Translations under genes and position numbers: made by a program
Sequence record: MZ475893.1
DNA: 64,000 nucleotides
Reading direction: 5' to 3' (one strand)
The notes under the pieces: model-generated
What the model was told of the DNA's origin: nothing
Database searches by the model: none
Seen by the model: only the letters and a program-made list of their open reading frames with translations
Shown here: in pieces, positions 1 to 64,000 of the stretch
How the letters are laid out: every line of letters begins with the position of its first letter
How positions within the stretch are numbered: the stretch's first letter is position 1

Positions 1-1
1 G

Positions 2-298
2 GCAGGCATTAGCCGTCATCTGGTTAAGCTTGGTAAAGGTGATGTGGCTGCCTACCAAGATCGTTTCTTCTTCGAGCATTCATTCAGTACGCTGAACAAA
101 GAAGACGACGAGACCGATGTGGTCGCTGTGTTGCGCGAAAAGATTGTGGCAGAACTTGCCGTGCGTGACATTGCACTGACCGAAGATTATCAGCCTGTGC
201 TTACCTACAGACCGATGATTCTGCATCCGACAAACGAAGGTGAGTTCGTGTCGATCGTGGTTGGTTTCCCACTTGATGCACCAGTGGTCCTGCCATAA
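2..298 (+). CDS. hypothetical protein, 5'-truncated by window edge
   Basis: Frame is open from position 2 through the TAA at 296-298; the track start at 44 is internal. Confidence 0.7.
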   Translation, partial: AGISRHLVKLGKGDVAAYQDRFFFEHSFSTLNKEDDETDVVAVLREKIVAELAVRDIALTEDYQPVLTYRPMILHPTNEGEFVSIVVGFPLDAPVVLP

Positions 299-301
299 AT
301 T

Positions 302-309
302 CTGTAAAT
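302..309 (+). promoter_or_regulatory. CTGTAAAT putative phage-sigma (middle/late) promoter motif
   Basis: Intergenic copy about 34 nt before ATG 343; same motif precedes about 10 other genes. Confidence 0.55.
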
Positions 310-342
310 GATCTTACTTGGTTAACCTGTAGGATATTTGCG

Positions 343-1002
343 ATGGCGAAGTCAGTGAAAGAACGAAAAGCGGTTACGAAGATCGCTAAAACAAAGAAGG
401 GAAAAATTCCTATTCGCATTATCGAGGACACGCGCCCAATAGTCATTTGCCCCGAGATGGAAGACAAACCTCGTCCGTTTCGTTTTCGCGGTCAGTGCCC
501 GATAACAACCTGCCAGTATTGCACACGCGAAACTGCAACTGGCTGCATGTCGTTAGACCGCAAAGAGTCTTCCGACCGTTCTATCTCTAACCGCGAGATT
601 GCGTACTATAAGCGTAGCCTCTTTCCTGAACTTAAAGAGATGGATCAGAAACAGTTGGACACGACTGTTCGACGGGCACAGACTCGTACCCGTACTGCTA
701 TCTGTCTCAATATGTTTATTGCCTCCGTTGACGATTCTGATTCTGATCGTTCATTTCAGTACGTGAAGGGCAGACACCCATCAGTGGACAATGTGCATAA
801 CTACATGGTTCAAACCTTTACCGATTACAGGCCTTGGATGCTTGCCTATCTTGATGATGAGAAGCGCTTCGAAGAACTGGTCGGTAAGATAGCAAATTCT
901 GAATTTAATTTAGGTACAGCCTTGCGTCTTACGCCTCGTAAGTATCAGGTGTTCTGCAAAGCTCTAAACGACCTTAAACAATCTGGAGAAACCAATGAGT
1001 GA
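343..1002 (+). CDS. hypothetical protein with Cys cluster (CxxxxCxxCx7C)
   Basis: 219 aa ORF, AGGA RBS; basic N-terminus and CPITTCQYC..C possible Zn site. Confidence 0.75.
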   Translation: MAKSVKERKAVTKIAKTKKGKIPIRIIEDTRPIVICPEMEDKPRPFRFRGQCPITTCQYCTRETATGCMSLDRKESSDRSISNREIAYYKRSLFPELKEMDQKQLDTTVRRAQTRTRTAICLNMFIASVDDSDSDRSFQYVKGRHPSVDNVHNYMVQTFTDYRPWMLAYLDDEKRFEELVGKIANSEFNLGTALRLTPRKYQVFCKALNDLKQSGETNE

Positions 1003-2770
1003 TAACTTCATTACTCTTGAGCAATATCGCGCGATGATCGAACGCAACATCCTGACCGAACCCGCGATGTTAGTCAAGAACCAGACTCAGCCACTTGGGC
1101 GAATCATCTTCCAAGCGCTGGGCGACAACATGCAGATGAAGGACATCATTGTTCCTGACTCTCGCAATGCGATTGACCTGACTCAGCAAGCGCCGCTGTC
1201 TAACCTGCTGGCCAGCTCGCAACTCAAGTCGCTGATTCAGCTTCGCCGTCTGGTAATCTTGAATCCGGATGATATGCCTGCACCAGAGCAAGGCATCAAG
1301 AAGCCTACTCTGTCGCAAGAGCCTGTTGCTGGCGCTACCTCGATCGATGGTACTACGATTCCAAACGCGACTGTTATTGTTGAGCAAAACGGTAATGTCT
1401 GGACTGGTACTTCAAACGGTAGCGGTGCTTTCACTGTTGACGTGTCTGGCCTTGCAGAAGGTCCATTCAGCGTAACAGTCACAGCCGACAACTATGCGCC
1501 TTCGCGCTTCACTTACACTGCTGGTCCTCAGCCGTTGCAGCCGTACCCTGAACCTACTATTCATGCAGTCTTCAAAGAGACTCAGGTGACAGGTACTACT
1601 GTGGCTGACGCGAACATCGTCGTCGAATTCGGCGGCAAGTCGTTCACAGGTCAGGCTACTAACGCCGGGGACTTTACCGTACCAACTGACGCGCTGCCAT
1701 TCGATACCATCGTTGTCAAATTTGTCGCCGAAGGTTATCTGGACGCGCAGCGTAGCGTCAACACTTCATCCGTACCAGGCACTGCTACCATCAGCGATCT
1801 CAAGTACCTCGTTACTGAAATCAATGGTACTGCAAGCCCTAACGCTCAAGTCGAAGTGCTGGTGGATGGTCAGTCTAATCAGATCGTTAACGCGAACACC
1901 GACGGCCTGTGGACTGCAACCGTGCAGCCTGTCAAAGGCGATGTGAATATTCGCAGTCTGGAAGTTAGCGGCTACGACGAAGCAACTGCAACCGTTAAGC
2001 CGACCACCAACACCATGGGCGCAATCACTATCGATAACGCAGACCAGTTCGGTGAGAACGAAACTGTCGTTACCGGTACTGTTGCAGGTCTGGATGAGAA
2101 CGCGACCGACGTTGCTGTGACTGTTACTGTTCAGGCTGGCGTGTACGAAGGTACAGTCAATCTGTCCAACGGTACCTTCCGCGTTGAAGGCATCGATGCT
2201 AAAGCGGGTGTGGGTTCAAGTGGTGTCGTTGACATTACTTCGGCCTTCTATGAAGAAGCGTCCGAGTCGTTCACGATTCTGGAAGAGTTCTCTGTGCCGA
2301 CTGTTACACAAGCACAGGACGGTGATACTTCAATCAAGGGTCAGACTTCAGGGTCTACCACTGTGAAGATCACTATGGGAAGTGAAACGAAGCAAGCATC
2401 TGCAACGCCTCAGGGTGATTTTGAAGTTACTGGCTTCACCAACGTTGCGCCTGGTGCACTCACTATCGAGCTGTCTAAGTCAGGCTATCTGACCAAAACT
2501 TCTCAAGTGACGCTGGTCGTTCAGGCGTACGGCATTGCTGATGCAGAACCTAAGGTAGATGATACCACAGTGTCTGGTCATGCAACGCAAGGTTCTACCG
2601 TTACCATTACTCAGGGTAGCGTAACTGGTGATGCACAAGCTGATGCGTCTACTGGTGAGTTCTCTGTAACTCTGTCTGGTCCGCTGACGGCAGGTGAGTT
2701 GCAATTCAAGGTGAGCCATGCTAACTACGTGGATTACACCGAAACTCTTACTGTGGCCGCTTCGGCCTAA
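995..2770 (+). CDS. virion structural protein with tandem bacterial Ig-like domains (Hoc/fibre-like decoration)
   Basis: 591 aa, T/V/G/S-rich with about 6 repeats of a GT...A.V.V...G...A...G.F.V beta-sandwich pattern; high-expression codon bias. Confidence 0.8.
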   Translation: MSDNFITLEQYRAMIERNILTEPAMLVKNQTQPLGRIIFQALGDNMQMKDIIVPDSRNAIDLTQQAPLSNLLASSQLKSLIQLRRLVILNPDDMPAPEQGIKKPTLSQEPVAGATSIDGTTIPNATVIVEQNGNVWTGTSNGSGAFTVDVSGLAEGPFSVTVTADNYAPSRFTYTAGPQPLQPYPEPTIHAVFKETQVTGTTVADANIVVEFGGKSFTGQATNAGDFTVPTDALPFDTIVVKFVAEGYLDAQRSVNTSSVPGTATISDLKYLVTEINGTASPNAQVEVLVDGQSNQIVNANTDGLWTATVQPVKGDVNIRSLEVSGYDEATATVKPTTNTMGAITIDNADQFGENETVVTGTVAGLDENATDVAVTVTVQAGVYEGTVNLSNGTFRVEGIDAKAGVGSSGVVDITSAFYEEASESFTILEEFSVPTVTQAQDGDTSIKGQTSGSTTVKITMGSETKQASATPQGDFEVTGFTNVAPGALTIELSKSGYLTKTSQVTLVVQAYGIADAEPKVDDTTVSGHATQGSTVTITQGSVTGDAQADASTGEFSVTLSGPLTAGELQFKVSHANYVDYTETLTVAASA

Positions 2771-2773
2771 TGA

Positions 2774-2791
2774 AAGGGGCTTCGGCCCCTT
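2774..2791 (+). terminator. UUCG-tetraloop hairpin, putative terminator or processing site
   Basis: aaggggc-ttcg-gcccctt directly after the stop codon. Confidence 0.6.
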
Positions 2792-2817
2792 AATAAAACA
2801 ATTTCTGGAGAAAGACC

Positions 2818-3492
2818 ATGACAACCAAAGCCGCATCTTCAAGCAAAGTAAAGCCGATTACCCTGAACGCATACAACGAACGTTACAAAGACGACTCCGT
2901 TGCTTCGCTTTATGTACTGAACCGTACTGAGCCGCGTGGTAACGTAGCATTCTCTGCTGTCAACGATCTGGGCCAGCCTATTGCCGTAGTAGTTCCAGCT
3001 ACTTTCATTCCAATCGACCTGACCACTCAGGCGACTAAAGAAAGCCTGATGAAATCTACTCACTTCCGTCGTGCATTGAATCAGCGCCAGCTGGTCATTC
3101 TTGACAACGAAAGTGCAGAGAACTTCCTGCGCTCCAACCCTTTGGCTAAAACCGAAATGCGCAACCTGAGTCGCATCGACGGTCTGATTGCCAGCGATTT
3201 GAAAGAGATCGAAGGCTCTGATGATCTGGAAGAAATCGATCTGGGCGGTGGCGGCGGTCGTAAGAAGATTCGCCACTTCGAAGGCGATAACATCTCGTCT
3301 AACCAGTTCGTTAACGCGTTCATCTCTCGCGCCGCAGAAGACAGTCAAGAGTCTGATGAGAACCTTGAGCGTGAATTCCTGAACAAAGGCCTGAGCCTGC
3401 CTGTTGAAGAACTGGAGCTGCTGCGCAAGCACATCACCCGTCCTGCAATCGTTGAGCTGATCGTTCAGGCGCTGGACGAAGCCGAAGCGTAA
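2818..3492 (+). CDS. putative virion/head-associated protein, N-terminal domain paralogous to 995..2770
   Basis: 224 aa, GGAG RBS; shares NxTxPxG..F.A..VP..IDLTxQA..LVIL with the upstream protein. Confidence 0.8.
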   Translation: MTTKAASSSKVKPITLNAYNERYKDDSVASLYVLNRTEPRGNVAFSAVNDLGQPIAVVVPATFIPIDLTTQATKESLMKSTHFRRALNQRQLVILDNESAENFLRSNPLAKTEMRNLSRIDGLIASDLKEIEGSDDLEEIDLGGGGGRKKIRHFEGDNISSNQFVNAFISRAAEDSQESDENLEREFLNKGLSLPVEELELLRKHITRPAIVELIVQALDEAEA

Positions 3493-3517
3493 TCGTTCAA
3501 AAAGCATTTAGACAAAA

Positions 3518-3553
3518 AAAAATGGGAGGCCCCGAAAGGAGTCTCCCATTTTT
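3518..3553. terminator. bidirectional intrinsic terminator
   Basis: aaaaatgggag...ctcccattttt between convergent genes. Confidence 0.85.
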
Positions 3554-3657
3554 GTTACAGCAACTTATTTTTCTGCTCTGCTCTAATAGCACGTTCTATG
3601 CGCGTATTGCCTAGATAACGAAAGTAACTAAGACGAATAGAAGTCTGGTGCTCACGT

Positions 3658-4764
3658 TCACGTAGATCTGCGAGCGTGTGACTTTTGAACCTTCTTCTTG
3701 GCTTTAGCGCCATCTTTCTTTTCCTCTTTTATCGGACGTGCCCAACCCAACTCTTTAGCAGGAACAAAACAGTTCTTGCCGTGAATCTCTCGGAGAAGTT
3801 CTTTGACTTCCTTGATGATCTGCATACTTGCATTATCAGGGTCGAGCTTAATCAGCTTGCCGTCTTCATCGAACTCACGAGGTAATTTGAAATGCTTAAC
3901 TTGCAGTGGTGAGTTACGATCAAACTCTGCTTTTATTTTGTTGCGGAGCATCTTACCTGCTGCATCGTTATCTGTCATCGTGTAGACAACGCTGATGCCT
4001 AACATCTCAATCGTTCTGCGTTTCGTTTCACCGAACTGCTCTGCGCCCAACACAGCGACTGCTGGAATGCCATACGACAATAGCGCAAGCGCATCACGAG
4101 GACCTTCAACGATCACAATATACTTGAGCTTGTATTTCTTCAAACACTCTTTCGCTAACTGTAACGGGAACAGGCCTTTATCCTTTGCCCAATCACCTTG
4201 CGAGTTTACATAGCTGGTGCCGTTCATCTGCTTTCTCAGATACGCAGCGATACCACCTATGTACTTTGTACCATGCTTACACGGAAAGAAACAAATGCTT
4301 GTGCCTGTGCGCTGTGCATTCAACAAACCACCCGCAGCACGAACAAGCGCTCCAGGATATCCGCGCCATTCTTCATCGAGTGGCCAATCAAGATAGCTGT
4401 TACGTCCGAGCGCTTTCATCAACAGACCAACTGACGGGTAAGTACCAATCTTCTGACCTATCTGCTCATACGTTCTGAGCAACGCGCTTAACGAGTTCGT
4501 GCCAGCATCTTTAATCGCCCAGCCTTTGATCTCTTGGAGCTTCGCGTGCTGCGCTAACTTGTTCCAGCCGCCTTTCTCTCCGCAACCAAAACAGTGGAAG
4601 AAACCTAGCGGTATCTCCATGCCCACAGAAGTGTAAATACCACAACTAGGAGTTTTATCACTGTGGAAGGGACAACACACCATGATAGTGTCGCCGTTAT
4701 ATTTCTTATCGCCGGGTATCTTGCCTATTTCATCAAGAATTATCTGATGGACATCTTCTGCCAT
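3658..4764 (-). CDS. dnaG: DNA primase (CHC2 zinc finger + TOPRIM)
   Basis: CCPFHSDKTPS...FHCFGC zinc-binding domain; IVEGPRD and TDNDAAG TOPRIM motifs; start moved to ATG 4764 (GAGGA RBS). Confidence 0.92.
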   Translation of the reverse strand: MAEDVHQIILDEIGKIPGDKKYNGDTIMVCCPFHSDKTPSCGIYTSVGMEIPLGFFHCFGCGEKGGWNKLAQHAKLQEIKGWAIKDAGTNSLSALLRTYEQIGQKIGTYPSVGLLMKALGRNSYLDWPLDEEWRGYPGALVRAAGGLLNAQRTGTSICFFPCKHGTKYIGGIAAYLRKQMNGTSYVNSQGDWAKDKGLFPLQLAKECLKKYKLKYIVIVEGPRDALALLSYGIPAVAVLGAEQFGETKRRTIEMLGISVVYTMTDNDAAGKMLRNKIKAEFDRNSPLQVKHFKLPREFDEDGKLIKLDPDNASMQIIKEVKELLREIHGKNCFVPAKELGWARPIKEEKKDGAKAKKKVQKSHARRST

Positions 4765-4804
4765 ACCATCCTCTACTTGCTTCGTAATTTGAGCATATAC
4801 GCAC

Positions 4805-4812
4805 ATTTACAG
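4805..4812 (-). promoter_or_regulatory. CTGTAAAT motif upstream of primase
   Basis: Reverse-strand copy about 40 nt before the primase ATG. Confidence 0.55.
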
Positions 4813-4826
4813 TTTCTGGAGCTATC

Positions 4827-5162
4827 ATGAGCAATCAGCATCGCTACGTTGCATCTGCGCAGCGCCGCTTCTATTCGAAGAACTGGTTGGAGTTTTGTGA
4901 TCTTATTCGAGTAGAGCCGCAGAAGATTGGCGCTTTCAACAAACAGGGTGATTTGATTGGTCTCCAGTTGCCTGTTGATTTTGACTATACGACTGCAACA
5001 AAAAGCCTGCGCCTGATGTACGCTGTCAAGGAAGAAGGTGTCGATATGCGCTGCTACCTGTTTGGTGCTCGCTACTACAAGTTCGTTTTCTTTGAAAAAA
5101 CAATTGCCGTAAGCGAGGAAGAATATGAGATCGTTAGCCAACGTTCCAGCGCGAGTCAATGA
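4827..5162 (+). CDS. hypothetical protein
   Basis: 111 aa ORF with GGAG RBS, divergent from primase. Confidence 0.75.
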   Translation: MSNQHRYVASAQRRFYSKNWLEFCDLIRVEPQKIGAFNKQGDLIGLQLPVDFDYTTATKSLRLMYAVKEEGVDMRCYLFGARYYKFVFFEKTIAVSEEEYEIVSQRSSASQ

Positions 5163-6210
5163 CACACGGAAGCTGTCACGCATCGGTAAGATGATCGACG
5201 CTGCACTTGACGTTAAGATTCAAGAGAAGCGTTGGCCAAAGAAGCGTGTTAGTCCATCAATGTTCCCTATCTGCCCGATTCAGGAAACTGCCAAGCTTAT
5301 CTATCAGAAACACAACAATGCAATGACGGGTGAGTCTGGTACGCTGCTGAACATCTTTGCGAAAGCAGGTACGGGGATGCACGAAGCGATTCAGAATGCT
5401 CTGGGTCATAGTGGTCAGATGGTAGGCCACTGGAAGTGTACCAACGAAAAGTGTGAGGAGTACCCGAAGACTAAAGGCAAGATGGTCGATGGCAAATACA
5501 AGAAGGGCAAGTACACGCGCACTAAAAGCACGAATAACCGCTGCCCTTGTTGCGATCAGCCAATGGCTTATGCTGAACTAAAGGTGCTGTACAAAACTCT
5601 CAAGGGATATGTCGATGGACTTGTCGATAACCTTGACGGCACGTACAGCCTGATCGATTTGAAGTCAACGATGATCACGAAAGCACAGGACGGCACGTTC
5701 TTTGTCAAGTACCATCGCTTCCAGATTGCAACCTATGCCTATCTGCTCAAGAAGCGCTATGGCTATAACATCGTTGACTACACTCTGGTCTATGTTCCAC
5801 GCGACAACCCTAAGAAGTTTGTCGAGAAGACCTTTGTGTTTGACGAAGAAGAAGCAAAACGCGCCAAAGACTTTATGATGGTGCAGATACGCGCTTGGGA
5901 TGCTGCGGTAAAATCGGCTGCTACTGGCGACCTGATGCCTGCTATCAAACGCAAGCCATGCAAGAGCGCCGAGTATTATTGGGATGAGTTTCACGGCTAC
6001 GACACTTGTCCGTTTGTAGATCATTGCTTTATTCAATCACACATGATCGACTTCATGAAGAAGTTAGAACAACGAATCATGGCTAACCCCGAACTGACGT
6101 ACACGGAAATCATTACGACAGGTCGGAAAACTCAACAACAAGGATTGCTGCCAGACAAGAAACCGAAGTCAGGTCGTCCGAAGCATATCGTAAAAACATT
6201 TGAGCTATGA
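5125..6210 (+). CDS. Cas4-like PD-(D/E)XK exonuclease
   Basis: SPS..ICP, GTGMHE, GYVDG...LIDLKS, QIATY motifs; C-terminal C..C.....C Fe-S-type ligands; internal CxxxxC/CxCC zinc ribbon. Confidence 0.85.
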   Translation: MRSLANVPARVNDTRKLSRIGKMIDAALDVKIQEKRWPKKRVSPSMFPICPIQETAKLIYQKHNNAMTGESGTLLNIFAKAGTGMHEAIQNALGHSGQMVGHWKCTNEKCEEYPKTKGKMVDGKYKKGKYTRTKSTNNRCPCCDQPMAYAELKVLYKTLKGYVDGLVDNLDGTYSLIDLKSTMITKAQDGTFFVKYHRFQIATYAYLLKKRYGYNIVDYTLVYVPRDNPKKFVEKTFVFDEEEAKRAKDFMMVQIRAWDAAVKSAATGDLMPAIKRKPCKSAEYYWDEFHGYDTCPFVDHCFIQSHMIDFMKKLEQRIMANPELTYTEIITTGRKTQQQGLLPDKKPKSGRPKHIVKTFEL

Positions 6211-6617
6211 GCATCGAAAGAGACTATGAACGTTCTGCGCGAAGACTTAAGGAGTCTGTCCGGCGCATGGAACAACTCGGTTACGTTGTTCCCCACTGCG
6301 TTGTTTTAGTTCTGTCCAAGCTGCGGCCGCCCAAAGAGGTGGTGTCGAGAAAGTACCTCGTTATTCTGATGTTGTTCAGTCAGACGTGTGAAACGCTGGG
6401 TGCTGCCTTGACTATGCGTGAGCAGCTTGTGGTTAAACTGACTATCTTAGGCCGTAAGCATCCAACGCCAGAGATTACGCGCAAGCAACAGCGCATCGAT
6501 CAGCTGGTAATATCGCAAGACAAGATCATTGAGAGCAACCTCGACCTGCTTGCGTATCGTTCGGAGATACTGCTGGCAATTCTCAGTGGCGAAGATCCAA
6601 AATCACGATACATTTGA
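6207..6617 (+). CDS. hypothetical protein
   Basis: 136 aa, ATGA overlap with upstream stop. Confidence 0.75.
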   Translation: MSIERDYERSARRLKESVRRMEQLGYVVPHCVVLVLSKLRPPKEVVSRKYLVILMLFSQTCETLGAALTMREQLVVKLTILGRKHPTPEITRKQQRIDQLVISQDKIIESNLDLLAYRSEILLAILSGEDPKSRYI

Positions 6618-6625
6618 GGTAATAT

Positions 6626-7090
6626 ATGACCATCGTTTATATCAGCCTGAGTCAAACGTCTTCGGATAAGAACCGAGACCGTGTCTCAAGCCCTGAGTCA
6701 AACACTGGACGTGTTGACGTGTCTGAATACGCTTCTCTTGAGAAGAAATTGCGCCTCACAGAAGAGGCCAAGGACAAAGAGAAACTTGCACAGAAAGCTG
6801 GTGGCGGGGATTCTGTAAAGAATAAGAAAGCCAAGCCTAAAGCAGATGATGCAGGAGGAGATGATGATGCCAAGGATGATGACGCAAGTTTCGACGACTT
6901 CGATACTGGAGATGACGACGATGATGCAGATTCCGACGCTTCAAAAGGAAAGAAATCTAACAAAGCCAAGGGCGGCAAAGACAAGTCAGAAGAAACTGAC
7001 GGCGGAGAACCCTCAAGTGAAGATGGGGATGATTCTGCTGAAGGAGATGATGACGGCTCCGACGACGACTTTGAAGACGAAGACGCCTGA
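6626..7090 (+). CDS. acidic low-complexity protein with N-terminal ISLS motif
   Basis: 154 aa, GAGG RBS; D/G/K-rich disordered C-terminus. Confidence 0.8.
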   Translation: MTIVYISLSQTSSDKNRDRVSSPESNTGRVDVSEYASLEKKLRLTEEAKDKEKLAQKAGGGDSVKNKKAKPKADDAGGDDDAKDDDASFDDFDTGDDDDDADSDASKGKKSNKAKGGKDKSEETDGGEPSSEDGDDSAEGDDDGSDDDFEDEDA

Positions 7091-7106
7091 GGAAGCATAC
7101 GAAGAA

Positions 7107-7565
7107 ATGCGTGACATACTGATCGCTATTCAGTATATGTGTGTCAAGCGCATGGTCTTCCCGATTGTCACTGCCCGCATTGAGCAGAAGAATGGTTTCT
7201 TGGTAATGCACGCCATGCGTTTCAATGTCAGTCCCAAGAAATTCTTCGAAGCCATTCATGAGCGCAACGGTCAGATCAATTGTGTCTGGCTGCTGCGTGC
7301 CTTTACTCGTACTGCAATCAGTTATGGCCTCAAGCCTGTGATCGTCGAGAAGCTGAATGAGTACCAAGCGTTCAGCTCTCGTTTCTTTGATCACTCGGAT
7401 GTAGACCTGACGTATCGTCGTCAGTACGATTACCGTGAACTGGCAATTCTGGCAGAGCATCCCAAACCTCGAATTTATACGCTGAATGGAGTTGATTACG
7501 ATGGCGTACAAATCCCAAGCAAAGAAACCCAAGAAGTCGAAAGCCGCGAAAGAAGCGGAAGTTAG
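7107..7565 (+). CDS. hypothetical protein (start uncertain)
   Basis: Globular-looking 3' part of the 6846..7565 ORF; the 5' part is an off-frame shadow of the acidic repeat. Confidence 0.65.
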   Translation: MRDILIAIQYMCVKRMVFPIVTARIEQKNGFLVMHAMRFNVSPKKFFEAIHERNGQINCVWLLRAFTRTAISYGLKPVIVEKLNEYQAFSSRFFDHSDVDLTYRRQYDYRELAILAEHPKPRIYTLNGVDYDGVQIPSKETQEVESRERSGS

Positions 7566-8157
7566 ACAGAAAGCGCACAAGCAAGCGCGTTCGGGTAAGC
7601 TCGGTAAAGCAGTAAAAACAATGAGTGCGGCGTCCGCAAAAAGTCGTCGTATGACCAAAGGCGAGAAGCGTGCTGTAATGCTTACGCCGTTCAAAGCACA
7701 GGTTGTTCCCCAGCCTCCTAAAACTCCTCTGATGGATAAAGGTCTGTCGCTGAATGCTCTCATCAAGTCAACCCCACGACTGATGAAAGAGAATGCGATG
7801 GAGTGTTATGTGAACTCAGTCAAGCGTGGCAAGACACCGAAAGGTTTGCCTTTCATTCAAGCCAACGTTAGACATAAAGACCCACTGCGTCCTAACAAGA
7901 CCGTGCGTATTCATAAGCCGATGATTGTTGGACTTGATTATCCTTACAAGCCGATTTCAAAGCAGAAGCGCGTGCTGGTCAGTTGTCCGTGTGAGAACTT
8001 TGTGTTCATGTGGGAATACGCTGATGCCGAACACGGCGCTGCGCGTATCATCTACGGTAACGGCGAACCGCCTGACTTCACTAACCCCGGTCGTGCTCCA
8101 GGTCTGTGCAAACACCTGATGGCTTTAGCTGATCAAGTAAAACTGCACGGAGACTAA
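7501..8157 (+). CDS. SWIM-type zinc finger protein with basic N-terminus
   Basis: VSCPC...F...GLCKHLMAL (CxC-xn-CxH); GGAG RBS before ATG 7501. Confidence 0.75.
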   Translation: MAYKSQAKKPKKSKAAKEAEVRQKAHKQARSGKLGKAVKTMSAASAKSRRMTKGEKRAVMLTPFKAQVVPQPPKTPLMDKGLSLNALIKSTPRLMKENAMECYVNSVKRGKTPKGLPFIQANVRHKDPLRPNKTVRIHKPMIVGLDYPYKPISKQKRVLVSCPCENFVFMWEYADAEHGAARIIYGNGEPPDFTNPGRAPGLCKHLMALADQVKLHGD

Positions 8158-8159
8158 GT

Positions 8160-8693
8160 TTGGATATTTTCACCTCTGATACCCACTACGCATCACAGCG
8201 AACTCTGGAGTTTAGTCGTCGTCCATTTGCGAACGTATCTGAAATGGATAGAACAATGCTGGACCGTTGCAATGCTGTAGCAACGCGTGAAGACACGCTA
8301 TACCATGTTGGCGACTTCGGTGCTTACGAAATGGTGAAGTACATCAATGCGCCTGTCATTCTGATTTGCGGTAACTACGAAATCAATGACATGCACAAAC
8401 AGTTCAACTCGGACTTTGATGCGTTTCGTGATCACCTACGTCGTCTGGGATTCAAAGACGTTATCCGTGATAGTATGGAAGTTGGGGACATGCACCTCAA
8501 TCATTATCCTACTAAACGTAGCCGAACGAAATTCAGCCTGTTCGGTCACATTCACGGTTTGCAGATGGTCAAACGCGGAGCACTAAATGTCGGCGTTGAC
8601 TGTCACCACTATGCGCCAGTAGATGCTGGTCGCCTTGCGTTCTTCCGTAACTTTATCGAGAACCATTACGACGAAGACGTGTTCGGACCTTAA
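8160..8693 (+). CDS. calcineurin-like metallophosphoesterase
   Basis: SDTHY, HVGDF, GNYE, HLNHYP, FGHIH and NVGVD motifs. Confidence 0.9.
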   Translation: MDIFTSDTHYASQRTLEFSRRPFANVSEMDRTMLDRCNAVATREDTLYHVGDFGAYEMVKYINAPVILICGNYEINDMHKQFNSDFDAFRDHLRRLGFKDVIRDSMEVGDMHLNHYPTKRSRTKFSLFGHIHGLQMVKRGALNVGVDCHHYAPVDAGRLAFFRNFIENHYDEDVFGP

Positions 8694-8707
8694 CGGAGAG
8701 TAATACC

Positions 8708-8977
8708 ATGTTCTTTAAAAATCCTGTTGGCGGTATCATCCCCAACTTCCCTATTCCACATACAATCGTTGATATGGAGCGCAGAGTATCAGAGCTGTAC
8801 GGCGAGTTACGCGCTGCTGGCTGCAAAGTCGTTCAGGAGCTCGACTGCCTGTACATCGAAGTTCCGCACGGCGTTAATGTTGACCCGATCATGAAGCGTC
8901 ATGAGGAGATGTTCACCAGCATCACTTCAAAGCCCGGTCGTCTGAGGCTAGGAGATGAAGATGAAGAAGAAATTTAA
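8708..8977 (+). CDS. hypothetical protein
   Basis: 89 aa, GGAG RBS. Confidence 0.75.
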   Translation: MFFKNPVGGIIPNFPIPHTIVDMERRVSELYGELRAAGCKVVQELDCLYIEVPHGVNVDPIMKRHEEMFTSITSKPGRLRLGDEDEEEI

Positions 8978-9383
8978 TCCTGATACTCACAGCGTATCTC
9001 TCCACTTCGGTCCGCATATCGTTCACGGTCATGCGCAGGAGACAGCGTTCGGTGAGGTGATGCAGTCAATGCTACTGCGTGAAATCAGTCGCAGTGCTCA
9101 TGAGTCATTTAGTAGCCTTGCTGTTGCCGAGCCTGCTCCTACCTTCGAGATTAAGGAGCAAGACGGCAGTTCTATCATTCGTGCTATTGAGCAATGGCGC
9201 CAGATGCTTGCTGATGCTCCTCAGCCCGAAGAGTTTACGCCGTGCAGTATCCCTGATTGGATGCGTCCTAGTTTGCGTGAGAGCGGCATGACTGACGCGC
9301 AGATTGATAGCATTCTGATCACAGGCGTCGAACCTAATCTAGGCGATGCGCCTGGCGTGACATTCAGGACAGTAACCATCTAA
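8955..9383 (+). CDS. hypothetical protein
   Basis: 142 aa, AGGAG RBS, operonic overlap. Confidence 0.75.
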   Translation: MKMKKKFNPDTHSVSLHFGPHIVHGHAQETAFGEVMQSMLLREISRSAHESFSSLAVAEPAPTFEIKEQDGSSIIRAIEQWRQMLADAPQPEEFTPCSIPDWMRPSLRESGMTDAQIDSILITGVEPNLGDAPGVTFRTVTI

Positions 9384-9595
9384 TGGCTTGTGCTGGATGT
9401 GGCCGCCGTAGTTCGAAAATAAGCTACGGCCGTTCTTCTGCTCCTCCGACTGTTGTCGAAGAGGACGATACTCTCAGTGCAGCAAAGTTAACACCTCAAG
9501 GTTGGGTAAGCACTTGTGTTGTGTGCGGCGCTCAATCAACTCCGTCACCATTTGCAGACACGATTCAGAAAACGTGTGACTGCAAACCTCAATGA
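9383..9595 (+). CDS. small Cys-rich putative zinc-binding protein
   Basis: CAGC, CVVC and CDC in 70 aa; TAATG coupling. Confidence 0.7.
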   Translation: MACAGCGRRSSKISYGRSSAPPTVVEEDDTLSAAKLTPQGWVSTCVVCGAQSTPSPFADTIQKTCDCKPQ

Positions 9596-9603
9596 GATAA
9601 GTT

Positions 9604-10305
9604 ATGAACACAGTCTACCTGCCGTCTTTGATTGATGCGCTCAACAACTGCCGCTTCTACGCAGCGAACATGATCAACATTCAGTTCAACATGCGTCTTG
9701 AGGCATGTCCTCCTGAGCATCCTGAAGTGCCAGAAGAAGATCATCAATTGCTGGTGGCGCGTATCGCTCAGGAGTTTGATAACGCAGTTAGTCGCACTGA
9801 CCTGCGCTGGGATGCAAAGCCGCTGATTCATCGCTTCCGCGCACTGCACTCTCAGTATCTTACTGCGGTTGGTGGTGAGTTGCAGTTCGACCGAATCCCG
9901 GAACTGTCTTATCCGATTCCGTTCCCGTTCACTGAGAACACACCGCCTGATCAAGAGATCGCACGTCGTCATCTGCGTTACACTGGCGAACAGGTTCGCG
10001 CATATCAGTACATGGTCTGCTTGTCTCGCTACACGCACAAGGAAGAGACGTACTATCTGCCTTCTCCTCCTGATCAGTTTGAGATGCCTGATGTTGATGC
10101 AGCACTGCCTTTCGACAGCGCACAGTCACAGATCGCTGGTATCTTCCTCGAACACTATCAGCGCGTTGAACCTCCTCGCTATCGTGAGCAGGCGCTCCTC
10201 GAAGAAGTGGGTCGTGAGAAAATGCTGCCTATGATTTCTCAGTGTCGTTTCTGGATCTACAAGGCATTCCCTACAGCTATCGAAAAGGTTGAAACAAATG
10301 ACTGA
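9604..10305 (+). CDS. hypothetical protein
   Basis: 233 aa ORF with phage-type codon usage. Confidence 0.75.
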   Translation: MNTVYLPSLIDALNNCRFYAANMINIQFNMRLEACPPEHPEVPEEDHQLLVARIAQEFDNAVSRTDLRWDAKPLIHRFRALHSQYLTAVGGELQFDRIPELSYPIPFPFTENTPPDQEIARRHLRYTGEQVRAYQYMVCLSRYTHKEETYYLPSPPDQFEMPDVDAALPFDSAQSQIAGIFLEHYQRVEPPRYREQALLEEVGREKMLPMISQCRFWIYKAFPTAIEKVETND

Positions 10306-10819
10306 TGTGGTTGTGTTCGACAAGCAAAGTGAGTGGGAAGACTTTGGTAGTGCAGTCTACGAAGAATTCCGACTAAACGTAATGACGGGCAGTAGCAGCG
10401 CATCTCAGATTCCTTCTGTTGTTGCGTCTGAGGATGTGAAGCACGTTCTCAACTATGCCAATAAAGGTCTGGACCAATCGCCTATCGTTGTGCTGGACGT
10501 TCTTATTCGTGAGATTGATCTGGCGGAAGGTGAATCGCGCAACTACGATGCAGACGGTCTGGACAGCGCTGTGCGTAAGATTGTTGACCTGTACAAAGCG
10601 CGTGCTGCTGATCTTGATTGTCACCTGACAGGCAACTTCCTGAACACTGGTCATCAGGTTGATGGTGCGTTGCTGCGTATCTATCGCAACAGCGACTGGT
10701 CATGCAAAGGTCACCCAGAAGTTCTCGTCGGCCCTATTGGTATGTATCACTGTGACAAGTGCGGTGAACTGCAAGTGGCCGGAACATTCCACTCAGTACC
10801 GGAGCAAGCGAATGTCTGA
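10299..10819 (+). CDS. hypothetical protein with C-terminal zinc ribbon
   Basis: MTDVVVF...; C..H and HCDKC near the C-terminus. Confidence 0.75.
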
Positions 10820-11282
10820 TAAAGGCGGTTTGTGGCGTGTCTTCCCTGACTATGACTCGGAAGAGATGATGATCAAACTCAACATGGCTATCGGCGTTGA
10901 CCCTGACGATGATGGCGTGCCTGATGAGTTGCATGTTACTCTGGCTTATGATGAAACTAACCCTGACGTCGAGGCAGAAGTGAATCATCCGGGTGAGTTC
11001 TTTGCGACTGTCACAGGTGTTGAGCTGTTTGGTGAAGGTCAGGATAAGATTCTGGTGCTCGTGCTCGAATCGCCTGACCTGTGTGCAGAGCATGATCGCA
11101 TTCACGCATGTGGTGCTGCCAAGTTCTCTCACTCTCCGTATCGTCCACACGTTACGCTGTTGAAGCGTGCGAAAGACAGCCAGGTTGAATATCTGAATCA
11201 GATCATTCAGCATCCAGGGCGTCCACCAATCACCCTGCGCTTCATCGATGAAGATCGCAAGGTGTTGGACAAGCGTAGTTAA
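10812..11282 (+). CDS. acb1: 2H phosphoesterase, anti-CBASS nuclease Acb1 (T4 57B)-like
   Basis: Two HxT motifs (LHVTLAY, PHVTL) and LVLVLES..L...H....A.GA......Y.PH.TL matching T4 Acb1; start at ATG 10812 with GGAG RBS. Confidence 0.8.
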   Translation: MSDKGGLWRVFPDYDSEEMMIKLNMAIGVDPDDDGVPDELHVTLAYDETNPDVEAEVNHPGEFFATVTGVELFGEGQDKILVLVLESPDLCAEHDRIHACGAAKFSHSPYRPHVTLLKRAKDSQVEYLNQIIQHPGRPPITLRFIDEDRKVLDKRS

Positions 11283-11286
11283 AAAC

Positions 11287-11314
11287 AAGCGGTGGCCAAT
11301 GTGCTGCCGCTTTT
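11287..11314 (+). terminator. intrinsic terminator
   Basis: aagcggtggc-caatgt-gctgccgc-tttt. Confidence 0.6.
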
Positions 11315-11334
11315 GTCATTCTGGAGGAATTTCG

Positions 11335-11658
11335 ATGGAAATGCTCGTAAGCCTTAGCCATGAGTTGCGTGTCGATGAGCAAGACGCACGCACGGCAAAA
11401 GAAGCACAGCCTCAGCAAAATCCTGATCAAGCACGCGCCCTTGAGCTGCAAGAAAAGAAACGCATCGAAGACACTTATGGTGTTGAAGCTACTGATGAAG
11501 AAATCAAACGTGGCGAAGATGCAGAGGCCGAAAAGAAACAAGCAGAGGAAGAGTCTGCCAAGCCTGAGAAGGTTGAGAATCTCGGTCAGTTTAAGCCCCG
11601 TGAAGATCTGACTGCCTCACAGATACAAGATGCGCACGATAAGCCAATCAATCTGTGA
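11335..11658 (+). CDS. acidic hypothetical protein with N-terminal VSLS motif
   Basis: MEMLVSLSHE...; GGAGG RBS. Confidence 0.8.
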   Translation: MEMLVSLSHELRVDEQDARTAKEAQPQQNPDQARALELQEKKRIEDTYGVEATDEEIKRGEDAEAEKKQAEEESAKPEKVENLGQFKPREDLTASQIQDAHDKPINL

Positions 11659-11662
11659 AAAT

Positions 11663-11671
11663 CTGTAAATA
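11663..11671 (+). promoter_or_regulatory. CTGTAAATA motif upstream of sigma factor gene
   Basis: Intergenic copy of the recurring motif. Confidence 0.55.
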
Positions 11672-11691
11672 AGAGTCAAAGCAACTGACAG

Positions 11692-12741
11692 GTGTATTTG
11701 ACCATGAATAACAAGTCTAACCTGACAGGCGGTCAAATCGAAAGCGTCATGGACACGATGCTTCACGACTGCCTGAGGGAGATTGTTGAGAATACGGATA
11801 TATTCGATGTGCAGCTAACGTACCTGTTGGCTCTCATCACGTCGAACAAAAAGCGTAAGCCCTACAACGCTCAAACCCGTGACCGCGCGATCAGCCTTCT
11901 GATTCGTGCGCTTTCAGTTCCTCGTAATCAGAAAATGATCTACATTCAGGAACTGAAAATGGAACGCAACTTTATCTATGTGTTCCTGGAAAATGTAATT
12001 AAGCGGTACTACGTTACTTATGTTGATCTCTATCGCGCATTCATTTGCACGCAAGATGAGGTCAAGCGTAAAGCGTATGCGAATCGCCTGAACGTGTATG
12101 TCAAAATGTTCGGTGCTGATTCCCGCTCCAAACTGTTTGTTGCGCTGTGCCGCTTAAACGATTTAATGCCACAGTTCATGGAATACTTCCATAGTGTTGT
12201 CGGTGACTTCTATCGTCTGAGCAGCAAGCAAACGAAATTTTATATTGATACCAATAAAGGCAAGCTATACGACAGCAAGGACGTGCGTCAAAACTTCCTG
12301 CGCAATATCATTATTGCTATCAATAAGTATGACTCGTCGCGAGGTGCGATAGTCAGCTACGTGAAGTGGTGGATTCTGAATGCTCAAACCTGTAGCAGCT
12401 CCGAGCATGAGTACGGTATTGCTTACACGATACCTCAGACTCAGCGTAAGAAACTCGCAACAGGTGAAGATAACACTTCAATGAATTTCTCGGTTAGTCT
12501 CGATGCTCCAACGTCTGAATCTGATGAAGGGGCGGACGCGTCCTTGCATCAAAAGGTGAGTGACCATCATCACCTTGAAGATCACGTTGACAGCGAAAGA
12601 CGTACTGAAAAACTGAGGCTGCTTATTAAGCGCGTTGACCCCTATGGAGTGGCCCGACTGACTATGGACGTCGGAGAGGAGTTCGATAAATTCGAGCTGG
12701 AAAAAATGCAGCGACATATGCAGCTTCAAGGGCTAGCCTAA
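11692..12741 (+). CDS. phage-encoded sigma70-family RNA polymerase sigma factor
   Basis: Region 2 DVRQN...AINKYDSSRGAIVSYVKWWI; region 3 IPQT..K and SVSLDAP; no clear region 4.2 HTH. Start may be ATG 11704. Confidence 0.8.
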   Translation: MYLTMNNKSNLTGGQIESVMDTMLHDCLREIVENTDIFDVQLTYLLALITSNKKRKPYNAQTRDRAISLLIRALSVPRNQKMIYIQELKMERNFIYVFLENVIKRYYVTYVDLYRAFICTQDEVKRKAYANRLNVYVKMFGADSRSKLFVALCRLNDLMPQFMEYFHSVVGDFYRLSSKQTKFYIDTNKGKLYDSKDVRQNFLRNIIIAINKYDSSRGAIVSYVKWWILNAQTCSSSEHEYGIAYTIPQTQRKKLATGEDNTSMNFSVSLDAPTSESDEGADASLHQKVSDHHHLEDHVDSERRTEKLRLLIKRVDPYGVARLTMDVGEEFDKFELEKMQRHMQLQGLA

Positions 12742-12743
12742 AA

Positions 12744-12751
12744 CTGTAAAC
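12744..12751 (+). promoter_or_regulatory. CTGTAAAC motif upstream of SSB gene
   Basis: Intergenic, 37 nt before ATG 12789. Confidence 0.5.
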
Positions 12752-12788
12752 ATTGCGTAACAGCAAAACTCAATATTGAGGATATACA

Positions 12789-14042
12789 ATGGGACGTGGA
12801 TTTGGTGACATTCAGGACAACAGCAAACGCGATAGCCTTCGCGAGTCCGAAATTTTTGAAATCTTCCCTTTAGCGAAGAAAGCAAACGGCGCGTGGGTAT
12901 CGATTCGTCTGTTGGACCTTGACCTGCTTCCAATCAAGAAGCACTGGATTAAGATCATGGGCGGGAAAGATAAAGATAAGGAAATCAAAATCCCGCGTAT
13001 GTGCGTCAGCTTCGACCCTGACAATCAGAACAAGCCGCTCAAAGGCATGAAGTGTCCGTACTGTGGTATTCAACACGGTAACGATGAGTCGGGCGCACCA
13101 GCGCAGTATGACTACAAGTGGTACGCGCAAGCAATCATCCGTGATGTGCAGGCCGGTGCTCCTCGCAAAATGCCGAGCATGACTAAGAAAGAACAAAAGT
13201 CAGGCAAGAAAGAAATGGGCAGCGAGTCTTGGACTCCTGTGCAGTGTATCGGTCTGTCAAACTCTCTGGCAAGTAAAATCCAGCAGCTGGGTGAGCGTAA
13301 CATTCACACGGTCAAAGATAAGAAAACCGGTAAGAAGTCTAAGCAGGCGTTCCAGGTTAACCATCCGAAGTATGGCTGTGATATTGAAATCAAATACAAC
13401 GCCAAGAAATCTCCGGCTGAACGTTACACCCTCGAACGTGGCGATCATACTCCACTGACGAAAGATGAACAGGCGTATCTGACCTGGGACTTCGACAACT
13501 GGAACGAAATCTACGACCTGCTGGGCCGTCTGGACGAAGATGCTGCTATGGCAGACTTCAAAAAGATGGACGTTCTCGGCGGTGAGTCTCAAGTCGATGG
13601 AGACGACGATGAAGACGAAGACGATGATGACGACATGGCGCTCGGTAAGAAAAAGAAAGGCGCCAAAGGCAAAGCGGACAAGAAAAAGCGCCGCTCAATG
13701 GACGATGATGACGAAGACGACGACGACGAAGACGATGAAGATGATCGTCCGTCAAAATCTAAGAAGTCCAAGTCCAAGTCGAAGTCTCGTGCTCTGTTAG
13801 ACGATGATGAAGACGATGATGACGAAGACGATAAGCCTAAGAAGAAAAAGAAATCTTCTAAGGACAAGTCGTCCAAGTCGTCTAAAGTGAAGTCTAAAAA
13901 GTCTAAGAAGTCAGATGATGACGACGAAGACGACGAAGATGATAAGCCGAAGAAGAAAAAGAAATCCTCTTCGGTGAAGTCGTCGTCTAAGAAAAAGTCT
14001 TCGAAGGACGATGAGCCTAAGAAGAAAAAGAAAAAGAAGTAA
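12789..14042 (+). CDS. ssb: single-stranded DNA-binding protein (T4 gp32-like) with long charged tail
   Basis: IRLL...KHW...C..CPYC...A.IRD...GCDIEIKY gp32-like core; location next to RecA; D/E and K/S block tail. Confidence 0.75.
   Translation: MGRGFGDIQDNSKRDSLRESEIFEIFPLAKKANGAWVSIRLLDLDLLPIKKHWIKIMGGKDKDKEIKIPRMCVSFDPDNQNKPLKGMKCPYCGIQHGNDESGAPAQYDYKWYAQAIIRDVQAGAPRKMPSMTKKEQKSGKKEMGSESWTPVQCIGLSNSLASKIQQLGERNIHTVKDKKTGKKSKQAFQVNHPKYGCDIEIKYNAKKSPAERYTLERGDHTPLTKDEQAYLTWDFDNWNEIYDLLGRLDEDAAMADFKKMDVLGGESQVDGDDDEDEDDDDDMALGKKKKGAKGKADKKKRRSMDDDDEDDDDEDDEDDRPSKSKKSKSKSKSRALLDDDEDDDDEDDKPKKKKKSSKDKSSKSSKVKSKKSKKSDDDDEDDEDDKPKKKKKSSSVKSSSKKKSSKDDEPKKKKKKK
13600..14039 (+). repeat. low-complexity coding repeat (poly-D/E and poly-K/S blocks)
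   Basis: GAC/GAT/GAA and AAG/TCT runs; the DDDEDD..DKPKKKKKSS unit recurs. Confidence 0.85.
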
Positions 14043-14050
14043 AATGAATC

Positions 14051-14078
14051 GGGGTGGCTAGCGCCGCCCCTTTCTTTT
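14051..14078 (+). terminator. intrinsic terminator
   Basis: ggggtggc-tagc-gccgcccc-tttctttt. Confidence 0.75.
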
Positions 14079-14101
14079 CTCCACTCAGGAATTATCTCTC
14101 A

Positions 14102-16603
14102 ATGGCAAAAGAGAAGAAGGCCAAAGCAAGCAAGAAGGCGAAAGCTGTTGCTTCTGATGACATTGGCGGGACCGTAGTAGAACTGTTTAGTCTGGGTAGC
14201 TACATGGACGACGTCCTCGATGCTATCGAAAAGAAGACGAAAGTTAGTTCCGCTGATGCTGCCCGACATGCTCCTCGTATCTCGACCGGTGTGCTTGCTC
14301 TCGACATGTATCTGGATGGTGGTATCGTGCCTGGCGGCTGGTACACGTTCAGCGGCGGTGAGCAATCATGTAAGTCAACCATGACCATGAGTATCATGGC
14401 CTCTCTTATTCGTCTCAAGTACAGCGGCATTAGCGTTGTGTTTGACTACGAAGGTTCTACCGATGCCGACTACGTTGCTGGTCAGCTCAAAACATTCGGC
14501 GTTAAAGTCGATCCGAAAACTATCTTCGGTGTGCGTGATGAAGAAGGCGGCTGGATCATCAAGCCTACCATTCGCTACTACGCGCCTGACAACGGTGAGC
14601 GCTTCTTCGATTATATGTCGATGCTGCGTCGTCGCCTGCCTGACAAGATCGTTGAGAAAGACGGTTCAGCTTACTACCTCTTCGAGAACACCAAAGAGAA
14701 CTCGAAGAAGCTGGCAGGCAAGTACGATAAGAAGTGGTTCAGTCGTAACAACCAGTTCAAAGTTCCTGCGCCAGATGGCCACATGCAGGCTGCTGTTATC
14801 GTTGACTCATATCCGGCAATGCTGCCTGATCAGGTCGATGACGACGACGGTTCAAAAGCAATGGCTCTGCAAGCGCGTATGTTCTCCGATGGCATCAAAC
14901 GTTTCCGTGGCGGTATGCGCCGTAAGATGATGACTATCGTGGGCGTTAACCAGTTGCGCCAGAAGCCTGCTGTAATGTTCGGCAGCCCTGAATATGAGCC
15001 GGGCGGGGACGCTCTCAAGTTCTATTGCTTCGCTGATGACACGCGCATTCGTACCGACCACGGTGTGTTGACTGCGCCTAAGATTAAAGCGTTGCTGGAC
15101 GAAGGCAAAGAAGTTTGCGTTGAATCGTTCGAAGGCTTCCAGAAGATTAACGGCGCGTGGAAAGTTGAAGACGCTCCTTATCCGATCGAAGTCAATGCTG
15201 GTGGCCATGTGTATGTCGGCAGTGCTGAGCATCGCCAGTTCACCTTCATGCATGACACAACCGCAGAAGGTATGCGTGTACTTCGTCCTGAGTGGAACAC
15301 GCTTAGCCAGCTGGCGCAGTACCCTTCTGCGGAAGGTCAGTATGCTGCGATTCGTCTTGCGTCCGTCGAAGAACTCAAGCAGAACACGCCTGATCAATTC
15401 GATACATCAAGCAAGAACATCGAGCTGGTGCTGTCTAACTGTGGTCCTGAGAAGCGTGATATTAATATCCTCTCTCATGACGGCACAACGTACACAATGC
15501 CTGCTGTGCTGATCGACGCCGTTGGTCCTTACGATCACGTTGAAGACTTCGCGCATTACATTCAGGACTTCCTGAACATCGGTATCTATGCGTATGCAGA
15601 CAACTCCGGTATCTGGATTCCTGGTCTGGTTGAAGCTGACCTGCACAATGCTGTTGCACGCGATGCAGACTCTGGTTATCAGGGCGTTGACTTCTACGCT
15701 ACCTCACGTCAGATCAGCTACCAGATGATGGCAGTTATCTCTGATGTGTTCCCAGAGCTGACCCGCTTTGTTCTGGACTTCAACGCGAATCACGCGGAAG
15801 AGCAGGAAGAGCAAGTTTATCTGGCGCCTGGCTTTGATATTGCCGAAGCTATGGATGGCATTCTGCACAAAGAGATCAGTGGCTACGATGACCAGTACGA
15901 TCTGCTGATGCAGCAACTGGCCTACGTTGAAGACTGGTTCAGTGTTGATGACCGTCTGCTGCCTGTACCGTTCACGCTGCGTGCGCTTGACAAGCAAGTT
16001 GAGTTCTGGGATGTTAACGTCGATGAGACTTCCGTCGTTATTACCAACAACTTCGTTAGTCATAACAGTGACGTTCGCGTTCGTCTGGCTTCTCGTGCTG
16101 TGCCTGAAGGCTGGCCGAAACTTAAAGACGCGCCTGGCGTTGTCGGTGAGAAGTCTGTTTCTGTTGAAGGCGGTACTGACCGCTATCGCTTCATTGCAGC
16201 CAAGACCATCAAGAACAAGATGGGTGGTATTCCTAACCAGCAGACGTGGTTACGCCTGTGGGAAGCTGACGGTAATGGTGAAGCACGCGGCTTTGACCCG
16301 GTGTTCGATACATGGCACTATGTCAAAACTCTCGGCCTCGTCAACGGTACGCGCAAGTCATTCAAACTGAAAGCGCCGTGCCCTGTAGCATCCGAAGTTA
16401 AGATGGATTGGGATGACTTCCGTACGCTGATCAACGGTAACAAAGAACAGATTGTTAGCGTGTGCAAAAAGCTGAAAGTCAAACCTGTATCTCTGCGTCT
16501 GTGGGCGTTCAAGTTCGTGCAGTCCCAGAAAGGCAAAGATATGTTGAAAGCGTCGATCAGTAAGTCCGTCAAGAACGTTAACGACGACGAAGACGACGAT
16601 TAA
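14102..16603 (+). CDS. uvsX: RecA/UvsX recombinase interrupted by an intein
   Basis: ISTG..ALD...GG, Walker A GGEQSCKST, Walker B VIVDS, QARMFS, NQLRQK..MFGSPE..PGG.ALKFY; start ATG 14102 with AGGA RBS. Confidence 0.93.
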   Translation: MAKEKKAKASKKAKAVASDDIGGTVVELFSLGSYMDDVLDAIEKKTKVSSADAARHAPRISTGVLALDMYLDGGIVPGGWYTFSGGEQSCKSTMTMSIMASLIRLKYSGISVVFDYEGSTDADYVAGQLKTFGVKVDPKTIFGVRDEEGGWIIKPTIRYYAPDNGERFFDYMSMLRRRLPDKIVEKDGSAYYLFENTKENSKKLAGKYDKKWFSRNNQFKVPAPDGHMQAAVIVDSYPAMLPDQVDDDDGSKAMALQARMFSDGIKRFRGGMRRKMMTIVGVNQLRQKPAVMFGSPEYEPGGDALKFYCFADDTRIRTDHGVLTAPKIKALLDEGKEVCVESFEGFQKINGAWKVEDAPYPIEVNAGGHVYVGSAEHRQFTFMHDTTAEGMRVLRPEWNTLSQLAQYPSAEGQYAAIRLASVEELKQNTPDQFDTSSKNIELVLSNCGPEKRDINILSHDGTTYTMPAVLIDAVGPYDHVEDFAHYIQDFLNIGIYAYADNSGIWIPGLVEADLHNAVARDADSGYQGVDFYATSRQISYQMMAVISDVFPELTRFVLDFNANHAEEQEEQVYLAPGFDIAEAMDGILHKEISGYDDQYDLLMQQLAYVEDWFSVDDRLLPVPFTLRALDKQVEFWDVNVDETSVVITNNFVSHNSDVRVRLASRAVPEGWPKLKDAPGVVGEKSVSVEGGTDRYRFIAAKTIKNKMGGIPNQQTWLRLWEADGNGEARGFDPVFDTWHYVKTLGLVNGTRKSFKLKAPCPVASEVKMDWDDFRTLINGNKEQIVSVCKKLKVKPVSLRLWAFKFVQSQKGKDMLKASISKSVKNVNDDEDDD
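15026..16066 (+). mobile_element. intein (347 aa) with degenerate LAGLIDADG-like region
   Basis: Begins CFADDTRIRT, block B SAEH, ends VITNNFVSHN followed by +1 Ser; removal restores KFY|SDVR. Confidence 0.9.
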
Positions 16604-16610
16604 TTAACTC

Positions 16611-16628
16611 GCGGTCCTTCGGGGCCGC
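16611..16628 (+). terminator. UUCG-tetraloop hairpin
   Basis: gcggtcc-ttcg-gggccgc after the recA stop; no U-tract. Confidence 0.5.
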
Positions 16629-16647
16629 CCACTATCTGGAGAAAGAG

Positions 16648-17031
16648 ATGCGTACTCTGATTCATACCGCAGACGTAACCAATCTGTCTGTGCTGGAACT
16701 GGAAGAAGGCTCTGTAGCAAAGCCTGTTACTCCAAATCTGATTTCTGATCTCAAAGAGCTGCTGTCACGCGAAGACCTGAGTCAGAACATTCGCCACGTT
16801 GTGTTCATCTCTGCTGATCAGGTCGGCGTATTCACCGAAGCTGAGATGATCAACTACTTCGACCCAATCGAGCAGGTGTCTGAAATCAACGCAGGCAATA
16901 TCGGTACTGTGCTGGCTATGCAGGTTATTCGTGTCGATGACAAGACTAATCTGATCGCAGTGGCTGGTGTCACTGATGTGGAAGAAGGCGTTACTATCAA
17001 CGAGTTCAACGCATCGCCTGTAAATCTGTAA
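16648..17031 (+). CDS. hypothetical protein
   Basis: 127 aa, GGAG RBS. Confidence 0.8.
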   Translation: MRTLIHTADVTNLSVLELEEGSVAKPVTPNLISDLKELLSREDLSQNIRHVVFISADQVGVFTEAEMINYFDPIEQVSEINAGNIGTVLAMQVIRVDDKTNLIAVAGVTDVEEGVTINEFNASPVNL

Positions 17032-17034
17032 ATA
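17018..17034 (+). promoter_or_regulatory. tandem CTGTAAAT-CTGTAAATA motif
   Basis: Two adjacent copies at a gene end. Confidence 0.55.
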
Positions 17035-17101
17035 AAACAAGTGAGGGCAATCGTGTCCTCACTTAACTCACTCTGATAGGGCATTGACCCAGGAGATAAA
17101 C

Positions 17102-17824
17102 ATGACAATCAAATTTGTCGAAGTACCGAACATTAGTATGTTCGAGGGTCTGGTGCATGGCGCCAACCGACACGCACAAAACGCCAACATCGGCGGCAAG
17201 GCTCGTTACGCATTCTACGTGGATGTGACAGAAGCTGCGGCAGAAGCTGCACTGTATTCAATGTTGCGCAAGAAGGCACACGCAGATGTTAGAGCTGTGG
17301 GCTACTCTGTTTCTCATACTGTGAGAGGTATGACTCAACCCAAAGAGATTCCTGTTTTCTTGTCGGACAATTTGTCTCACATAGCATTGGATTCTTTGAA
17401 ACAAAATTTATGTGAGTTGCTTCGTGCGCTGTGTCGTTCAGCCGCCAGCTCGGATAGCAATATCATTCTGTACTACCAAAAGGACATGGCTTTCATCAAA
17501 AGCAAAATGTTCGATTGGGTTCTTGAAGGCAAACTGAGCAGACCTTCAAAAGTAAACAGCGAACTATATGTTCGTTCCTCAAACATTGATCTTAACGTCC
17601 TTCTTAATATCGTTAGAGATCACGATTATATCGGACACTTTGCATCTAACATACCACAAGAGATTACAATAGGCTCTGATGCGAGTGCCATAGATGCGGT
17701 CAAGTTATGTGACACCGCCGACGTACTGGCTGCTCAAGGCCGCAAAGTGCATCTGTGCAATGACATTTACCGCAAAGCGTTGTCTATCTCCTTTGCAGAC
17801 GGTATTCCGCGTAATCAACTGTAA
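17102..17824 (+). CDS. hypothetical protein
   Basis: AGGAG RBS before ATG 17102; atypical AT-richer codon usage. Confidence 0.75.
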   Translation: MTIKFVEVPNISMFEGLVHGANRHAQNANIGGKARYAFYVDVTEAAAEAALYSMLRKKAHADVRAVGYSVSHTVRGMTQPKEIPVFLSDNLSHIALDSLKQNLCELLRALCRSAASSDSNIILYYQKDMAFIKSKMFDWVLEGKLSRPSKVNSELYVRSSNIDLNVLLNIVRDHDYIGHFASNIPQEITIGSDASAIDAVKLCDTADVLAAQGRKVHLCNDIYRKALSISFADGIPRNQL

Positions 17825-17868
17825 ACCAAACACATTGCTGTGTGTAGTCTTTGGCCAAACTTAGGCTC

Positions 17869-17895
17869 GGGAGTCCAGGACGGGCTCCCATTTTT
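17869..17895 (+). terminator. intrinsic terminator
   Basis: gggagtcc-aggac-gggctccc-attttt. Confidence 0.7.
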
Positions 17896-17912
17896 ATTTC
17901 GGAGACAGAACA

Positions 17913-18977
17913 GTGACTGACATTAGAAGCAAAACAGCCTACGAATATCTGCACGACACCTATCTTGAAAACAATTTCTTTGTTGGCGTTCCTCGATCTA
18001 AACTCACAGCAAAGTTTCAAGAGTATTTGAAAACAACTAACGGTAGGCTGCATCGTCACGGTCTTCCTCTTGCTGACTTTATGACGTGGGCCAACATGCG
18101 TCCTGAGATCAAAAAGGGCGAACAGCAATTTGATGCCGTCATGAGACTGCACAAACTTTCTTTTGATGCAGCTGCGGTGTATACACAATTTGTATGGTCG
18201 TTTACCAAAGGTGTGTTCAAGATCGATCAAGAAATATGGAAGCATCTTGCAGAAGGTGAGCCACCCAAGATACTACCCTCTGATACGCTCAAGAGATTGC
18301 CTAACTGGTCCCAGTGGTTAGATACATCGCTGAGAATGGTGCGCCACGATAGCGCCAGTGACACGCTGTTTGCTTTGACCACTGAAGGCTTCTGGTCAAC
18401 TTATCTGTGCTATGATCATCAAAACAGAACGCACATGTTCCTCGTAGCGCCTACCGTTATGCAAATAGGCAAAGAGAGTTTCATCGCAACCACTCTGGTT
18501 ATGTTTGATATAACAAAAGACCATGAGATGGAAGACAACATGGATTGGCAAATCACCGCCACATCAACTGACGGTCAAACTTCCGTACGCTTTACGAAAG
18601 AGCATGAAACGTACGGCAAGATACTTGACGGTTTGGTTAGTGCTTGGATTGATTCTGCTGTCAATGCGTTGTTGTTCGTCGCTTCATCCGTTGATAACGT
18701 TTATAAAGGAGGTGTAAAGGGAATCGTCCCACGCAAACAAGGTAAGACGTTCAAAGTTCTACCGATACGTGACGTGCGTGTATGGCATGTAGGTTCCGAA
18801 TTGCTTAACGAGATACGCCAGTATGAATCTGATGTAGCCTCAGAGAGTTCTCAGAATCGCCGTGCTCACATTCGTCGTGGTCATTATCATAACTACTGGT
18901 ATGGCCCACGTGATGGTGAACGTGTACTAAAGGCCAAATGGCTTCCACCGTGTGTCGTTCGAGGCACCGCAGAGTAA
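17913..18977 (+). CDS. AcrVA2/FinQ-family protein
   Basis: W..T.G(V/I)(F/Y).(I/L)D.EI, P......LP.W....D, GFW..Y, (I/V)G..L..E(I/V)R.Y.S, R.HIRRGH.H.YW.G and W.P...V all match recalled AcrVA2 blocks. Confidence 0.75.
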   Translation: MTDIRSKTAYEYLHDTYLENNFFVGVPRSKLTAKFQEYLKTTNGRLHRHGLPLADFMTWANMRPEIKKGEQQFDAVMRLHKLSFDAAAVYTQFVWSFTKGVFKIDQEIWKHLAEGEPPKILPSDTLKRLPNWSQWLDTSLRMVRHDSASDTLFALTTEGFWSTYLCYDHQNRTHMFLVAPTVMQIGKESFIATTLVMFDITKDHEMEDNMDWQITATSTDGQTSVRFTKEHETYGKILDGLVSAWIDSAVNALLFVASSVDNVYKGGVKGIVPRKQGKTFKVLPIRDVRVWHVGSELLNEIRQYESDVASESSQNRRAHIRRGHYHNYWYGPRDGERVLKAKWLPPCVVRGTAE

Positions 18978-19026
18978 TCACAATCAACCGTATCTTCCAC
19001 AAAGGCGTTTAGCCTAGGAGAATCTT

Positions 19027-19785
19027 ATGTCACGAGTACAAACGTTGTTCATCCCTGAAGTTGAACGTTTTGAAGCGTATGTTAAGTCGTTGCTGCACAT
19101 GGCACGCACGCTAGATAACAGCGGTCGTCAATATGATCGCACGAAACATGTTGTCGTCGTTGGCTCAACAACTCGCACAGTCGAAGCCTACGTCAAAACA
19201 ACAATCGGCTCTAACACAGTTCCAGATGGCGTTTTCTGCCTCGGACTGAATCAGGCGCCTGACCTTTATAAGAAGTATGACTTCGGCTCTGCTCATGTTG
19301 TACTGATGTTCGATCTGATGTATACGTCGGAGAGCGCAATCCAATCACTGGCCCACAGACTGTTTGATATTATCCTGACGCTCAAGCAGCGACCAGAAGA
19401 CAGAGAACTGAAAAACCTTCCGATACATATCGTCGGCCAGAACTGGAAGGTGTGGGATGCTATGATGGAGTCAGGTGCAGCAAACGTAGCAAACTACGAA
19501 TGCTATTCTACGGGATTGCAGTTTGCCCCCAATCAAACTTTCGAAACAGCCTCATGCATTACGTTTGATCAGCTACTCACGCAGGACCCTAACACTTACG
19601 CCAAGCACGACATTTCGATTGGCCGAGAGTTCACCGTGATTGATCATGCTACGCTGATTCAAAAACTCCATAACATCAAATGGGTGTTGCAGTCAGGTCA
19701 GACACAACACAAACTCATCCTCGACCACGCGTTTCAGCGCATTTTGTTCGAGCAATATCTCTGCTATGAGTTTCAGGGTCTTTAA
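19027..19785 (+). CDS. hypothetical protein
   Basis: 252 aa, AGGAG RBS. Confidence 0.8.
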   Translation: MSRVQTLFIPEVERFEAYVKSLLHMARTLDNSGRQYDRTKHVVVVGSTTRTVEAYVKTTIGSNTVPDGVFCLGLNQAPDLYKKYDFGSAHVVLMFDLMYTSESAIQSLAHRLFDIILTLKQRPEDRELKNLPIHIVGQNWKVWDAMMESGAANVANYECYSTGLQFAPNQTFETASCITFDQLLTQDPNTYAKHDISIGREFTVIDHATLIQKLHNIKWVLQSGQTQHKLILDHAFQRILFEQYLCYEFQGL

Positions 19786-19859
19786 GAATAATCTTAGTCC
19801 GCTAACTAATTTAAAAACGTTGGCAAGTAGTGCTGACGTCTAGTTATCGGAGACATAAC

Positions 19860-20123
19860 GTGTACGAACGTAGCCTCGTGCGATTGAAGTACCACGCCAG
19901 AGCACACCTCTGGTATAATAATACAGAACACGCTTGCAGTGAGCGGAAGGCTACTAATGTGCAATGTGAACAATTCTTGGAAGCAACCAAGAACTGTCGC
20001 TCTGTGCAGGAGTCGCCTAGTGTTGTTTCTTTCTACTCAGGAGCCGAGCTTGTTGGTCAAGCAATATGGCAGCATGATGCAGACAGTGACAGCACACTTC
20101 AATTCCGGCTTCTACTTGCGTAA
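19860..20123 (+). CDS. hypothetical protein
   Basis: GTG start with GGAG RBS, 87 aa, followed by a hairpin at 20131-20160. Confidence 0.6.
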   Translation: MYERSLVRLKYHARAHLWYNNTEHACSERKATNVQCEQFLEATKNCRSVQESPSVVSFYSGAELVGQAIWQHDADSDSTLQFRLLLA

Positions 20124-20187
20124 CATCCTAAAGGGCTTTCAGATACCTCTGGCGGCCCTTTATCATTTCAATACACGGAGAAAGCCA

Positions 20188-20454
20188 ATGTCTGTTCAGA
20201 TTCAACTGTCCGAGAAAAACCTCGACGATATTATGCAGCACTCCACCAGCCGCATCAGCCTGTCAGAGTTGAATGCTCGTCTGGCGCAAGATGAAATCAT
20301 CATGCAGAACGTGCTGGTGGAACGCCCTGTAGGCGCTGGTGTGCCTATCACTGTCGTGCGTGATATTGTTGATCGCTATCTGGAGCTGATTCGCAATCCA
20401 GGTCCGATTGACGGTCAATGGCAGCCGCAAGAATACGCTATCGTGCAATACTGA
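20188..20454 (+). CDS. hypothetical protein
   Basis: GGAG RBS before ATG 20188; 88 aa. Confidence 0.75.
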   Translation: MSVQIQLSEKNLDDIMQHSTSRISLSELNARLAQDEIIMQNVLVERPVGAGVPITVVRDIVDRYLELIRNPGPIDGQWQPQEYAIVQY

Positions 20455-20528
20455 TCTCATGGGTGCCTTAGGGCGCCCATATTCGTTTATATGCTAATTT
20501 CTACCTACATTCAACTAGGAGAGACAGC

Positions 20529-21188
20529 ATGAAAATATTCGTTTCGCTGTCGGCCCCACAAAAACAAAAAGAACCGCCGATTGTAACTGAATCTGATCAA
20601 AAGAATCCTCGCGTAAACGATAACAGCAAACTCGGTCAAGTGTTTGATGTGTTCGTGCTCCAGCAAATGTCCTATCTCGATATGAAAGAGATTCGTGGCT
20701 CTGCTGGTCCAAAGTACGCGCAGGTTATTGCCGACTGGCTTAACAGCCAACGCAGTATCGACAATAAGTTCCGTGTGTCTAAGCGCAGTAAGATCTCTAT
20801 TGCTGTCAAGAACACTCAACAGCTTGCCGCTCGCTATACGGACATTTACCTGTTGAGTCCTGAGAGCAATAAAGAGCGTTCGTGGTTGCTTAAAGGCGAA
20901 GGCCCACAAGGCAACAACAAGACGATTGAGATTGGTCGTAATCTCTTATTAGACGTCCTATATGCTTCTGCTCTGACGTTGCTTGGTGCACACCTCGTAA
21001 CAGAAGAATGGCCAGGCAACAGCACGTATGATCAAGTGTTGTTTGAAATGGACAAGCGAAGCAAACGTGGTAAAAGGATTGGTAAGCGCTACCCACGCAT
21101 TGCCAAAGAAAATGAAAACACACTAATCACGATGATGCAGGACGGGTTGTCTATTGCAGAAATCACCGATTGGGTTCTGAAACAGTAA
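20529..21188 (+). CDS. hypothetical protein with N-terminal VSLS motif
   Basis: MKIFVSLSAP...; AGGAG RBS. Confidence 0.8.
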   Translation: MKIFVSLSAPQKQKEPPIVTESDQKNPRVNDNSKLGQVFDVFVLQQMSYLDMKEIRGSAGPKYAQVIADWLNSQRSIDNKFRVSKRSKISIAVKNTQQLAARYTDIYLLSPESNKERSWLLKGEGPQGNNKTIEIGRNLLLDVLYASALTLLGAHLVTEEWPGNSTYDQVLFEMDKRSKRGKRIGKRYPRIAKENENTLITMMQDGLSIAEITDWVLKQ

Positions 21189-21197
21189 GAGGAATCT

Positions 21198-22010
21198 ATG
21201 TCACTCGTAAAACTTCAAGGCGTCCCGTCCTTGTCCGCGCCTACCAAGGCCCAGAAAGATGCAGCTATCTATATGTTTGGCTCTAAAGGCCATTCTATCG
21301 TTGCTGTGTTGGATAAATTCAGTCGTGCCAAAGAAGTGCGTGCACCGCATCTCGATGGTCTATTGAAGCTGATGAAGGAAGGCGAAGATGATGAGATCAT
21401 CAAATTCGTTTCATCTGCTGCTGGTAAGAAAGCTCTGGCTAACGCGAAAGCATTCGCCGTTGCAAAGACACTGACCGCAAGCATCAAAGCGCTTAAACTG
21501 ATTCGCGTTCCGATGAAGTGGATCGACGGTCACTCGGATGTTGCTGCTGCACGCAACGAAGAAACCAAAGAGATTCGCGCACGCAAGACTGCTGGCAATC
21601 GTCCTGAGAAGCCTATCAAGCTCGATAACCCGCAAGCGCCTGCACCTGTTACTCCTAAGGCCAAGCCTGTTCACATCCCGTCTGGCAAGTCTGCTGATAC
21701 GCTGGTGGATGAGATGGGTGATATTCCTGCGCGTAAGATCTCAGGCAAGAGTATGCAACAGCGTGAGGAATATTTGAATGCTCTGGGCTTCGTTATCCAG
21801 CGCAATATTCCGCGTGCAAAAGTCAACGTCTCGGCTGACAGCGTTATGGTAACTAAAGGCTCCAAGATTTATACCATTGCACTGACGCCACAAGCGTGGA
21901 CGCTGCAAGAAGGTGTGACTAAGAAGCCTAAGCGCATCGGCACAACGTTCGACGTTGTTGCTATACTGTCTGCGATTGATCCTTCGTTCGCTCCGGTCCT
22001 GATGAAGTAA
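21198..22010 (+). CDS. basic hypothetical protein (possible head/internal protein)
   Basis: 270 aa, K/A/P-rich, PSLSAP near the N-terminus; GAGG RBS. Confidence 0.8.
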   Translation: MSLVKLQGVPSLSAPTKAQKDAAIYMFGSKGHSIVAVLDKFSRAKEVRAPHLDGLLKLMKEGEDDEIIKFVSSAAGKKALANAKAFAVAKTLTASIKALKLIRVPMKWIDGHSDVAAARNEETKEIRARKTAGNRPEKPIKLDNPQAPAPVTPKAKPVHIPSGKSADTLVDEMGDIPARKISGKSMQQREEYLNALGFVIQRNIPRAKVNVSADSVMVTKGSKIYTIALTPQAWTLQEGVTKKPKRIGTTFDVVAILSAIDPSFAPVLMK

Positions 22011-22014
22011 CAAC

Positions 22015-22043
22015 AAAAGGGTGGCCTAAGGGTCGCCCTTTTT
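22015..22043 (+). terminator. intrinsic terminator
   Basis: aaaagggtggcc-taag-ggtcgcccttttt. Confidence 0.8.
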
Positions 22044-22265
22044 CGATCTATTTGCGTGCCAATCGTAAATAACCTTTCCTCTGCGTTGCCTCTTCTACTC
22101 CTGCCTCGACGCCCACACGCTGCATACTCATTCCATTTGTCTCTACTAACTCTGGCTCTAACTCAAAACTTGCCTCAGTTTCCTGCTAACCTGATCGCTA
22201 ATTCCTATCTGCAAGCCAAGTTCTTGCATACGCAAATTTGCTATTAGGTTAAGAGGAATATTCCC

Positions 22266-24104
22266 ATGATTGAAGTAAACTGTTTCGCAGATTTACGCAC
22301 TACCGCTCCAGCAAAGGCTGGCGACATGGCGTTACTGAAACGTTACTATGACAAAGACAGTTCGTTTCGTGGGGGCGGCTACTTCATCGGCTTTCCGCAG
22401 ACAAAAGATCTGCCCGCAGATGATGGTGGCATCACGGCAGTAGATGCAAACAAAAGTTTCTTCTGGAAGCGTGTTGTGAATGACCCAGAAGAGATTAACC
22501 TGTTCCACTTTGGTGGTCGCTGCGACGGTAAGACAGATGACAGTGACGCGTTCCTGCGTAACTTCATGTGGACGTGCAAGTCTTCTGATGGCAACGACAC
22601 TATCGGTGTGCGCTTCCCAACAGGCACAACGTTGATCAACCCTATCGATCTTACTCACTTGGGTGAGATACCTGTGTTCGCTATCTATGGTGACACACGT
22701 TCTGATAAGGGCTGGCGTCCTCGTGTCAAGCTGATCAGTAACCAAGGCGAAGCTACTGTATTCAAGTTCAATGCACGCCGCACTATTGTTCGTGGCCTGA
22801 ACTGGAACGGTCAGTGCTATCCTGTGAAGGACGGCAAGAAGGTAGACGTGTCCACGATCGTGGGTGCTGTCATGCCTGAGCAGCGTTCGAACAATCAGAT
22901 CTTCCTTGAGAACATCTGTACGATGGGTCAGTACATTGGCATACAGTGCTTCCGTGCTGAGAGCAACGGCGGATCTGCATTGAAGTTCCAAGACACCATC
23001 GATACTTCTATCACAGAGATCTACGGCAGCAAGAGCTATGGTGCTGTGATTGAAGCCAAGTGGTCGAACACAGTGCAGGCCGGTTGGAACCACTCGACTG
23101 CTGTGCGCTTAGAGAACGGTAACTTCCAGTACGGCTACGGCCCTGCTGTGTTAGACATGCCGCGTATGACTCAGGCGTTCATGAAGAACGTCTGGATTGA
23201 GCACACGCGATTCCCAGGTAATATGAACGATGGTCAATGGGTGCTTGAAGGTAACTCGATTGAGAGTTCTGACAACCCACTCAATCTGGCTAACACTCGT
23301 TGTGTGATCAACGGCTACTACTTCCAAGGCGTTGGTACAATGAACTTGGAACGTGCGTCAAGCCCTGACAACTGGCTGAGTGGCTACGAGCGCGGCAACA
23401 TTCGTACTGAGACGTACGGTATCATCATGACCGATTCCTGCTTCCGCGCAGGATACTACACGGGCTATAAGATTACCAACAATACAGATCAGGACAAATG
23501 GTTCTATCTGGGCAGCTACTCATTCCCGAAAGTGAATCAAGTGTGGCGGATTGAACTGCTGGGTACTGCACCAAACGTTGTGCCTAACACGAAGCTGCAA
23601 CAGCCTACGCAGATGGACGGCATGGGTCGTCGTGTTATCACAATGCAACGCTGCATCTCACCGCAGAAGAAAGTGTATGCCGATATGCACATGGAAGGAA
23701 CGGACGCAATCGCCGATGTTGTGTACCAGCGCCTGTGGGAAGACTACGGCAAGGTGTGGGTTAAGCTGAAAGCCAACAGTGGCGATACTATCTTCAACCT
23801 GACCACCACTGGTCCAACTCGTTTCGAAGCAGGTGTTTGTACATTGTTCAGCGACGGTCCAATTGAATGCGTGGATCCCGTTCTGACCGAGATGACAACC
23901 AGTGTCGAAAAGAATCAGAAGGACTATGCGCGACCTCAGGCTCGTTTCAGTTTGCACAATGGCCTTGCAGGTGTAGGCGCAAACGAGCAGGGTCTCATCA
24001 CTATTCAAACCAAAGACGCTACAGCACCGAAAGATACCACTAAGCCTGCTGGCTATGTGAGTGTCAATATCAACGGTGTTGATCGTCTCTTGCCTTACTA
24101 CTAA
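22266..24104 (+). CDS. amsF: AmsF/WceF-like exopolysaccharide-modifying beta-helix protein (candidate depolymerase)
   Basis: N-terminus IEVN.FA.LRTTAP...G..A.LKRYYDKDS.FRGGG recalled from Erwinia AmsF; FG...DGKTDDS.AF beta-helix cap. Confidence 0.7.
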   Translation: MIEVNCFADLRTTAPAKAGDMALLKRYYDKDSSFRGGGYFIGFPQTKDLPADDGGITAVDANKSFFWKRVVNDPEEINLFHFGGRCDGKTDDSDAFLRNFMWTCKSSDGNDTIGVRFPTGTTLINPIDLTHLGEIPVFAIYGDTRSDKGWRPRVKLISNQGEATVFKFNARRTIVRGLNWNGQCYPVKDGKKVDVSTIVGAVMPEQRSNNQIFLENICTMGQYIGIQCFRAESNGGSALKFQDTIDTSITEIYGSKSYGAVIEAKWSNTVQAGWNHSTAVRLENGNFQYGYGPAVLDMPRMTQAFMKNVWIEHTRFPGNMNDGQWVLEGNSIESSDNPLNLANTRCVINGYYFQGVGTMNLERASSPDNWLSGYERGNIRTETYGIIMTDSCFRAGYYTGYKITNNTDQDKWFYLGSYSFPKVNQVWRIELLGTAPNVVPNTKLQQPTQMDGMGRRVITMQRCISPQKKVYADMHMEGTDAIADVVYQRLWEDYGKVWVKLKANSGDTIFNLTTTGPTRFEAGVCTLFSDGPIECVDPVLTEMTTSVEKNQKDYARPQARFSLHNGLAGVGANEQGLITIQTKDATAPKDTTKPAGYVSVNINGVDRLLPYY

Positions 24105-24109
24105 CAGAC

Positions 24110-24128
24110 GAGGGGCGCAATGCCCCTC
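24110..24128 (+). terminator. hairpin after amsF-like gene
   Basis: gaggggc-gcaat-gcccctc. Confidence 0.55.
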
Positions 24129-24189
24129 AACTAAGTCAAATCTCTGTACTCTCCCTAACTCAAATAAGATACGCCGCACAGCGTACTAA

Positions 24190-24243
24190 GCACTAATAAG
24201 GTCAAAATGACCATTCTCTGCTATATGCTGCCTATGCTATAAT
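24190..24243 (+). promoter_or_regulatory. early promoter (19-bp upstream box + TGn-TATAAT)
   Basis: GCACTAATAAGGTCAAAAT-N29-TATAAT. Confidence 0.75.
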
Positions 24244-24289
24244 AGTTGCGAGCGCATTGCTCAATACAATCATGCTGAGGAGCATAACA

Positions 24290-24631
24290 ATGAACGCATC
24301 TACTTTCGATTTCTCTATCATCTGCACCGAGAGCTTCAACATTAACGAGCTGAACAAAATCGCCGTTGAGCTGAACAAGCTGATCACCAACTCGCAGATC
24401 AAAATTGAAGCCGTAGAGATTGATGATGAAGGCGCCGAGTGTATTCTTCTGGCTGTCGGTCTTGATGAAGACGGCGAAGAGACTGGCGAGAACGGCTACT
24501 CCCTGCATCTGGACAACGGCGACTATCAGATCGTGTATCTCGGCGTGCCACATCCTGACTTCGATAAGCACGAACTTGCGACCAGCGACTTTGAGTTGTT
24601 CATCAAATCAGTGAACGGCCTTGAGTTCTAA
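24290..24631 (+). CDS. acidic hypothetical protein
   Basis: GAGGAG RBS before ATG 24290. Confidence 0.8.
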   Translation: MNASTFDFSIICTESFNINELNKIAVELNKLITNSQIKIEAVEIDDEGAECILLAVGLDEDGEETGENGYSLHLDNGDYQIVYLGVPHPDFDKHELATSDFELFIKSVNGLEF

Positions 24632-24684
24632 GCATTAATCTGGCAGAAATCGCCGTTGTGTTTAGACGCTCAACGGCATACTAT
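24632..24684 (+). promoter_or_regulatory. early promoter (19-bp box + TACTAT)
   Basis: GCATTAATCTGGCAGAAAT-N28-TACTAT, with TTGTGT at -35. Confidence 0.7.
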
Positions 24685-24733
24685 TATGTCTCTAGCGCAA
24701 TGACGCGCTACAACAACGAAAGAGAGAAACAAC

Positions 24734-24988
24734 ATGAGCGAAGACGTTAAAGTAACAATCGACTTAGTAGCTGACTTTGTATCACGCACCGAAGTTGTGT
24801 TTGAAGACGGTCAATCATCTAATGACTGGCTCGCGCCGTATGATCTGCGCCTGAACGTAACTGAGCCTCAAGGGCCGAACGGCTACCCCGAAGTTGAAAT
24901 CGTCGGCCAGCGCGATAACGTCTTGCGCTTCTTTGATGAGCAGATGCCTGACAGCGACATTACAGAAGACTCGCTTGAATCTGCATAA
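24734..24988 (+). CDS. hypothetical protein
   Basis: 84 aa acidic ORF behind a promoter. Confidence 0.8.
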   Translation: MSEDVKVTIDLVADFVSRTEVVFEDGQSSNDWLAPYDLRLNVTEPQGPNGYPEVEIVGQRDNVLRFFDEQMPDSDITEDSLESA

Positions 24989-25003
24989 GCAACAAACAAC
25001 ACT

Positions 25004-25025
25004 GTGGCGTTACGGCGCCACTTTT
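25004..25025 (+). terminator. intrinsic terminator
   Basis: gtggcgt-tacg-gcgccac-tttt. Confidence 0.75.
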
Positions 25026-25047
25026 CTATTTCTGATCTGAGGTCAAT

Positions 25048-25587
25048 ATGAAACAAAAATTCTTATTCTTGCGCATGAGCCGACACGAGCTGAATCAGCA
25101 TTTGTTTTTACTTCGTGGCATGAGCCGTGAGCGTCTTGAATCATTTACTGGCATTATCGCCGTTGTCAAAGACGATACGACGATGGCGAACATCGATGAT
25201 ACTGACCTGTATTATTTCAGCGAAGTAACAGCCGAAGAGACAACATCAGAGACGCAACAAACCTGGTGGAACCTGATTCATTACTACGACAATCAGATTG
25301 CTATCGGCTCACTCCCACGCATAGAGCCGCTGCTGCCTGACGATTTAGTTGAGCGCATCAAAACAACTCGCAGCAATCGCTTCTACTACGAGTTCGATAC
25401 GCAAATGCCAGAAGTGTTGGCCACTGTTGATCTTGACCTACACTTCTTGCCGTCTGCCGCTCAGCCTCGTGTGAAGAAGCCTAAAGAAGAACAGCCAGAA
25501 GTTAATCCCCTGGCCGCATACACAGTCGAACAACTGTGTGCCGAACTGCGTACTCGCCTGAGTGCAAAAATCACTATCGAATTTTAA
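25048..25587 (+). CDS. hypothetical protein
   Basis: 179 aa, GAGG RBS. Confidence 0.75.
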   Translation: MKQKFLFLRMSRHELNQHLFLLRGMSRERLESFTGIIAVVKDDTTMANIDDTDLYYFSEVTAEETTSETQQTWWNLIHYYDNQIAIGSLPRIEPLLPDDLVERIKTTRSNRFYYEFDTQMPEVLATVDLDLHFLPSAAQPRVKKPKEEQPEVNPLAAYTVEQLCAELRTRLSAKITIEF

Positions 25588-25604
25588 TCAACTAGCACAG
25601 GGAC

Positions 25605-26234
25605 GTGCCTCTAACTGAGATCAAAACTATGTTCACCAAAGCATTCTTCTTCAAAACTAACTACTCTGTATTGGCCGAAGGTGAGTTCGCGCTGCCTGTT
25701 GACTCACTGACCTCTCTCGTCAACTCGCGTATTTTCATCTGCATCACAGAAGACAACCTGCGCTTCGCACTGACCAACATCACTGTGCAGCCGATTCGCA
25801 ATGGCTTCTTGCGCGTTGGCTTCGAGCCGAAGACTGACGTGAATGCAATCACTACTCCAATCATCACGCCTAAAACGATGTGGAGCGAATATGATTTTGA
25901 TGCGTGCAGTGTTGAAAACATCCCGTCATTTAATATCAGTACGCATGAAGACAAGAACAACGAACAACTGATTGCACTGTCATATGACCTTCGTATGGCT
26001 CTCATGCATTATCGTGAAGGCATGTACTGCGTGACCGACATCGTTTTGCGCCTGCATGAGCATGGCATCTTTGTCGTAGATATTGATCAGAATCTCAAGG
26101 TTGCTCTCTCGCCTATCGCCGTGCTTAGCGAACGACCTACACATGCGGTCAGTCTGAGTAAAGACAACGGTGTGCTGTCTCGCATTGATGACTTCGAACT
26201 GCCTGATCTCGCCAAACTGATCGTCCTACTGTAA
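25605..26234 (+). CDS. hypothetical protein (start may be ATG 25629)
   Basis: About 200 aa ORF. Confidence 0.7.
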   Translation: MPLTEIKTMFTKAFFFKTNYSVLAEGEFALPVDSLTSLVNSRIFICITEDNLRFALTNITVQPIRNGFLRVGFEPKTDVNAITTPIITPKTMWSEYDFDACSVENIPSFNISTHEDKNNEQLIALSYDLRMALMHYREGMYCVTDIVLRLHEHGIFVVDIDQNLKVALSPIAVLSERPTHAVSLSKDNGVLSRIDDFELPDLAKLIVLL

Positions 26235-26286
26235 ACAAACAACTCTAGCCTCGCATCGTGCGGGGCTTTCTGCTTTGGAGAATACC

Positions 26287-26547
26287 ATGTATCAATATGA
26301 CCGCGATGAATTGAATGATCTGCCGCTTGACGTGCTGCATAGCGAAGCTGAAAAGCGTGGCTTGCTCGCTGACCTGGACGACGATGATGATTGTCCTGAC
26401 CGTGCAGTGCTGGTGGGCATGATCATTGATGATCAGAACGAGCGCAATGCCGAAGACGAAGAGGAAGAGCAGCGCCGTCAGATGCAAGATGACGCTGACG
26501 ATCACCGTCGCATGTTAGACGAACGCGACGGCTCAGACGACTGCTAA
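26287..26547 (+). CDS. acidic protein with Rho-N/SAP-like helix-extension-helix motif
   Basis: ELNDLPLDVLHSEAEKRGL...RAVLVGMI; GGAG RBS; preceded by CTGTAAAC at 26229. Confidence 0.75.
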   Translation: MYQYDRDELNDLPLDVLHSEAEKRGLLADLDDDDDCPDRAVLVGMIIDDQNERNAEDEEEEQRRQMQDDADDHRRMLDERDGSDDC

Positions 26548-26548
26548 C

Positions 26549-26887
26549 ATGCTATACTCTGGGCAGCAATACGATACACTCAGTCCTGACCAGTTGAATG
26601 AGTGTTTCAATCTGATTGAAAGTTGCATGGTGGCCTCTGGCTGCCGTGGCTTTCAGATAGTGTTATCACCATCTGGTCATGGCGATTGTCGTAGCGTCGT
26701 CCACATTCAGCACCCACAGTATGCAGGTCACATTGAGTTCCCCTCAGTTGACCGTGATACTTTTCGTGTAACACTCGTCGCAACACGCGGTTGCTATGAC
26801 AGCCGCACAGTGTTCGTACCAAATTCAGATACAGCCTATTCAGTGATAGGTCTGTATCTCTCAAACTTTATAGGGGCTACAAAATGA
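26549..26887 (+). CDS. hypothetical protein
   Basis: 112 aa operonic ORF. Confidence 0.7.
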   Translation: MLYSGQQYDTLSPDQLNECFNLIESCMVASGCRGFQIVLSPSGHGDCRSVVHIQHPQYAGHIEFPSVDRDTFRVTLVATRGCYDSRTVFVPNSDTAYSVIGLYLSNFIGATK

Positions 26888-27228
26888 AACGCCGCGTTAT
26901 TCGTATCGATCAGTCAGAGTTCAACGGTGAAGCGCTTGTCTTCCCACCATCATTCAACATCACCGGCATTGACGTTGTGGTGCTTGTGACCGTGAAGCAC
27001 GAAGATTTCGGTGGCTTGAAGTTTCAAGATACCTATCGTGTGAACGAACTACGTGTAAGCGAACATACAAATCCCCTGCGTCAGGAGATTGAGATCGTAG
27101 AGTACAGCAAACTGCCGAACGATGAAGCAATCTTCACACGACTACTCGACGTTGATTATTTCGACGACGACATTGCAGAGCGTGACCTGCGTCTGTACGA
27201 TGCACCGACCACAATCGTCACTGCGTAA
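26884..27228 (+). CDS. hypothetical protein
   Basis: 114 aa, ATGA-type overlap. Confidence 0.75.
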   Translation: MKRRVIRIDQSEFNGEALVFPPSFNITGIDVVVLVTVKHEDFGGLKFQDTYRVNELRVSEHTNPLRQEIEIVEYSKLPNDEAIFTRLLDVDYFDDDIAERDLRLYDAPTTIVTA

Positions 27229-27311
27229 TAATCTTTAGGGCTGCCATCTTGGTGGCCCTTTTTGTTTTCTGTAAACTACACGCACAATCCCAACAATGCG
27301 AGAACGCACAG

Positions 27312-27686
27312 ATGCCAAAGCGCCGCTTTTATTTGATGTTCTTTATCAGTCAGGCAGAACTCGACGCCAAGACTTTCTATCAACACAACATGCGCATCCT
27401 GACAACGATACGCCGCACACGCTGCATCTTCCTTGTGGTAAGAGAGACTGGTGAAGTCTATGTGCCAGGCAGCGCCGTGTATCAGTCTGCAATCGAAGAA
27501 GATCTAACGCAGATGGTCTTTGACGATCTGCACAAGGCCACCGAGTCTGTGAATGCGGTTGAGTCCTTTGCTCAAGCCATCGCAGTAAACAAAAACGATA
27601 AGACAGTTCGCTACTGCGGCCGCAATCCAGAGGTGAGTGTCGTCTTCTTTGATCGCATGTTCACGAAAGTGGAGGTTCATATATGA
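27312..27686 (+). CDS. hypothetical protein
   Basis: Start moved past the terminator (27238-27263) and CTGTAAAC (27269). Confidence 0.7.
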   Translation: MPKRRFYLMFFISQAELDAKTFYQHNMRILTTIRRTRCIFLVVRETGEVYVPGSAVYQSAIEEDLTQMVFDDLHKATESVNAVESFAQAIAVNKNDKTVRYCGRNPEVSVVFFDRMFTKVEVHI

Positions 27687-27958
27687 GTTACGATCCGCCT
27701 AAGCCAACTACGTCTCTTGGCGCTTCTCTTGCTTCGCGTTGTGCTCACTCCACCAGAGAGAAAGCGAATAAGACGCGCAAGAAATACCCCGCGACAAAGA
27801 CTGTGGTTGCTACACTGACCGCACCTATGCACGCTGCTGTGCAACGTCTCGCTAACAGTCGTGGCCTGTCTATTCAGAAGTGTCTGGTGCGTATGCTTGA
27901 AGCCGAGTTGGCGAAAGAGGGTATCACTTACGCTAAAGAACAGGACGAAGACGAATGA
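27683..27958 (+). CDS. ribbon-helix-helix (CopG/Arc-like) DNA-binding protein
   Basis: TVVATLTAPMHAAVQRLANSRGLSIQKCLVRMLE beta-alpha-alpha pattern. Confidence 0.6.
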   Translation: MSYDPPKPTTSLGASLASRCAHSTREKANKTRKKYPATKTVVATLTAPMHAAVQRLANSRGLSIQKCLVRMLEAELAKEGITYAKEQDEDE

Positions 27959-28590
27959 AACGTTTAGGTACAGTCATGGCGTTAGGTCTAAAAGACAAAG
28001 CGCCAAAGAACACTGACCTCGACATTATGCCCGTTTCGAAAGATGCAGAATGGGGCTCTTTGAGTCCCTTTCACTTGGGGCCGTGTCGAAGCGCAGATGG
28101 TATTATGTTCCACAACTTCGAAAACCTCTGGCAGTATAGCAAGGTCTACGAAGAACATTTGGAGAACACAAACCTCATCCTCGCTGGAGAGATAAACTCT
28201 GATTGGTATCAGTGGCATCTTAAAGGTGCAAGATCAAAACAGGCGCATCGCTATCCTATGGGAAAAGGCCAGAAGGCTTTATTCTCCAAATGGGGCGACT
28301 TGCGCCTTTCGTACATTCCCGCACGTAAACAGATCTATGTTCCAGGCTATGCCGAGCTACTTCTGCCTCAAAAGAAATTCAAACAACTCCTCAAGCAATA
28401 CAAGGCCGGTGCCAACATAATCGTCAGGGACTACGACACCTACGATCTGCTGAAAGCATATCCCAATTCTAATCGCATGTGGCTTGATGCTCTCAACAAC
28501 CCAAACGCCAAGTTCGGTCACAGTTTCGTGATCGCCCTTGCTCTCATACTGCACGACAGACCTCTATGGTACAATCAATGGGTGATATAA
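27955..28590 (+). CDS. NADAR/YbiA-like protein (DUF6939-type)
   Basis: LSPF...DG..F.NFENLWQYSKV resembles the NADAR LSNF..dG..y..Eh.fQa.K N-terminal signature. Confidence 0.5.
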   Translation: MKRLGTVMALGLKDKAPKNTDLDIMPVSKDAEWGSLSPFHLGPCRSADGIMFHNFENLWQYSKVYEEHLENTNLILAGEINSDWYQWHLKGARSKQAHRYPMGKGQKALFSKWGDLRLSYIPARKQIYVPGYAELLLPQKKFKQLLKQYKAGANIIVRDYDTYDLLKAYPNSNRMWLDALNNPNAKFGHSFVIALALILHDRPLWYNQWVI

Positions 28591-28889
28591 TCTACGAATG
28601 GGTCCACGACCTTGAAGGTAACGAAAGTCAGAATCTGCCTATCTTGCCTCCAGACATTTATGCGTATGTGCGCGATGCCGTCACTGGCGCACGTACTCCA
28701 ATCAACTTTGAAGGCCGCACCGAGTTACAGCGTCAAGACAAGAAAGTCATAGGCGTTGTCTATTGGTCTAATCGAGCTAATCTGATTTCATGGACGGGCG
28801 TCGAGCGCTTTCGTTTTACGCTGTATGTAGTACGCGCCTCACGTAAGTCAAATGAGCAACAGGAGGAAGCTCAAGTCTGCACTAATTAG
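28578..28889 (+). CDS. hypothetical protein
   Basis: About 103 aa operonic ORF. Confidence 0.65.
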   Translation: MGDIIYEWVHDLEGNESQNLPILPPDIYAYVRDAVTGARTPINFEGRTELQRQDKKVIGVVYWSNRANLISWTGVERFRFTLYVVRASRKSNEQQEEAQVCTN

Positions 28890-28931
28890 GCTGAAATAGC
28901 TATCGCGCATAATACGCTCCTGTGCTATACT
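28879..28931 (+). promoter_or_regulatory. early promoter (19-bp box + TGn-TATACT)
   Basis: GCACTAATTAGGCTGAAAT-N28-TATACT. Confidence 0.75.
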
Positions 28932-28976
28932 CATAGACGAAGCAACACATAATCTATTCACGCTAAGGAGCGTATT

Positions 28977-29408
28977 ATGACTATCAACAAGTTTGACTTT
29001 CAAACACTGACTACCCCAGAACAATGGTCTTCCGCTGCTTGGGGTTTCTATCGTGACTTCGCAGATCGTTTGCGTGATACTATCGGCCGCGATGATCTTT
29101 ACTTCGACATTGAAGTTGATGGTGGCAGCGATAGCGACCAAGTTGCCGAAGAGATGGTCGATGATGGTGTGATTCATTTACTCATCTCGTACAAAAACGA
29201 AGATGAAGATTTCATTAACGCCAAAGGCGTCTGGCTGTTCCAAGTCACTTACCCAACAGAAAGTGATATTGACGGTGAGTGGTCTAACCGCTTCGTGGTA
29301 GATGTGCAGACCGTTGATATGGAAATCTTAGAGCTGGTGGACTTTGATAACGGCCACCCACGTTTGCTTGAAGATATTGCAGCGCGTGTTAATCACTGGT
29401 TAGTGTAA
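28977..29408 (+). CDS. acidic hypothetical protein
   Basis: 143 aa, AAGGAG RBS. Confidence 0.8.
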   Translation: MTINKFDFQTLTTPEQWSSAAWGFYRDFADRLRDTIGRDDLYFDIEVDGGSDSDQVAEEMVDDGVIHLLISYKNEDEDFINAKGVWLFQVTYPTESDIDGEWSNRFVVDVQTVDMEILELVDFDNGHPRLLEDIAARVNHWLV

Positions 29409-29473
29409 TTGCTTGCGGGTCTTTTACGAAGGGCCCGTCGTCAACAACACAAACCTGTTCTGAGGAGAACAAC

Positions 29474-29791
29474 ATGTCATCATCTACTGAATTTCATTTC
29501 ATCTTTCCAGAGTCAACCACTCTTATCGTTACTGTGGGTAACGGCATCGTCCCTGAGTATATGGGCATCCCTGCTAATCAAGAAACCCACCTGACGGGTG
29601 AGACTGCATTCAACTTTATGCAGAACTCTAACATCGTGGGCGTTATGAATCGTTTTGATCAGTCGCTTCTCAATCTGCTTATTGATCGCCATGAGCAGAA
29701 CGAAGAAGAGGAGAGTGCGCTGCGCCAAGCACACATGCAGAAGCACACGAAGAACTTCGGCGTGTATCTGCTGATTAAACATCACCGCTAA
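29474..29791 (+). CDS. hypothetical protein
   Basis: 105 aa, GAGGAG RBS. Confidence 0.8.
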   Translation: MSSSTEFHFIFPESTTLIVTVGNGIVPEYMGIPANQETHLTGETAFNFMQNSNIVGVMNRFDQSLLNLLIDRHEQNEEEESALRQAHMQKHTKNFGVYLLIKHHR

Positions 29792-29856
29792 GATTTGTGA
29801 AGGGCATTCGTTGCTGAGTGCTCTTTGAAAATCAACCCTGTTCTGAGGAGAACAAT

Positions 29857-30267
29857 ATGAAACATCCACAACCTGGCTCTGTATACACCCTGCGTGAAAT
29901 GCTGACTGAACTGAGTCTGCGCGACACGCCGAATCTCGGCTTCACTCCTGTTTCTGTGCGCTATCCAGAAACGAAGGAGATTCGCCAGCAGACGATTCAG
30001 GATTCGCATCTGACAGAAGAAGAAATGCTCGCTCTTCCGGGCTGGGCAGAAACGAAGTGGCGCTACATTCGTGAAACCCACGAGTGGATCCCTGTGTTCG
30101 TCGCTGTTGACAATGCAGAGATTGAAGCGCTGTGTGTTATCGAACCCTACACGGACCGCTACTTCCGTAATGAGGGTATCATGCACGTTTACCCACGCGG
30201 CGTTGAGCGCGCACAGCATAAAGCGTATGACCCAGAAACGCACGGCACACTGGTTAAAGTGGCCTAA
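29857..30267 (+). CDS. hypothetical protein
   Basis: GAGGAG RBS before ATG 29857. Confidence 0.8.
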   Translation: MKHPQPGSVYTLREMLTELSLRDTPNLGFTPVSVRYPETKEIRQQTIQDSHLTEEEMLALPGWAETKWRYIRETHEWIPVFVAVDNAEIEALCVIEPYTDRYFRNEGIMHVYPRGVERAQHKAYDPETHGTLVKVA

Positions 30268-30281
30268 GCACAAACTACCTC

Positions 30282-30303
30282 AAGCGGCTTACGGGCCGCT
30301 TTT
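30282..30303 (+). terminator. intrinsic terminator
   Basis: aagcggct-tacg-ggccgctttt. Confidence 0.7.
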
Positions 30304-30324
30304 CTTAAACATCAGGAGTCTATC

Positions 30325-30846
30325 ATGAAAACCACCGACGTAGTTCATATCGCTCATCACCTCATGACCCATCTCGCATCGGCTCGTCTCATCAGTGCAT
30401 TGACTTTCATCGGTCAGGACGCTGTGCGTTTCAAAGTTGGTTCGCAGACGTTTGACGTTCGTGGGCGTCACCCAAGCTTCATCGTCCATCAAGTTGAGGG
30501 TGGCTGCTTGTGTGCAGACGCAGACTCTGCCGAGATCGAAGCGCAGTTGAACGGTGACCCAATATCGAGTATGCGTGATCAACTGCCGCATCCTGAGAAC
30601 GTGCAATCTGCTATCATCGATCACGTCAACTCCATGCCGGACAAAGACGTGCAGAACTTTAGCGAGCATCAGGGTGGCCCAGACATGGACACGATGTTTG
30701 AGCAGCGTCTGTGGTTGAAGAACTGGTTGATTAGTCGTTCAATCGTACTCGCCGACATGCTCGACATTGTTGCGTTTCTTGAAGGCACTGAGCGCCGTAA
30801 CTCACTGGCTATGGCAATTGAACTCAACAAAGGGAAACGCGCATGA
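30325..30846 (+). CDS. hypothetical protein
   Basis: 173 aa, AGGAG RBS. Confidence 0.8.
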   Translation: MKTTDVVHIAHHLMTHLASARLISALTFIGQDAVRFKVGSQTFDVRGRHPSFIVHQVEGGCLCADADSAEIEAQLNGDPISSMRDQLPHPENVQSAIIDHVNSMPDKDVQNFSEHQGGPDMDTMFEQRLWLKNWLISRSIVLADMLDIVAFLEGTERRNSLAMAIELNKGKRA

Positions 30847-31343
30847 ACTTTGTACGCAGACTTAAAGCAATCGACCAGTTGCCGTTAATCACTGGTCAGT
30901 ATTACAATGCGCAAGCTATGGCAGAACAATCAGCATTCGGCTCGTGTGCGTTTCACATAACTGATCGTGTGGAGCTTGACGGCATCTCGATGTATATCCG
31001 CTTCCGCACTAATCAGCAACGTCTGTGGATGCATCCTGTTTTGATACTCGCATCAATCGACATTGAACATCAGGGCTGCGGTATCTTCACTGAGCTTCTC
31101 GCAGAAGCCCAACGCGTATGTCGTGAGAACAAGTGGGTGCTGCAAATTGAGAACGTGCTTGAGCAACGCTTCCGCCGTTTCTTGTTTGACCGTTCATTCG
31201 AAACTATCGGCGTTGATAAAGATTGTGCGCACGGTAGCATGTTCTGGTTCTTTGATGAGAAGATCAAAGAGAACGCAACGCAGTTCCAAGCGATGGAAGA
31301 AAACATCCGAGAACGCGCCGCTGCACAGAAGGCAACATCATGA
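30843..31343 (+). CDS. putative GNAT-family acetyltransferase
   Basis: LASIDIEHQGCGIFTELL acetyl-CoA-binding motif A, then LQIENV..RF..FL...F. Confidence 0.6.
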   Translation: MNFVRRLKAIDQLPLITGQYYNAQAMAEQSAFGSCAFHITDRVELDGISMYIRFRTNQQRLWMHPVLILASIDIEHQGCGIFTELLAEAQRVCRENKWVLQIENVLEQRFRRFLFDRSFETIGVDKDCAHGSMFWFFDEKIKENATQFQAMEENIRERAAAQKATS

Positions 31344-31807
31344 ACATTCCATGGTACATGATGTTTGCCATTGGCTGTGTGCCTCTTTTCTTCTGCTATG
31401 TAACTATGCCGTGGTTTCGCGCTGCTGTCAAAAGACGGTTGCTGTTTAAACCTCGTGACTACGATTCGGTGCAGGAGATCTTAGACACAGGCATCCCGCC
31501 TGAGATCTCTATCGAATGCTTGCAGGCTAGCTATCGCAGCAACATGCCTGCCAAGTACGCGCAGCACATCGACTTCTATCCGCACAAGGAAGGCATCGTG
31601 TGTTGTCGCATGAAGTACGACGAGCAATTCCCAATCGCTCGTATATTTAATGGTGTACTAGTCGCAAACATCGGACTGCTTGCTCTTCCTAGCAAAAAGA
31701 TGCCGCGCATCACCATTAACTATTCCACTTATCAAGTCACGGACTTTGATAGTGATAATGAGTACCTGCACATTTATCTTCAACATAAGGAAGGCAAGCA
31801 TGAATAA
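31340..31807 (+). CDS. membrane-anchored hypothetical protein
   Basis: N-terminal hydrophobic helix. Confidence 0.75.
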   Translation: MNIPWYMMFAIGCVPLFFCYVTMPWFRAAVKRRLLFKPRDYDSVQEILDTGIPPEISIECLQASYRSNMPAKYAQHIDFYPHKEGIVCCRMKYDEQFPIARIFNGVLVANIGLLALPSKKMPRITINYSTYQVTDFDSDNEYLHIYLQHKEGKHE

Positions 31808-32852
31808 CGAATCTGCAATGATCGACGAAGACGTTCTCGAATGGCTCGAAGACCTGACCCGTCATAAGTTGCTGGACGTGATTGGCTTAATCAACAATCT
31901 GATTTTCGTCCATCGTCCTGTTCTCGATCTGCCGACACTCGGTACGGACGAAGATGTAGCAGCACTGTCGCACGCTGACCTGACAACGTTGTTCCGTCTG
32001 GTTGCACCAGAATGCTCTGTTGATACAAACACGCTGAGCAATCTACAACTGCTTGGGCTTATGCTCAATCAGAAAGGCGTTGTTGTGTTCTCGCTGCCAA
32101 ACAACAACAGCCCTATTCTAACTGCCCGTACGTTCAACGTACCTAATAAGCCGCAACGTTTGAACCCAGCTTCATCTAAGGGTGAGATTGCTACTGCTGT
32201 TAGCGCGTGGCTATTCGGACTGTTCCCGCTTGAGCTACGTTCTGATCAAAACGACATGCCGCGTGAGAACGGCCTGTACCTTGCCAAAGACGAGCACGAA
32301 CAAATTCGTTTCGGGCGTTTGTTCCGTAACGGCGCAGAAGGTGATGGCTGGACTTTCTGCGAAAGCTATTCTGATGCTACAGCCACTTACTGGCATCACA
32401 GCGATTCTCCTGTGGACGACGAACTGCCTATGAGTTTGCTGCATAGCTGGCTGCAAGTCTCTGCAACCACTTCACCAAACGAAGTGCATAACGAAAACGT
32501 CAGTGTTCTGGTAACTGACTCGCAGCGCATCTTTGCTTTCCTGCGCAGTCTGAGCCAACACGTTAAAGCTGAGCTGGTGGCCAACTTTGATGGCGTGCTT
32601 AACTCGACACATAGCAGTGTCGAATCTATCGGGCGTCTGACGCGTGCTGACTGGACAGCCGCTGCCGTAGCAGTAGCAGATGATAAAGACATGAAGGACG
32701 GACTTGGCTCATGGGAAGAACACAGCGCGTGGGATTGTTTCGTGGCTACGTTGCAAAGTCTACGCTTCAATTTTGATACACGGGAATTCGACCCGATGTA
32801 TGACTATGGGAAACACGACAATGAGACCGATATTGATCGAGGAGACGAATAA
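31800..32852 (+). CDS. hypothetical protein
   Basis: Start at ATG 31800 (AAGG RBS); 350 aa. Confidence 0.8.
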   Translation: MNNESAMIDEDVLEWLEDLTRHKLLDVIGLINNLIFVHRPVLDLPTLGTDEDVAALSHADLTTLFRLVAPECSVDTNTLSNLQLLGLMLNQKGVVVFSLPNNNSPILTARTFNVPNKPQRLNPASSKGEIATAVSAWLFGLFPLELRSDQNDMPRENGLYLAKDEHEQIRFGRLFRNGAEGDGWTFCESYSDATATYWHHSDSPVDDELPMSLLHSWLQVSATTSPNEVHNENVSVLVTDSQRIFAFLRSLSQHVKAELVANFDGVLNSTHSSVESIGRLTRADWTAAAVAVADDKDMKDGLGSWEEHSAWDCFVATLQSLRFNFDTREFDPMYDYGKHDNETDIDRGDE

Positions 32853-32859
32853 ACTAAGG

Positions 32860-33039
32860 ATGGCCTACGCACTGACTGCGATATTTCTATCTTGGCTTGA
32901 GCTGAGCATTGCAGTTCGGTATCTCGACTATACACAGATTTTTGATGCGCTGATCATTCTGGTTAGCGGTGTGAATCTGGTGATTGCTTTTATCTCGTCA
33001 CTTGATGAGGTAGACCATATCTTTTCGTGGGAAGATTAA
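32860..33039 (+). CDS. small membrane protein
   Basis: 59 aa, two hydrophobic segments. Confidence 0.65.
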   Translation: MAYALTAIFLSWLELSIAVRYLDYTQIFDALIILVSGVNLVIAFISSLDEVDHIFSWED

Positions 33040-33040
33040 A

Positions 33041-33247
33041 ATGAAAGACATTGTGCTACACACAGCCCTTTTATTGACCATGATCGTTGTTAGCTTTTTG
33101 ACTCTTCACTACATTCGCTTCCTGAGTCTGGGCTACTATATGCTGATCACTATGACAGCATTCGTACTGGCCGTGTATGCGTGCAAGCGTCTCGCATCTG
33201 CTGTCACTAAAAATCGTTTTAACAAAGTGAGAATCAATCGTGGCTAA
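33041..33247 (+). CDS. small membrane protein
   Basis: 68 aa, two TM helices. Confidence 0.7.
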   Translation: MKDIVLHTALLLTMIVVSFLTLHYIRFLSLGYYMLITMTAFVLAVYACKRLASAVTKNRFNKVRINRG

Positions 33248-33785
33248 ATCTTTCGGTGTGTACCTGACGTTCATTCTGCGCCATCGCCCGCAAGACATTG
33301 GCATTGCAATGGACACCCAAGGCTGGGTATCAGTTCCAGACTTGCTCGAACGTGCTCAATACAAGAAGCAGCCAATCACGTTAGAGATGTTGCGTGAAGA
33401 AGTTGCTACTGATGGTAAAGGCCGCTTCCAGTTCAACGCTGCCCACTCGCGCATTCGTTGTGTGCAGGGACATTCAGTTGAGCATGTGATTCTTAACCTC
33501 AAGCCATACACGAATCACAATGACCCGCTGTATCACGGAACAGCCAGCAAGAACGTTGCGTCTATTCTTGCGCAGGGAATTCTTCGCGGTAAACGTAAAC
33601 ACGTTCACATCGCAACCAACACCGCTACTGCTAAGCAAGTTGGTCAGCGTCACGGTGAACCTGTTGTGTTTGAGATCGACACGTATGCCATGATCGTTGC
33701 TGGCTATAAGTTCGAACAAGCCGAGAACGGTGTGATTCTTACCGAGCACGTTCCATCCCGATATCTAAGGTTGGTAGAGTTATGA
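33240..33785 (+). CDS. kptA: RNA 2'-phosphotransferase Tpt1/KptA
   Basis: ILRH.P, GWV, RIRCVQGHS, LYHGT, RKHVH, RHG.P, NGV.LT..VP motifs. Confidence 0.92.
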   Translation: MAKSFGVYLTFILRHRPQDIGIAMDTQGWVSVPDLLERAQYKKQPITLEMLREEVATDGKGRFQFNAAHSRIRCVQGHSVEHVILNLKPYTNHNDPLYHGTASKNVASILAQGILRGKRKHVHIATNTATAKQVGQRHGEPVVFEIDTYAMIVAGYKFEQAENGVILTEHVPSRYLRLVEL

Positions 33786-34189
33786 CTGAACAACGAATGA
33801 GTTATTGCGGTTCACGTTACATCCGTACATCTTCTGGCAGGTGGTATTTGCTTTTCGAACGAGCTGCCTGCTTGTGCATCAATCGTCATGGTACCCAGTA
33901 CTGGCGAGCAGGTACGCAAGTGTGGAAGGATGTGTCTCTCTCAACTCGCGCCACTTTGGAGAACGAGTTTATCAGTCGTACCCGCAAAGATTTCAAGGAG
34001 TCGAAGTCTGCGTACAACAGATGGGGCAAGGTGATTCGTACACTCATTCTAGGTGCAGGCACTAACGAGCATCTCCACGATTTAGCGTCGATTCTTGAGT
34101 CGCTGAGACAGACGCATATAGGGCGCAAGCAACAGCAACTGCGCACTACATTGGATGAAATAGCTATTCAGTCGAGAACTACCCTGTGA
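33782..34189 (+). CDS. hypothetical protein
   Basis: 135 aa operonic ORF. Confidence 0.7.
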   Translation: MTEQRMSYCGSRYIRTSSGRWYLLFERAACLCINRHGTQYWRAGTQVWKDVSLSTRATLENEFISRTRKDFKESKSAYNRWGKVIRTLILGAGTNEHLHDLASILESLRQTHIGRKQQQLRTTLDEIAIQSRTTL

Positions 34190-34195
34190 TATAAT
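34143..34195 (+). promoter_or_regulatory. early promoter (19-bp box + TGn-TATAAT)
   Basis: GCACTACATTGGATGAAAT-N28-TATAAT. Confidence 0.75.
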
Positions 34196-34246
34196 AGTAG
34201 CGAACGCTAAACAGTCTCGTTTAGCTACTTACATGAGGATATGTAT

Positions 34247-34348
34247 ATGATTAACAACTACTGCCCGTTTCGCGCTGTGATGTACCACGCTTCAATCATC
34301 CTTCTCGCCATTTGCTCTGGCGTTGTTTTAGCCCACGCACATTTCTGA
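34247..34348 (+). CDS. small hydrophobic peptide (33 aa) leading the radical SAM operon
   Basis: GAGGA RBS; MINNYCPFRAVMYHASIILLAICSGVVLAHAHF; below the track cutoff. Confidence 0.5.
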   Translation: MINNYCPFRAVMYHASIILLAICSGVVLAHAHF

Positions 34349-34361
34349 GGAGAATATTAAG

Positions 34362-35501
34362 ATGATGCGCAACTTCACGGCAATCCTGCCAGTAACCTGT
34401 AATGCCGACTGTTCATTCTGCCCTGAGAAAGAAATGGAGCAGAAAGCTACGAACCGCCAGTGGTTGACTAACCTCATCTCGCAGATTAATGATCATGCTG
34501 GTGAGTTCGACCACGTTTCAATTTCTGGCGGTGAGCCTACGCTCAAGCCAAAGTTCCTGTTTGAAGTGATCGATGCGATTCGCACTCAAACGGATATCGA
34601 TAAAGTTGGACTCACGTCTAACGGTCGCTTCCTGAATAAGCAAGACAGCATTTTTCAGTTTCTTGATCTGAACACAGACGACATGCTGGAAAGCAAGCTG
34701 TCCCATCTGAATATCAGCCGTCATTCATTCGATGATGCCAAGAACAACGAGATCATGAAAGTGCGTTACACGTACACGCTCGATGATCTTGTGAAGTTTA
34801 GACGTCAACTCGGCACGAAGCTGAGCTTCCACATTAACTTCGTTATCAACGAGCACAACATCGATAACATTGAGTGGGAGTTTGCACAGGCTAATCGATT
34901 CATGATGGAGAATCCGTGGATCGATGTAGTGTTCCGCGTTGACTATGCAGACGAAAAGCTGAATCGTCGTCTGCGTCGTTACGGCCTGTCTGTGCAAGCG
35001 TGGCGTGATGCAACTCGCGGCTCTATTCGTGATGAACGCATAGCGCGTGAGAAGCTGAAAAAGAAACCCAAACTCGTTCAGTTGTTTGATGGAGTGTTTA
35101 GCGGTACAACACAGGACAATGACGGTACATTTACCGATGCGTGTCCAAGCTGTTTCGTACATCGCAGCCAGAAGATTCATAACAACCACGCGTGGCTAAA
35201 AGCGTCCTCGTACGAACCGAACGTAGACGAAGAGGAATACACTGAGTATGTGTTCCACATGGACGGCGAACTTTACTACGACTGGTCGCGTGCTGAGCCT
35301 GTGCCTGCCGTAGAGAAGAAGCCGCGCAAACACAAAGCCATTCGCATTATCCAGAGAGAAGTGGAAGAAGATGATATGGATGAAGACATGCCTGCATCTT
35401 CTCGTATGGGTTGTCAGTATAGAACTGTCGGATGTTCTTACGGTGAATCAGAATCTGCTGGTGGCTGTTCATTTAGATCTCCTGGCAGCTGTAGCTTTTA
35501 A
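34362..35501 (+). CDS. radical SAM enzyme with Cys-aromatic repeat tail
   Basis: CNADCSFC (CxxxCxxC), SISGGEPTL, LTSNG, LNISRH; tail GCQY/GCSY/GCSF/SCSF. Confidence 0.9.
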   Translation: MMRNFTAILPVTCNADCSFCPEKEMEQKATNRQWLTNLISQINDHAGEFDHVSISGGEPTLKPKFLFEVIDAIRTQTDIDKVGLTSNGRFLNKQDSIFQFLDLNTDDMLESKLSHLNISRHSFDDAKNNEIMKVRYTYTLDDLVKFRRQLGTKLSFHINFVINEHNIDNIEWEFAQANRFMMENPWIDVVFRVDYADEKLNRRLRRYGLSVQAWRDATRGSIRDERIAREKLKKKPKLVQLFDGVFSGTTQDNDGTFTDACPSCFVHRSQKIHNNHAWLKASSYEPNVDEEEYTEYVFHMDGELYYDWSRAEPVPAVEKKPRKHKAIRIIQREVEEDDMDEDMPASSRMGCQYRTVGCSYGESESAGGCSFRSPGSCSF

Positions 35502-35514
35502 TTAAGGAAAGATT

Positions 35515-35751
35515 ATGTCAGACCCAAAACCAAAACCAGAAGTAACAAAAGCTGATCTCCAACATCTGCTGCACGTAGCAGGTGCGTATGAAGGCAACGA
35601 CCGCCATCGCTGGTACGCAATGTTCATCGTGCTCAAACTGAAACGTCAGATGGACGGTCAGAACCTGCCGCGCTCTTGTGCCAACATTACGCATGAGAGC
35701 CAAGACTACGAGATCGAAGAGGCTTGCTACAAGCTGGGGTATTTATCATGA
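35515..35751 (+). CDS. hypothetical protein
   Basis: 78 aa, AAGGA RBS. Confidence 0.75.
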   Translation: MSDPKPKPEVTKADLQHLLHVAGAYEGNDRHRWYAMFIVLKLKRQMDGQNLPRSCANITHESQDYEIEEACYKLGYLS

Positions 35752-36113
35752 AAGAGCGCCGTAACTATTACTGGGATAGCCCGTTCTATTACGGGCTGAT
35801 ACTCTGGCGTAAGCGTATGCGCAATGTCGTGCTGTTTCTGATTGCTATCTTAATCTATCATGGCACGCACGCACCCGTAGTTGAGAACATGTGGATGTGG
35901 ACAGGCACTATCTTCGGCATTCTCTTTCTCGTCTGCTATATCAAGATGTGGGAATACGAGCGCATGATTCTCGAAGCTATGGGGCCGCTGAATAATAACT
36001 GCGTTATCGGTGCTCTTAACTTTGAGAGTCTTGAGCGCCGCCATGCTGTTTGGTATCGGAAGAAATTTAAATCCGAACCACCTAAGACTAACACGTATTC
36101 GAGGGAAAACTAA
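35748..36113 (+). CDS. membrane protein
   Basis: Two TM segments; ATGA overlap start. Confidence 0.75.
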   Translation: MKERRNYYWDSPFYYGLILWRKRMRNVVLFLIAILIYHGTHAPVVENMWMWTGTIFGILFLVCYIKMWEYERMILEAMGPLNNNCVIGALNFESLERRHAVWYRKKFKSEPPKTNTYSREN

Positions 36114-36475
36114 TGCCACGTATGTTCACACAGACTCATCGCAACAAATATAAACTGACCGAAGCTGATGCAGACTATCACGGTGATGCCTGCGAAGCTG
36201 TCTACCTTGAGGGTATGGAGTTGCTCAAAGAGCTTCACTATCTGAAAGGGCTTCTGCATGATCGTCACATTGCAGAAAAGCCGATGCCCATTCCTCCTGA
36301 GTCCAAGCGTTGGTCAAAGTGGATGGCTTGCACGAAAATGTCACAGCTTGATGTGCGCTCCACTGACCGTCTGCGCAAGCGCTATCGTCGTGTCATGGAA
36401 GAACTCAAGATTGCCCGCGTATCTTATACGTTGCTTCACACAGCGCGACATGCACCGGCGGTTGAGGTTAAGTAA
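36113..36475 (+). CDS. hypothetical protein
   Basis: 120 aa, TAATG coupling. Confidence 0.75.
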   Translation: MPRMFTQTHRNKYKLTEADADYHGDACEAVYLEGMELLKELHYLKGLLHDRHIAEKPMPIPPESKRWSKWMACTKMSQLDVRSTDRLRKRYRRVMEELKIARVSYTLLHTARHAPAVEVK

Positions 36476-36756
36476 TGCAGTTTACTTCAAAAGAAGAAAT
36501 AGACGAAACGTATGCAATGGTTGTTCATGCCATGCTGGCCGCCCTTGTGCCTGACGATACTCGCACAAAAGACCAACGCGTTCTCGACTACGTGGCGAAG
36601 CACTTAGCGCCCAATAACATTTTTGACAGGGATCTGTTTAGCATTACATTTGAACATCGGTTCAAGTTTCAAACAACACACAGGATGATGCGCAATGCTA
36701 AAGTAAGCGGCGCACCTTTTCTATATCTAAAGCAGGCTCATAGCCTAAAGAATTGA
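36475..36756 (+). CDS. hypothetical protein
   Basis: 93 aa, TAATG coupling. Confidence 0.7.
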   Translation: MQFTSKEEIDETYAMVVHAMLAALVPDDTRTKDQRVLDYVAKHLAPNNIFDRDLFSITFEHRFKFQTTHRMMRNAKVSGAPFLYLKQAHSLKN

Positions 36757-36766
36757 GGTTAGTATC

Positions 36767-37030
36767 ATGGCAGTAGGTTTCGCCAAAGATGATGACGTGT
36801 CCAACACCGTCGAAACAAACGTGCTGAATGAAATCGACCGCGCTCGTTCTGAGTTGCGTGGCGCTGGTAGTTCGCACTGTATCAACCCTGACTGTGGTGC
36901 AGAGATTCCACTCATGCGCCGCGTAGCAATGCCGAACGCTCGCTACTGCGTTAGCTGTCAAGCACACCATGACGGTACGCCTGCTGTTGGCTACAATCGT
37001 CGTGGTTCCAAAGATTCTCAACTGAGGTAG
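36767..37030 (+). CDS. ybiI: DksA/TraR C4-zinc-finger protein, YbiI-like
   Basis: MA.G.A.DD.V...I.RAR...C....CGA.IP..RR.A.P..R.C..CQ...YNRRGSKDSQLR, closely matching the E. coli YbiI pattern. Confidence 0.9.
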   Translation: MAVGFAKDDDVSNTVETNVLNEIDRARSELRGAGSSHCINPDCGAEIPLMRRVAMPNARYCVSCQAHHDGTPAVGYNRRGSKDSQLR

Positions 37031-37032
37031 TT

Positions 37033-37164
37033 ATGTGCGACAACAATGAAGTACCTTGTGTGAGATGCACTAAGCCCACACCTGTTGTTGATTTGGGTGG
37101 GCCGTACGGTGATTTGTGTGATGACTGTGTAACGCTGATGCGTGAAGAACAGGAGGAAGAATGA
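37033..37164 (+). CDS. 43-aa zinc-ribbon peptide
   Basis: GAGG RBS; CVRC...CDDC; ATGA coupling to the next gene; below the track cutoff. Confidence 0.65.
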   Translation: MCDNNEVPCVRCTKPTPVVDLGGPYGDLCDDCVTLMREEQEEE

Positions 37165-37343
37165 AACTGTCCGAATCTGAGTTAGAGTCTTTGCGCTTTC
37201 GTATGCGTCTGCGTGAGCAACCCAAGCCAATGCCTGACACGCACAAAATGCCAGACAAGAAGTTTGACAGTCATAAGCTGGATAAGTCCACTGATATGAC
37301 GCTCGGCGATGTTCGCCACCACTTCCCTCCAAAAGGAAATTGA
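37161..37343 (+). CDS. hypothetical protein
   Basis: 60 aa, AGGAGG RBS. Confidence 0.7.
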   Translation: MKLSESELESLRFRMRLREQPKPMPDTHKMPDKKFDSHKLDKSTDMTLGDVRHHFPPKGN

Positions 37344-37344
37344 A

Positions 37345-37677
37345 ATGGAAGAGATTCTTGATGTTGACAGCAAGATGTATGCTGTCTATGACGGTCACGT
37401 TGTTACCAACTATCATCATGAAGGCAGCGGCGTGATGTACATCGAAGACAGCTTCTGGCTCAGCTTGAATCTGCGCGATGATCTTTTCCCTGCGCCAGCA
37501 ACTCGTTTGGCGCATTACAAAAACGTACACACGCGTTCTATTGATCGCGTTCGTGTTAGCACCATTCAAGATATACGCGAATCCTTGTATAAGGTTCGTC
37601 ACTATATTCGTTGGTTCGAGTATATTTCCGAAGATAAGCTGCAAGGCTTGCAGCACCTGTTCCGCGAACCTGATTAA
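37345..37677 (+). CDS. hypothetical protein
   Basis: AAGGA RBS before ATG 37345. Confidence 0.7.
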   Translation: MEEILDVDSKMYAVYDGHVVTNYHHEGSGVMYIEDSFWLSLNLRDDLFPAPATRLAHYKNVHTRSIDRVRVSTIQDIRESLYKVRHYIRWFEYISEDKLQGLQHLFREPD

Positions 37678-37775
37678 AGGTAACGCTCATGTGTTCTGCT
37701 AGTCAATTTCCTCAAGGACGAGGTTAAGATGCGTATCTGTAAACGTATACAACAACCCAACTAAAGGTAGCGATC

Positions 37776-38141
37776 ATGATTTCTCGAATCAGTAATCTCC
37801 TCTTTGCCGAATCAATGTCCGTTGAGCAGTTAGCGCAGGCGTTGCGTATTCAAAACTTCAACGCGACTGTTCGTGGTGAGTTCAAGTTGGTTGCTGGTAC
37901 TAACTCCAGTGGCTACATTACTTCTGCACTGTCAGGCCCTGTCGAAGTGCTGCGCGACCTGAAAGGCGTTCAGACTTTGAAAGATGCAGGCTTCTCTGAC
38001 CCTGACATTGCACTCGCTCTCGGCATCGACCGTTTGCGCCTCAAGAAAGTTTATAACGAGGCACGCAAGAGCAACAAGAAGCCTGTTGAGCCGGCTCCAG
38101 TGCAGCGTACCTCTAAAGCAATTTCACTCGACGATCTGTAA
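37776..38141 (+). CDS. hypothetical protein, possible C-terminal HTH
   Basis: GFSDPDIALALGIDRLRLKKVY HTH-like; preceded by CTGTAAAC at 37737. Confidence 0.7.
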   Translation: MISRISNLLFAESMSVEQLAQALRIQNFNATVRGEFKLVAGTNSSGYITSALSGPVEVLRDLKGVQTLKDAGFSDPDIALALGIDRLRLKKVYNEARKSNKKPVEPAPVQRTSKAISLDDL

Positions 38142-38151
38142 GGAAACAATC

Positions 38152-38856
38152 ATGACAAGTAAATTTGAAAAGTCGGATGCATCTACTCGCCGCGCCGAAC
38201 TGCTGGTACTGATGTGTGAGATCTACACGTCACTGCGTGACCAGTCGTTGTCTGAGTCAGAGACAAAAGCCTTTGCGTTGTTCAAAGACATTATGGATTT
38301 GGCTGACGTGCGTACCGTCGATGCCGTGTTCTCTGAAATCGAACACGAACTGGACCCTAAAGTTGAAGGTCTGCTGAATTATGTCCACAGAACGTTTATG
38401 CTGCATGACACTCTGTGCAAAGCTGAGGCAGAAGCCGCAGCAAAGCTCAAAGCCGAGGAGGCGCGTGAGCATGTACGCAAACACACGTACAAACCGCCTG
38501 TGGAAAAGCTCATTAGTAAAGAGCAGATCACCGAACTGTGTGCAGGCTTGACTGCCTACGTTGAGCGCGAAGATGTTCGACCTAAAGTCAACGTCGATCT
38601 TATCGATGATATCCTCGAATCATTGGATAAGAACTACACGTTCATCGACACGCTCGATCTGTCCAATCACCTTGAAGGTGAAGATCTGAAAATTGCCGTC
38701 AAGCTGATTGAAGACGCAGTGACCGAGAGCCACCAACCACTGAAAGAAGTCATGGACACTATCTGGTGCCACATGGCTAAACGCGATTTACCTGCCGTTG
38801 ACTTCTTTGACCAATACGGCAATGCCGAAGATGAGAACTATGCACTTGCACCTTAA
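38152..38856 (+). CDS. hypothetical protein
   Basis: AAGGA RBS before ATG 38152. Confidence 0.8.
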   Translation: MTSKFEKSDASTRRAELLVLMCEIYTSLRDQSLSESETKAFALFKDIMDLADVRTVDAVFSEIEHELDPKVEGLLNYVHRTFMLHDTLCKAEAEAAAKLKAEEAREHVRKHTYKPPVEKLISKEQITELCAGLTAYVEREDVRPKVNVDLIDDILESLDKNYTFIDTLDLSNHLEGEDLKIAVKLIEDAVTESHQPLKEVMDTIWCHMAKRDLPAVDFFDQYGNAEDENYALAP

Positions 38857-39037
38857 ACGTTATTGGCGGGCACTCATTGTATTGCTCGTCGTTTTCATCA
38901 TTAGTTGTTTGCTGCCCATTCTTGAAGTGCGCAACCCAACACTGACTCTTATCGTAGTCGTGATTGTTGCCTGCTACTTCATTGCAGTCTGGGCATACAA
39001 ACCTGTTAAAGCAATTAAGGAAGAGTTGGATGACTAG
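38840..39037 (+). CDS. small two-TM membrane protein
   Basis: Hydrophobic hairpin; start uncertain. Confidence 0.65.
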   Translation: MHLHLKRYWRALIVLLVVFIISCLLPILEVRNPTLTLIVVVIVACYFIAVWAYKPVKAIKEELDD

Positions 39038-39587
39038 TCGTAAGAACGAGGTCAAGTTGACTGACGCTGAGATAGCCGCAGGCGCACGGCAGATACTTGA
39101 GATGCTGGTTAGTATGCGTCTCAGTGCGCATCATCAGGATGTCGGCTATGAAACGCTGTACACCGATTCTTTGGGTGAGACGCAGGGCGGTTGGTACGTA
39201 GCATTCGACAGCATGAGCCGTACTCGACTCAAAGAATCCAAAGCTGTGTCGTGGCGCAACGTCGGCATGGTCTCTGGTGATTCGCTCGAAGATGTTCTCA
39301 CAACGCTGCGAACGCTCCGCCGCGATATGTCCAATCGCGTACATGCGCCCACACCAGAAGAACGTGAGCGCGTACTCAACTTGCGTGATAGCAACATACG
39401 CAACGCACTGACTAAGTTCCACAAGGGTGAGTCGCTGTCTGATGGTGAACTCAACCTGAGCATTAAGCATTTTCAGTCGTTAGAGAATGCGCTTCGCGTA
39501 GATGAGTTGTTGCAACTTGCAGCACCCTACATTACTCAGAATCTCAACGTGCTCTTAGGATATAAAGAAGCACGCCGTCGCAAATAA
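39030..39587 (+). CDS. hypothetical protein
   Basis: Start at ATG 39030 overlapping the upstream gene. Confidence 0.75.
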   Translation: MTSRKNEVKLTDAEIAAGARQILEMLVSMRLSAHHQDVGYETLYTDSLGETQGGWYVAFDSMSRTRLKESKAVSWRNVGMVSGDSLEDVLTTLRTLRRDMSNRVHAPTPEERERVLNLRDSNIRNALTKFHKGESLSDGELNLSIKHFQSLENALRVDELLQLAAPYITQNLNVLLGYKEARRRK

Positions 39588-39592
39588 CAATC

Positions 39593-39623
39593 GGGAGATC
39601 CCTAACAAGGGGTTTCCCTTTTT
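39593..39623 (+). terminator. intrinsic terminator
   Basis: gggagatccc...ggggtttccc-ttttt. Confidence 0.75.
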
Positions 39624-39643
39624 GCATTTCTGGAGCAAATTTT

Positions 39644-40624
39644 ATGCGTTTTGGTTTCGCCTGCAAACTGCTTGATGACAACGGTAAACAACCGTACACG
39701 AACAAGAGCCTGAGCTATGCTCACTTCTCCAAGCTGTCTCAGACAGAGCAGCAAGAAAAGCTGGTGCTCGTCGTCACACACAATCTGACCTCGTTGCTTG
39801 AGATGATCAGACACGTTGGCCGTCTGCGCACCGACTTGCGCATGTTTCGAATCACAAGCGAATTACTTCCGCTATTCACGCACCCGATGGTAACGCGCAT
39901 GTATCTCCAAACACACATGACCAAACTGACAGACACGATGTTGGCAACATGTGGTGCAGCGGCTAGACGTCTTGGTGTTCGACTGTCATTCCACCCTGGT
40001 CAGTTTACCGTGCTTGCGTCTGACCGACCCGACGTTATGCTCAACTCGATTAACGAAATGGAGTATCACGCCTACTGTGCGCAGGCTATGGGCTACGGTC
40101 GTAAGTTCCAAGATTTCAAAATCAACATTCATTTGAGTGGTCGTCGTGGTGCCACAGGTTTCAGAGACGCCTACTCTCGTCTAAGCGATCATTGTCGCAA
40201 GATGATCACGGTAGAGAATGACGAGTACACTTCCTCGATCGAGGATTGTCTTGAGCTTGCCGACATTTGTCCTGTTGTTCTCGACATTCACCATCACTGG
40301 GTAATGACTAACGAATACATTCAGCCGACCGATGATCGTGTTCAACGTGTCATTGACTCGTGGCGCGGCGTTCGTCCTGTTGCGCATTACTCTGTGTCAC
40401 GCCCAGAGTTCATACCGTCTACGGGTCTGCCTGATCAGAACAAGCTAGAAGCAAAGTCTGCCTCGCTGCGTGCTCATTCTGACTACTACCACAACGACAG
40501 CGTAAACGAGTGGGCCCTCAGCTTCGAGCAATTCGACCTGATGTGCGAGTCTAAAGCGAAGAATCTAGCACGCACGAAACTAGCCCTTTTTAAGGGCAAC
40601 TCTGCACAAATATGGTCAAAATAA
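39644..40624 (+). CDS. uvsE: UV-damage endonuclease UvsE (UVDE)
   Basis: GFAC, N...L, MFRI.S.L.P, RLSFHPGQF.VL.S, INIH, TVEND, VLDIHH, HYS, AHSD, MCESKAK. Confidence 0.93.
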   Translation: MRFGFACKLLDDNGKQPYTNKSLSYAHFSKLSQTEQQEKLVLVVTHNLTSLLEMIRHVGRLRTDLRMFRITSELLPLFTHPMVTRMYLQTHMTKLTDTMLATCGAAARRLGVRLSFHPGQFTVLASDRPDVMLNSINEMEYHAYCAQAMGYGRKFQDFKINIHLSGRRGATGFRDAYSRLSDHCRKMITVENDEYTSSIEDCLELADICPVVLDIHHHWVMTNEYIQPTDDRVQRVIDSWRGVRPVAHYSVSRPEFIPSTGLPDQNKLEAKSASLRAHSDYYHNDSVNEWALSFEQFDLMCESKAKNLARTKLALFKGNSAQIWSK

Positions 40625-40657
40625 GGCTTGTTTTAGAAGGTGCCCCTATGATACACT
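40604..40657 (+). promoter_or_regulatory. early promoter (19-bp box + TGn-TACACT)
   Basis: GCACAAATATGGTCAAAAT-N29-TACACT. Confidence 0.75.
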
Positions 40658-40708
40658 GATTACGAGCACTGTATGCTCGTTTCTACTGATTCAAGAGGAT
40701 AAGACAAT

Positions 40709-41005
40709 ATGTTCATTACAACTCTAAACGCAAACACTGCGAAACCTGCACCGAAAGCAATCAACCACATGAACCTCGACCTTGCACCTTCTGGTCGCAT
40801 TTCTTGTGTCTGGCCTGGCGCACTCGATGTTCCTGCGAACATCAAACGTTTCTGCCGTGCTTGTGAAATCATTACCGACCTTGACCCATGTATGCGTCTT
40901 CGTTTCAAAGGTCGTCGCTCTGATGTTCTGGCGCTCATTACCAAGATCGCTCCTGACAACCCTGACCTCGCAGCGCGAATTGCGGGCACTATCACTGAGG
41001 CTTAA
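40709..41005 (+). CDS. hypothetical protein
   Basis: 98 aa, GAGGA RBS. Confidence 0.8.
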   Translation: MFITTLNANTAKPAPKAINHMNLDLAPSGRISCVWPGALDVPANIKRFCRACEIITDLDPCMRLRFKGRRSDVLALITKIAPDNPDLAARIAGTITEA

Positions 41006-41006
41006 A

Positions 41007-41270
41007 ATGAAAATCCCCTGTCTGAATGCTGTGTATGGTATTACGAACACCAATACTCCACTCGTGGATAAACGCGGCTTTCGTTGTGTTGAATCGAAAT
41101 ATGTTGACGGAACGGAGGTTAGATTACAGCGACAAGCCCATGACATTCATGAACGTGTGGTAGTGGCCTATGACCAGTATGGTCGTGCAGTGTATGGAAC
41201 ACTGACTCCGCCCGCATCGTTCGAAGTGCGTGACAGCAAGGAAAGCGACCAATATAACAAGGCGCCCTAG
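41007..41270 (+). CDS. hypothetical protein
   Basis: GAGG RBS before ATG 41007. Confidence 0.7.
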   Translation: MKIPCLNAVYGITNTNTPLVDKRGFRCVESKYVDGTEVRLQRQAHDIHERVVVAYDQYGRAVYGTLTPPASFEVRDSKESDQYNKAP

Positions 41271-41348
41271 CAAGCTCACAACGAAGCCATAGAATGAATA
41301 CTAAGAAGTCTAACAATTCATGCGCTGACCTACTCGTGGGGTGTCAAA

Positions 41349-41726
41349 ATGATCGTAGTATGTAACTCTTCAAAGGAATTTTCTGTTGAACGTTTGAAAC
41401 ACGGGGACGCATTTGTATTCGGCAAGACGCGAATGCTTCTGCGAGCGGACTATCTGATACTAACAGATAAGCACAATGCTTTTTACGTGGTTCGCAAATC
41501 TGATGTTGTTTGGGCTCCCGAATTAACTGGCGCTACGCACATGATTAAGATCAGGGCGTATGCCCAGATTAAGCCGTTCGAACTCCATGCAGCATGTCCA
41601 CAGTTCAATGGTCGTGTTTACGGAACAATCGCTTTCCGTAACCCACACTTTGAACATAGAATGAATACACTTCGTTATAGTGAGACAATCTTTGGAGGTC
41701 AACATGGCACGGTATCATGTGTTTAG
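41349..41726 (+). CDS. hypothetical protein
   Basis: 125 aa. Confidence 0.7.
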   Translation: MIVVCNSSKEFSVERLKHGDAFVFGKTRMLLRADYLILTDKHNAFYVVRKSDVVWAPELTGATHMIKIRAYAQIKPFELHAACPQFNGRVYGTIAFRNPHFEHRMNTLRYSETIFGGQHGTVSCV

Positions 41727-41952
41727 TGCAGAAAGCAAATACTACGGCGAAGCATACGAGGGAACGCACTTAAAAGCGATTGACCTCGGGTACCCAGTTA
41801 CCCACGCCGAGTTTAAAAATTTCGAGAGCGCTAAGGAATGCGCAGATAAGTTACATGAGGTTTGCGATATGGGCTGGATTGTATACAACGCTTTTTCAGA
41901 AGTATCTGTATACGACAGCCGCACTATTGAAGGTGAGTCTGTAAATAACTAA
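41704..41952 (+). CDS. hypothetical protein
   Basis: GGAGG RBS before ATG 41704. Confidence 0.75.
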   Translation: MARYHVFSAESKYYGEAYEGTHLKAIDLGYPVTHAEFKNFESAKECADKLHEVCDMGWIVYNAFSEVSVYDSRTIEGESVNN

Positions 41953-42023
41953 CAGACGACCTTGCATCTTCCGTGTGATGCTTACGGGCGTCACGCACAT
42001 TCACTGTGATAATGAGGTTCAAA

Positions 42024-42539
42024 ATGAAATACGCTTCAATCGTTCTTGCTACTCTGCTTGCCACTTCTTTCGCTGCGTCTGCCGCTAACTACAAAGCACC
42101 AGCGCCTGTTAAGGGTATGCAGTCTAGCGGTATGCACATCGATGATCAACTGGACGATAGCTGCCAGACCAAACTGTCTCAAGCCATCGACTTGCGCGAC
42201 TCTGTTGTTGACTTCACTGTTAGTCGCAATCAGATTGATACTGTGGCCGCTTGGCCGCTTGTGTGTTCCCCAACAGTCGAAGCAAAGACTGTTAGTGTTG
42301 AGCGTATGGGTTCTGACCTGACGATCACTTACGTTAACAACGACGACACCCTGCACCCGCTGACTCTGACATTGCAGCGTGTTGAATCTGAATCCGAAGA
42401 TGACGCACCCGCGTATCAGATTGTCCAAGTAGGCGACATGAACGCAATGGGTTATCAAGAACAGGCTGACGTTAAAGATTGGCTGCTGGACTGTTACGCT
42501 GCTACGTTGCAGACTGGCATTCCACTGAGCATGAACTAA
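42024..42539 (+). CDS. secreted/periplasmic protein with Sec signal peptide
   Basis: MKYASIVLATLLATSFAASA|AN (AxA cleavage site); preceded by CTGTAAATA at 41939. Confidence 0.8.
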   Translation: MKYASIVLATLLATSFAASAANYKAPAPVKGMQSSGMHIDDQLDDSCQTKLSQAIDLRDSVVDFTVSRNQIDTVAAWPLVCSPTVEAKTVSVERMGSDLTITYVNNDDTLHPLTLTLQRVESESEDDAPAYQIVQVGDMNAMGYQEQADVKDWLLDCYAATLQTGIPLSMN

Positions 42540-42817
42540 TGCAGCACCGTCGTAAAGTAAAGGCCGAGTCAAAGCAACGTTCAATACCCGAAGACTGGCC
42601 TGTATTCAAAGACATGTTGCTGACGTTGCGCATCGCTGTACTCACGGACGAGAAACCTCACGCTAAACTGCGTGCGCTTGCTCTCCAATGGTATACAGAT
42701 GGGAAGTATCGTAACCCTGTCTGTGATTCTGTTCTGCTTAGGTTGACCGCTGAGAAACGACCTAAGCAAACTCTTGATCAATTGATCACTCTCTATAACT
42801 TTCTTGAGGAAGAATAA
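42539..42817 (+). CDS. hypothetical protein
   Basis: TAATG coupling, 92 aa. Confidence 0.7.
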   Translation: MQHRRKVKAESKQRSIPEDWPVFKDMLLTLRIAVLTDEKPHAKLRALALQWYTDGKYRNPVCDSVLLRLTAEKRPKQTLDQLITLYNFLEEE

Positions 42818-42819
42818 AA

Positions 42820-44040
42820 ATGGCTATCATTTCCGCAGAAGAACAAGCGCGTCTGGATTCACTTGCTGCTATCGTAGCTAAGATGTGGGCACAAGGCGGC
42901 CCTGCTGTGCGTGATGCTCTGCGCTACGTTGCTAACCAAATGCTGAGCGACGAGCATTCATTCCCGTACGAAGAAGTGCCTGGTGTAACTCCTGACATTG
43001 AATCTGTCTACCACCATCTGAGCGATTTGCCACTGACGGGTATGACCCGCATCGTGCGCAATCCTGACTTGATCAGCTCGCTTGAAGATCTGATGAACAA
43101 AAATGAGCGTGAGATCTTCGGCTCTGCCGTGCGTAACAGCGCATACACTATGTTCAAACTTTTACCGCAGAATGAAACCTCGGTGTTCTGCCATCCAGGT
43201 AAAGGTGCTACCTCTCGCACCCAGCCTCGTCAAGTCGCTGAAAGACTGCATCGTGGTTTAAGCTACATGTTGTCCGTGCACGGTCTGGACGCGTATATCA
43301 AAAAGGCTGACAATCAAATTCGCTCTTACGGGCATACTCGCCTAGCCTCTCTGGTAATCGCAGTCGCAGTCAAAGGCGAACGCAGTGTTGCTACTCGCAT
43401 CGTACCTCTGTGGTGTATGGACAATCACACCACAGAGGTGGGCACGATTGAACTTGATCAGGATATCCCGAACGATAAGCCTTCAACCTCAGTTGAGGTA
43501 GAAACTGATATCCAAGTTTGGCCGAAGTTTGAAGCAAAACAACTTAGAGATATCCTGCTCAAGCATGGGAATTATATCGAGTCTAAGCTGCGCGGCATGG
43601 ACCGCGAAGAATTAGATGATACCTATGAAGCCTTCGTTGATGCATACCTTAACAATACTCACGACGAGGGTGATGAAGACGAAGATGATGAGTGGGACGA
43701 AGAAGAGGATGAAGACGAAGAAGATGCCTTCTGTACTGAAATCCCTTCGCGCCTAGCTCTACCTGTCGAACTGCCTATTGTTAATCTCGAACGTCCGAAG
43801 TTAGACATTCGCCCAGGCATGCGTTTGAAGACCAAAAAGCCTAGACAGTCTCATATTCAGAATATTCTGATTGATCCAGTTTGGCACGCAGTTGACCCAC
43901 AAGACGAGAACAATATTCATTATTTCAGTGTGTCTATTGTTGCCCGTGATACTGTCGGTCATAAGGCTATTTCAGCTTCGCCGCTTGAAGCACTGACTAT
44001 CTCCAACGTGCTGATGCAGATCGCTGAAACTAACACTTAA
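42820..44040 (+). CDS. hypothetical protein with acidic tract
   Basis: 406 aa, GAGG RBS. Confidence 0.85.
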   Translation: MAIISAEEQARLDSLAAIVAKMWAQGGPAVRDALRYVANQMLSDEHSFPYEEVPGVTPDIESVYHHLSDLPLTGMTRIVRNPDLISSLEDLMNKNEREIFGSAVRNSAYTMFKLLPQNETSVFCHPGKGATSRTQPRQVAERLHRGLSYMLSVHGLDAYIKKADNQIRSYGHTRLASLVIAVAVKGERSVATRIVPLWCMDNHTTEVGTIELDQDIPNDKPSTSVEVETDIQVWPKFEAKQLRDILLKHGNYIESKLRGMDREELDDTYEAFVDAYLNNTHDEGDEDEDDEWDEEEDEDEEDAFCTEIPSRLALPVELPIVNLERPKLDIRPGMRLKTKKPRQSHIQNILIDPVWHAVDPQDENNIHYFSVSIVARDTVGHKAISASPLEALTISNVLMQIAETNT

Positions 44041-44085
44041 CTGGACAAAACAGCGCTTCTTAACGAGGCGCTTTTCTGCTATAAT
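44033..44085 (+). promoter_or_regulatory. early promoter (19-bp box + TGn-TATAAT)
   Basis: ACACTTAACTGGACAAAAC-N28-TATAAT. Confidence 0.75.
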
Positions 44086-44151
44086 AGCAGCTAGAGCACA
44101 AGCTCTCACGTTTGCATTTACTATACGTTAAATACGGGAACCTCACATATT

Positions 44152-44454
44152 ATGGCACGTAACATTTCACGCAAGAAAGCGCTCGACCTGATGGCAAAAA
44201 CTTACAACGAAAAACATCCAGAGTATTTGCCGCGCCTCATGAAAGAGGACATGAATGCGAAAGACCTGTTCGAATTCCGTGAAGATGTTGTAGCTCAAAT
44301 TCAGGCAGGTTTGAATCCTGCGAAAGTTGTTGATGATATGATCGACAACGCAATACGCGTCACCACGATGCGCCGCCGTATGAGCAATGATTATAATCCG
44401 AAAATCTCCGACGTTCTTACCGATGAACTGCGTGAGGAACTTCGTAAACTCTAA
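44152..44454 (+). CDS. hypothetical protein
   Basis: 100 aa behind a promoter. Confidence 0.8.
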   Translation: MARNISRKKALDLMAKTYNEKHPEYLPRLMKEDMNAKDLFEFREDVVAQIQAGLNPAKVVDDMIDNAIRVTTMRRRMSNDYNPKISDVLTDELREELRKL

Positions 44455-44463
44455 GGAATAAAA

Positions 44464-45024
44464 ATGAAAAACTACGGTTACTTCTTTATCCTGAATCACA
44501 TCGCACTCGCCGTAGATAGCGCCAGCAAGGAAGCTGGCTTTAAAGATTTGGTTGAGCTGGACATGTTCAACCGCGCTTCTGTTTTAGTTGTAGCTGACGC
44601 CGAGCCAAGGGGACGTCAGATTGCAAACGATTTGACCGCTGCACTTTATCCACGAGCGGCTGATTGTGTGCCAACAGTTGAGCAACGCATGATGTTAGTG
44701 CAAGCTCTGCATGATGCCGAAATCGAAAAGATTCTTGGCAACATCCGCTTCTTCGTACCGCACGCTCACACGCGAGAAGATTTGATTTCGCGTTTCGGCT
44801 TTTACGTGGAGAACGATCAGCCTGCGCTGTTTATGCCGTACTACATGCGAAAGCATATTCTTAGTGACACCGCTGTGTTCTGCGAGGGGCGTCTGACTTC
44901 ATTCAGAGACGCTTGCTCTAACGGAACTGTTACTGAGAACATCCGCGACTACGGCCTATTGACTGCGCAAGCGTACGGAAAAGACAACGTGCCTGAAATG
45001 TATCAGGACCTGCCTTTGTTTTAA
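44464..45024 (+). CDS. hypothetical protein
   Basis: 186 aa, AAGGA RBS. Confidence 0.8.
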   Translation: MKNYGYFFILNHIALAVDSASKEAGFKDLVELDMFNRASVLVVADAEPRGRQIANDLTAALYPRAADCVPTVEQRMMLVQALHDAEIEKILGNIRFFVPHAHTREDLISRFGFYVENDQPALFMPYYMRKHILSDTAVFCEGRLTSFRDACSNGTVTENIRDYGLLTAQAYGKDNVPEMYQDLPLF

Positions 45025-45035
45025 GGAGACACCTA

Positions 45036-45503
45036 ATGGGTGTAGTTAACGGTATCAGTTCAACTAAGTTCCCGCGTCGAGGGCGGGACGAGGGTCTGAC
45101 AGTCATTCTTCGTCGTCGCTGGGGATTGTTCCCAGCTACTATCATTCGCCAAGATCACGGCGAACCCAATAACACGATCTACCGCATTGAAGCTAAGGCC
45201 TTGCCTAAACGTTTCTTCGACGGTAGTCATGAACTCTACGTTGCTGAGTATTATCAAACGAACTTTCCTAAAGACACTCCTATGTGTGCTGCTGGTGCAG
45301 TTGAAGGTCTGTTCGTTGAGATTGTATTCGACCATGATGTTCACAACAAATGCGAAGGCATCTGTGTGACTGATCGCGGTATGCAGAAAATCTTTTTGAT
45401 CACGACAGGTCAACATGAAGGTCGTTACGTCACTGAGGCCGAGTGTGATTACAAAGTCAAACCTAAACTTGTAAAGGATAATAGAGATGACAGTAACATC
45501 TGA
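45036..45503 (+). CDS. hypothetical protein
   Basis: 155 aa, AAGGAG RBS. Confidence 0.8.
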   Translation: MGVVNGISSTKFPRRGRDEGLTVILRRRWGLFPATIIRQDHGEPNNTIYRIEAKALPKRFFDGSHELYVAEYYQTNFPKDTPMCAAGAVEGLFVEIVFDHDVHNKCEGICVTDRGMQKIFLITTGQHEGRYVTEAECDYKVKPKLVKDNRDDSNI

Positions 45504-45792
45504 ACACTCAACAACATCTACCTGCAAGCGTGCGACTACCGGCCTGGGTCGTTTGACTAGCGGCGATCAGTTCTACCTGTCGCTGGCAATCACTGGCTCT
45601 AAGACAGGCGAAGATGCGGGCTTCATTGATTCCGTTCGTGATCTGCATAAGCACATTGCTGCGTTTGCAGCAAAGCATGAGGTTACGCAAGTGACCGCGT
45701 TTCTTGGACATAACGTTATGTCCGACGCCGAGTACACGTTAGAGTTCAACGTGTCTCAAGTATTCACACTCAAAAAAGAAAGGACGTATTAA
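45487..45792 (+). CDS. hypothetical protein
   Basis: 101 aa operonic ORF. Confidence 0.7.
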   Translation: MTVTSEHSTTSTCKRATTGLGRLTSGDQFYLSLAITGSKTGEDAGFIDSVRDLHKHIAAFAAKHEVTQVTAFLGHNVMSDAEYTLEFNVSQVFTLKKERTY

Positions 45793-46337
45793 TGGAATTT
45801 CAAATTAAGCCAGACTTGCAGACCTACCCAAATTTCATTCTGCCTAAGCGTGGCTCTGCTCAGGCGGCGGGCCTCGATCTGTTCGCGCAGGAAGATATGA
45901 TCTTCACTGAAACTACTGAGCTGTTTAATCTTGGCTTCCGCGCTGCTGTACCTGAAGGCTACGTTGCCTTAATCGTACCGCGCTCTGGCTTGGGTGCTAA
46001 GTTCAACATGCAACTGTCAAACACGATGGGCGTTATTGATAGTGACTATCGTGGTGATTGGATGGCAGCGTTCCATCTGGGCGGTAAAGGCACGCAAGCT
46101 GATACACTGCCGCCATATGGTCAGTATCAGAAAGAGTTCTATCATCACGGCAGTGAGCTGTGGGAAAAAGCGAATCAAAACGAAGCGCCTATGCTCCTAG
46201 TTCCTAAAGGTGATGCGTTTGCGCAGGTGCTGTTCTTTGAAGTACCGTTGATGCAAGTGACTCTGGTCGACGAGCTGCCTGAAACAGAGCGTGGTGAAGG
46301 TGGCTTCGGTTCTACCACGAAGTCGCAAAGTGCCTGA
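45792..46337 (+). CDS. dut: trimeric dUTPase with extra insertion
   Basis: AGLDL, PRSG, GVIDSDYRG, AQ.L and RGEGGFGST motifs I-V. Confidence 0.95.
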   Translation: MEFQIKPDLQTYPNFILPKRGSAQAAGLDLFAQEDMIFTETTELFNLGFRAAVPEGYVALIVPRSGLGAKFNMQLSNTMGVIDSDYRGDWMAAFHLGGKGTQADTLPPYGQYQKEFYHHGSELWEKANQNEAPMLLVPKGDAFAQVLFFEVPLMQVTLVDELPETERGEGGFGSTTKSQSA

Positions 46338-46545
46338 TTACCTTATCTTCATCTTGATCGCCTACTACATTGTAGGCTTCATGCAGTTTATGCGTGAAGT
46401 GTTCAGTTCTAAACTGAGTGAGAGCGAACGCTTGGCTGTCATTAAAGAAGATGAGGACACTCCAACGTCCGTAGTTTGGGCGCAGGCATTTAAGCTGATG
46501 TTATACGTTCTGTTCATTCACATACCGATGTGGATATTCAGATAA
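46330..46545 (+). CDS. small membrane protein
   Basis: GTG start, two hydrophobic segments. Confidence 0.65.
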   Translation: MPDYLIFILIAYYIVGFMQFMREVFSSKLSESERLAVIKEDEDTPTSVVWAQAFKLMLYVLFIHIPMWIFR

Positions 46546-46596
46546 CGTCAATCGTTAGGTCCTTGCGGGGACCTATTTTATCGTAATATAAACACT

Positions 46597-46917
46597 ATGA
46601 GCAAAAAGAAACCGCAGTACATTCTGCCTCGTGAGCGTCCTACGCGCTTGCCAAATCTGCGTGCTTATCTGATGCATCTGGCACGCAACCCAAACAAACA
46701 TCGTGCCGTCCTTGAGATGCATTGCAATGCAGCGCTGGCCCAGCTGCGTAAAGATCGTTTATTTCTTGGCAGACTGTTTGCTCATAAGGTGTATACGAAG
46801 TCGAGCAAGGTCGCATACACAATAGTATGGATTGACCCGTACAACTACGATTGCCTTGTTCTAAATCATATAAAAAGGAGAGTAGAGTTTAAAAACCTTT
46901 ACGGCCTGATTCTTTGA
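46597..46917 (+). CDS. basic hypothetical protein
   Basis: 106 aa after a hairpin at 46557-46574. Confidence 0.7.
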   Translation: MSKKKPQYILPRERPTRLPNLRAYLMHLARNPNKHRAVLEMHCNAALAQLRKDRLFLGRLFAHKVYTKSSKVAYTIVWIDPYNYDCLVLNHIKRRVEFKNLYGLIL

Positions 46918-46950
46918 TTAGGTCCTAGCGCCTTCACACTAGGAGACAGA

Positions 46951-47631
46951 ATGACTATTCTTATTTCTAACCGCACCGACGAGGTGATTCGCCAACTCAA
47001 CGTAGCTATCTGGTCAAGCGTTCTATTCGGACTCATTGTACTTGCATCAATTCTGGTGCAGCCGAATGCAACAGCCAGCGTCTCTACGGGCCCTGATAAC
47101 GTTATCGATATGTCTTCAACAACTTCACTCGATCCCTCCAATCGTGTGGCAAGAGAATACAAGGAGATTGCAAAGACGCTAGTTGTGCAAGACGAGCGAA
47201 GGCCCTCGCGTTCTGTTACGAGAGAGCGCCTCCGACAATTGTACTCGCATCTACCGCACCCCAATGATTTAGGCAGGCAGATTGATTTGGCCGCTGCAAA
47301 GTATGCAGTGGACGCAAAGCTGATTCTTTCCATTTGCGTTTCCGAGTCGCATCTTCGTGCTAAAGTCAGAAACAAGTCTGGTGCGACAGGCATCTGCCAA
47401 GTAATGGCTAAGATGCATGGGCATTCAGCAAAAGACCTCCTCGATTATCGTATCAACATTGATGCGGCAACGAAGATAATTGCAGATCTTAATAAACAGT
47501 GTCGTGGTCGTACTGCTTGTGTTATTCAAGCGTACAACACAGGCTGGGGAGCATATTCGAAGGGTGCCCGTGCACCGCAATACTTGGCTAAAGTTAGATC
47601 AGAGATGCGCAAGCACCCATCATCATCCTAA
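46951..47631 (+). CDS. membrane-anchored lytic transglycosylase (SLT family)
   Basis: AA.KY.VD..LI.SI..SES, SGATG.CQVM, NI.A....L, AYN.G; N-terminal TM segment. Confidence 0.9.
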   Translation: MTILISNRTDEVIRQLNVAIWSSVLFGLIVLASILVQPNATASVSTGPDNVIDMSSTTSLDPSNRVAREYKEIAKTLVVQDERRPSRSVTRERLRQLYSHLPHPNDLGRQIDLAAAKYAVDAKLILSICVSESHLRAKVRNKSGATGICQVMAKMHGHSAKDLLDYRINIDAATKIIADLNKQCRGRTACVIQAYNTGWGAYSKGARAPQYLAKVRSEMRKHPSSS

Positions 47632-47644
47632 AGAGGACATAATA

Positions 47645-48298
47645 ATGAGCACCGCCAACATCGCAGACTTGTACAAAATGCAGTTCCAGATTCTCAAACC
47701 ACTTTCGCCACGCCAAGAGTACGCACTGATTGTGCTACATGCTTCCGCGACCGAAGATGACGTTCGTGGTCTGGCCGAAGTTGTTGTTCGTGATTACCCG
47801 CACGTTGCGCGTCTGTATGATGCGTTTGCTGCTGCGACTGAGTACGGTGATAACTCTGTACCGTTCATCATTCCAGTATCAAATAGTGAGCACGTCACCG
47901 AAGAGATTTACGCTATCGTTGATCACTCACTCGTCGTTGCGCCAAGTCTGCGCCAACTTTTGGAGCAAGCCCTTGAGCGTGTTCAATACATGCCAGAGAC
48001 TGCTGACGAAAGACGTTTCGTAATTGAACGCGAACCCCTGACTATGGGCTGGTTCATTGATTGTGTCCTTGACGCGTACAACTGTGGTCAACTGCCTATG
48101 GCTGTTCGTCCATCGAAAGCGCAACAACAAATGCGTAACGAAAACCTGCTGTCGTTCAATCAGCTCCGTGATGCTGATATGTTCAGCGGCGAGATCGACT
48201 ACACGCAAGCCTTACAGCCAAGTATGCAAGCGCGTCACATTGCAGCTAAGCTGATCGCACGTCTGCAAAACAGCAAGCGTGCTGTAACTGTTAACTAA
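47645..48298 (+). CDS. hypothetical protein
   Basis: GAGGA RBS before ATG 47645. Confidence 0.8.
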   Translation: MSTANIADLYKMQFQILKPLSPRQEYALIVLHASATEDDVRGLAEVVVRDYPHVARLYDAFAAATEYGDNSVPFIIPVSNSEHVTEEIYAIVDHSLVVAPSLRQLLEQALERVQYMPETADERRFVIEREPLTMGWFIDCVLDAYNCGQLPMAVRPSKAQQQMRNENLLSFNQLRDADMFSGEIDYTQALQPSMQARHIAAKLIARLQNSKRAVTVN

Positions 48299-48303
48299 CA
48301 ACT

Positions 48304-48331
48304 CGGGAGACCTTAACTGGTTTCCCGTTTT
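48304..48331 (+). terminator. intrinsic terminator
   Basis: cgggagacc-ttaact-ggtttcccg-tttt. Confidence 0.7.
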
Positions 48332-48362
48332 ACTTTCTCGCTGAATTTTTAAGGAAATTCCA

Positions 48363-49508
48363 ATGACTAATTCATCTCTGCCTTTCGTTTCTTGGTTCGA
48401 ACGTGACAACTACTTTGATGACATGCTTGAGCGCCTCGATCTCAAACGTCTCTGGGGCTATGTTGAAAAGAACAACGTGGTCAACAAGACTAAATACAAT
48501 CTGCCTAACCTCACTGCTTACCACACTACCGAGCACATGAAAGAAGTTGCGTGCATCGCGTCCTCTCTACTGCACCGCGAGTCGAACCACGACTGGCAGA
48601 TTCGTCTGATGGAATATCCGTTAGTCGTCGCGTGCCTTTTCCACGATATGAATCACAGTCTGGGTAAATATACTGATGACGTGAACATCAACCATGCGCT
48701 CGTTGCGTTTAATGACTATCTTAATAGCAAAGATGAGAATCAGGGTAACGACAAGCTGCTGTTTGAATATCGCGATCAGATCTGTGCGCTGATTCGTTGC
48801 ACCCAATTCCCGTTCCATGACTCACGCAAGCCAACTAACCTGATGGAGCGCTGCATTCGTGATGCGGATATTCTATACGGCCTGCAGGATGACGCAATGC
48901 CTGCTGTTGTGATTGGTCTACTGGATGAAGTGAACGTTCGTTTGGCTCCAGAAAGCAAATACTCCACAGATCAGTGGGTGGCAGGTCGCATTGAGTTCCT
49001 GTTGTCGTGTGAGATGTTCACCGAAACTGCTAACAAAATCTTCTGCGATGCTCTCAGCACCAACAGTCCAAACTATCACGGAAATGTGCTGCAATCTTTC
49101 CTTGAGATGAAAGTGCGGCTGATCGATGTTCGTGCAGGTAAGCTACGTGGTGGTGATGTTATCTGGACAGACACAGAGAACGACTCAACCTATCGTCCAC
49201 GCCAGATCAGAAACATCGGCAACGAAGCGCTGCCAGACGTTAACGTGTATTTCACTGACGGTCAGGCTTGTGGTTATCGTAGCGGTGAGACCGTTCAGTT
49301 GCTGCCTAATACAGAGATGGTGAAGCTCGAAGACATTGTAGTAGGCGACATTATTCTTGAGCCTGCACAGGGTGAAGTGAAGCGCGATCTGCATCGCATC
49401 GTAAACATTGCTAAAGGTGGCCTGCACGAAAGCGTGCTCTATCTTGAAAATGGCGGTGTGTTTACGTCAGCGCCCAAAGGCCGTGTCTGTCGCGTAGTCA
49501 GCAAATAA
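48363..49508 (+). CDS. HD-domain phosphohydrolase with C-terminal tandem SH3/KOW-like repeats
   Basis: YHTTEH...FHDMNHS.G...IRDAD; two (V/L).(L/I)..GD.I repeats at the C-terminus. Confidence 0.8.
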   Translation: MTNSSLPFVSWFERDNYFDDMLERLDLKRLWGYVEKNNVVNKTKYNLPNLTAYHTTEHMKEVACIASSLLHRESNHDWQIRLMEYPLVVACLFHDMNHSLGKYTDDVNINHALVAFNDYLNSKDENQGNDKLLFEYRDQICALIRCTQFPFHDSRKPTNLMERCIRDADILYGLQDDAMPAVVIGLLDEVNVRLAPESKYSTDQWVAGRIEFLLSCEMFTETANKIFCDALSTNSPNYHGNVLQSFLEMKVRLIDVRAGKLRGGDVIWTDTENDSTYRPRQIRNIGNEALPDVNVYFTDGQACGYRSGETVQLLPNTEMVKLEDIVVGDIILEPAQGEVKRDLHRIVNIAKGGLHESVLYLENGGVFTSAPKGRVCRVVSK

Positions 49509-49553
49509 CTGGACGAAATAAGGCTACTCTGCTTAGGCTGCTTATGCTATAAT
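49501..49553 (+). promoter_or_regulatory. early promoter (19-bp box + TGn-TATAAT)
   Basis: GCAAATAACTGGACGAAAT-N28-TATAAT. Confidence 0.75.
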
Positions 49554-49595
49554 ATGCGTGAGCAGTCTTTTAACTTATTCTCAAGGGAGAAACGT

Positions 49596-50270
49596 ATGTT
49601 TAGAACATTCAATCCAGATATGACAGGCAAGTTTTTCGTAATCGAACACAGCTTTAAAATTCAAAACATCTTTTGGATGGGCTTCAAAACGATTGATGGC
49701 AGAGAAATCATTTTGCCTATTCCTGCACGTGACGCACAGAGTGGTTATCGTGTTGGCCGAGAAGCGGCCTTCCCTGTAATTCGCTCCAACATTAATACGA
49801 ACGCTGACCCAGATTCAGACGTCTTGTTCGAACATACGGTAGGCATCTTGCATATGCGAGCACGCCGTTTCGAAACTCAGATCATGACGCGCACTGCCGT
49901 CTCTTATACTGGCTTGCTGCCTGACGTCCGTATGGCAAAAGAGGGCGAGCGCTATGTTACGCCTCTTAATTCGTTTGAAGGTCCTCTTATTCCTGCACTG
50001 AGTCGTCGTCTTACTCATTTCTGCGAAGAAACGCCGATGCTGCACAGTTCTTTCCTTGAGACGTTCTCTGACGAAGAGTGGTCGAAACTGAAAGCCGCAC
50101 CTGTATCAATCAATGATTGGCATAGTGTTTCTAACTCTATTCGTGAGGGTAAGCTAAAGCCTACAGTTAATATCCCAGACTTCTATCTGTCTACCCGTAA
50201 AGAAGATACGACAGTACCGTCAGACGTTATCGAATATTACGCCGAAGCTAACGCACGAGGTGATAGTTAA
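49596..50270 (+). CDS. hypothetical protein
   Basis: GGGAG RBS before ATG 49596. Confidence 0.8.
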   Translation: MFRTFNPDMTGKFFVIEHSFKIQNIFWMGFKTIDGREIILPIPARDAQSGYRVGREAAFPVIRSNINTNADPDSDVLFEHTVGILHMRARRFETQIMTRTAVSYTGLLPDVRMAKEGERYVTPLNSFEGPLIPALSRRLTHFCEETPMLHSSFLETFSDEEWSKLKAAPVSINDWHSVSNSIREGKLKPTVNIPDFYLSTRKEDTTVPSDVIEYYAEANARGDS

Positions 50271-50503
50271 TGAGCAACCCTCTGCATCAAACGTCTGAGA
50301 CGATCTTTTATATTCTCGGTGCTGTAACCCTTCTGGCTCACCTTGTGGGCTTCGTTAAGAACTGGCTCAAGATTCATGAGATGCGCCAGAAGCGCCGCGA
50401 CAAACTCGCAAAAGCTAAAACTCCGCACGAAAAGATGCAACGCCGTCTGGGTAAAGCTCGGCGCGATGCTCTGCTTTATAAACCTCGCAAAGTAAGGAAT
50501 TGA
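50270..50503 (+). CDS. small membrane-anchored basic protein
   Basis: One TM segment then a K/R-rich tail. Confidence 0.7.
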   Translation: MSNPLHQTSETIFYILGAVTLLAHLVGFVKNWLKIHEMRQKRRDKLAKAKTPHEKMQRRLGKARRDALLYKPRKVRN

Positions 50504-50505
50504 TT

Positions 50506-50808
50506 ATGTCTTCTGATTTACGCCGCAAGCTCATGGCTGTGCTCGACAAGATGTTTGAGCACAAGTCTGAAAACAATCTCGCAGACGACACGGCCTACTC
50601 CGTACCTCGTTCTGAGTTCTCTATGATTGCACCTGAGAGTGCTGCTGAGAAATGCGCGGCCATTACCGAGATTCTGCGTGACGGCCACATCATCAATCTG
50701 TACGGTCCGTATGCCGTTACTGTCAGTCGTGACAGTGAAGGCCAACAGGTGTTTGTGTTCGTTCGCGTTCCAGACTATCAAGACATTGTTGCTGTGGAGA
50801 AACTGTGA
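50506..50808 (+). CDS. hypothetical protein
   Basis: AAGGA RBS, 100 aa. Confidence 0.75.
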   Translation: MSSDLRRKLMAVLDKMFEHKSENNLADDTAYSVPRSEFSMIAPESAAEKCAAITEILRDGHIINLYGPYAVTVSRDSEGQQVFVFVRVPDYQDIVAVEKL

Positions 50809-51356
50809 TGGAACAGATCGACATGTTCTACCAAGATCAGCCTCAGCAAACAACAACGCGTGCTGAATACTACAACCCGCACATCTCCGAAGAAGATCGT
50901 CTTCGTCAGTGGCGTTATGTGCAAGCTGCATTCGGTGGTGGTCCTGCTGGTAGTCCTATTCGTGTTGAGAAGATGCCGAAAGACATTACCAACATTCATG
51001 AGTTCATCATTGTGCCTAACGAGAAACAGCGTAAGGAAATGAATGAACTCATGGGCGATCCCGAAGACCCGTCCGACCAGAAGTATCTGACGATGCTGTA
51101 CACGTACACGACAAAAGTCGGTATGATGGTACGCTCGTTCCAAGAGCTGGCTGAACGTGGTGGCCCTATGGGTTGTCTCAACGTGTTCACTACAACGAAC
51201 ATCTATGAGTCTCGTCTGCTTGTGTTCTGGAATAAGAACCCTCTCGAAGATCAAGAGGAGTACACACAGTGGCTTGACCACATTCGCGGTAACTTCAACA
51301 AGAAGTCCCGACGCTTCTATGAGATTTCATCAGAGCGTGAACTTTACTCAGCATAA
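50808..51356 (+). CDS. hypothetical protein
   Basis: GGAG RBS, 182 aa. Confidence 0.8.
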   Translation: MEQIDMFYQDQPQQTTTRAEYYNPHISEEDRLRQWRYVQAAFGGGPAGSPIRVEKMPKDITNIHEFIIVPNEKQRKEMNELMGDPEDPSDQKYLTMLYTYTTKVGMMVRSFQELAERGGPMGCLNVFTTTNIYESRLLVFWNKNPLEDQEEYTQWLDHIRGNFNKKSRRFYEISSERELYSA

Positions 51357-51393
51357 TTCATTTTGGCCTTGCGGGGCCAATTAGGAGAACATC

Positions 51394-52782
51394 ATGATTT
51401 TCGATCTGCGCAAAAGTTTGGCCATGGTTCGTACCGTAATCGATGACCAAGTAATCTATAACTTCTACAACATGATTGGCCGCGATATGCAACTGCCCGG
51501 TACTACTCTCAAAGAGATTATCGACGTGCAGCGTAAGGGCGAACTGTGCACCAACATCATGTGGGGTACTCAGAAGATGGAGTATCGTACACTCAGATTC
51601 GATGAGCGTGGTGATCTTCTCTTAGACGTGACCGTTGGTCCGCATTGCTACGCACGGCTCTCTTACGATCAGATTGAACACTATGGGCGCAAAGAGTTTA
51701 AGGCTATTAACTGCATCGAGATCGATAGCTACCTCGCCCGTGACATTAGAGCGCATCTTCGCGCAGTGGGCCAAACTGAGCCTAAGCTCGAATGGTATGA
51801 CAACGTGTCGGATGATGAACTGAAGGACGCTCTACTTTCAGTTGGTCACATGGGACCTCTGGCTTATGAAGGTAAATCTCGTAACCAGTTAGAGGACATG
51901 TTTGAGAAATTCCAGCGTAAGCACGATGCAGAATACAAGTACACGCACGCGTATATTGGCCTAGACCCAGACGAAAAGCTGCCTGCTGATTTGTATGAAG
52001 ATGAGGCACGCTCAATCACTCGTCGTTCTTTTGCTCCTCAGAAGACTGTCGATATGATGATCACTGAGATCTCAAACGTGATGCGCATGTTCGATATCTG
52101 GGACTCAGCGCCAACCTCTGAGACGCATGAGTGGTCAATGCAGGAAGCATACATGGCCTTCTATAACAGCTTAGTGATTGATAGCGATGGCAGCCGTCTG
52201 CGTGAACTGAAAGATAATCCACAGTTCGCTATCAACTTCATCTACGGCATGGCGGCTGACCTGAACTGGATTCACATCAACGAAATGACCGAAGACTATC
52301 GTGGCTCGGTTGTGAATCGCATCCTGCAGGAGATTGCTGTTGAGATCAGCACCTCTGATGATTACTGCACGACGGAGCACGGCATCGCTCTTATTAAGAA
52401 AGAAGAAGAGACAGAAGAAGAGGAGGATGCTTCTGAGCCAGTCTCCATCGAAAAGAAAAAGAAGAAAGGCTTCCCGGATATTCGTTCAGTAGAAGAGGTG
52501 AACTATGACGCACTGCATATCATCGAGATTACATACAAACTGCCCAAGCAGCCTAAGCTGCGCACTAAGCTAGACGTACTGCAATCTCGTGAGTGCTATC
52601 TTGAGCACTTCTTCGGTTGTTTGAAAGAAAATGATTGGCATAGATTAGGCAATATCACTAATCTTGATCTGCGCCGTATTGTTGGTGCTGTTACTAAATC
52701 TAATGGTGGTAGATTCAGCCACAACGCCCTGTTAAACATAATTAAACGTGCAGCTAAGAAACTGGCTGCCACTGAGTTCTAA
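51394..52782 (+). CDS. hypothetical protein with internal HeH-like motif
   Basis: 462 aa, AGGAG RBS; YDNVSDDELKDAL...KSRNQLEDMF. Confidence 0.85.
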   Translation: MIFDLRKSLAMVRTVIDDQVIYNFYNMIGRDMQLPGTTLKEIIDVQRKGELCTNIMWGTQKMEYRTLRFDERGDLLLDVTVGPHCYARLSYDQIEHYGRKEFKAINCIEIDSYLARDIRAHLRAVGQTEPKLEWYDNVSDDELKDALLSVGHMGPLAYEGKSRNQLEDMFEKFQRKHDAEYKYTHAYIGLDPDEKLPADLYEDEARSITRRSFAPQKTVDMMITEISNVMRMFDIWDSAPTSETHEWSMQEAYMAFYNSLVIDSDGSRLRELKDNPQFAINFIYGMAADLNWIHINEMTEDYRGSVVNRILQEIAVEISTSDDYCTTEHGIALIKKEEETEEEEDASEPVSIEKKKKKGFPDIRSVEEVNYDALHIIEITYKLPKQPKLRTKLDVLQSRECYLEHFFGCLKENDWHRLGNITNLDLRRIVGAVTKSNGGRFSHNALLNIIKRAAKKLAATEF

Positions 52783-52815
52783 CCGCTATTATACCTAACA
52801 TTGTAGGGAACCAAA

Positions 52816-53238
52816 ATGAATTTCAATCCAAACATCATTGTTGTTGATCGTGTTGTCGTCATTGCCACAAAAGAGACCACAGACAAGTGGGCTGTTGCTG
52901 CAAAGCAAGATCGTGACAACGCACAGTTCGGTATGGCTTTATTGCACGCGGAGCTTCAACGTAAAATCAGTAGCACGCTGCGCAACGCCAACCCTGAATC
53001 GATGTTCCGTCCTGAGATATTCTGGGCAGACTACGGCCCGCTCACCGTTAGCGGCTTCATGTATATTGAGAGCAGCGCGGACGAAGAAGTTTTGAATCAG
53101 GCAGATGACCGTGATTACCTGTGTCATCTCGAAGCGATCAAAAACATCGCCGCATCTATGGGGCACACTGTTGTTATCCAGCGTGTGAAAGCCCAGTTCC
53201 CTATTGTTGATACTCGCGTACCTGTTGCTTATGCCTAA
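52816..53238 (+). CDS. hypothetical protein
   Basis: 140 aa. Confidence 0.8.
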   Translation: MNFNPNIIVVDRVVVIATKETTDKWAVAAKQDRDNAQFGMALLHAELQRKISSTLRNANPESMFRPEIFWADYGPLTVSGFMYIESSADEEVLNQADDRDYLCHLEAIKNIAASMGHTVVIQRVKAQFPIVDTRVPVAYA

Positions 53239-53248
53239 GAGGTGACCT

Positions 53249-53545
53249 ATGTCTGAACAAACTCAATTGCCTGGCCAAGTCGTTATCGTTTGTGTTATGC
53301 AGGAATCTGATTCTTTCATGGGCCAAAAGTTTGATGGCTATGTGTACTTGCTCAATCCAGAACACAAAGAGATGTTTGAGCGTCACCTGCAGGCGCACAA
53401 AAGCCGTGAGAACTACTCACGCATTATCAGCCACGCTAATCACTATATAACTAGCACGGGCTTCGATGCGCTTCATGCTGCTATACGCAAAGACGCAAAC
53501 AGACCCTGGCTGTGGTCAGATACTGATTACACGATAACTGCATAA
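53249..53545 (+). CDS. hypothetical protein
   Basis: 98 aa, GAGG RBS. Confidence 0.8.
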   Translation: MSEQTQLPGQVVIVCVMQESDSFMGQKFDGYVYLLNPEHKEMFERHLQAHKSRENYSRIISHANHYITSTGFDALHAAIRKDANRPWLWSDTDYTITA

Positions 53546-53592
53546 ATCTGGACAAAATAGAGGTAGCTAGAAAAAGCTGCCCCTGATATACT
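53540..53592 (+). promoter_or_regulatory. early promoter (19-bp box + TGn-TATACT)
   Basis: GCATAAATCTGGACAAAAT-N28-TATACT. Confidence 0.8.
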
Positions 53593-53596
53593 AAAA

Positions 53597-53620
53597 GCGT
53601 AGCTTGTGCTGCGCTTTTTT
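53597..53620 (+). terminator. terminator overlapping the predicted transcription start
   Basis: gcgtagc-ttgt-gctgcgc-tttttt. Confidence 0.6.
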
Positions 53621-53645
53621 ACTTTCTGTCTGAGGAGACAACTAA

Positions 53646-54101
53646 ATGAAACCAATCAAAGCAACTGAGGCTGATAAAGCGCTTCAAAACGAATGTATGG
53701 ACGCTGTTGCTCAGTGTATCATCCTGAACACACCCGACTGGCGAGATGTAGCGATTGCAGGTTTGCGCCTGTATCTGGTTGCATCTAGTATGAGCGGCGC
53801 GGAACTTCCGTGTATGCAATTCGAACATAACGGCAAGCCGTGCCGTTTATCGTTTAAGATGAACCTTGTTGATGAAGGCGAAGAGTTCACTCCGAATGAA
53901 GTGAACCAAGCTCACCAACAAGAAATGGTCGAATGCATTCTTGCTAAGACCGAAGCGCTTGGTGGTTACAGTTACTTTGATTTGTTCGTTTGCTCAGGCC
54001 GCCTGTTTATGATTGGCTTCGACGGTATGGCCGACACCGTTCCTGCTCTGATGTTCCGCTCAGACAAAAAGAACTACCGTGTTAACTTGATCAACGGATA
54101 A
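53646..54101 (+). CDS. hypothetical protein
   Basis: 151 aa, GAGGAG RBS. Confidence 0.8.
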   Translation: MKPIKATEADKALQNECMDAVAQCIILNTPDWRDVAIAGLRLYLVASSMSGAELPCMQFEHNGKPCRLSFKMNLVDEGEEFTPNEVNQAHQQEMVECILAKTEALGGYSYFDLFVCSGRLFMIGFDGMADTVPALMFRSDKKNYRVNLING

Positions 54102-54104
54102 GCT

Positions 54105-54287
54105 GTGAAGACCACCAACGACCTGATTAAAGAATTAAAGCAACATCGTGTTATCATCATTGAAGAACACGACAAGCATATTCTGCCTGACCTGACATTC
54201 GCCCTGAGTTGCTTGTGCATCGATCATACTAAACGTGTGGTCGAAACAAAGCGTAGTGCTCAGGCAACCAAAATCAAACTCGCATGA
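54105..54287 (+). CDS. hypothetical protein
   Basis: 60 aa, GTG start. Confidence 0.55.
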   Translation: MKTTNDLIKELKQHRVIIIEEHDKHILPDLTFALSCLCIDHTKRVVETKRSAQATKIKLA

Positions 54288-54297
54288 GGAAATGATT

Positions 54298-54744
54298 ATG
54301 ACCTTCAATGAAGTCCCAACGAAAGCTCAACTCAGTCTTCTGGCTATGGCTGTTATGGCGTGCGCCGAGATTATGTGTCGCGGCCAAGAGACTGCCGCAC
54401 AAAAACAAGCTGTCGACCTGCTGTGTGCTCGATTCGGTTTGACTCTGGAAGATCTCACCCAGTTGACTAAGCTGCCTCCTGAAATCGATCAGTATGTGCA
54501 GAAAGTTATGGACGAAGGCGCTAAGCGACCTATATCTGACTTTGAGGCCAAAGCAGAGCCTGCGCCTGAATATAGTCAAGACGACCTCGATTTGATTCGC
54601 GTAGAATATGAGCCAATCGATACGTCTGTCCTGCGTCAAGGGGCTGTGAATGATGGTGTTATCACAGTGCAGCAAGCAGCCACTTTCGAGCGTGATCAGA
54701 TACTGACTGCTATTCTTGAGTACCGTCTGCGCTCAGAAGCATAA
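54298..54744 (+). CDS. hypothetical protein
   Basis: GAGGA RBS before ATG 54298. Confidence 0.8.
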   Translation: MTFNEVPTKAQLSLLAMAVMACAEIMCRGQETAAQKQAVDLLCARFGLTLEDLTQLTKLPPEIDQYVQKVMDEGAKRPISDFEAKAEPAPEYSQDDLDLIRVEYEPIDTSVLRQGAVNDGVITVQQAATFERDQILTAILEYRLRSEA

Positions 54745-54791
54745 ATCTGGACAAAATCGTGGTTGTAGCAAAAACCGTCCTATGTTATAAT
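54739..54791 (+). promoter_or_regulatory. early promoter (19-bp box, TTGTAG -35, TGn-TATAAT)
   Basis: GCATAAATCTGGACAAAAT-N28-TATAAT. Confidence 0.85.
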
Positions 54792-54797
54792 AGAGAT

Positions 54798-54930
54798 GTA
54801 GCGTAGACGTGAGGTATGCGCTATAAATTGAATGACGCGTTTTTGCTTGACTGTAAGGTAGCGGTATCTTACAGTCCTTTTTCAAGTGGCTTCGAAGTTT
54901 GAGGCTTCTTGCGAAAGGTCAAATGTACCT
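54798..54930 (+). ncRNA. putative structured small RNA or leader, copy A
   Basis: Promoter-proximal, no RBS-supported ORF; stem gactgtaag/cttacagtc followed by cttttt.aagtg; paralog at 55883. Confidence 0.5.
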
Positions 54931-55000
54931 TTGAGCGTTTTCGGATTTACGCGGTTTTCACCGACTGCGCTCTCACTTTAAACCGCAAAGGAAATACATC

Positions 55001-55822
55001 ATGCCAGAAGCACGCAAACCTCGCCCAGCTGATCGTTTCGCTAAAGCCCGTGCAGAGAAAAACTCACCGGAGCGTCAAGATGCGGCGGCCCAGCGCACGT
55101 ATAAAGACACTCCGCCTAAATCTGTTCAGGTGAAACTGGATGCTGTGGCAGCTTCTAAGAAGAAAGTTTCTCGCGGTCCCAAGGCATCTCGTCCGCGTCA
55201 GTCGCCTGCTGTTGACGCATCGCCAAAGCCTCGCATTCGTGATGAGGAACGTGTGTACAATCTCGTACACATGATTCTCTCTGCGTGGAAAGCCGATGCA
55301 GAAAACGCGGCAGCAAGTGTGGGAATCGTTAAAGTGTCTCGGCGTAAGATTGAGGGTGCGTTACGCGATCTCAAGAATACGCGCTTTACTAAAATCCCAG
55401 GCTTAATCAATGACGTGCTTGTCTACAATGAACTGGTAGCTGAGTTCGGGCAGTGGGTGTACGTCGAGCACGACAGTCCTGATTGGATTTTTGTGCGCCT
55501 GCCTGAAAACAGCACGCCTGTGATTCGCGCTGACATTAGCTATGCCAAGACGGGTGAAACTTCCACGTCTGTTTCGACTTCTAGTGAAGTTCTGCTGAAA
55601 GATCTTAGCGAAGACGAAGAAGATGAGATCCCCGAGAATGTCGAGTACGACGATGCGGACGAGACTGACGAAGACGAAGAGGAGCCGTATGACTACAGCG
55701 CTTGGTCTCTGCGTGACCTGCAGGATTATGCAAAGCGCTATGACTTCCTGCAGCCCGACACTGAGGGGTTCGATGATCGCGAGAAGTTGATAGCAGCCAT
55801 CGAGCTGGGGGAACAGCACTAA
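55001..55822 (+). CDS. basic-N/acidic-C protein with C-terminal HeH motif
   Basis: 273 aa, AAGGA RBS; ends YSAWSLRDLQDYAKRY...REKLIAAIE. Confidence 0.85.
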   Translation: MPEARKPRPADRFAKARAEKNSPERQDAAAQRTYKDTPPKSVQVKLDAVAASKKKVSRGPKASRPRQSPAVDASPKPRIRDEERVYNLVHMILSAWKADAENAAASVGIVKVSRRKIEGALRDLKNTRFTKIPGLINDVLVYNELVAEFGQWVYVEHDSPDWIFVRLPENSTPVIRADISYAKTGETSTSVSTSSEVLLKDLSEDEEDEIPENVEYDDADETDEDEEEPYDYSAWSLRDLQDYAKRYDFLQPDTEGFDDREKLIAAIELGEQH

Positions 55823-55876
55823 GCACAAATATGGACAAAATAGTGGTAGCATCTAAAGCATGACCTGTGCTACACT
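55823..55876 (+). promoter_or_regulatory. early promoter (19-bp box + TGn-TACACT) driving no ORF
   Basis: GCACAAATATGGACAAAAT-N29-TACACT. Confidence 0.75.
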
Positions 55877-55882
55877 ATAGAT

Positions 55883-55970
55883 CGAATGCCTTGTAGTTTT
55901 TTGACTGTGAGTTACTTTCCGGCTCACAGTCCTTTTTAAAGTGCTCTCCCAAGAACGCTTTAAAAAGCAC
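55883..55970 (+). ncRNA. putative structured small RNA, copy B
   Basis: Between two promoters, no ORF; stem gactgtgag/ctcacagtc followed by cttttt.aagtg. Confidence 0.55.
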
Positions 55971-55995
55971 AGACTGCCTGCGCTTTTGATAGACA

Positions 55996-56048
55996 GCATA
56001 AATCTGGACAAAATCATGGTTGTATCAGAATGCTGCCTGTCATACACT
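55996..56048 (+). promoter_or_regulatory. early promoter (19-bp box, TTGTAT -35, TACACT)
   Basis: GCATAAATCTGGACAAAAT-N28-TACACT. Confidence 0.8.
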
Positions 56049-56109
56049 TTAATGAGTCGAGCAATAGTGCTCGCAACAAACTAAATCCCAATACTGAGGA
56101 GTATTACAC

Positions 56110-57720
56110 ATGGCACGTTTCGAAACTAACACTAATCTGGTTGGCAAAACTATCGTCCTGCTGAACGGCACCAAAGCGAAGATTGAAGACGCTATCGTTT
56201 CTGGCTACAAAGTGAAAGGCCAGACCAAGCGCATCGCAACCCGTGACGTCATCAAAGAGGGTGCGCACTTTAAAGAAATCGAGCGCACGCCGCTGAGCCA
56301 GCTGGAAGATACTGGCGAAGGTTATGTGAAGTTGAAAGAAGCCAAAGCCGCTTCTAAGAAAGCGCCTGCGAAAGACGCGAAAGCTACTGGCAAAAAAGCT
56401 GCGGCAAAAGACAAGCCTGCTAAGACCAGCAAAAAAGCTGCCGCTAAAGATAAGCCAGCGAAAGAGCAAGAGCCGAAAGTTCGTCGTAAGTCTGCGAAAG
56501 AGCAGGGCAACGATTATCAGGAACTCGCGCAGGCTATCATCAAAGGCGGTCGCCGTGCAGCGCCAGTTGAAATTGACAGCGTGGACGAAGCGCTGACCGA
56601 TGCAATCGCTAAGCGTCTGACCGCTGTTGTCGAATCGTCTGAGATTGCGAAACTCGCCGCTGATAACAAAACGCCGATCGCTAACGCACTGACCGTAACT
56701 TACGGTGCTGAGTTTGCGACTGATGCAAACGTTGTGCAGATTACGCTGAACCTGCAATACGCTAAGCCGACTGCCGTTGAGTCTGCCGCTCCTACTCTGG
56801 AGAATGCCGAAGCAATCGCAATGCGTGCTGCTAAAATGGCCGCACCTAAAGTGAGCGCTAAACTCAAGAAGGCGGTGCGTGAAGCGTTCGACATTGAAAC
56901 AGACCTTGAGCTGGGTACTGTGATTATGTCAGGCGATGATCAATTCGCTTACTACGGCGAAAGCGCGAAGCACGCTGGCAAAGCGCTGCTGTACGTTGTC
57001 GAAACTGACAAGTTCAAATCTGTCCTGGCCTCTACTCTGACCGACTACGAACTGCCTGCTGATGAAGAAGCTGAGGCAGAAGAAGCTGAGGCAGAAGAAG
57101 AAGAGGAAGAAGAAGAAGAGGAAGAAGAAGAAGAAGCCGCTGATGACTTCGACGACGAAGAGGAAGAAGATGCGGACGATGCAGATGATGCCGACGATGC
57201 TGATGGCGACGACGACGAATTCCAGTACGTTGCTGTAGGCGATGAACACTTTGCTCTGGTCAACAAAAAGATCACAGCCAAGTATCACGATGCACTGGCT
57301 GAGCAATTCGGCGTTAGCACCGAAGCGCTGGTCCCAGGCTTAGTGTTGACCAACGGCGAGATCACTTTCGCTTATCTGGGCAACGATAGCAAAGGCGGCC
57401 TGCTCGTTATCGACCTCGACGACGATGCGGACGAAGACGACAACGTTCTGGTCTACCCGAAAGCAGACGTCAAATCACTGACCGACTTCTCTCCTGTGCT
57501 GGGTGATGCAGATGAAGAAGACGCAGACGATGCAGAAGAGACCGACGAAGAAGACGAAGATCAGGACGACGACTTCGAATTTGACGATGCGCCAACTGCT
57601 GACCTCGAAGACCTGTCTGACGATGAACTGCGTGACCGCGCTGTTGAGATGGGCCTGACCACTGTACGCAAAGCTGACAAAATGAACGCCAAGCAACTGC
57701 GTGCGCTGCTGTCTGAATAA
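56110..57720 (+). CDS. modular protein: N-terminal beta domain, histone-H1-like K/A linker, duplicated domain, acidic tracts, C-terminal Rho-N-like HeH
   Basis: 536 aa, GAGGAG RBS, strong expression codon bias; internal repeat K.(S/T)AK...A..E.F...T..L..G.V...G...FAY.G...LTD. Confidence 0.9.
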   Translation: MARFETNTNLVGKTIVLLNGTKAKIEDAIVSGYKVKGQTKRIATRDVIKEGAHFKEIERTPLSQLEDTGEGYVKLKEAKAASKKAPAKDAKATGKKAAAKDKPAKTSKKAAAKDKPAKEQEPKVRRKSAKEQGNDYQELAQAIIKGGRRAAPVEIDSVDEALTDAIAKRLTAVVESSEIAKLAADNKTPIANALTVTYGAEFATDANVVQITLNLQYAKPTAVESAAPTLENAEAIAMRAAKMAAPKVSAKLKKAVREAFDIETDLELGTVIMSGDDQFAYYGESAKHAGKALLYVVETDKFKSVLASTLTDYELPADEEAEAEEAEAEEEEEEEEEEEEEEAADDFDDEEEEDADDADDADDADGDDDEFQYVAVGDEHFALVNKKITAKYHDALAEQFGVSTEALVPGLVLTNGEITFAYLGNDSKGGLLVIDLDDDADEDDNVLVYPKADVKSLTDFSPVLGDADEEDADDAEETDEEDEDQDDDFEFDDAPTADLEDLSDDELRDRAVEMGLTTVRKADKMNAKQLRALLSE

Positions 57721-57741
57721 GTAACCTGTAGTTCTGAATAC

Positions 57742-57763
57742 ATGCGGCTCGAAAGGGCCGCAT
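57742..57763 (+). terminator. GAAA-tetraloop hairpin
   Basis: atgcggctc-gaaa-gggccgcat. Confidence 0.55.
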
Positions 57764-57795
57764 ACTGACAACAAAGTTGATTGAGGAATCACATT

Positions 57796-59058
57796 ATGTC
57801 AAACGCAAATAAAATTCTGCTTAACGCTCGTGTACGTCTGTCCACTGGCACAACTACTTTCATCAACAAGATTAACGCGAACGGCTACGGCATCGATGCT
57901 AAGGGCCCGCAGATTTCTGTGAAGCGTCTTGTTATCGCAGGCAAAATGCTCAAAGAGCTGGCTGAGCCGCTGCCGCAAGGTGAATACGTTGTGCTGAACG
58001 GCGTCACTGTGAAACTGAACAAGCGCCAGCAACGTGAGCTTGCAGAGAAAACGCTCGACACTAAAGCGCTGCTGCCTGATTTAAGCAAGCTGACCTACGT
58101 TGACCCGCAGACAGGCAAAGTCACTGACGCAAAAGTGAAGCAGCCGAAAGCTGGCGCGAAAGCAAGTCTGAAAGCAACGCGTGAGCACAACAAAGAGCCG
58201 CAGCGTAGTCGCAAACAGCACAAAGCTGAAACGAACGATCTCAAAGACAGTCTGGACATTATCGACGAACGCAAATCACCGAAAGCGTCTCTGATTGAAC
58301 GTCTGGATGCAGCAATCGCCGAAGCGAAAACGAAAGCACGCCGTAAGCTGTTAGCCGAAACGTTCGACATGGACTGGGCTGATATTAAAAAGCATGGCGG
58401 TGCGGGTATCGTTAAGCAGCACGGCCGCAAGAACGCCCAGAAGTTTATTGATCGTCAGACAGTGCAGGTCGATAGCACAACGTTCATCAAACAAATGCCA
58501 GCGCCGCTCAAGCGTCTTATTCAGGACACTGAGTTGCGTCTCAATCAAAAGCAGATTGAGCAAGTGCTCGGTGCGCTGGGGCTTGATACGCAATTCTACG
58601 CAGTCGCCGTACAAGAGCTGCTGGGCAAACTCAAACTGTCCATAGGCGGTCGCGTGATCGAAGGCGAAGTTGTTCGAAAGGAGAACACGCCGAAGCCAAA
58701 AAGGTTCGTACACGCTGAGGCGATATATGCAGACAAGAAAGAAGCCAAGCGCCGCGTAAGCAAAATGAAATATGCGCTGCTGATTCCGCCTAAGAAAGGT
58801 CTGCCTGCGTTGCGTATGCATCAAATCGATGCAAAGCAGTCACTCGCCGTTCTGCTGCACCTGAAGCCTGGGAACATCAAGCGTGGTCTGCTCGCGTATG
58901 ACAACAAAGGCCGTGAGTATATGTATGTCGCTTGCGATATGACGGGCCCTGTGTTCATCGATAAAGATAGCAACGAGCTGGCGTTCACGTATGCCAATCT
59001 GATCGATAACTTCAAACTCAAAGCGCAGCCTGTGTCTGAACTGGACGTGGCCGTATGA
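57796..59058 (+). CDS. basic protein, N-terminal domain paralogous to 56110..57720
   Basis: GAGGA RBS before ATG 57796; 11/48 ungapped identities with the 56110 N-terminus. Confidence 0.85.
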   Translation: MSNANKILLNARVRLSTGTTTFINKINANGYGIDAKGPQISVKRLVIAGKMLKELAEPLPQGEYVVLNGVTVKLNKRQQRELAEKTLDTKALLPDLSKLTYVDPQTGKVTDAKVKQPKAGAKASLKATREHNKEPQRSRKQHKAETNDLKDSLDIIDERKSPKASLIERLDAAIAEAKTKARRKLLAETFDMDWADIKKHGGAGIVKQHGRKNAQKFIDRQTVQVDSTTFIKQMPAPLKRLIQDTELRLNQKQIEQVLGALGLDTQFYAVAVQELLGKLKLSIGGRVIEGEVVRKENTPKPKRFVHAEAIYADKKEAKRRVSKMKYALLIPPKKGLPALRMHQIDAKQSLAVLLHLKPGNIKRGLLAYDNKGREYMYVACDMTGPVFIDKDSNELAFTYANLIDNFKLKAQPVSELDVAV

Positions 59059-59441
59059 GAACTGAAATCATCGTAGCGGGAGTTCTCTCTCAACTTTACA
59101 CGCGGCTGATTACGGCCGCTATAATGAAAGCGCATGTGTATTACTCAGACCTTGCGCCGGTGGTGTTCGGTGTGCAGCTTACCAAAGTCGGTAAGTCGCA
59201 GTATCAAGCGCTGTGGGATTTAGTAGCGCTGACGATGCAGATGGATCACGCACACGGCCGACCGCCTGTTGCTGCTCTGTATGTGTCTCGCGCTAATGCA
59301 TCAAAACGACCGCCGCAAGCATTCTTCGCTGAATACGAGCGGCTAACTGGTAAGCGACTCAATGACGACGACTGGGAAGAGTTAGTCGATGAAGTATGGG
59401 CAGCTTACTCTCCACCAGAACTGTGTCAGGAGCCGACATGA
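59055..59441 (+). CDS. putative winged-helix (MGMT/ATL-like) DNA-binding protein
   Basis: Y.DLA...HGRPPVAALYVSR...RP..AFF...W...VDEVW..Y pattern; fold call is tentative. Confidence 0.5.
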   Translation: MRTEIIVAGVLSQLYTRLITAAIMKAHVYYSDLAPVVFGVQLTKVGKSQYQALWDLVALTMQMDHAHGRPPVAALYVSRANASKRPPQAFFAEYERLTGKRLNDDDWEELVDEVWAAYSPPELCQEPT

Positions 59442-59896
59442 AGAAGTTGAAAGCCGTAAAGGTTAAAATTAGCCGCGGTGGTTATAAGCCTTCTTCTAAG
59501 GAAGAGGCAAAGAAGCTGGTGGCAGAGTTTCTGCTCGGTACCATCGGCATTAGCCCAACGCAAGTCAGTCAACAACTGCTGTTGAATATCACGAACTACA
59601 ACTATTTGACCTCTGTTGCGTATTCTGGACGTTCTACAGATTACAGCCAAGCGGCAGCGCACAAAACTGTAAAAGAACTAAATGAATTTTGTCGAAAGCA
59701 TAAAATTCAACTGGGCTTGCTAATTATGCCCCACACGTCGGCGTCTGAATATGATGGTGACGTAATTGTTGCAATCCCGTGGGAGCATGTTAAGAACAAT
59801 CCGCAAATCCAGTCTGCCGTTAATTCTCTGTTTGAATCGGTTGAAGCAGACGGCTACCCACAGTATGTGACTGATGCTAAAACAGTAGAGGGATAA
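59438..59896 (+). CDS. hypothetical protein
   Basis: AGGAG RBS before ATG 59438. Confidence 0.75.
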   Translation: MKKLKAVKVKISRGGYKPSSKEEAKKLVAEFLLGTIGISPTQVSQQLLLNITNYNYLTSVAYSGRSTDYSQAAAHKTVKELNEFCRKHKIQLGLLIMPHTSASEYDGDVIVAIPWEHVKNNPQIQSAVNSLFESVEADGYPQYVTDAKTVEG

Positions 59897-59897
59897 G

Positions 59898-61178
59898 ATG
59901 TTCTACGACTATGTATTCAACTTCGACGAGCGCCAGACGCTACTGTCGTTAGCGGAATCCAAGTATCTTCTTAAACGGGACATTCCCGAGTATCTTAAAA
60001 AGTCCAAACACGCAATTGAGATTCGTCACACTGTGACCAATCGTGGACGCGAGCGCCGCTCAGGAACAATAACAACTCCTATCGTGCCGCGTATTCACAC
60101 CCGTGATGTTATGCGCTTGCTTGATGATATTCGTGACAACGCGACTTACAGCTCCTGCCAAAGTCTCGCTGAACTGTTTGAATTGGGCTTGGGCGTTCCG
60201 CGCCAGAAAGATATTGCTACTTACCTTCATGCTTATTCGCGTGAGCACGATAAGAAAGGTATCGGTATCAAGTATATCCGCAAGCTGGTGGTTGATTATC
60301 ATCGTAAGCACCGTCGTAGTATGGCGGGCAGTCGCTGGTTAATGCCTGCTGCTTACACGGCCAATCTGCTGAACATGCAGAACTTCATTCATCTGAAAGA
60401 AGACGGCTACAAGGGTAAAGTCAAAACGCCAGACGGCATCCCTGTAGTCTTGATTTACCAGAGCACTGAATACGCGACTGGCGAGTTTACTCTGTGTGAC
60501 GCATTCATGATTAGTCCGATGGGATATCCAATGCCGTTCGCTCAGATTGCGCTGCGTCCCGAGTTCAAGGCTGTGCCTAAAACGTTTTGCTCCCAAGCTC
60601 TGCGCGGCAAAGGCATGTACTCAATGGTTCTCGGTATGATTTACTGGGAGAAAGGTGATTCAGTCGAATTGACACGCGAAGTCATGGAGATTGATGACAA
60701 CCAGTATCTCACGTTGCTCGATGATGAACGTTATGCTGACCGCCGCTCTGATGAATATTCAGCGATGCTGGTCAAGCGTGAAGAGTTCCGTCGCAATCGT
60801 GACAAGTGGCAGTCAGTGATTGATAAGTACGGCCAGACAGTTCGAACTCTCAAGCCTGAGATTAGCGCTCGTCTTGATCGTGCTCGTCAGTTCTTCTACG
60901 ACCGCTCCGAGTTCCTGAAAGAGTTCGAGTCTCAGGAGAAGCGTGAGAACACCCGCGCATCAAAACGTTTTGCTGTAGCGTCTGCGATGTTTGCTGCGAT
61001 TGACTGTGGGACAATTGCTGATCGTCAGACCTACCTTGCAGTGAGCACAAAGATTGATAAAGTGCATGACATTCTCGGTAAGTGGGGATTCAACACTGTA
61101 AAATCTGTTAATGCTAGTTTGAAGAAGTCTCTTTTAACCTATGACGAATCAGGCGTATCTCGCGTCTGGTCACTATAA
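59898..61178 (+). CDS. hypothetical protein with a single Sel1-like motif
   Basis: 426 aa; LAELFELGLGVPRQKDIA. Confidence 0.8.
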   Translation: MFYDYVFNFDERQTLLSLAESKYLLKRDIPEYLKKSKHAIEIRHTVTNRGRERRSGTITTPIVPRIHTRDVMRLLDDIRDNATYSSCQSLAELFELGLGVPRQKDIATYLHAYSREHDKKGIGIKYIRKLVVDYHRKHRRSMAGSRWLMPAAYTANLLNMQNFIHLKEDGYKGKVKTPDGIPVVLIYQSTEYATGEFTLCDAFMISPMGYPMPFAQIALRPEFKAVPKTFCSQALRGKGMYSMVLGMIYWEKGDSVELTREVMEIDDNQYLTLLDDERYADRRSDEYSAMLVKREEFRRNRDKWQSVIDKYGQTVRTLKPEISARLDRARQFFYDRSEFLKEFESQEKRENTRASKRFAVASAMFAAIDCGTIADRQTYLAVSTKIDKVHDILGKWGFNTVKSVNASLKKSLLTYDESGVSRVWSL

Positions 61179-61199
61179 CCCTTATCTGAGGAGATAAAC

Positions 61200-64000
61200 A
61201 TGTCCGAGAACAATCAAAGCGGAGCTACTCGCTTCGGCACAGAAGTGCAGGCCGGCATCGCAGAAGCGCAACGCCGTGCTAACTCTGCTGAGAGTGGCAA
61301 GCTGAACAAATGCACGATCATCGTGCTGACTTCGATTGACGCCAACCAGCGTTACTCTTATCTGTCCGCAGACGAACAACTGCGCGAAGAACTGGTGCGC
61401 GGTAAAGTAATCAACCGTCTGCCTGACCTGTTAGAGCGTGCTGGTGGTAATACCGCTGCTGACAATAACAGCGCGTTCCACATCCTGCACCCAAACAACG
61501 GCGTGCCTACCTCGATCGATGCTCGCATCAAAGTGGGCGAAGGCAATGCGGTCATTCTGTCGTATACTGTAAACAAAGCAGTGACAGAGATGCACGGTAG
61601 CTTATCGCTTGCTCTGTTTGCATCTGGCGCCGAAGACTTAAATGATCTCGCCGCTGATTTCGGTATTCACGCAATTGCGATTGTTGAAGAATCGAAAGCC
61701 GCTGAGTTCATCAAAGGACTTGAAGCTCAGGTGGAAGCGTTGAATATTGTAAATCTCACTAGCATTGATGATTCTAACGATTCGTTAGACCTGCCAGTGA
61801 TTGACTTCGCTGCATTAGCGGGCAATCCTACAACAGTGCTTACGGGTGCTGTGCGTACCTTCATCATGCAATCAATCAGCGGCGAAGTCTTCGCTGCAAT
61901 CCCTAATAACGGAGAACTGAACGTGAAAAACGATAACGTGGCTCAGCCTGCTGACCTGGAAGAAGACTTCGACAACAATGATGAGATTGTTGATCAGAAC
62001 GGCGGCGAAGGCGAAGTTACTGGCGAAGAGCTGCTGGGCTACAAAGCAGAAAATCTTTCGCTCGACCAAATGCGTAGTGCGCTTGAAGCGATCAACTACG
62101 ACCTGTCTGAAATGACGGAAGAAGCCATCCGTGAAGCGTTCGAAACTGAACAGAACCTTTACCTGGGTGGCGGCGATGATGAATCTTCCGAAGAAGAGGA
62201 AGATGAAGACGCCGCTGATGTTGACAGCGACGAAGAAGAAGAGGAAGAAGACGAGGAGTTCGATGCTCCTGCGTATCTGGCTCAAGCGCTCGCTGCTGAA
62301 AACTTCAGCCGTAGCGATCTGAAACTGCTGGTCAAGTCGCAAGACCTGAAAGTTATGAAGAACGACACTCCTGAAACTCTGGTGCAGAAGCTGCTGGACC
62401 TGGTGCAGGACGCATCGTCTGATGAAGTGTTCGAACTGATCACTGTGTTCGTTGAACTGCTGGACGAGCACGGCGTTGAGTGTGACGCGCTGCGTGCTAC
62501 CATCGCTGAGGATGAAAGCGATGAAGACGAAGAAGAGGACGGCGAAGACGAAGACGAAGACGCCGATGAAGATGGCGACGACGAAGAAGAGGAAGATGAA
62601 GAGGAGTCTGATGAAGACGAATCTGAAACCGAATCTGACGACGAACCCGCAACGCTGTTTTCTGCCTCTGACGTTACTGATCCTCTCGACTACTTCCAGT
62701 TCGAAGGTGGTGACCTGACTCACGAACAACGCGCCGCTGCCGTACAGGCGATGGGTTCAAGCACTGTTGGTCTGAACATCGTTCAGGTCATGAAAGCGTT
62801 CAATCAAATCCGTTCACAGTCTAACGCGATTGACATTGCCGCTGATGAAGCCGACTCTGCGCTGTACGACATGCTGACTGCGCTGCCGTATGCAACGCTG
62901 CTGAGCTTCGCTCAAGAGATTGAGCTGGACGTTGATGGCGAAGAGTCTGCCGAAGATCTCGTCACTCTGCTGATGGACGAATCTACTGCCGACAGCGATA
63001 CGCTGAAAGCGCTGGCGTATGTGTTCGAAACCTACGGCGGCCTGGGTGTTGAAGCAGATGATATCCTGCTGATGGACTGGCATGAAGCGCTGGCGCTGGT
63101 TATTCCTGTGTATGCATCGTCAGACGAAGTTGAGTCTGATGCAGAAGAAGACGAAGACGAAGACGTTATCGCCGATGAAGATTCGTCTAACGCTAACCTG
63201 AAGTTCCTGAAATCTGTTGACGTCAACAATCCTGTCGGCCCGATGCTTGAAGTTGATATGGACCGCACTCTGGTTATCAACTACACCTTCACTGACGGTA
63301 ACACTTACCGCGATGTGCAAGATGAGCTGGCTGATATCGGTGGCGTTAACTACCGCTTCCCGTTCAATCTGGGCAAAGCTGGTAAAGCAAACAAGAGCAG
63401 TGCGCCTGGTAGCCTGATTGCTCCTGCTGAACATCTGATCGCAATGTTAGACCGCGCCGGTACTACCCGCTTCTTAGCTGACCCGAACACCTTCGATGTT
63501 GGTGTGTGGGCAGAATCTCTGGAGCGTATGCTGAACGCAGAAATCTCTAACAACCTGTACGCTGGTCGCATTGAAGATGGCGCTGACCCGCAGCAAGCTG
63601 GCATCGTAGTCGGTGACTTCATCGATGAAGACGAGCAAGCAGAAGTTGCTGACCTCGGCCTGCTGGATGAAGATGAGCTGGAAGCGTACACTGGTGATCA
63701 TCTGCCGATTGCAAGCCTGTACAATGCGCAAGCCCGCGTACGTCCAGTCAACGTCGATAGCTCTTACGTTGCACTGAGCACCGTAGTGCTGAACGTTGCA
63801 GTCCCTGGCTTCTGGTGTGACTCTGATGTTGGCCGTCTGGTGCAAGCGTGTGTTAATCGCGTAATCAGCCTGGCGGAAAGCGTTGAAGGCATCAAAGTGT
63901 ATGCAGGCTTCACTCTGGAATCTGCTGCGCTGCTGAACAACGGTCGCCTGTACGAAGTTGTTGGTGCGCTGCGTGAGATGGACGGTGTGCAGTCTTACTC
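61200..64000 (+). CDS. very large acidic protein (>933 aa), 3'-truncated by window edge
   Basis: GAGGAG RBS; frame read manually and open to the end of the window (absent from the track because there is no stop); poly-D/E tracts and HeH-like repeats. Confidence 0.9.
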   Translation, partial: MSENNQSGATRFGTEVQAGIAEAQRRANSAESGKLNKCTIIVLTSIDANQRYSYLSADEQLREELVRGKVINRLPDLLERAGGNTAADNNSAFHILHPNNGVPTSIDARIKVGEGNAVILSYTVNKAVTEMHGSLSLALFASGAEDLNDLAADFGIHAIAIVEESKAAEFIKGLEAQVEALNIVNLTSIDDSNDSLDLPVIDFAALAGNPTTVLTGAVRTFIMQSISGEVFAAIPNNGELNVKNDNVAQPADLEEDFDNNDEIVDQNGGEGEVTGEELLGYKAENLSLDQMRSALEAINYDLSEMTEEAIREAFETEQNLYLGGGDDESSEEEEDEDAADVDSDEEEEEEDEEFDAPAYLAQALAAENFSRSDLKLLVKSQDLKVMKNDTPETLVQKLLDLVQDASSDEVFELITVFVELLDEHGVECDALRATIAEDESDEDEEEDGEDEDEDADEDGDDEEEEDEEESDEDESETESDDEPATLFSASDVTDPLDYFQFEGGDLTHEQRAAAVQAMGSSTVGLNIVQVMKAFNQIRSQSNAIDIAADEADSALYDMLTALPYATLLSFAQEIELDVDGEESAEDLVTLLMDESTADSDTLKALAYVFETYGGLGVEADDILLMDWHEALALVIPVYASSDEVESDAEEDEDEDVIADEDSSNANLKFLKSVDVNNPVGPMLEVDMDRTLVINYTFTDGNTYRDVQDELADIGGVNYRFPFNLGKAGKANKSSAPGSLIAPAEHLIAMLDRAGTTRFLADPNTFDVGVWAESLERMLNAEISNNLYAGRIEDGADPQQAGIVVGDFIDEDEQAEVADLGLLDEDELEAYTGDHLPIASLYNAQARVRPVNVDSSYVALSTVVLNVAVPGFWCDSDVGRLVQACVNRVISLAESVEGIKVYAGFTLESAALLNNGRLYEVVGALREMDGVQSY

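Follow-up and report, generated by a model that had tools for sequence, protein, structure and literature searches.

Introduction

Conserved residues at the N-terminus of the growing Cas12a chain are recognised by AcrVA2, and the Cas12a mRNA is lost as a result, whichever promoter drives the gene and whatever its codon usage; AcrVA2 was reported as the first case in bacteria of a protein that reads a nascent polypeptide and causes the corresponding mRNA to be destroyed (Marino et al., bioRxiv 10.1101/2022.11.29.518452). In a summary from 2026 (PMC13728456), which also cites the published 2026 version of Marino et al., the C-terminal part of AcrVA2 is described as associating with ribosomes and polysomes, while the cleavage itself is attributed to a cellular enzyme. 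Marino et al. (bioRxiv 10.1101/2022.11.29.518452) report about 1,800 orthologues of AcrVA2, which reside on plasmids and megaphages and typically occur where Cas12a is absent. The same authors count the plasmid protein FinQ among the homologues, a protein reported to lower the mRNA of transfer genes of the F plasmid, and they suggest that the family has targets other than Cas12a (bioRxiv 10.1101/2022.11.29.518452). Further members have come from phages: Al-Shayeb et al. described huge-phage proteins that cluster with AcrVA2, and a Shewanella phage paper presents ORF43 of vB_SbaS_Y11 as another AcrVA2-like protein. Here we describe a member of this family that lies in a variable region of an Erwinia jumbo phage genome.

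Results

The gene, its source and its start site

The DNA analysed, a stretch of 64,000 nucleotides referred to below as the window, is 100% identical to Erwinia phage pEa_SNUABM_45 (MZ475893.1); window coordinates are those of the record minus 186,000. This phage, an isolate from orchard soil with the host Erwinia amylovora, is a lytic jumbo phage of the genus Snuvirus with a genome of 263,891 bp, and its nearest named relative, pEa_SNUABM_7, is classified in Snuvirus. The enterobacterial jumbo phage that a sequence-only reading of the same DNA had proposed as the source was thus correctly recognised. The boundaries given there for the gene under study were likewise exact: the coding sequence extends over positions 17913..18977 of the plus strand, stop codon included, as an uninterrupted ORF that begins with GTG and encodes 354 amino acids. 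In GenBank the same coding sequence is entered as pEaSNUABM45_00249, "hypothetical protein". A Shine-Dalgarno-like GGAG (17901..17904, plus strand), read directly from the sequence, precedes the GTG by 9 nt. The GTG start is supported by relatives that start with ATG: their alignment to the window protein begins at residue 1, and invariant residues appear in it from position 14.

Compared with three close relatives, the gene shows 22–33 synonymous and 1.5–5.5 non-synonymous differences, and its pN/pS of 0.02–0.06 is among the lowest in the block. Purifying selection on the gene is strong within Snuvirus, and the pN/pS values rule out that 17913–18977 is a chance ORF. No second copy of the gene was found within the 64-kb window, either by tblastn or with the family HMM on six-frame ORFs. 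The protein is matched by PHROG 6160, a group of unknown function, with an E-value of 3e-64.

Sequence, profile and fold similarity to AcrVA2

When all PDB sequences were searched with phmmer, AcrVA2 (7CI1/7CI2) was the single match to the window protein (E 3.7e-14), aligned in two ordered stretches that correspond to query residues 87–174 and 286–349. A profile of nine sequences detected AcrVA2 with an E-value of 2e-13, and a profile of 140 family members, in which the window protein forms the first row, did so with an E-value of 3.6e-50. Because the latter alignment covers residues 8–319 of the 323 in the AcrVA2 chain, the similarity is full-length and extends beyond the C-terminal motif. 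The sequence-only reading had drawn its comparison from six motif blocks lying in the same order as in AcrVA2; an ordered similarity is seen in the two phmmer stretches, and similarity outside the C-terminal motif, on which the reading had staked its claim, is present when checked with the 140-member profile. No match to the window protein was obtained with the local NCBIfam and PADLOC libraries. The local copy of Pfam returned nothing for the window protein, the family representatives or FinQ, and this copy appears to be without PF26125, which is precomputed for all eight close homologues in the protein database.

An alignment-based AlphaFold2 model of the window protein reached a pLDDT of 90.3 and a pTM of 0.89. 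Foldseek searches of the PDB with this model gave three significant matches, all of them AcrVA2 chains (7CI2/7CI1; probability 1.00, E 5e-13 to 6e-11, TM 0.50–0.61), and the next match had an E-value of 0.07. The TM values of 0.50–0.61, together with a large rmsd, suggest that the domains of the modelled protein are probably arranged differently from those of AcrVA2. The tests of sequence, profile, fold and motif, to which a pairwise FinQ match is added below, show that the window gene is a genuine full-length member of the AcrVA2/FinQ family, as the sequence-only reading had assigned it.

Domain layout and functional residues

The window protein can be divided into four parts. The N-terminal helical region, as predicted by AlphaFold2 secondary structure, comprises residues 1–92 (17913..18188, plus strand); its mean pairwise identity among 12 alleles of the clade is 29–36%, its column occupancy across the family is about 0.63, and in distant family members it is often missing or different. 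It is followed by a first conserved core at residues 93–135 (18189..18317, plus strand), which is covered residue by residue in the HMMER alignment to 7CI1, holds W95, D105, P122, P130 and W132, has an identity of 51% among the alleles and contains six columns that are at least 80% conserved family-wide. The middle domain, residues 136–263 (18318..18701, plus strand), is modelled as a beta-sheet with a long helix, carries a net charge of −10 and is the most variable part of the protein, with 28–32% identity among the alleles. A linker and a small C-terminal beta domain make up residues 264–354 (18702..18974, plus strand), with AlphaFold2 strands at 274–349; this domain has a net charge of +9 and is the most conserved part, residues 316–354 being 68% identical among the alleles and including 11 columns at least 80% conserved across the family. 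Family-wide conservation is thus concentrated in residues 93–135 and 316–354, and residues 1–92 and 136–262 are poorly conserved. By analogy with AcrVA2 we infer that the middle domain is the target-recognition surface; the C-terminal domain is the presumed ribosome-binding and effector module, the role that the 2026 summary (PMC13728456) gives to the corresponding part of AcrVA2.

The most conserved stretch of the C-terminal domain contains the motif H319-x-R321-x-x-H324 (18867..18884, plus strand), the counterpart of H286/R288/H291 of AcrVA2. The sequence-only reading had quoted this end of the protein as RRAHIRRGHYHNYWYG, and this string is found at residues 316–331 (nt 18858–18905) with the motif inside it. 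P130, H319, R321 and H324 are the only invariant columns across 140 family representatives; in the same alignment the W95 column is at least 90% conserved, and D105 is D or E in nine of nine close relatives. In the HMMER alignment, after correction for the PDB chain index, which runs one ahead of the numbering of Marino et al., W79, D89, H286, R288 and H291 of AcrVA2 align with W95, D105, H319, R321 and H324, respectively. The substitutions H286A, R288A and H291A diminish the down-regulation of the mRNA by AcrVA2, which is also weakened by W79A and D89A (Marino et al., bioRxiv 10.1101/2022.11.29.518452). All five of the AcrVA2 residues known from mutation to matter are present in the window protein.

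These residues bear on whether the protein could share the fold of AcrVA2 and act differently, by blocking its finished target protein or by binding nucleic acid, without any translation-coupled decay of mRNA. Mature Cas12a is bound by AcrVA2 too, as is a Cas12a peptide in crystals, which would suit a plain binder, and the identity of the window protein to AcrVA2 is only about 20%. However, binding alone is not inhibitory in the case of AcrVA2 (bioRxiv 10.1101/2022.11.29.518452), and the residues specific to mRNA down-regulation are invariant in this protein as in the whole family, an argument for retention of the activity. We consider a different action of this kind improbable.

A conserved locus with divergent alleles

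The AcrVA2-like gene lies in a region with the order sigma-factor-like gene, SSB, UvsX-like gene, small ORF, ORF of about 240 amino acids, AcrVA2-like gene and ORF of about 250 amino acids. The same order was found in Sasquatchvirus Y3, Yoloswagvirus, Rivsvirus SNUABM5 and many Alexandravirus phages, including Dickeya phage AD1, and the AcrVA2-like gene occupies the same locus in every fetched member of the five genera. Four fast-diverging genes, the AcrVA2-like gene among them, form a variable island (16604..19775, no strand assigned) between the UvsX-like gene and a conserved downstream region: the blastn collinearity of the window with Y3, Alexandra, SNUABM_33, SNUABM_20 and SNUABM_30 ends at about 16600–16673 and resumes at about 19743–19775. 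The other three island genes are hyp127 (16648–17031), hyp240 (17102–17824, plus strand), a 240-aa ORF just upstream of the AcrVA2-like gene, and hyp252 (19027–19785). Searches of PHROG, Pfam, PADLOC and the PDB gave no relatives for hyp127, hyp240, hyp252 and the three genes that follow, the PADLOC defence-system models matched neither the window protein nor six neighbours, and no defence- or anti-defence-related neighbour was recognised at the locus. As the neighbours have no recognised relatives, the genomic context gives no functional clue.

The island diverges much faster than its flank. Identity to the window is 76–90% for the sigma protein, 64–91% for SSB and 57–78% for the UvsX-like protein, and 24–47% for the AcrVA2-like protein; among Alexandraviruses with about 90% sigma identity the AcrVA2-like identity spans 24% to 45%. 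The 12 alleles compared, out of about 60 available, form at least three classes, and this grouping is at odds with that of the core genes. Class A consists of SNUABM_45, Y3, SNUABM_33, Yoloswag and SNUABM_5, class B of Alexandra, SNUABM_39, SNUABM_36, SNUABM_16, SNUABM_30 and AD1, and class C of SNUABM_20. Between Alexandra and SNUABM_33 the three core proteins are 86–94% identical, whereas identity in the AcrVA2-like gene is about 28–30%, and the gene body of Alexandra has no detectable DNA similarity to that of SNUABM_33 or SNUABM_20, while the non-coding element just upstream of it (described below) is 90–94% identical in the same comparisons. Such a pattern would result from an exchange of cassettes between conserved flanks or from balanced alleles of great age, and hypervariable alleles at a locus that is itself kept are, as far as the sequences speak, the signature of an arms race.

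The AcrVA2-like gene does not form a fixed two-gene module with hyp240 or hyp252, since neither of these changes in identity along with the allele class. We observed that hyp240 is even more variable than the AcrVA2-like gene, with about 30% identity between Alexandra and SNUABM_39, whose flanking proteins are 93–98% identical, and that SNUABM_20, SNUABM_30 and Yoloswag lack it. This ORF may represent another cassette that swaps independently.

The locus could also be read as that of a phage housekeeping regulator, which governs the programme of the phage itself or switches off a conserved function of the host and has no part in anti-defence. The gene is found at the same place in all fetched members of the clade, it adjoins the sigma-factor, SSB and UvsX-like genes and it is under very strong short-term purifying selection; its presence in all fetched members looks more like that of a core gene than of a typical, sporadic anti-defence gene. 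Yet a regulator with a fixed target should tolerate neither an identity of 24–47% nor swaps of alleles between phages that are 86–98% identical in the adjacent core proteins, and the parts that vary are those expected to read the target. We therefore hold a housekeeping role to be rather improbable.

FinQ and the distribution of the family

A tblastn search of PLSDB matched 582 plasmid records, mostly of conjugative E. coli and Salmonella plasmids, in which the matched gene is annotated finQ (E 3e-8 to 6e-9), and pairwise BLASTP with one FinQ gave an E-value of 4e-14. Among 1.84 billion cluster representatives the nine-sequence profile detected 2,447 proteins at E ≤ 1e-3, each a representative at 50% clustering, of which 737 remained at E ≤ 1e-10 and only nine reached E ≤ 1e-30. 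Judged by sequence similarity, the window protein belongs to a tight subfamily confined to the group of Snuvirus, Sasquatchvirus, Yoloswagvirus, Rivsvirus and Alexandravirus. Homologues in the phages Special G and Asesino and in Klebsiella phages are only 21–26% identical to this subfamily, and in the record of the Erwinia jumbo phage Special G the gene is already labelled "putative protein FinQ". Scans based on narrow peptide patterns, which understate the distribution, found a single distant relative in bacterial genomes and, in IMG/VR, mainly the same isolates together with two metagenomic genomes of about 265 kb.

The kinship with FinQ raises the possibility that the window protein is a weapon of the FinQ type, which would work by the same mechanism on a protein of a rival plasmid, prophage, satellite or co-infecting phage. 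FinQ, the other studied member of the family, lowers the mRNA of F-plasmid transfer genes, and Marino et al. frame the AcrVA2 family as serving conflict between mobile elements. Diverse rival elements would also explain why many allele classes occur on one uniform host: all of these phages were isolated on E. amylovora, which is genetically uniform, and a single host target does not easily explain three deeply divergent classes. On the other hand, no candidate rival element was identified, and the infection cycle of a lytic jumbo phage leaves only a short window in which silencing the new proteins of a rival could matter. We regard a rival-element target as fairly unlikely.

A conserved non-coding element upstream of the gene

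Directly upstream of the AcrVA2-like gene lies a conserved non-coding element (17824..17899, plus strand), supported by alignments and a consensus fold. This 75-nt element is the only stretch of the island that is conserved at the DNA level across genera, with an identity of 77–81% across genera and 90–94% within Alexandravirus. It comprises a 21-nt motif (17829–17849, plus strand), a small hairpin and, as detected in a terminator scan, a terminator-like G+C-rich hairpin (17869–17889, plus strand) followed by a T-run. The terminator-like hairpin is thus placed directly before the AcrVA2-like gene, and no promoter was identified there. In Yoloswag and SNUABM_5 a different hairpin takes the position of the element. 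The 21-nt motif has a single occurrence in the 64-kb window, which rules out that it is a recurrent phage promoter. Scans of the whole window (1–64000) for Rfam families at the gathering threshold and for tRNA genes returned no family and no tRNA gene. The element could be a terminator, a regulatory leader or a recombination anchor.

The element also touches the annotation of the gene in Alexandra. The annotated start of Alexandra_251 (L005, 8935–9987) gives a protein of 350 amino acids, and its coding sequence overlaps the next gene; the SNUABM_39 protein, which is 96% identical, has 329 amino acids, and the conserved intergenic element enters the annotated 5′ end of Alexandra_251. The start of Alexandra_251 has probably been called too far upstream.

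Other genes in the window

Several further genes of the window were characterised in passing. Downstream of the island, a small conserved ORF of 87 amino acids (19860–20123, plus strand) shares 75% identity with Alexandra_253 (E 2e-45). The record of pEa_SNUABM_7 lists this ORF (MPK74_gp251) and that of pEa_SNUABM_45 does not, so that it is probably a missed gene there. The UvsX/RecA-like recombinase (14102–16603, plus strand) has 833 amino acids compared with the 506 positions of its PHROG profile, and its Pfam RecA match is split into two stretches, so that the protein evidently carries large insertions; their length is conserved across the clade (proteins of about 830–850 amino acids). The RpoD-like sigma factor (11704–12741, plus strand) is matched by PHROG 17569 with an E-value of 3e-156. 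An EPS-depolymerase-like tail protein is encoded at 22266–24104 (plus strand; PHROG 4250, E 5e-196), and its gene was detected in Yoloswag, SNUABM_5 and SNUABM_30, whereas the portions fetched from Y3, Alexandra and most Alexandravirus loci did not show it.

Discussion

Proposed mechanism and target

In the light of these data we consider it moderately probable that the gene encodes a full-length, functional protein of the AcrVA2/FinQ family that brings about the translation-coupled destruction of the mRNA of one target, encoded by the host. In such a scheme, the basic, conserved C-terminal domain with its invariant H-x-R-x-x-H would dock on translating ribosomes, and the variable N-terminal and middle parts would read the chain of a single target protein as it emerges. 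A host RNase would then be recruited and the mRNA of the target destroyed, so that the target would never be made. This scheme is transferred from a relative with which the window protein shares about 20% of its residues, and we infer the mechanism on that basis. The sequence-only reading had likewise proposed translation-coupled mRNA destruction directed at a target other than Cas12a, a reasonable suggestion for a member of this family. The target would most likely be a host-encoded protein that hinders the phage, e.g., a defence or another restriction factor, and the allele classes of the sister phages would probably be aimed at different targets or target variants.

[quoted passage not shown] The CRISPR-Cas complement of this species is described as type I-E with a type I-F remnant, and Cas12a is not mentioned (PMC9004355). 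This agrees with the sequence-only reading, which had already doubted that Cas12a is a system of the host. The homology to AcrVA2 would by itself suggest a functional AcrVA2 orthologue, a literal anti-CRISPR protein against Cas12a; the description of the host's systems (PMC9004355) speaks against it, as do the typical occurrence of family members where Cas12a is absent and the lack of likeness in the regions outside the two conserved cores. Such a function is very improbable. "Anti-CRISPR" is accordingly not justified as a functional label for the gene, which should bear the AcrVA2/FinQ family label only.

A more specific form of the mRNA-destruction reading takes the allele classes into account. 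In this clade of jumbo phages the AcrVA2-like gene might be an exchangeable specificity cassette between conserved flanks, each of the three or more classes destroying, during translation, the mRNA of a different, non-CRISPR protein of the host or of a rival element; we put this forward tentatively, as a less probable possibility. If it were true, the nearly isogenic lytic phages of one host would constitute a natural panel of silencers addressed by protein sequence, and the recognition code of the family could be read from this panel.

Significance

The sequence-only reading had seen in the gene a potentially new system. This was overstated, given that Marino et al. report about 1,800 orthologues, megaphages included, and the finding is a correctly recognised new member of a known family and not a new system. 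What is added here, as far as our searches show, is a hypervariable cassette with three allele classes in cultured phages that grow on one host. Cas12a is the only known target in a family with 2,447 representatives at 50% clustering. Divergent alleles at one locus, which share a conserved effector end and differ in the presumed reading surface, offer a comparison that could show how specificity is coded. As a direct consequence for annotation, about 60 "hypothetical protein" records of Erwinia phages can be relabelled as AcrVA2/FinQ family, without an anti-CRISPR claim.

Comparison with known systems

AcrVA2 of the Moraxella bovoculi prophage is the closest described system. Like the window protein it is phage-borne, and the two share the same fold, the same three-part build and the same essential residues. 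They differ in that the proteins are about 20% identical, the window protein being about 30 amino acids longer, and in their surroundings: the AcrVA2 gene neighbours acrVA1 in a prophage, whereas the window gene belongs to a lytic phage of 264 kb and is not beside acrVA1. The target should differ as well, because E. amylovora has no known Cas12a.

FinQ, a fertility-inhibition protein found on IncI-type conjugative plasmids, resembles the window protein over residues 95/121–349, the C-terminal motif included, with 23% identity, and both proteins are carried by mobile elements of Enterobacterales. As annotated, however, FinQ is shorter (259 aa) and has no counterpart of the N-terminal approximately 100 residues; it is plasmid-borne and acts on transfer genes of the F plasmid, an action that is not relevant to a lytic phage. 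The AcrVA2-like genes of other phages belong to the same family and were likewise found by homology, and their hosts often have type I-E rather than type V systems.

Follow-up and report, generated by a model that had tools for sequence, protein, structure and literature searches.

In this study, we found that the radical SAM enzyme encoded in the window, by which we mean the whole 64,000-nucleotide stretch of DNA analyzed, belongs to a large family that is phage-restricted in this sample and is marked by a CxxC in the enzyme body together with a Cys-doublet peptide, either tethered to the enzyme or encoded as a separate gene. We propose that this peptide may be the cognate substrate of the enzyme in a RiPP-like self-modification, a reading to which we assign a probability of roughly 0.4. 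The features of the locus are as follows.

33240-33785, plus strand: upstream neighbor gene for a Tpt1/KptA RNA 2'-phosphotransferase (Pfam PF01885, 1.6e-44; PHROG 5470)
34186-34197, plus strand: promoter-like extended -10 with a weak -35 (TGnTATAAT at 34187-34195, read from the sequence)
34198-34246, plus strand: conserved 5' leader with two small hairpins and a Shine-Dalgarno sequence
34247-34348, plus strand: small hydrophobic ORF of 33 aa (GenBank pEaSNUABM45_00277)
34362-35501, plus strand: radical SAM enzyme gene, 379 aa plus stop, supported by ORF, Pfam, homologs and AF2
34398-34421, plus strand: CxxxCxxC radical SAM cluster motif, aa 13-20 (C13, C17 and C20 invariant in 51 aligned homologs)
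35142-35153, plus strand: invariant CxxC, aa 261-264, at a beta-hairpin turn in a Twitch-like C-terminal subdomain
35292-35402, plus strand: charged linker, aa 311-347, predicted to be disordered and variable across the family
35403-35498, plus strand: Cys-doublet tail, aa 348-379, with two doublets and four C-x-[F/Y] units, the motif being conserved in the family

The assignment to radical SAM enzymes, already made in a preliminary description of this DNA, was upheld by the CxxxCxxC motif, by a Pfam Radical_SAM (PF04055) score of 43 bits that passed the gathering cut-off of 29.5 bits, and by a partial TIM-barrel fold. The SGGEP segment was also invariant in the 51 aligned homologs. An AF2 model built with 51 homologs had a mean pLDDT of 85; the body (aa 1-327) was confident, with values above 90 for 280 residues. 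The nearest solved structures by both sequence profile and Foldseek were viperins and MoaA, followed by the peptide maturases SuiB, EpeE and SkfB, and the Foldseek probability for the window protein model was 1.00 to viperin, MoaA and SuiB. Sequence similarity to known structures ended at about residue 175, and the C-terminal subdomain was Twitch-like in structure only. In the model, a hairpin (E257-261/E264-268) carried the CxxC at its turn. The model of a short homolog yielded TM values of 0.60-0.64 to MoaA and SkfB. C261 and C264 were the only invariant Cys of the body besides the SAM-cluster triad, and the CxxC was still present in tail-less enzymes. The body is accordingly modeled as a MoaA/viperin-like radical SAM fold with a Twitch-like end and a single invariant CxxC. 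No curated family cut-off was approached by the window protein, of which the core alone aligned. The body had just two Cys in the stretch from the SAM-cluster triad to the tail, compared with seven in the SPASM motif; because it keeps just one CxxC outside the triad and the tail, the tail is not SPASM, in agreement with the first reading.

The C-terminal end of the window protein also read as first described, with the acidic stretch EEDDMDED at aa 335-342 and the tail at aa 348-379. The tail Cys were located at positions 351, 358, 369 and 377; the residues directly after them were Q, S, S and S, and those at +2 were Y, Y, F and F, respectively, so that the protein ends in C-S-F. At least four C-x-[FYW] units in the last 32 residues were obtained in 1 of 200,000 shuffles of the protein. 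From about aa 328, the pLDDT fell below 50, and the linker and tail are predicted to be disordered. AF2 docked the tail neither in the window protein (below 50) nor in a short-tail homolog (pLDDT 66 falling to 53), a result that is uninformative. Compared with two relatives of about 97% identity, 18 amino-acid differences were observed, with 8 in the 37-aa linker, a disproportionate number for its length, and 8 in the 310-aa body; the tail was identical or altered only between the Cys-aromatic units.

Conservation of the tail in homologs was the test set beforehand, and it was borne out in both the close and the wider family. The close set consisted of 64 homologs down to 34% identity, and all 61 that could be analyzed had a variable charged linker followed by 2-10 tail Cys, mostly as C-x-[F/Y]. 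In this set, Cys was followed by G (46%) or S (19%) at +1 and by F (32%) or Y (31%) at +2. A profile search of 1.84 billion representatives returned 138 clusters (50% identity) at E<=1e-30 and 491 at E<=1e-10, and nearly all family matches had the body CxxC and a Gly/Ser-rich Cys-doublet ending. At least two tail Cys were present in 172 of 187 proteins of the wider family. The number of proteins was 13 with no tail Cys, 2 with one, 72 with two, 19 with three, 46 with four, 15 with five, 11 with six and 9 with seven or more; these counts, like the residue percentages, are raw and not corrected for phylogeny. The gap between successive tail Cys was mostly 5-9 residues, with a mode of 7 (187-protein set), and in 153 of 174 cases the last tail Cys was followed by 0-2 residues. 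The motif was kept down to about 25% body identity. The linker was hypervariable and charged, with a length of 8-136 aa (median 41) and a median K+R fraction of 0.18 compared with 0.11 in the body; 61 of 175 linkers were net negative. Across the wider family, the residue before Cys was G (39%) or S (27%), and the residue after it was G in 54%. Y or F at +2 reached 24% family-wide versus 63% in the enterobacterial jumbo-phage clade; the aromatic residue is therefore a local flavor, and the Cys doublet is the conserved unit. The Cys-aromatic repeat of the preliminary description thus holds for the window protein with its four units, whereas the aromatic position is clade-specific and G-C-G is the general form. 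No published description of this phage enzyme family was found in a literature search.

All genomic contexts examined were phage contigs. A scan of 185,579 bacterial and archaeal species, each represented by a single genome, gave no match to the close-clade patterns. The broad patterns gave six true matches; every one lay on a short MAG contig and had a fused doublet tail.

The tail also occurred as a gene of its own. In the tail-less clade, the enzymes ended about 8 residues past the last body motif (alignment A3). At no fewer than 11 loci from IMG/VR and metagenomes (L015, L021, L043, L044, L086, L087, L088, L091, L096, L139 and L151), a tail-less enzyme was accompanied by an adjacent small gene that encoded a helix, a basic linker and terminal Cys doublets. 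This gene was 60-94 aa long, lay on the strand of the enzyme and had its own Shine-Dalgarno/ribosome-binding site. It usually began a few bases from the enzyme stop and was sometimes one gene away or just upstream. We took in 67 distinct metagenome loci, each read through to the enzyme stop codon. A fused tail was found in 34 of them and an atypical Cys tail in 8, and 12 were flagged as split; nine of the 12 were credible, and two of these nine repeated IMG/VR loci, leaving seven new ones, which are among the 11 named above. In the remaining 13, no Cys module was within reach, and some of these carried Cys-free charged extensions. The fused form accounted for about nine in ten family members. 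Because a separate small gene stands beside a tail-less enzyme at 11 or more loci, the tail is an autonomous partner module, one that is tied to this enzyme yet not universal. On the evidence of gene arrangement, such a pair is what a cognate, RiPP-like peptide and its enzyme would look like.

The window was 100% identical to pEa_SNUABM_45 (264 kb), a jumbo phage of Erwinia amylovora, the bacterium that causes fire blight. The flanks of the enzyme gene were about 98% identical in the sibling phages pEa_SNUABM_25 and _14, and the gene itself was absent from both; in SNUABM_25, a 78-aa gene directly followed the small ORF. Because of its absence from these two siblings, the enzyme gene is regarded as accessory. 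The gene order Tpt1, 135-aa ORF and enzyme was also present in Dickeya phage AD1, Erwinia phage Y3 and the metagenomic relative L006, and Tpt1 beside the enzyme is best read as syntenic context. In the contexts examined beyond close relatives, no partner gene was conserved family-wide. The enzyme gene was usually surrounded by small genes of unknown function in the phage contigs examined, and nucleotide and RNA-repair genes were often near, with Tpt1 in this window and an Rnl1-type ligase, dCMP deaminase or thymidine kinase elsewhere. No RRE, protease or exporter was found: the Pfam matches of the enzyme were to radical SAM-type families only, and the neighbors were unrelated small ORFs.

In the mechanism that we propose, the C-terminal module would be the enzyme's own cognate peptide. 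The terminal Cys doublets would reach into the active site next to the putative metal site at the CxxC, and the 5'-deoxyadenosyl radical would covalently modify the tail at or next to Cys, for example by a thioether-type cross-link. A fused tail would be modified in cis or between subunits, and a separately encoded one in trans. Within the enterobacterial jumbo-phage clade, the C-x-[F/Y] units would represent recognition units, four of them repeated in the window protein. This substrate role is consistent with the conservation of the tail in 61 of 61 close homologs and 172 of 187 wider members, with the variation in copy number from 2 to 10, with the split loci in which a small gene has its own ribosome-binding site, and with the lack of any other conserved neighbor gene among the contexts seen. 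Each Cys of the clade has the same local context, so the module behaves like a repeated recognition unit. The second-tier structural neighbors SuiB, EpeE and SkfB are peptide maturases. Precedents are provided by borosins, which have fused and split enzyme-core forms (bioRxiv 10.1101/2021.12.24.474128), and by CrpC-CrpA, in which a radical SAM enzyme installs a thioether on a Cys-rich protein (PMC13692751). Several observations argue against a substrate. An RRE, protease or exporter is lacking, fusion is the rule, unlike in RiPPs, and a conserved core with a variable linker is the reverse of most RiPPs. Single-Cys tails are nearly absent (2 of 187) and even counts dominate, which points to pairwise use (metal or disulfide) and not to independent substrate units. 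In addition, 13 loci had no peptide gene within reach, some with Cys-free tails, MoaA and viperin, whose folds come nearest over the full length, have nucleotide substrates, and the tail was not docked by AF2 even in the short-tail homolog.

It is also quite possible that the tail belongs to the catalytic machinery as a swinging arm and that the true substrate is a small molecule or nucleic acid, most likely a nucleotide. The doublet might join the CxxC in completing the ligand set of an auxiliary Fe-S or metal site, might shuttle reducing equivalents as the C-terminal Cys pair of ribonucleotide reductase does, or might plug and gate the active site like the MoaA tail. The scarcity of single-Cys tails fits such an arm, since the doublet is the minimum unit (one Cys in 2 proteins, two in 72 and four in 46), as do the spacing mode of 7 and the position of the last Cys, within 0-2 residues of the protein end in 153 of 174. 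Exactly one CxxC is invariant, at the hairpin turn of the Twitch-like subdomain, and over the full length the fold is closest to MoaA (TMq 0.64) and next closest to viperin. The MoaA tail offers a precedent, as its peptide is active when added apart (PMC9026282, PMC12625886). Fusion as the rule, the retention of the motif down to about 25% body identity in the manner of catalytic elements, and the frequent proximity of nucleotide and RNA-repair genes argue for an arm as well. On the other side, hypervariable linkers of up to 136 aa would be needless for a ligand or plug, the units are repeated 2-10 times with the same flanks, the CxxC is kept in tail-less enzymes, and AF2 left the tail undocked. 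To our knowledge, there is also no precedent for a separately encoded, largely unfolded peptide of 60-94 aa that donates cluster ligands or reductant to a radical SAM enzyme, which counts against an arm. The preliminary description had named both a substrate and an auxiliary role. The two overlap in part, since binding of a substrate Cys at the open cluster site could precede its modification, and computation does not tell them apart.

A role outside catalysis, with the tail as an appendage for docking or metal binding that serves a partner protein, Fe-S or metal capture, or a polyanion tether, is unlikely. The tail is disordered and charged, with a linker richer in K+R than the body, it occupies the very end of the protein, a common place for short linear motifs, and the enzyme lies among small early-type phage genes. 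An appendage would leave unexplained why the module always accompanies one enzyme family, fused or adjacent, and why the CxxC is invariant. Binding of polyanions is not general, because 61 of 175 linkers are net negative.

We then considered the region upstream of the enzyme gene, for which the preliminary description had claimed a promoter of its own and a small ORF overlooked by annotation and paired with the enzyme. The promoter-like extended -10 was kept in AD1, Y3 and L006. It and the 5' leader each had a single occurrence within the window, and a generic two-hexamer promoter scan did not call the extended -10 at 34187-34195. The leader was identical to that of AD1 at 35 of 35 nt, ATG included, and near base-for-base in Y3 and L006. 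As a riboswitch or structured RNA it was rejected, with no Rfam match and a fold versus shuffles z of -0.92, and a terminator-like hairpin at 34306-34322 was no more than chance expects. The small ORF was already in GenBank as pEaSNUABM45_00277; a start at 34241 instead would give 35 aa. That its product is the precursor peptide of the enzyme is very improbable. The ORF adjoins the enzyme gene, with which it shares strand and transcription unit, its peptide carries two Cys, and it is conserved in L006 (19 of 33 residues in common, the L006 enzyme being 83% identical). Nevertheless, it persists nearly unchanged in SNUABM_25, a phage without the enzyme gene, and no counterpart precedes the enzyme gene in SNUABM_5, L007 or any distant member. 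Its ATG corresponds in AD1 and Y3 to the start codon of a longer enzyme form with an N-terminal domain of about 95 aa, and the peptide is hydrophobic and resembles a membrane helix. The partnership with the enzyme was likewise contradicted, as the ORF is kept in the enzyme-less SNUABM_25 and _14 and absent from most of the family; judged by this distribution, a precursor role appears largely refuted. The ORF was also rejected as a remnant of the AD1/Y3 N-terminal domain, the similarity ending one base past the shared ATG, and tblastn within the ORF against that domain gave no match.

The idea that the tail is a chance low-complexity ending without function has its predicted disorder and poor complexity in its favor, but it is already refuted by conservation, as the pattern extends over hundreds of divergent proteins and to separate genes, came up in 1 of 200,000 shuffles, and keeps its Cys and aromatics while the linker changes between relatives of about 97% identity.

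Radical SAM enzymes are common in phage genomes, and few have known roles. The family described here numbers no fewer than 138 clusters at 50% identity, rising to 491 at E<=1e-10, and in this sample it is confined to phages. If the tail is the substrate, it would represent a new self-modifying radical SAM architecture and a modified peptide made by phages; self-modification would then be the property of a large phage-only family, with a Cys-modified peptide or a protein-borne cofactor as the product. We tentatively suggest that this might be the first radical SAM enzyme to bear a RiPP-like core peptide of its own and, as borosins do, to act autocatalytically, with split relatives and a Cys-modified product in infection. 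If the tail is an arm, it would be a new way to complete or feed a radical SAM active site, extending the tail gating of MoaA. Either way, the natural fused, split and tail-less variants form a ready comparative series. The absence of this accessory gene from two siblings of about 98% identity suggests that the enzyme may act in host interaction rather than in core replication.

Among known systems, MoaA was the best full-length structural match, with a TMq of 0.51 for the window protein and 0.64 for the short homolog, and the top PDB sequence-profile match for the broad alignment (4e-16). Both proteins have a CxxC in the C-terminal subdomain and a disordered C-terminal tail ending in small residues. 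SAM cleavage in MoaA is triggered by the tail, which reaches into the active site, and a separately added 11-mer peptide rescues activity (PMC9026282, PMC12625886). In contrast to MoaA, the phage enzyme scored 44-45 bits against cut-offs of 231-325, with similarity ending at about residue 175; the best MoaA score among 51 members was E 2.6e-17, for the core only. The auxiliary site of MoaA has three Cys (PMC9026282), whereas two Cys, C261 and C264, are conserved in the phage enzyme. The MoaA tail has 11 aa and a terminal GG (PMC9026282), whereas the phage tail has 45-174 aa and repeated Cys doublets. No molybdenum-cofactor genes were found near the phage enzyme. Membership in MoaA was rejected, the equivalog cut-off being missed and only the core aligned, and the GenBank label "GTP 3',8-cyclase" on the Y3 homolog is an over-annotation.

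Viperins and pVips resemble the phage enzyme in the core (PDB profile 6e-11, Foldseek 7e-10, PADLOC pVip 50 bits). They differ in the C-terminal half, as the first 170 or so residues alone align: the NCBIfam viperin profile gave 51.4 bits against 180 and was matched at positions 11-169 of 281, and the PADLOC pVip profile was matched at positions 9-152 of 257. Moreover, viperins have no Cys tail and are host-encoded, whereas this family is phage-encoded. Membership was rejected on the missed curated cut-off and the partial match. HxsC was the top NCBIfam match of the phage enzyme; membership was rejected because the score of 53.5 bits fell short of 267.9 and no HxsA-type repeat peptide, HxsB or HxsD was found among the neighbors. 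A glycyl-radical role was rejected as well: R-C-G-Y-like units occur in many homologs, but the window tail never has Gly after Cys, and as a glycyl-radical activase the enzyme reached 32 bits against 131 for NrdG2 and 28 against 232 for PflA.

SCIFF/ranthipeptide, CrpC-CrpA and HxsC-type systems likewise pair a radical SAM enzyme with a short Cys-rich or tripeptide-repeat partner, and the installation of a thioether on a Cys-rich protein is documented for CrpC-CrpA (PMC13692751). The thioether maturases have a SPASM domain with two auxiliary clusters and usually an RRE, whereas the phage enzyme has neither SPASM nor RRE. Class I and II ribonucleotide reductases, which act on nucleotides, end in a disordered tail in which two Cys, separated by a few residues, lie very near the C-terminus, and they resemble the phage enzyme in that a Cys-pair tail serves a radical enzyme. 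They share no homology with it, their tail consists of one pair and is never split off, and reductive chemistry in the phage enzyme would be hypothetical. Borosins carry the peptide at the enzyme's own C-terminus, have split relatives with adjacent genes and contain multi-unit repeats (bioRxiv 10.1101/2021.12.24.474128), features that are also found here. Borosin enzymes are N-methyltransferases with proven modification, whereas the phage family has radical SAM enzymes with putative modification, is dominated by the fused form and resides in phages. As in RiPPs, a gene-encoded peptide travels with the enzyme, fused in about nine of ten members and separate at 11 loci or more.

The segment that separates the radical SAM enzyme from the leader is a hotspot of both gene gain and gene loss. 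The radical SAM gene was wholly absent from two sibling phages, with flanks that were approximately 98% identical. In pEa_SNUABM_25 (L048, 1548-1897), the small ORF was followed directly by the 78-aa gene, which in the window (35515-35751) comes next after the enzyme. SNUABM_7 (L047, 96-341) and a metagenomic relative (L006, 4346-4561) carried an acidic extra ORF of 71-81 aa, which followed the small ORF and preceded the enzyme. Two sequence features upstream of the enzyme were as follows:

34186-34250, + strand: promoter-like element and leader, conserved at nearly every base in phages of Erwinia and Dickeya
34306-34322, + strand: terminator-like hairpin with a T-run, inside the small ORF and upstream of the enzyme

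The promoter-like element and leader occurred once in the window and matched Dickeya phage AD1 at 35/35 nt, whereas the adjoining proteins were only about 60% identical. The leader had no match in Rfam, and its predicted fold was unremarkable. The hairpin is a possible attenuator candidate; one terminator-like hairpin was found against 2.9 expected in shuffles, so its occurrence was within chance.

The genes surrounding the enzyme included the following:

33240-33785, + strand: Tpt1/KptA RNA 2'-phosphotransferase (Pfam, 1.6e-44)
36767-37030, + strand: DksA/TraR C4 zinc-finger protein (Pfam, 2.2e-10)
39644-40624, + strand: UvdE UV-damage endonuclease (Pfam, 1.5e-46)

The order Tpt1, 135-aa ORF and radical SAM gene was common to the window, AD1, Erwinia phage Y3 and the metagenomic relative. 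The phage record labels the Tpt1/KptA gene only as "hypothetical protein", and the DksA/TraR and UvdE genes downstream of the enzyme are likewise hypothetical there.

One sub-branch of the enzyme family (L095, L099, L112, L115 and L118; P0148, P0149, P0166, P0182 and P0190) had Cys-free extensions, several of them Lys/Glu-rich, in place of the Cys tail, and no Cys-doublet gene was found within about 1.2 kb of these enzymes. About half of the close homologs carried an extra N-terminal domain of approximately 95 aa, which had no match in Pfam and was not present in the radical SAM protein of the window; two of these homologs are from AD1 and Y3:

L003 (AD1), 2716-3009: extra N-terminal domain, approximately 95 aa
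L004 (Y3), 2725-3000: extra N-terminal domain, approximately 95 aa

The Y3 homolog, Y3_274 (L004, 2725-4068), is labeled "GTP 3',8-cyclase MoaA" in GenBank. Because the family scores were far below the MoaA cut-offs, this label looks like an over-annotation.

Follow-up and report, generated by a model that had tools for sequence, protein, structure and literature searches.

The two related hairpin modules at 54849-54888 (copy A) and 55903-55943 (copy B) are probably intrinsic terminator or attenuator modules of a composite early cassette that lies in a hyperplastic region of a phage genome. Most likely they represent copies of one promoter-proximal terminator module rather than two dedicated small-RNA genes. 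The stretch of DNA analyzed (the window; 64,000 nucleotides of record MZ475893.1) corresponds to genome positions 186001-250000 of the Erwinia jumbo phage pEa_SNUABM_45, whose whole genome amounts to 264 kb and whose record, in the stretches read, carries "hypothetical protein" as the annotation of nearly every gene. The phage is an unclassified member of the Caudoviricetes and its relatives belong to Alexandravirus, Rivsvirus and Yoloswagvirus. In the genome paper of phage PaBG, the phage group was described with a sigma factor gene (PMC7412058), and the phages studied here presumably make use of the core RNA polymerase of the host.

Both copies are present, their sequences agree with the preliminary description, and they are paralogous, with stems that differ by one compensated pair (A-U in copy A, G-C in copy B). 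The pattern GACTGTRAG-N8-14-CTYACAGTCCTTTTT occurred twice in the window and not once in 100 shuffles, and the same numbers were obtained with a 19-mer around the U-tract. When the whole 264-kb genome was searched for further copies with a covariance model, only copies A and B were obtained. Each copy consists of a hairpin of 9-12 bp (H1; about -15 kcal/mol), a C and five U residues, followed by a second hairpin (H2) for which the U-tract doubles as the 5' arm.

54849..54882, plus strand: copy A H1 with C and U5, terminator-like; 12-bp hairpin 54849-54876 (-15.8 kcal/mol), C 54877, U5 54878-54882
54877..54917, plus strand: copy A H2; 5' arm CUUUUUCAAG, which includes the U-tract, an inner hairpin and 3' arm CUUGCGAAAG
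55903..55937, plus strand: copy B H1 with C and U5; 11-bp hairpin 55903-55931 (-15.7 kcal/mol), C 55932, U5 55933-55937
55932..55967, plus strand: copy B H2; 12-bp stem of CUUUUUAAAGUG with CGCUUUAAAAAG

The energies given are those of H1 folded alone and correspond to z values of about -5.5. An intrinsic terminator is expected to show a U-tract within 0-2 nt of its hairpin, and here a spacer of 1 nt precedes U5; a standard terminator scan selected both H1 sites. Free energies of H1 range from -15 to -18 kcal/mol across all lineages, and H1 is at least as stable as the canonical terminators of the genome (GGGTGGC-UUCG-GCTGCCC-CUUUUU, -10.6 kcal/mol). The U-tract has only five U residues after the C and the efficiency of termination is therefore uncertain.

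The earlier proposal of a real, selected RNA structure in both copies is borne out by covariation in relatives. Among 17 sequences, compensatory changes were encountered at 8 of the 9 H1 pairs, the U-tract and the H2 arms being fixed, and the partners of H1 can pair in 94.5% of cells as compared to 32-63% when they are slid against each other. The pairing of the U-tract into H2, also put forward before, was found by folding in both copies and its helix covaries in relatives: the middle pair of H2 changes from C-G to A-U in 5/17 sequences and the inner stem covaries as well. The H1 stems of pEa_SNUABM_5 and Yoloswag are unrelated in sequence and occupy the same place. A structure that is kept and a U-tract that is conserved, with a stem sequence that drifts, is what would be expected for a terminator.

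These substitutions also bear on the idea that the DNA itself is the functional element, be it as a recombination hot spot, as a protein operator formed by the inverted arms CTTTTTAAAG / CTTTAAAAAG or as a promoter-primed replication origin, with RNA structure being incidental. The H2 arms are indeed invariant inverted repeats, deletions terminate within these hairpins and mosaic break points occur inside the leader of copy A, as in pEa_SNUABM_13, whose leader switches to Alexandra-type sequence from a third hairpin (H3) onward; moreover, the promoter-early stem-loop (PeSL) cassettes of T4-type phages have been proposed as recombination sites (PMC2839356). However, the compensatory changes in H1, in the inner stem of H2 and in H3 indicate selection on a folded single strand, the spacing of the H2 arms varies by 16-22 nt, unlike that of an operator, and recombination at repeats is compatible with a terminator role instead of being an alternative to it. 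We consider a function at the DNA level very unlikely.

Strong conservation of the H2 arms, the location of modules between transcription units, and the fact that H1 and H2 abut without spacer, so that stacking could give a helix of about 25 bp, would suit a signal for RNA processing or stability. In the early region of T7, RNA processing separates the messages and protective hairpins remain. The twin hairpin might similarly contain an RNase III site (in H2 alone, 16-20 bp, or in H2 stacked on H1) or an RNase E site in the AU-rich tract, and cutting would part upstream from downstream messages and leave protective hairpins behind. Yet a stable hairpin with an invariant U5 immediately behind it is the mark of termination and not of RNase III sites, the length and the inner part of H2 vary, six sequences have a U-C mismatch in the stem, and no sequence match to known processing sites was detected. 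Processing is thus a rather improbable explanation.

Terminators fit better because of where the modules reside in relatives. In front of promoter P_C (see below), at the position of copy B, pEa_SNUABM_5 contains two tandem hairpin-plus-U modules with no promoter ahead of them. In Yoloswag, one module immediately follows the stop codon of gene 309 and precedes the promoter and two more are arranged in tandem in the leader, and Alexandra carries a twin hairpin of the same design, again without promoter, between genes 326 and 327. The preliminary description had named "merely duplicated ordinary terminators" as the outcome that would overturn it, and given the position after a stop codon in Yoloswag and the lack of a promoter in pEa_SNUABM_5 this is largely what was encountered, although the conserved H2 and a leader of 205 nt exceed an ordinary terminator.

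The same positions speak against a cis-acting element of processive antitermination or pausing that makes transcription resist downstream terminators. The antitermination RNAs putL and putR of phage HK022 consist of two adjacent stem-loops downstream of early promoters, and here, too, paralogous pairs of adjacent stem-loops are located just after putative early promoters and have stems kept by covariation. But put is not known to include a U5 tract at the base of its first hairpin, one Yoloswag copy and the pEa_SNUABM_5 copies occur at gene ends, only another promoter is available to read into beyond copy B, and Rfam gave no match at all. A put-like role therefore appears highly improbable.

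Both copies had been placed behind a "strong early" promoter; a conserved sigma-70-like motif is indeed present upstream of each, CTGGACAAAAT ... TGnTAnAnT, with -10 elements at 54786-54791 and 55871-55876, whereas "strong" and "early" are deduced from sequence only. Within the window, exact TGGACAAAAT was found at 4 positions, all of them intergenic and on the plus strand, and with one mismatch at 12 sites where 4.6 were expected. Altogether, six promoter cassettes, all intergenic, on the plus strand and with CTGGACAAAAT and an extended -10 element TGnTAnAnT, are crowded within 12 kb of the 264-kb genome.

44041..44085, plus strand: sister cassette; hairpin and T-tract between the upstream motif and -10
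49509..49575, plus strand: sister cassette; hairpin across -10, then TTTT
53541..53624, plus strand: sister cassette; TGGACAAAAT 53549-53558, TGaTATACT 53584-53592, hairpin and U6 53593-53624
54741..54791, plus strand: predicted promoter P_A; CTGGACAAAAT 54747-54757, weak -35 element TTGTAG 54763-54768, 17-nt spacer, extended -10 element TGtTATAAT 54783-54791
55826..55876, plus strand: predicted promoter P_B; TGGACAAAAT 55832-55841, extended -10 element TGcTACACT 55868-55876
55996..56073, plus strand: predicted promoter P_C with 5' hairpin; TGGACAAAAT 56005-56014, -10 element TACACT 56043-56048

Transcription is predicted to start at about 54796-54798 for P_A and at about 55881-55885 for P_B. 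The P_A motif is kept at the orthologous place in all relatives. P_C serves a gene at 56110 for an acidic protein of 536 aa and its 5' hairpin (56058-56073) is devoid of a U-tract. A hairpin plus T-tract accompanies 5 of the 6 conserved sigma-70-like promoter cassettes in the window, at variable positions: in the interval between motif and -10 (44041), across -10 (49509), at +1 (53548), at about +52 (copy A) or at about +20 (copy B); in the cassette at 53541..53624 the hairpin begins at the predicted transcription start. The genes near the cassettes belong to no family or only to PHROGs without known function, and depending on the phage 0 to 3 genes lie between the leader and P_C.

Copy A is located about 50 nt inside a structured leader of about 205 nt ahead of an early gene, which is conserved in Alexandravirus, Rivsvirus and Yoloswagvirus.

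54797..54825, plus strand: 5'-terminal hairpin of the copy A leader, obtained by folding
54914..54932, plus strand: H3 hairpin, AAAGGU / ACCUUU; its 5' arm includes the final four bases of the 3' arm of H2
54933..54992, plus strand: 3' half of the leader; long hairpin P4/P5 54933-54972, possible pseudoknot, Shine-Dalgarno sequence AAGGA 54988-54992
55001..55822, plus strand: conserved early gene for a protein of 273 aa with basic N-terminus, conserved core and acidic tail

Relatives keep a hairpin of different sequence at the 5' end of the leader, where copy B has none. P4/P5 shows compensatory changes at 5 pairs. A pseudoknot between GCGGUUU (54951-54957) and AAACCGC (54980-54986) is possible but unproven, the two segments being 100% pairable yet invariant. 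The only mutually exclusive pairing in the leader is that of the H2 3' arm against the H3 5' arm, and covariation cannot decide between pairing of the U-tract with the A-tract and a full-length H3, since in both contested segments changes are either absent or confined to one side. Copy A has the position required of an attenuator, between a transcription start (as predicted from the -10 element) and a start codon, and the suggestion of an attenuator gating the gene at 55001 is close to the reading that we prefer. Neither minimum-energy nor consensus folds contained an antiterminator pairing against H1, and no candidate regulator was found. For the 273-aa protein, there was no Pfam match above the curated cut-off, only a sub-threshold one to Ish1/HeH, and no sequence match in PHROG, NCBIfam or PDB. 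Its AlphaFold model, built from 7 sequences, is weak (pLDDT 63); in Foldseek the best match of the model had E = 0.48 and most top matches were winged-helix domains, which gives no more than a hint.

In the public record of pEa_SNUABM_13, the stretch orthologous to copy A is annotated as tRNA-Glu (anticodon ttc), and ARAGORN does predict a 95-nt tRNA-Glu there; furthermore, the H3 loop is T-arm-like (GGGUUCGAUACCC) in most relatives, where H3 as a whole contains a perfect T-arm-like sequence. We nevertheless reject a tRNA or tRNA-like gene on sequence grounds and attribute practically no probability to it. ARAGORN made no call in the window, the "anticodon" of pEa_SNUABM_13 falls inside the terminator U-tract and its "acceptor" is mismatched, no Rfam tRNA match appeared even at E = 5, and the T-like loop has disappeared from the window copy and from phB78 and pEa_SNUABM_30, all of which retain the stem. 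More generally, Rfam returned nothing at gathering thresholds for the whole window or at E up to 5 for 53400-56200, and for the Alexandra locus only two sub-threshold chance matches (STAXI and mir-218).

Copy B is a truncated leader without gene and is present in the nine closest relatives only. It includes a further element:

55963..55987, plus strand: third, weak hairpin of unit B, AAAAGC.CAG / CUG.GCUUUU, -9.2 kcal/mol

The 3' arm of this hairpin ends in U4, its A-tract overlaps the 3' arm of H2, and its 3' arm has CTGCCTGC in common with the hairpin ahead of P_C in Alexandra. As stated previously, no credible ORF separates copy B from the next promoter at 56005; the frames present are a 17-codon ATG frame without Shine-Dalgarno sequence and a GTG frame of 47 aa that crosses this promoter. 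The 17-codon frame was considered as a leader peptide (ATG 55886, stop codon TAA in the U-tract) and discarded, as it has no Shine-Dalgarno sequence and, by eye, is broken in Alexandra and AD1. A frame similar to it was noticed in pEa_SNUABM_1. A second, independent gene-less leader exists in phB78 and pEa_SNUABM_30. Gene-less units of promoter and hairpin precede P_C in the pEa_SNUABM_45 group, in phB78/pEa_SNUABM_30 and in Yoloswag, three lineages altogether. In a scan of IMG/VR, the 16-mer of the leader gave mostly chance matches and known isolates, and the exact H2 arms were restricted to this phage group and four other contigs; an unrelated 25.6-kb IMG/VR contig with the same twin-hairpin design is probably a coincidence.

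Alternatively, the short RNAs themselves (about 85 nt for A, about 55 nt for B) might be the product, as trans-acting sRNAs or protein decoys formed in bulk early in infection, with termination as the means of their production. The architecture matches an sRNA gene, each unit having its own promoter, a 5' hairpin in the case of A, a single-stranded stretch and a hairpin terminator with U-tail; no gene belongs to unit B, units of this gene-less kind have been retained in three lineages, and abundant short RNAs derived from 5' UTRs of other phages have been proposed as regulators (PMC10914365). We consider this reading unlikely. The loops and the single-stranded region show no conservation among phages with a common host, H1 was replaced wholesale in pEa_SNUABM_5 and Yoloswag, and at the position of copy B pEa_SNUABM_5 has hairpins without promoter. 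For Hfq-type sRNAs a promoter of their own and a terminator with a long U-tail are expected; the units have both elements, the U-tail measuring only 5 nt. Variable loops as guide or seed sequences, as proposed initially, did not hold up: the loop of copy B, UUACUUUCCGG, is the homologue of the Alexandra-type leader loop UUUUCCCGG, and in pEa_SNUABM_5 and Yoloswag the whole hairpin is unrelated in sequence. A single-stranded seed 5' of H1 was not conserved either but fell into several unrelated sequence classes. A search of the phage genome for antisense targets yielded complements of 12-13 nt at most, with about 12 nt expected by chance, and the 13-mer complement sits within a coding region and not at a ribosome-binding site.

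In the terminator reading that we favor, a cassette would be composed of a sigma-70-type promoter followed by the twin-hairpin module, in which H1 with C-U5 would act as a leaky intrinsic terminator for host RNA polymerase. Most transcripts from P_A would end at H1 as leader RNAs of about 85 nt, and some would continue into the gene. In the read-through RNA the AU-rich U-tract would be absorbed into H2, which may have a protective role, and the leader would continue with H3, the long hairpin and the possible pseudoknot beside the ribosome-binding site. Copy B would be a truncated duplicate of such a leader, reduced to the promoter, the hairpins H1 and H2 and a weak third hairpin, and devoid of ribosome-binding site and gene; it probably arose by recombination or deletion between repeated cassettes. 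It would halt upstream transcription before P_C, where relatives carry terminators, and a short RNA, about 55 nt and at most about 105 nt in length, would be released as by-product. We infer promoter activity, termination and its leakiness from the features described above. A terminator in the leader of its own gene must either leak or be regulated. Plain termination also fails to account for the stronger conservation, relative to H1, of the H2 arms, of H3 and of the leader's 3' half. Gene-less units in three lineages could reflect selection on the short RNA itself or on the firing of a promoter there. With low probability, the leader of about 205 nt, from its 5' hairpin to the possible pseudoknot at the ribosome-binding site, might constitute a new class of cis-regulatory RNA in Alexandra-, Rivs- and Yoloswag-like jumbo phages, in which a phage or host factor would actively control read-through at H1; the gene-less units (copy B and those of phB78/pEa_SNUABM_30 and Yoloswag) would then have been kept since their short RNAs act in trans, for example by titrating this factor.

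These phages are applied against fire blight, and for this poorly annotated group of jumbo phages the present analysis offers a first sequence-level map of early-region punctuation. A tRNA annotation and a CDS in public records are likely to be false, and two precise and inexpensive predictions follow for transcript mapping, namely RNAs of about 55 nt and of about 85 nt in addition to read-through mRNA, if any. The idea behind PeSLs, promoter-terminator cassettes that serve both as regulatory punctuation and as recombination substrates, is carried beyond T4-type phages. If the short RNAs or the conserved leader were regulated, a tractable new phage attenuator would be at hand.

Among known systems, HK022 putL and putR share with copies A and B the two adjacent stem-loops past an early promoter, the paralogy and the covarying stems, but the resemblance is superficial; in our case a U-tract terminator signature lies between the hairpins and some copies occur at gene ends. 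In the late-gene attenuator pR'-tR' of phage lambda (6S RNA), a constitutive promoter directs transcription into a nearby intrinsic terminator, giving a short RNA, and lambda possesses the dedicated antiterminator Q and its binding site. Expression beyond the terminator depends on read-through in lambda and is predicted to do so here; in contrast to lambda, no Q-like factor or site was identified, and nothing follows beyond unit B. A further parallel is given by the 42 terminators in phage 5' UTRs that produce abundant short RNAs and read-through (Putzeys et al., 2024; PMC10914365), such as T102 of phiKZ, where >90% of transcripts stop prematurely and a 71-nt RNA is formed (PMC10914365). As in those cases, the terminator is a few tens of nt behind a phage promoter, a common 5' end is predicted for the short RNA and the read-through mRNA, and the leader is conserved within and between genera; those terminators were, however, mapped by transcripts in Pseudomonas phages, whereas ours are predicted from sequence and have no sequence relation to them.

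The organization is also similar to that of PeSLs, described in T4-type phages by Arbiol et al. (2010; PMC2839356) and Comeau et al. (2014; PMC4122927), for which a stem-loop at varying position relative to the promoter is the defining pattern (PMC2839356). At the sequence level, the cassettes of pEa_SNUABM_45 show the same pattern: they are repeated and intergenic, combine a sigma-70-like early promoter that is A/T-rich upstream with a stem-loop terminator, vary in the position of the stem-loop relative to the promoter, and cluster among small genes without known function, the gene content between cassettes differing in close relatives. Differences are that they belong to Alexandravirus-like jumbo phages, that their promoter motif CTGGACAAAAT ... 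TGnTAnAnT deviates from the published PeSL consensus, that the stem-loops of copies A and B are placed 20-50 nt into the transcript and are followed by a conserved second hairpin which absorbs the U-tract, and that copy A is part of a conserved leader. We therefore regard these cassettes as an analogue of PeSLs rather than as members of that class, because the phage is not a T4-type myovirus and the motif differs from the PeSL consensus.

The two paralogous hairpin elements of the preliminary description, copy A (54849-54888) and copy B (55903-55943), could be confirmed with the sequences quoted there. Their stems differ in a single, compensated base pair, and the stem-plus-U-tract pattern, which occurs twice in the window, was obtained zero times in 100 shuffles. 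Folded alone, the first hairpin (H1) of each copy reaches about -15.8 kcal/mol (z about -5.5), and when the flanks are included each copy folds into H1 and a second hairpin, H2, that directly adjoins it (z about -4.3). Both H1 sites were selected by a simple terminator scan, and a genome-wide search with a covariance model from 17 homologues detected copy A (75 bits), copy B (54 bits) and no others. RNAs stopping at the U-tract would amount to about 85 nt (A) or about 55 nt (B), when counted from the predicted starts. No Rfam family matching the elements and no paper describing them were found.

By megablast, 54700-56110 matches Erwinia phage pEa_SNUABM_45 (MZ475893.1; 263,891 bp) with 100% identity at 240700-242110, and the window therefore corresponds to genome positions 186001-250000. 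Eight other pEa_SNUABM isolates are 97-100% identical at the locus. More distant relatives belong to Alexandravirus (Alexandra, pEa_SNUABM_1/2/3/17/28/30/32/33/35, phB78, and Dickeya phage AD1), Rivsvirus (pEa_SNUABM_5), or Yoloswagvirus. In the record stretches examined, all genes of pEa_SNUABM_45 are annotated as 'hypothetical protein' except for one thymidylate synthase, and 1.3 kb within a minus-strand gene block (genome 86608-87924; fetched stretch L008:36608-37924) carry no annotated feature.

Both copies are located downstream of a conserved promoter-like motif (CTGGACAAAAT) with a weak -35 and an extended -10, TGnTAnAnT. The whole genome contains six copies of this sequence motif, all of them intergenic and within 12 kb:
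Window 44041, + strand, promoter-like motif
Window 49509, + strand, promoter-like motif
Window 53548, + strand, promoter-like motif
Window 54747, + strand, promoter-like motif
Window 55831, + strand, promoter-like motif
Window 56004, + strand, promoter-like motif
A hairpin plus T-tract accompanies five of the six, located before, across, at or after the -10/start site. Intrinsic terminators act on host core RNA polymerase, and we infer that this enzyme transcribes these phages. For the related phage PaBG, a sigma factor gene was reported in the genome paper (PMC7412058). Outside the early cluster, a stereotyped canonical terminator is found on both strands, consisting of a GC-rich stem, a small and mostly UUCG loop, and CTTTTT, as in GGGTGGC-TTCG-GCTGCCC:
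Window 22038 (genome 208038), stereotyped GC-stem terminator
Window 39618 (genome 225618), stereotyped GC-stem terminator
Genome 19083, further copy
Genome 35895, further copy
Genome 106473, further copy
Genome 124518, further copy
Genome 133568, further copy
Genome 135329, further copy

Copy A does not stand alone. It makes up the 5' portion of an approximately 205-nt leader (predicted start about 54796, ATG 55001), and this leader is kept in front of the same early gene in every Alexandravirus as well as in pEa_SNUABM_5 and Yoloswag. The promoter is followed by a 5' hairpin, a short variable single-stranded stretch, H1, and the sequence C-U5-(A/C)AAG, which doubles as 5' arm of H2, and then by the inner hairpin and the 3' arm of H2. 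The next hairpin, H3, has a loop resembling a tRNA T-arm in most phages and its 5' arm shares four bases with the 3' arm of H2; pairing of the U-tract with the A-tract (H2) and full H3 are competing predicted folds. The 3' half (54933-54992) presents a long hairpin, P4/P5, with some covariation, and a candidate pseudoknot directly before the Shine-Dalgarno sequence, in which an invariant 7 nt of the long-hairpin loop, GCGGUUU, would pair with AAACCGC, the 7 nt immediately preceding the Shine-Dalgarno sequence.

In a MAFFT alignment of 17 sequences, both-sided changes were encountered at 8/9 pairs of H1, the mid pair of H2 changed from C-G to A-U in five sequences, and the inner stem of H2 and three inner pairs of H3 covaried as well. 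For all pairs, 94.5% of cells are pairable, compared to 32-63% when partners are slid. In P4/P5, five pairs covary. The H1 of pEa_SNUABM_5 and Yoloswag has a wholly different sequence, with place, U-tract and stability (-15 to -18 kcal/mol) unchanged. The arms of the pseudoknot are pairable in every sequence but invariant, and for this reason the pseudoknot is considered only as possible. It might permit translational control.

On the leader of pEa_SNUABM_13, GenBank lists a 95-nt tRNA-Glu(ttc) (MZ475891.1, 241695-241789; fetched stretch L002:3145-3239; window equivalent 54844-54938), and ARAGORN makes the same call in pEa_SNUABM_13 and none in the window. This tRNA is probably false, an artefact of the T-arm-like H3 (GGGTTCGATACCC), since its 'anticodon' sits in the terminator U-tract.

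In the protein encoded at 55001, the core is conserved (relatives share 56-65% identity with the window protein) and the tails are mosaic; the protein belongs to no recognisable family. A weak motif at its C-terminus (Pfam Ish1, E = 0.008, below cut-off) resembles the helix-extension-helix-like C-terminal motif of the 536-aa protein encoded at 56110-57720, which contains a very long Glu/Asp run and is conserved as PHROG 33433 (unknown function).

Copy B, with its own promoter, had been described as a unit without a gene, and indeed no credible ORF is present. A 17-codon ATG frame across its H1 (55886-55939), which stops at a TAA inside the U-tract and has a similar counterpart in pEa_SNUABM_1, was discarded as a leader peptide, as it has no Shine-Dalgarno sequence and is lost, as judged by eye, in Alexandra and AD1. 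That copies A and B are trans-acting sRNAs or decoys is possible; however, they display neither a conserved seed nor a long U-tail, and no above-chance target was found within the phage genome.

Restricted to the nine pEa_SNUABM_45-like phages, copy B can be aligned to the Alexandra-type leader over a stretch that begins shortly behind the -10 and extends through H2. It lacks the 5' hairpin, H3 and the leader 3' half, and has neither a ribosome-binding site nor the gene. At its end is a third, weak hairpin, and the 3' arm of this hairpin has CTGCCTGC in common with the Alexandra hairpin preceding P_C, the next promoter, which serves the 536-aa gene. Before P_C, the relatives contain:
Alexandra, one hairpin
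pEa_SNUABM_5, two promoter-less hairpin+U modules
Yoloswag, promoter, H2-like hairpin and H1-like hairpin
phB78 and pEa_SNUABM_30, leader 5' half fused directly to P_C, gene deleted
The base of the H1-like hairpin of Yoloswag is identical to that of the window copies (TTGACTGTG ... CACAGTCCTTTTT). Depending on the phage, zero to three genes lie between leader and P_C, and in pEa_SNUABM_13 window-type sequence switches to Alexandra-type sequence within the leader. The locus is hyperplastic, with repeated cassettes as break points.

Twin-hairpin modules also occur at other sites. In Yoloswag, one occupies a site typical of terminators, between the gene 309 stop codon, which it directly adjoins, and the promoter, and two more are arranged in tandem in the leader. 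YOLOSWAG_310 (fetched stretch L133:6382-6579), an annotated 65-aa CDS with a GTG start, is located wholly within the stretch taken up by the third module and conserved leader, and extends into the start of the following gene; the annotation is probably spurious. Genes 326 and 327 of Alexandra-type genomes are separated by a promoter-less module built in the same way:
Fetched stretch L003:1853-1995, and the corresponding site in 11 further relatives, 326/327 intergenic element, absent from the window genome
This element has a large branched first stem and ends in GGGTCCTTTTT(A/G)(A/G)AG; the U-tract is absorbed by the hairpin that comes next. In the unrelated phage IMGVR_UViG_3300045789_000617 (25.6 kb; fetched stretch L134:1540-1640), CUUUUUAAAG-hairpin-CUUUAAAAAG begins immediately after a GC hairpin, and this recurrence of the twin-hairpin layout may be coincidental or may reflect a terminator design of wider use.

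Copies A and B are best interpreted as promoter-plus-terminator cassettes. H1/U5 would act as a leaky intrinsic terminator, which in copy A would attenuate the conserved early gene and in copy B, together with the weak third hairpin, would close the upstream unit before P_C, while the promoter of copy B would release a short RNA. Simple termination leaves unexplained why H3, the leader 3' half and the arms of H2 are so strongly conserved; in mRNA that has read through, H2 might shield the AU-rich tract, and the leader 3' half might control translation. An RNase III/E processing signal, a put-like antitermination element or a role at the DNA level each have some anatomical appeal and are less well supported than the promoter-plus-terminator cassette.

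Such cassettes are analogous to the promoter-early stem-loop (PeSL) cassettes of T4-type phages (PMC2839356; PMC4122927). The behaviour predicted for copies A and B has a precedent, as transcript mapping in Pseudomonas phages revealed that 5' UTR terminators commonly occur and give rise to abundant short RNAs, T102 of phiKZ being one of them (PMC10914365). A promoter-proximal terminator or PeSL-like cassette is a known kind of element, and the twin-hairpin design and the conserved 205-nt leader are a new variant of it.
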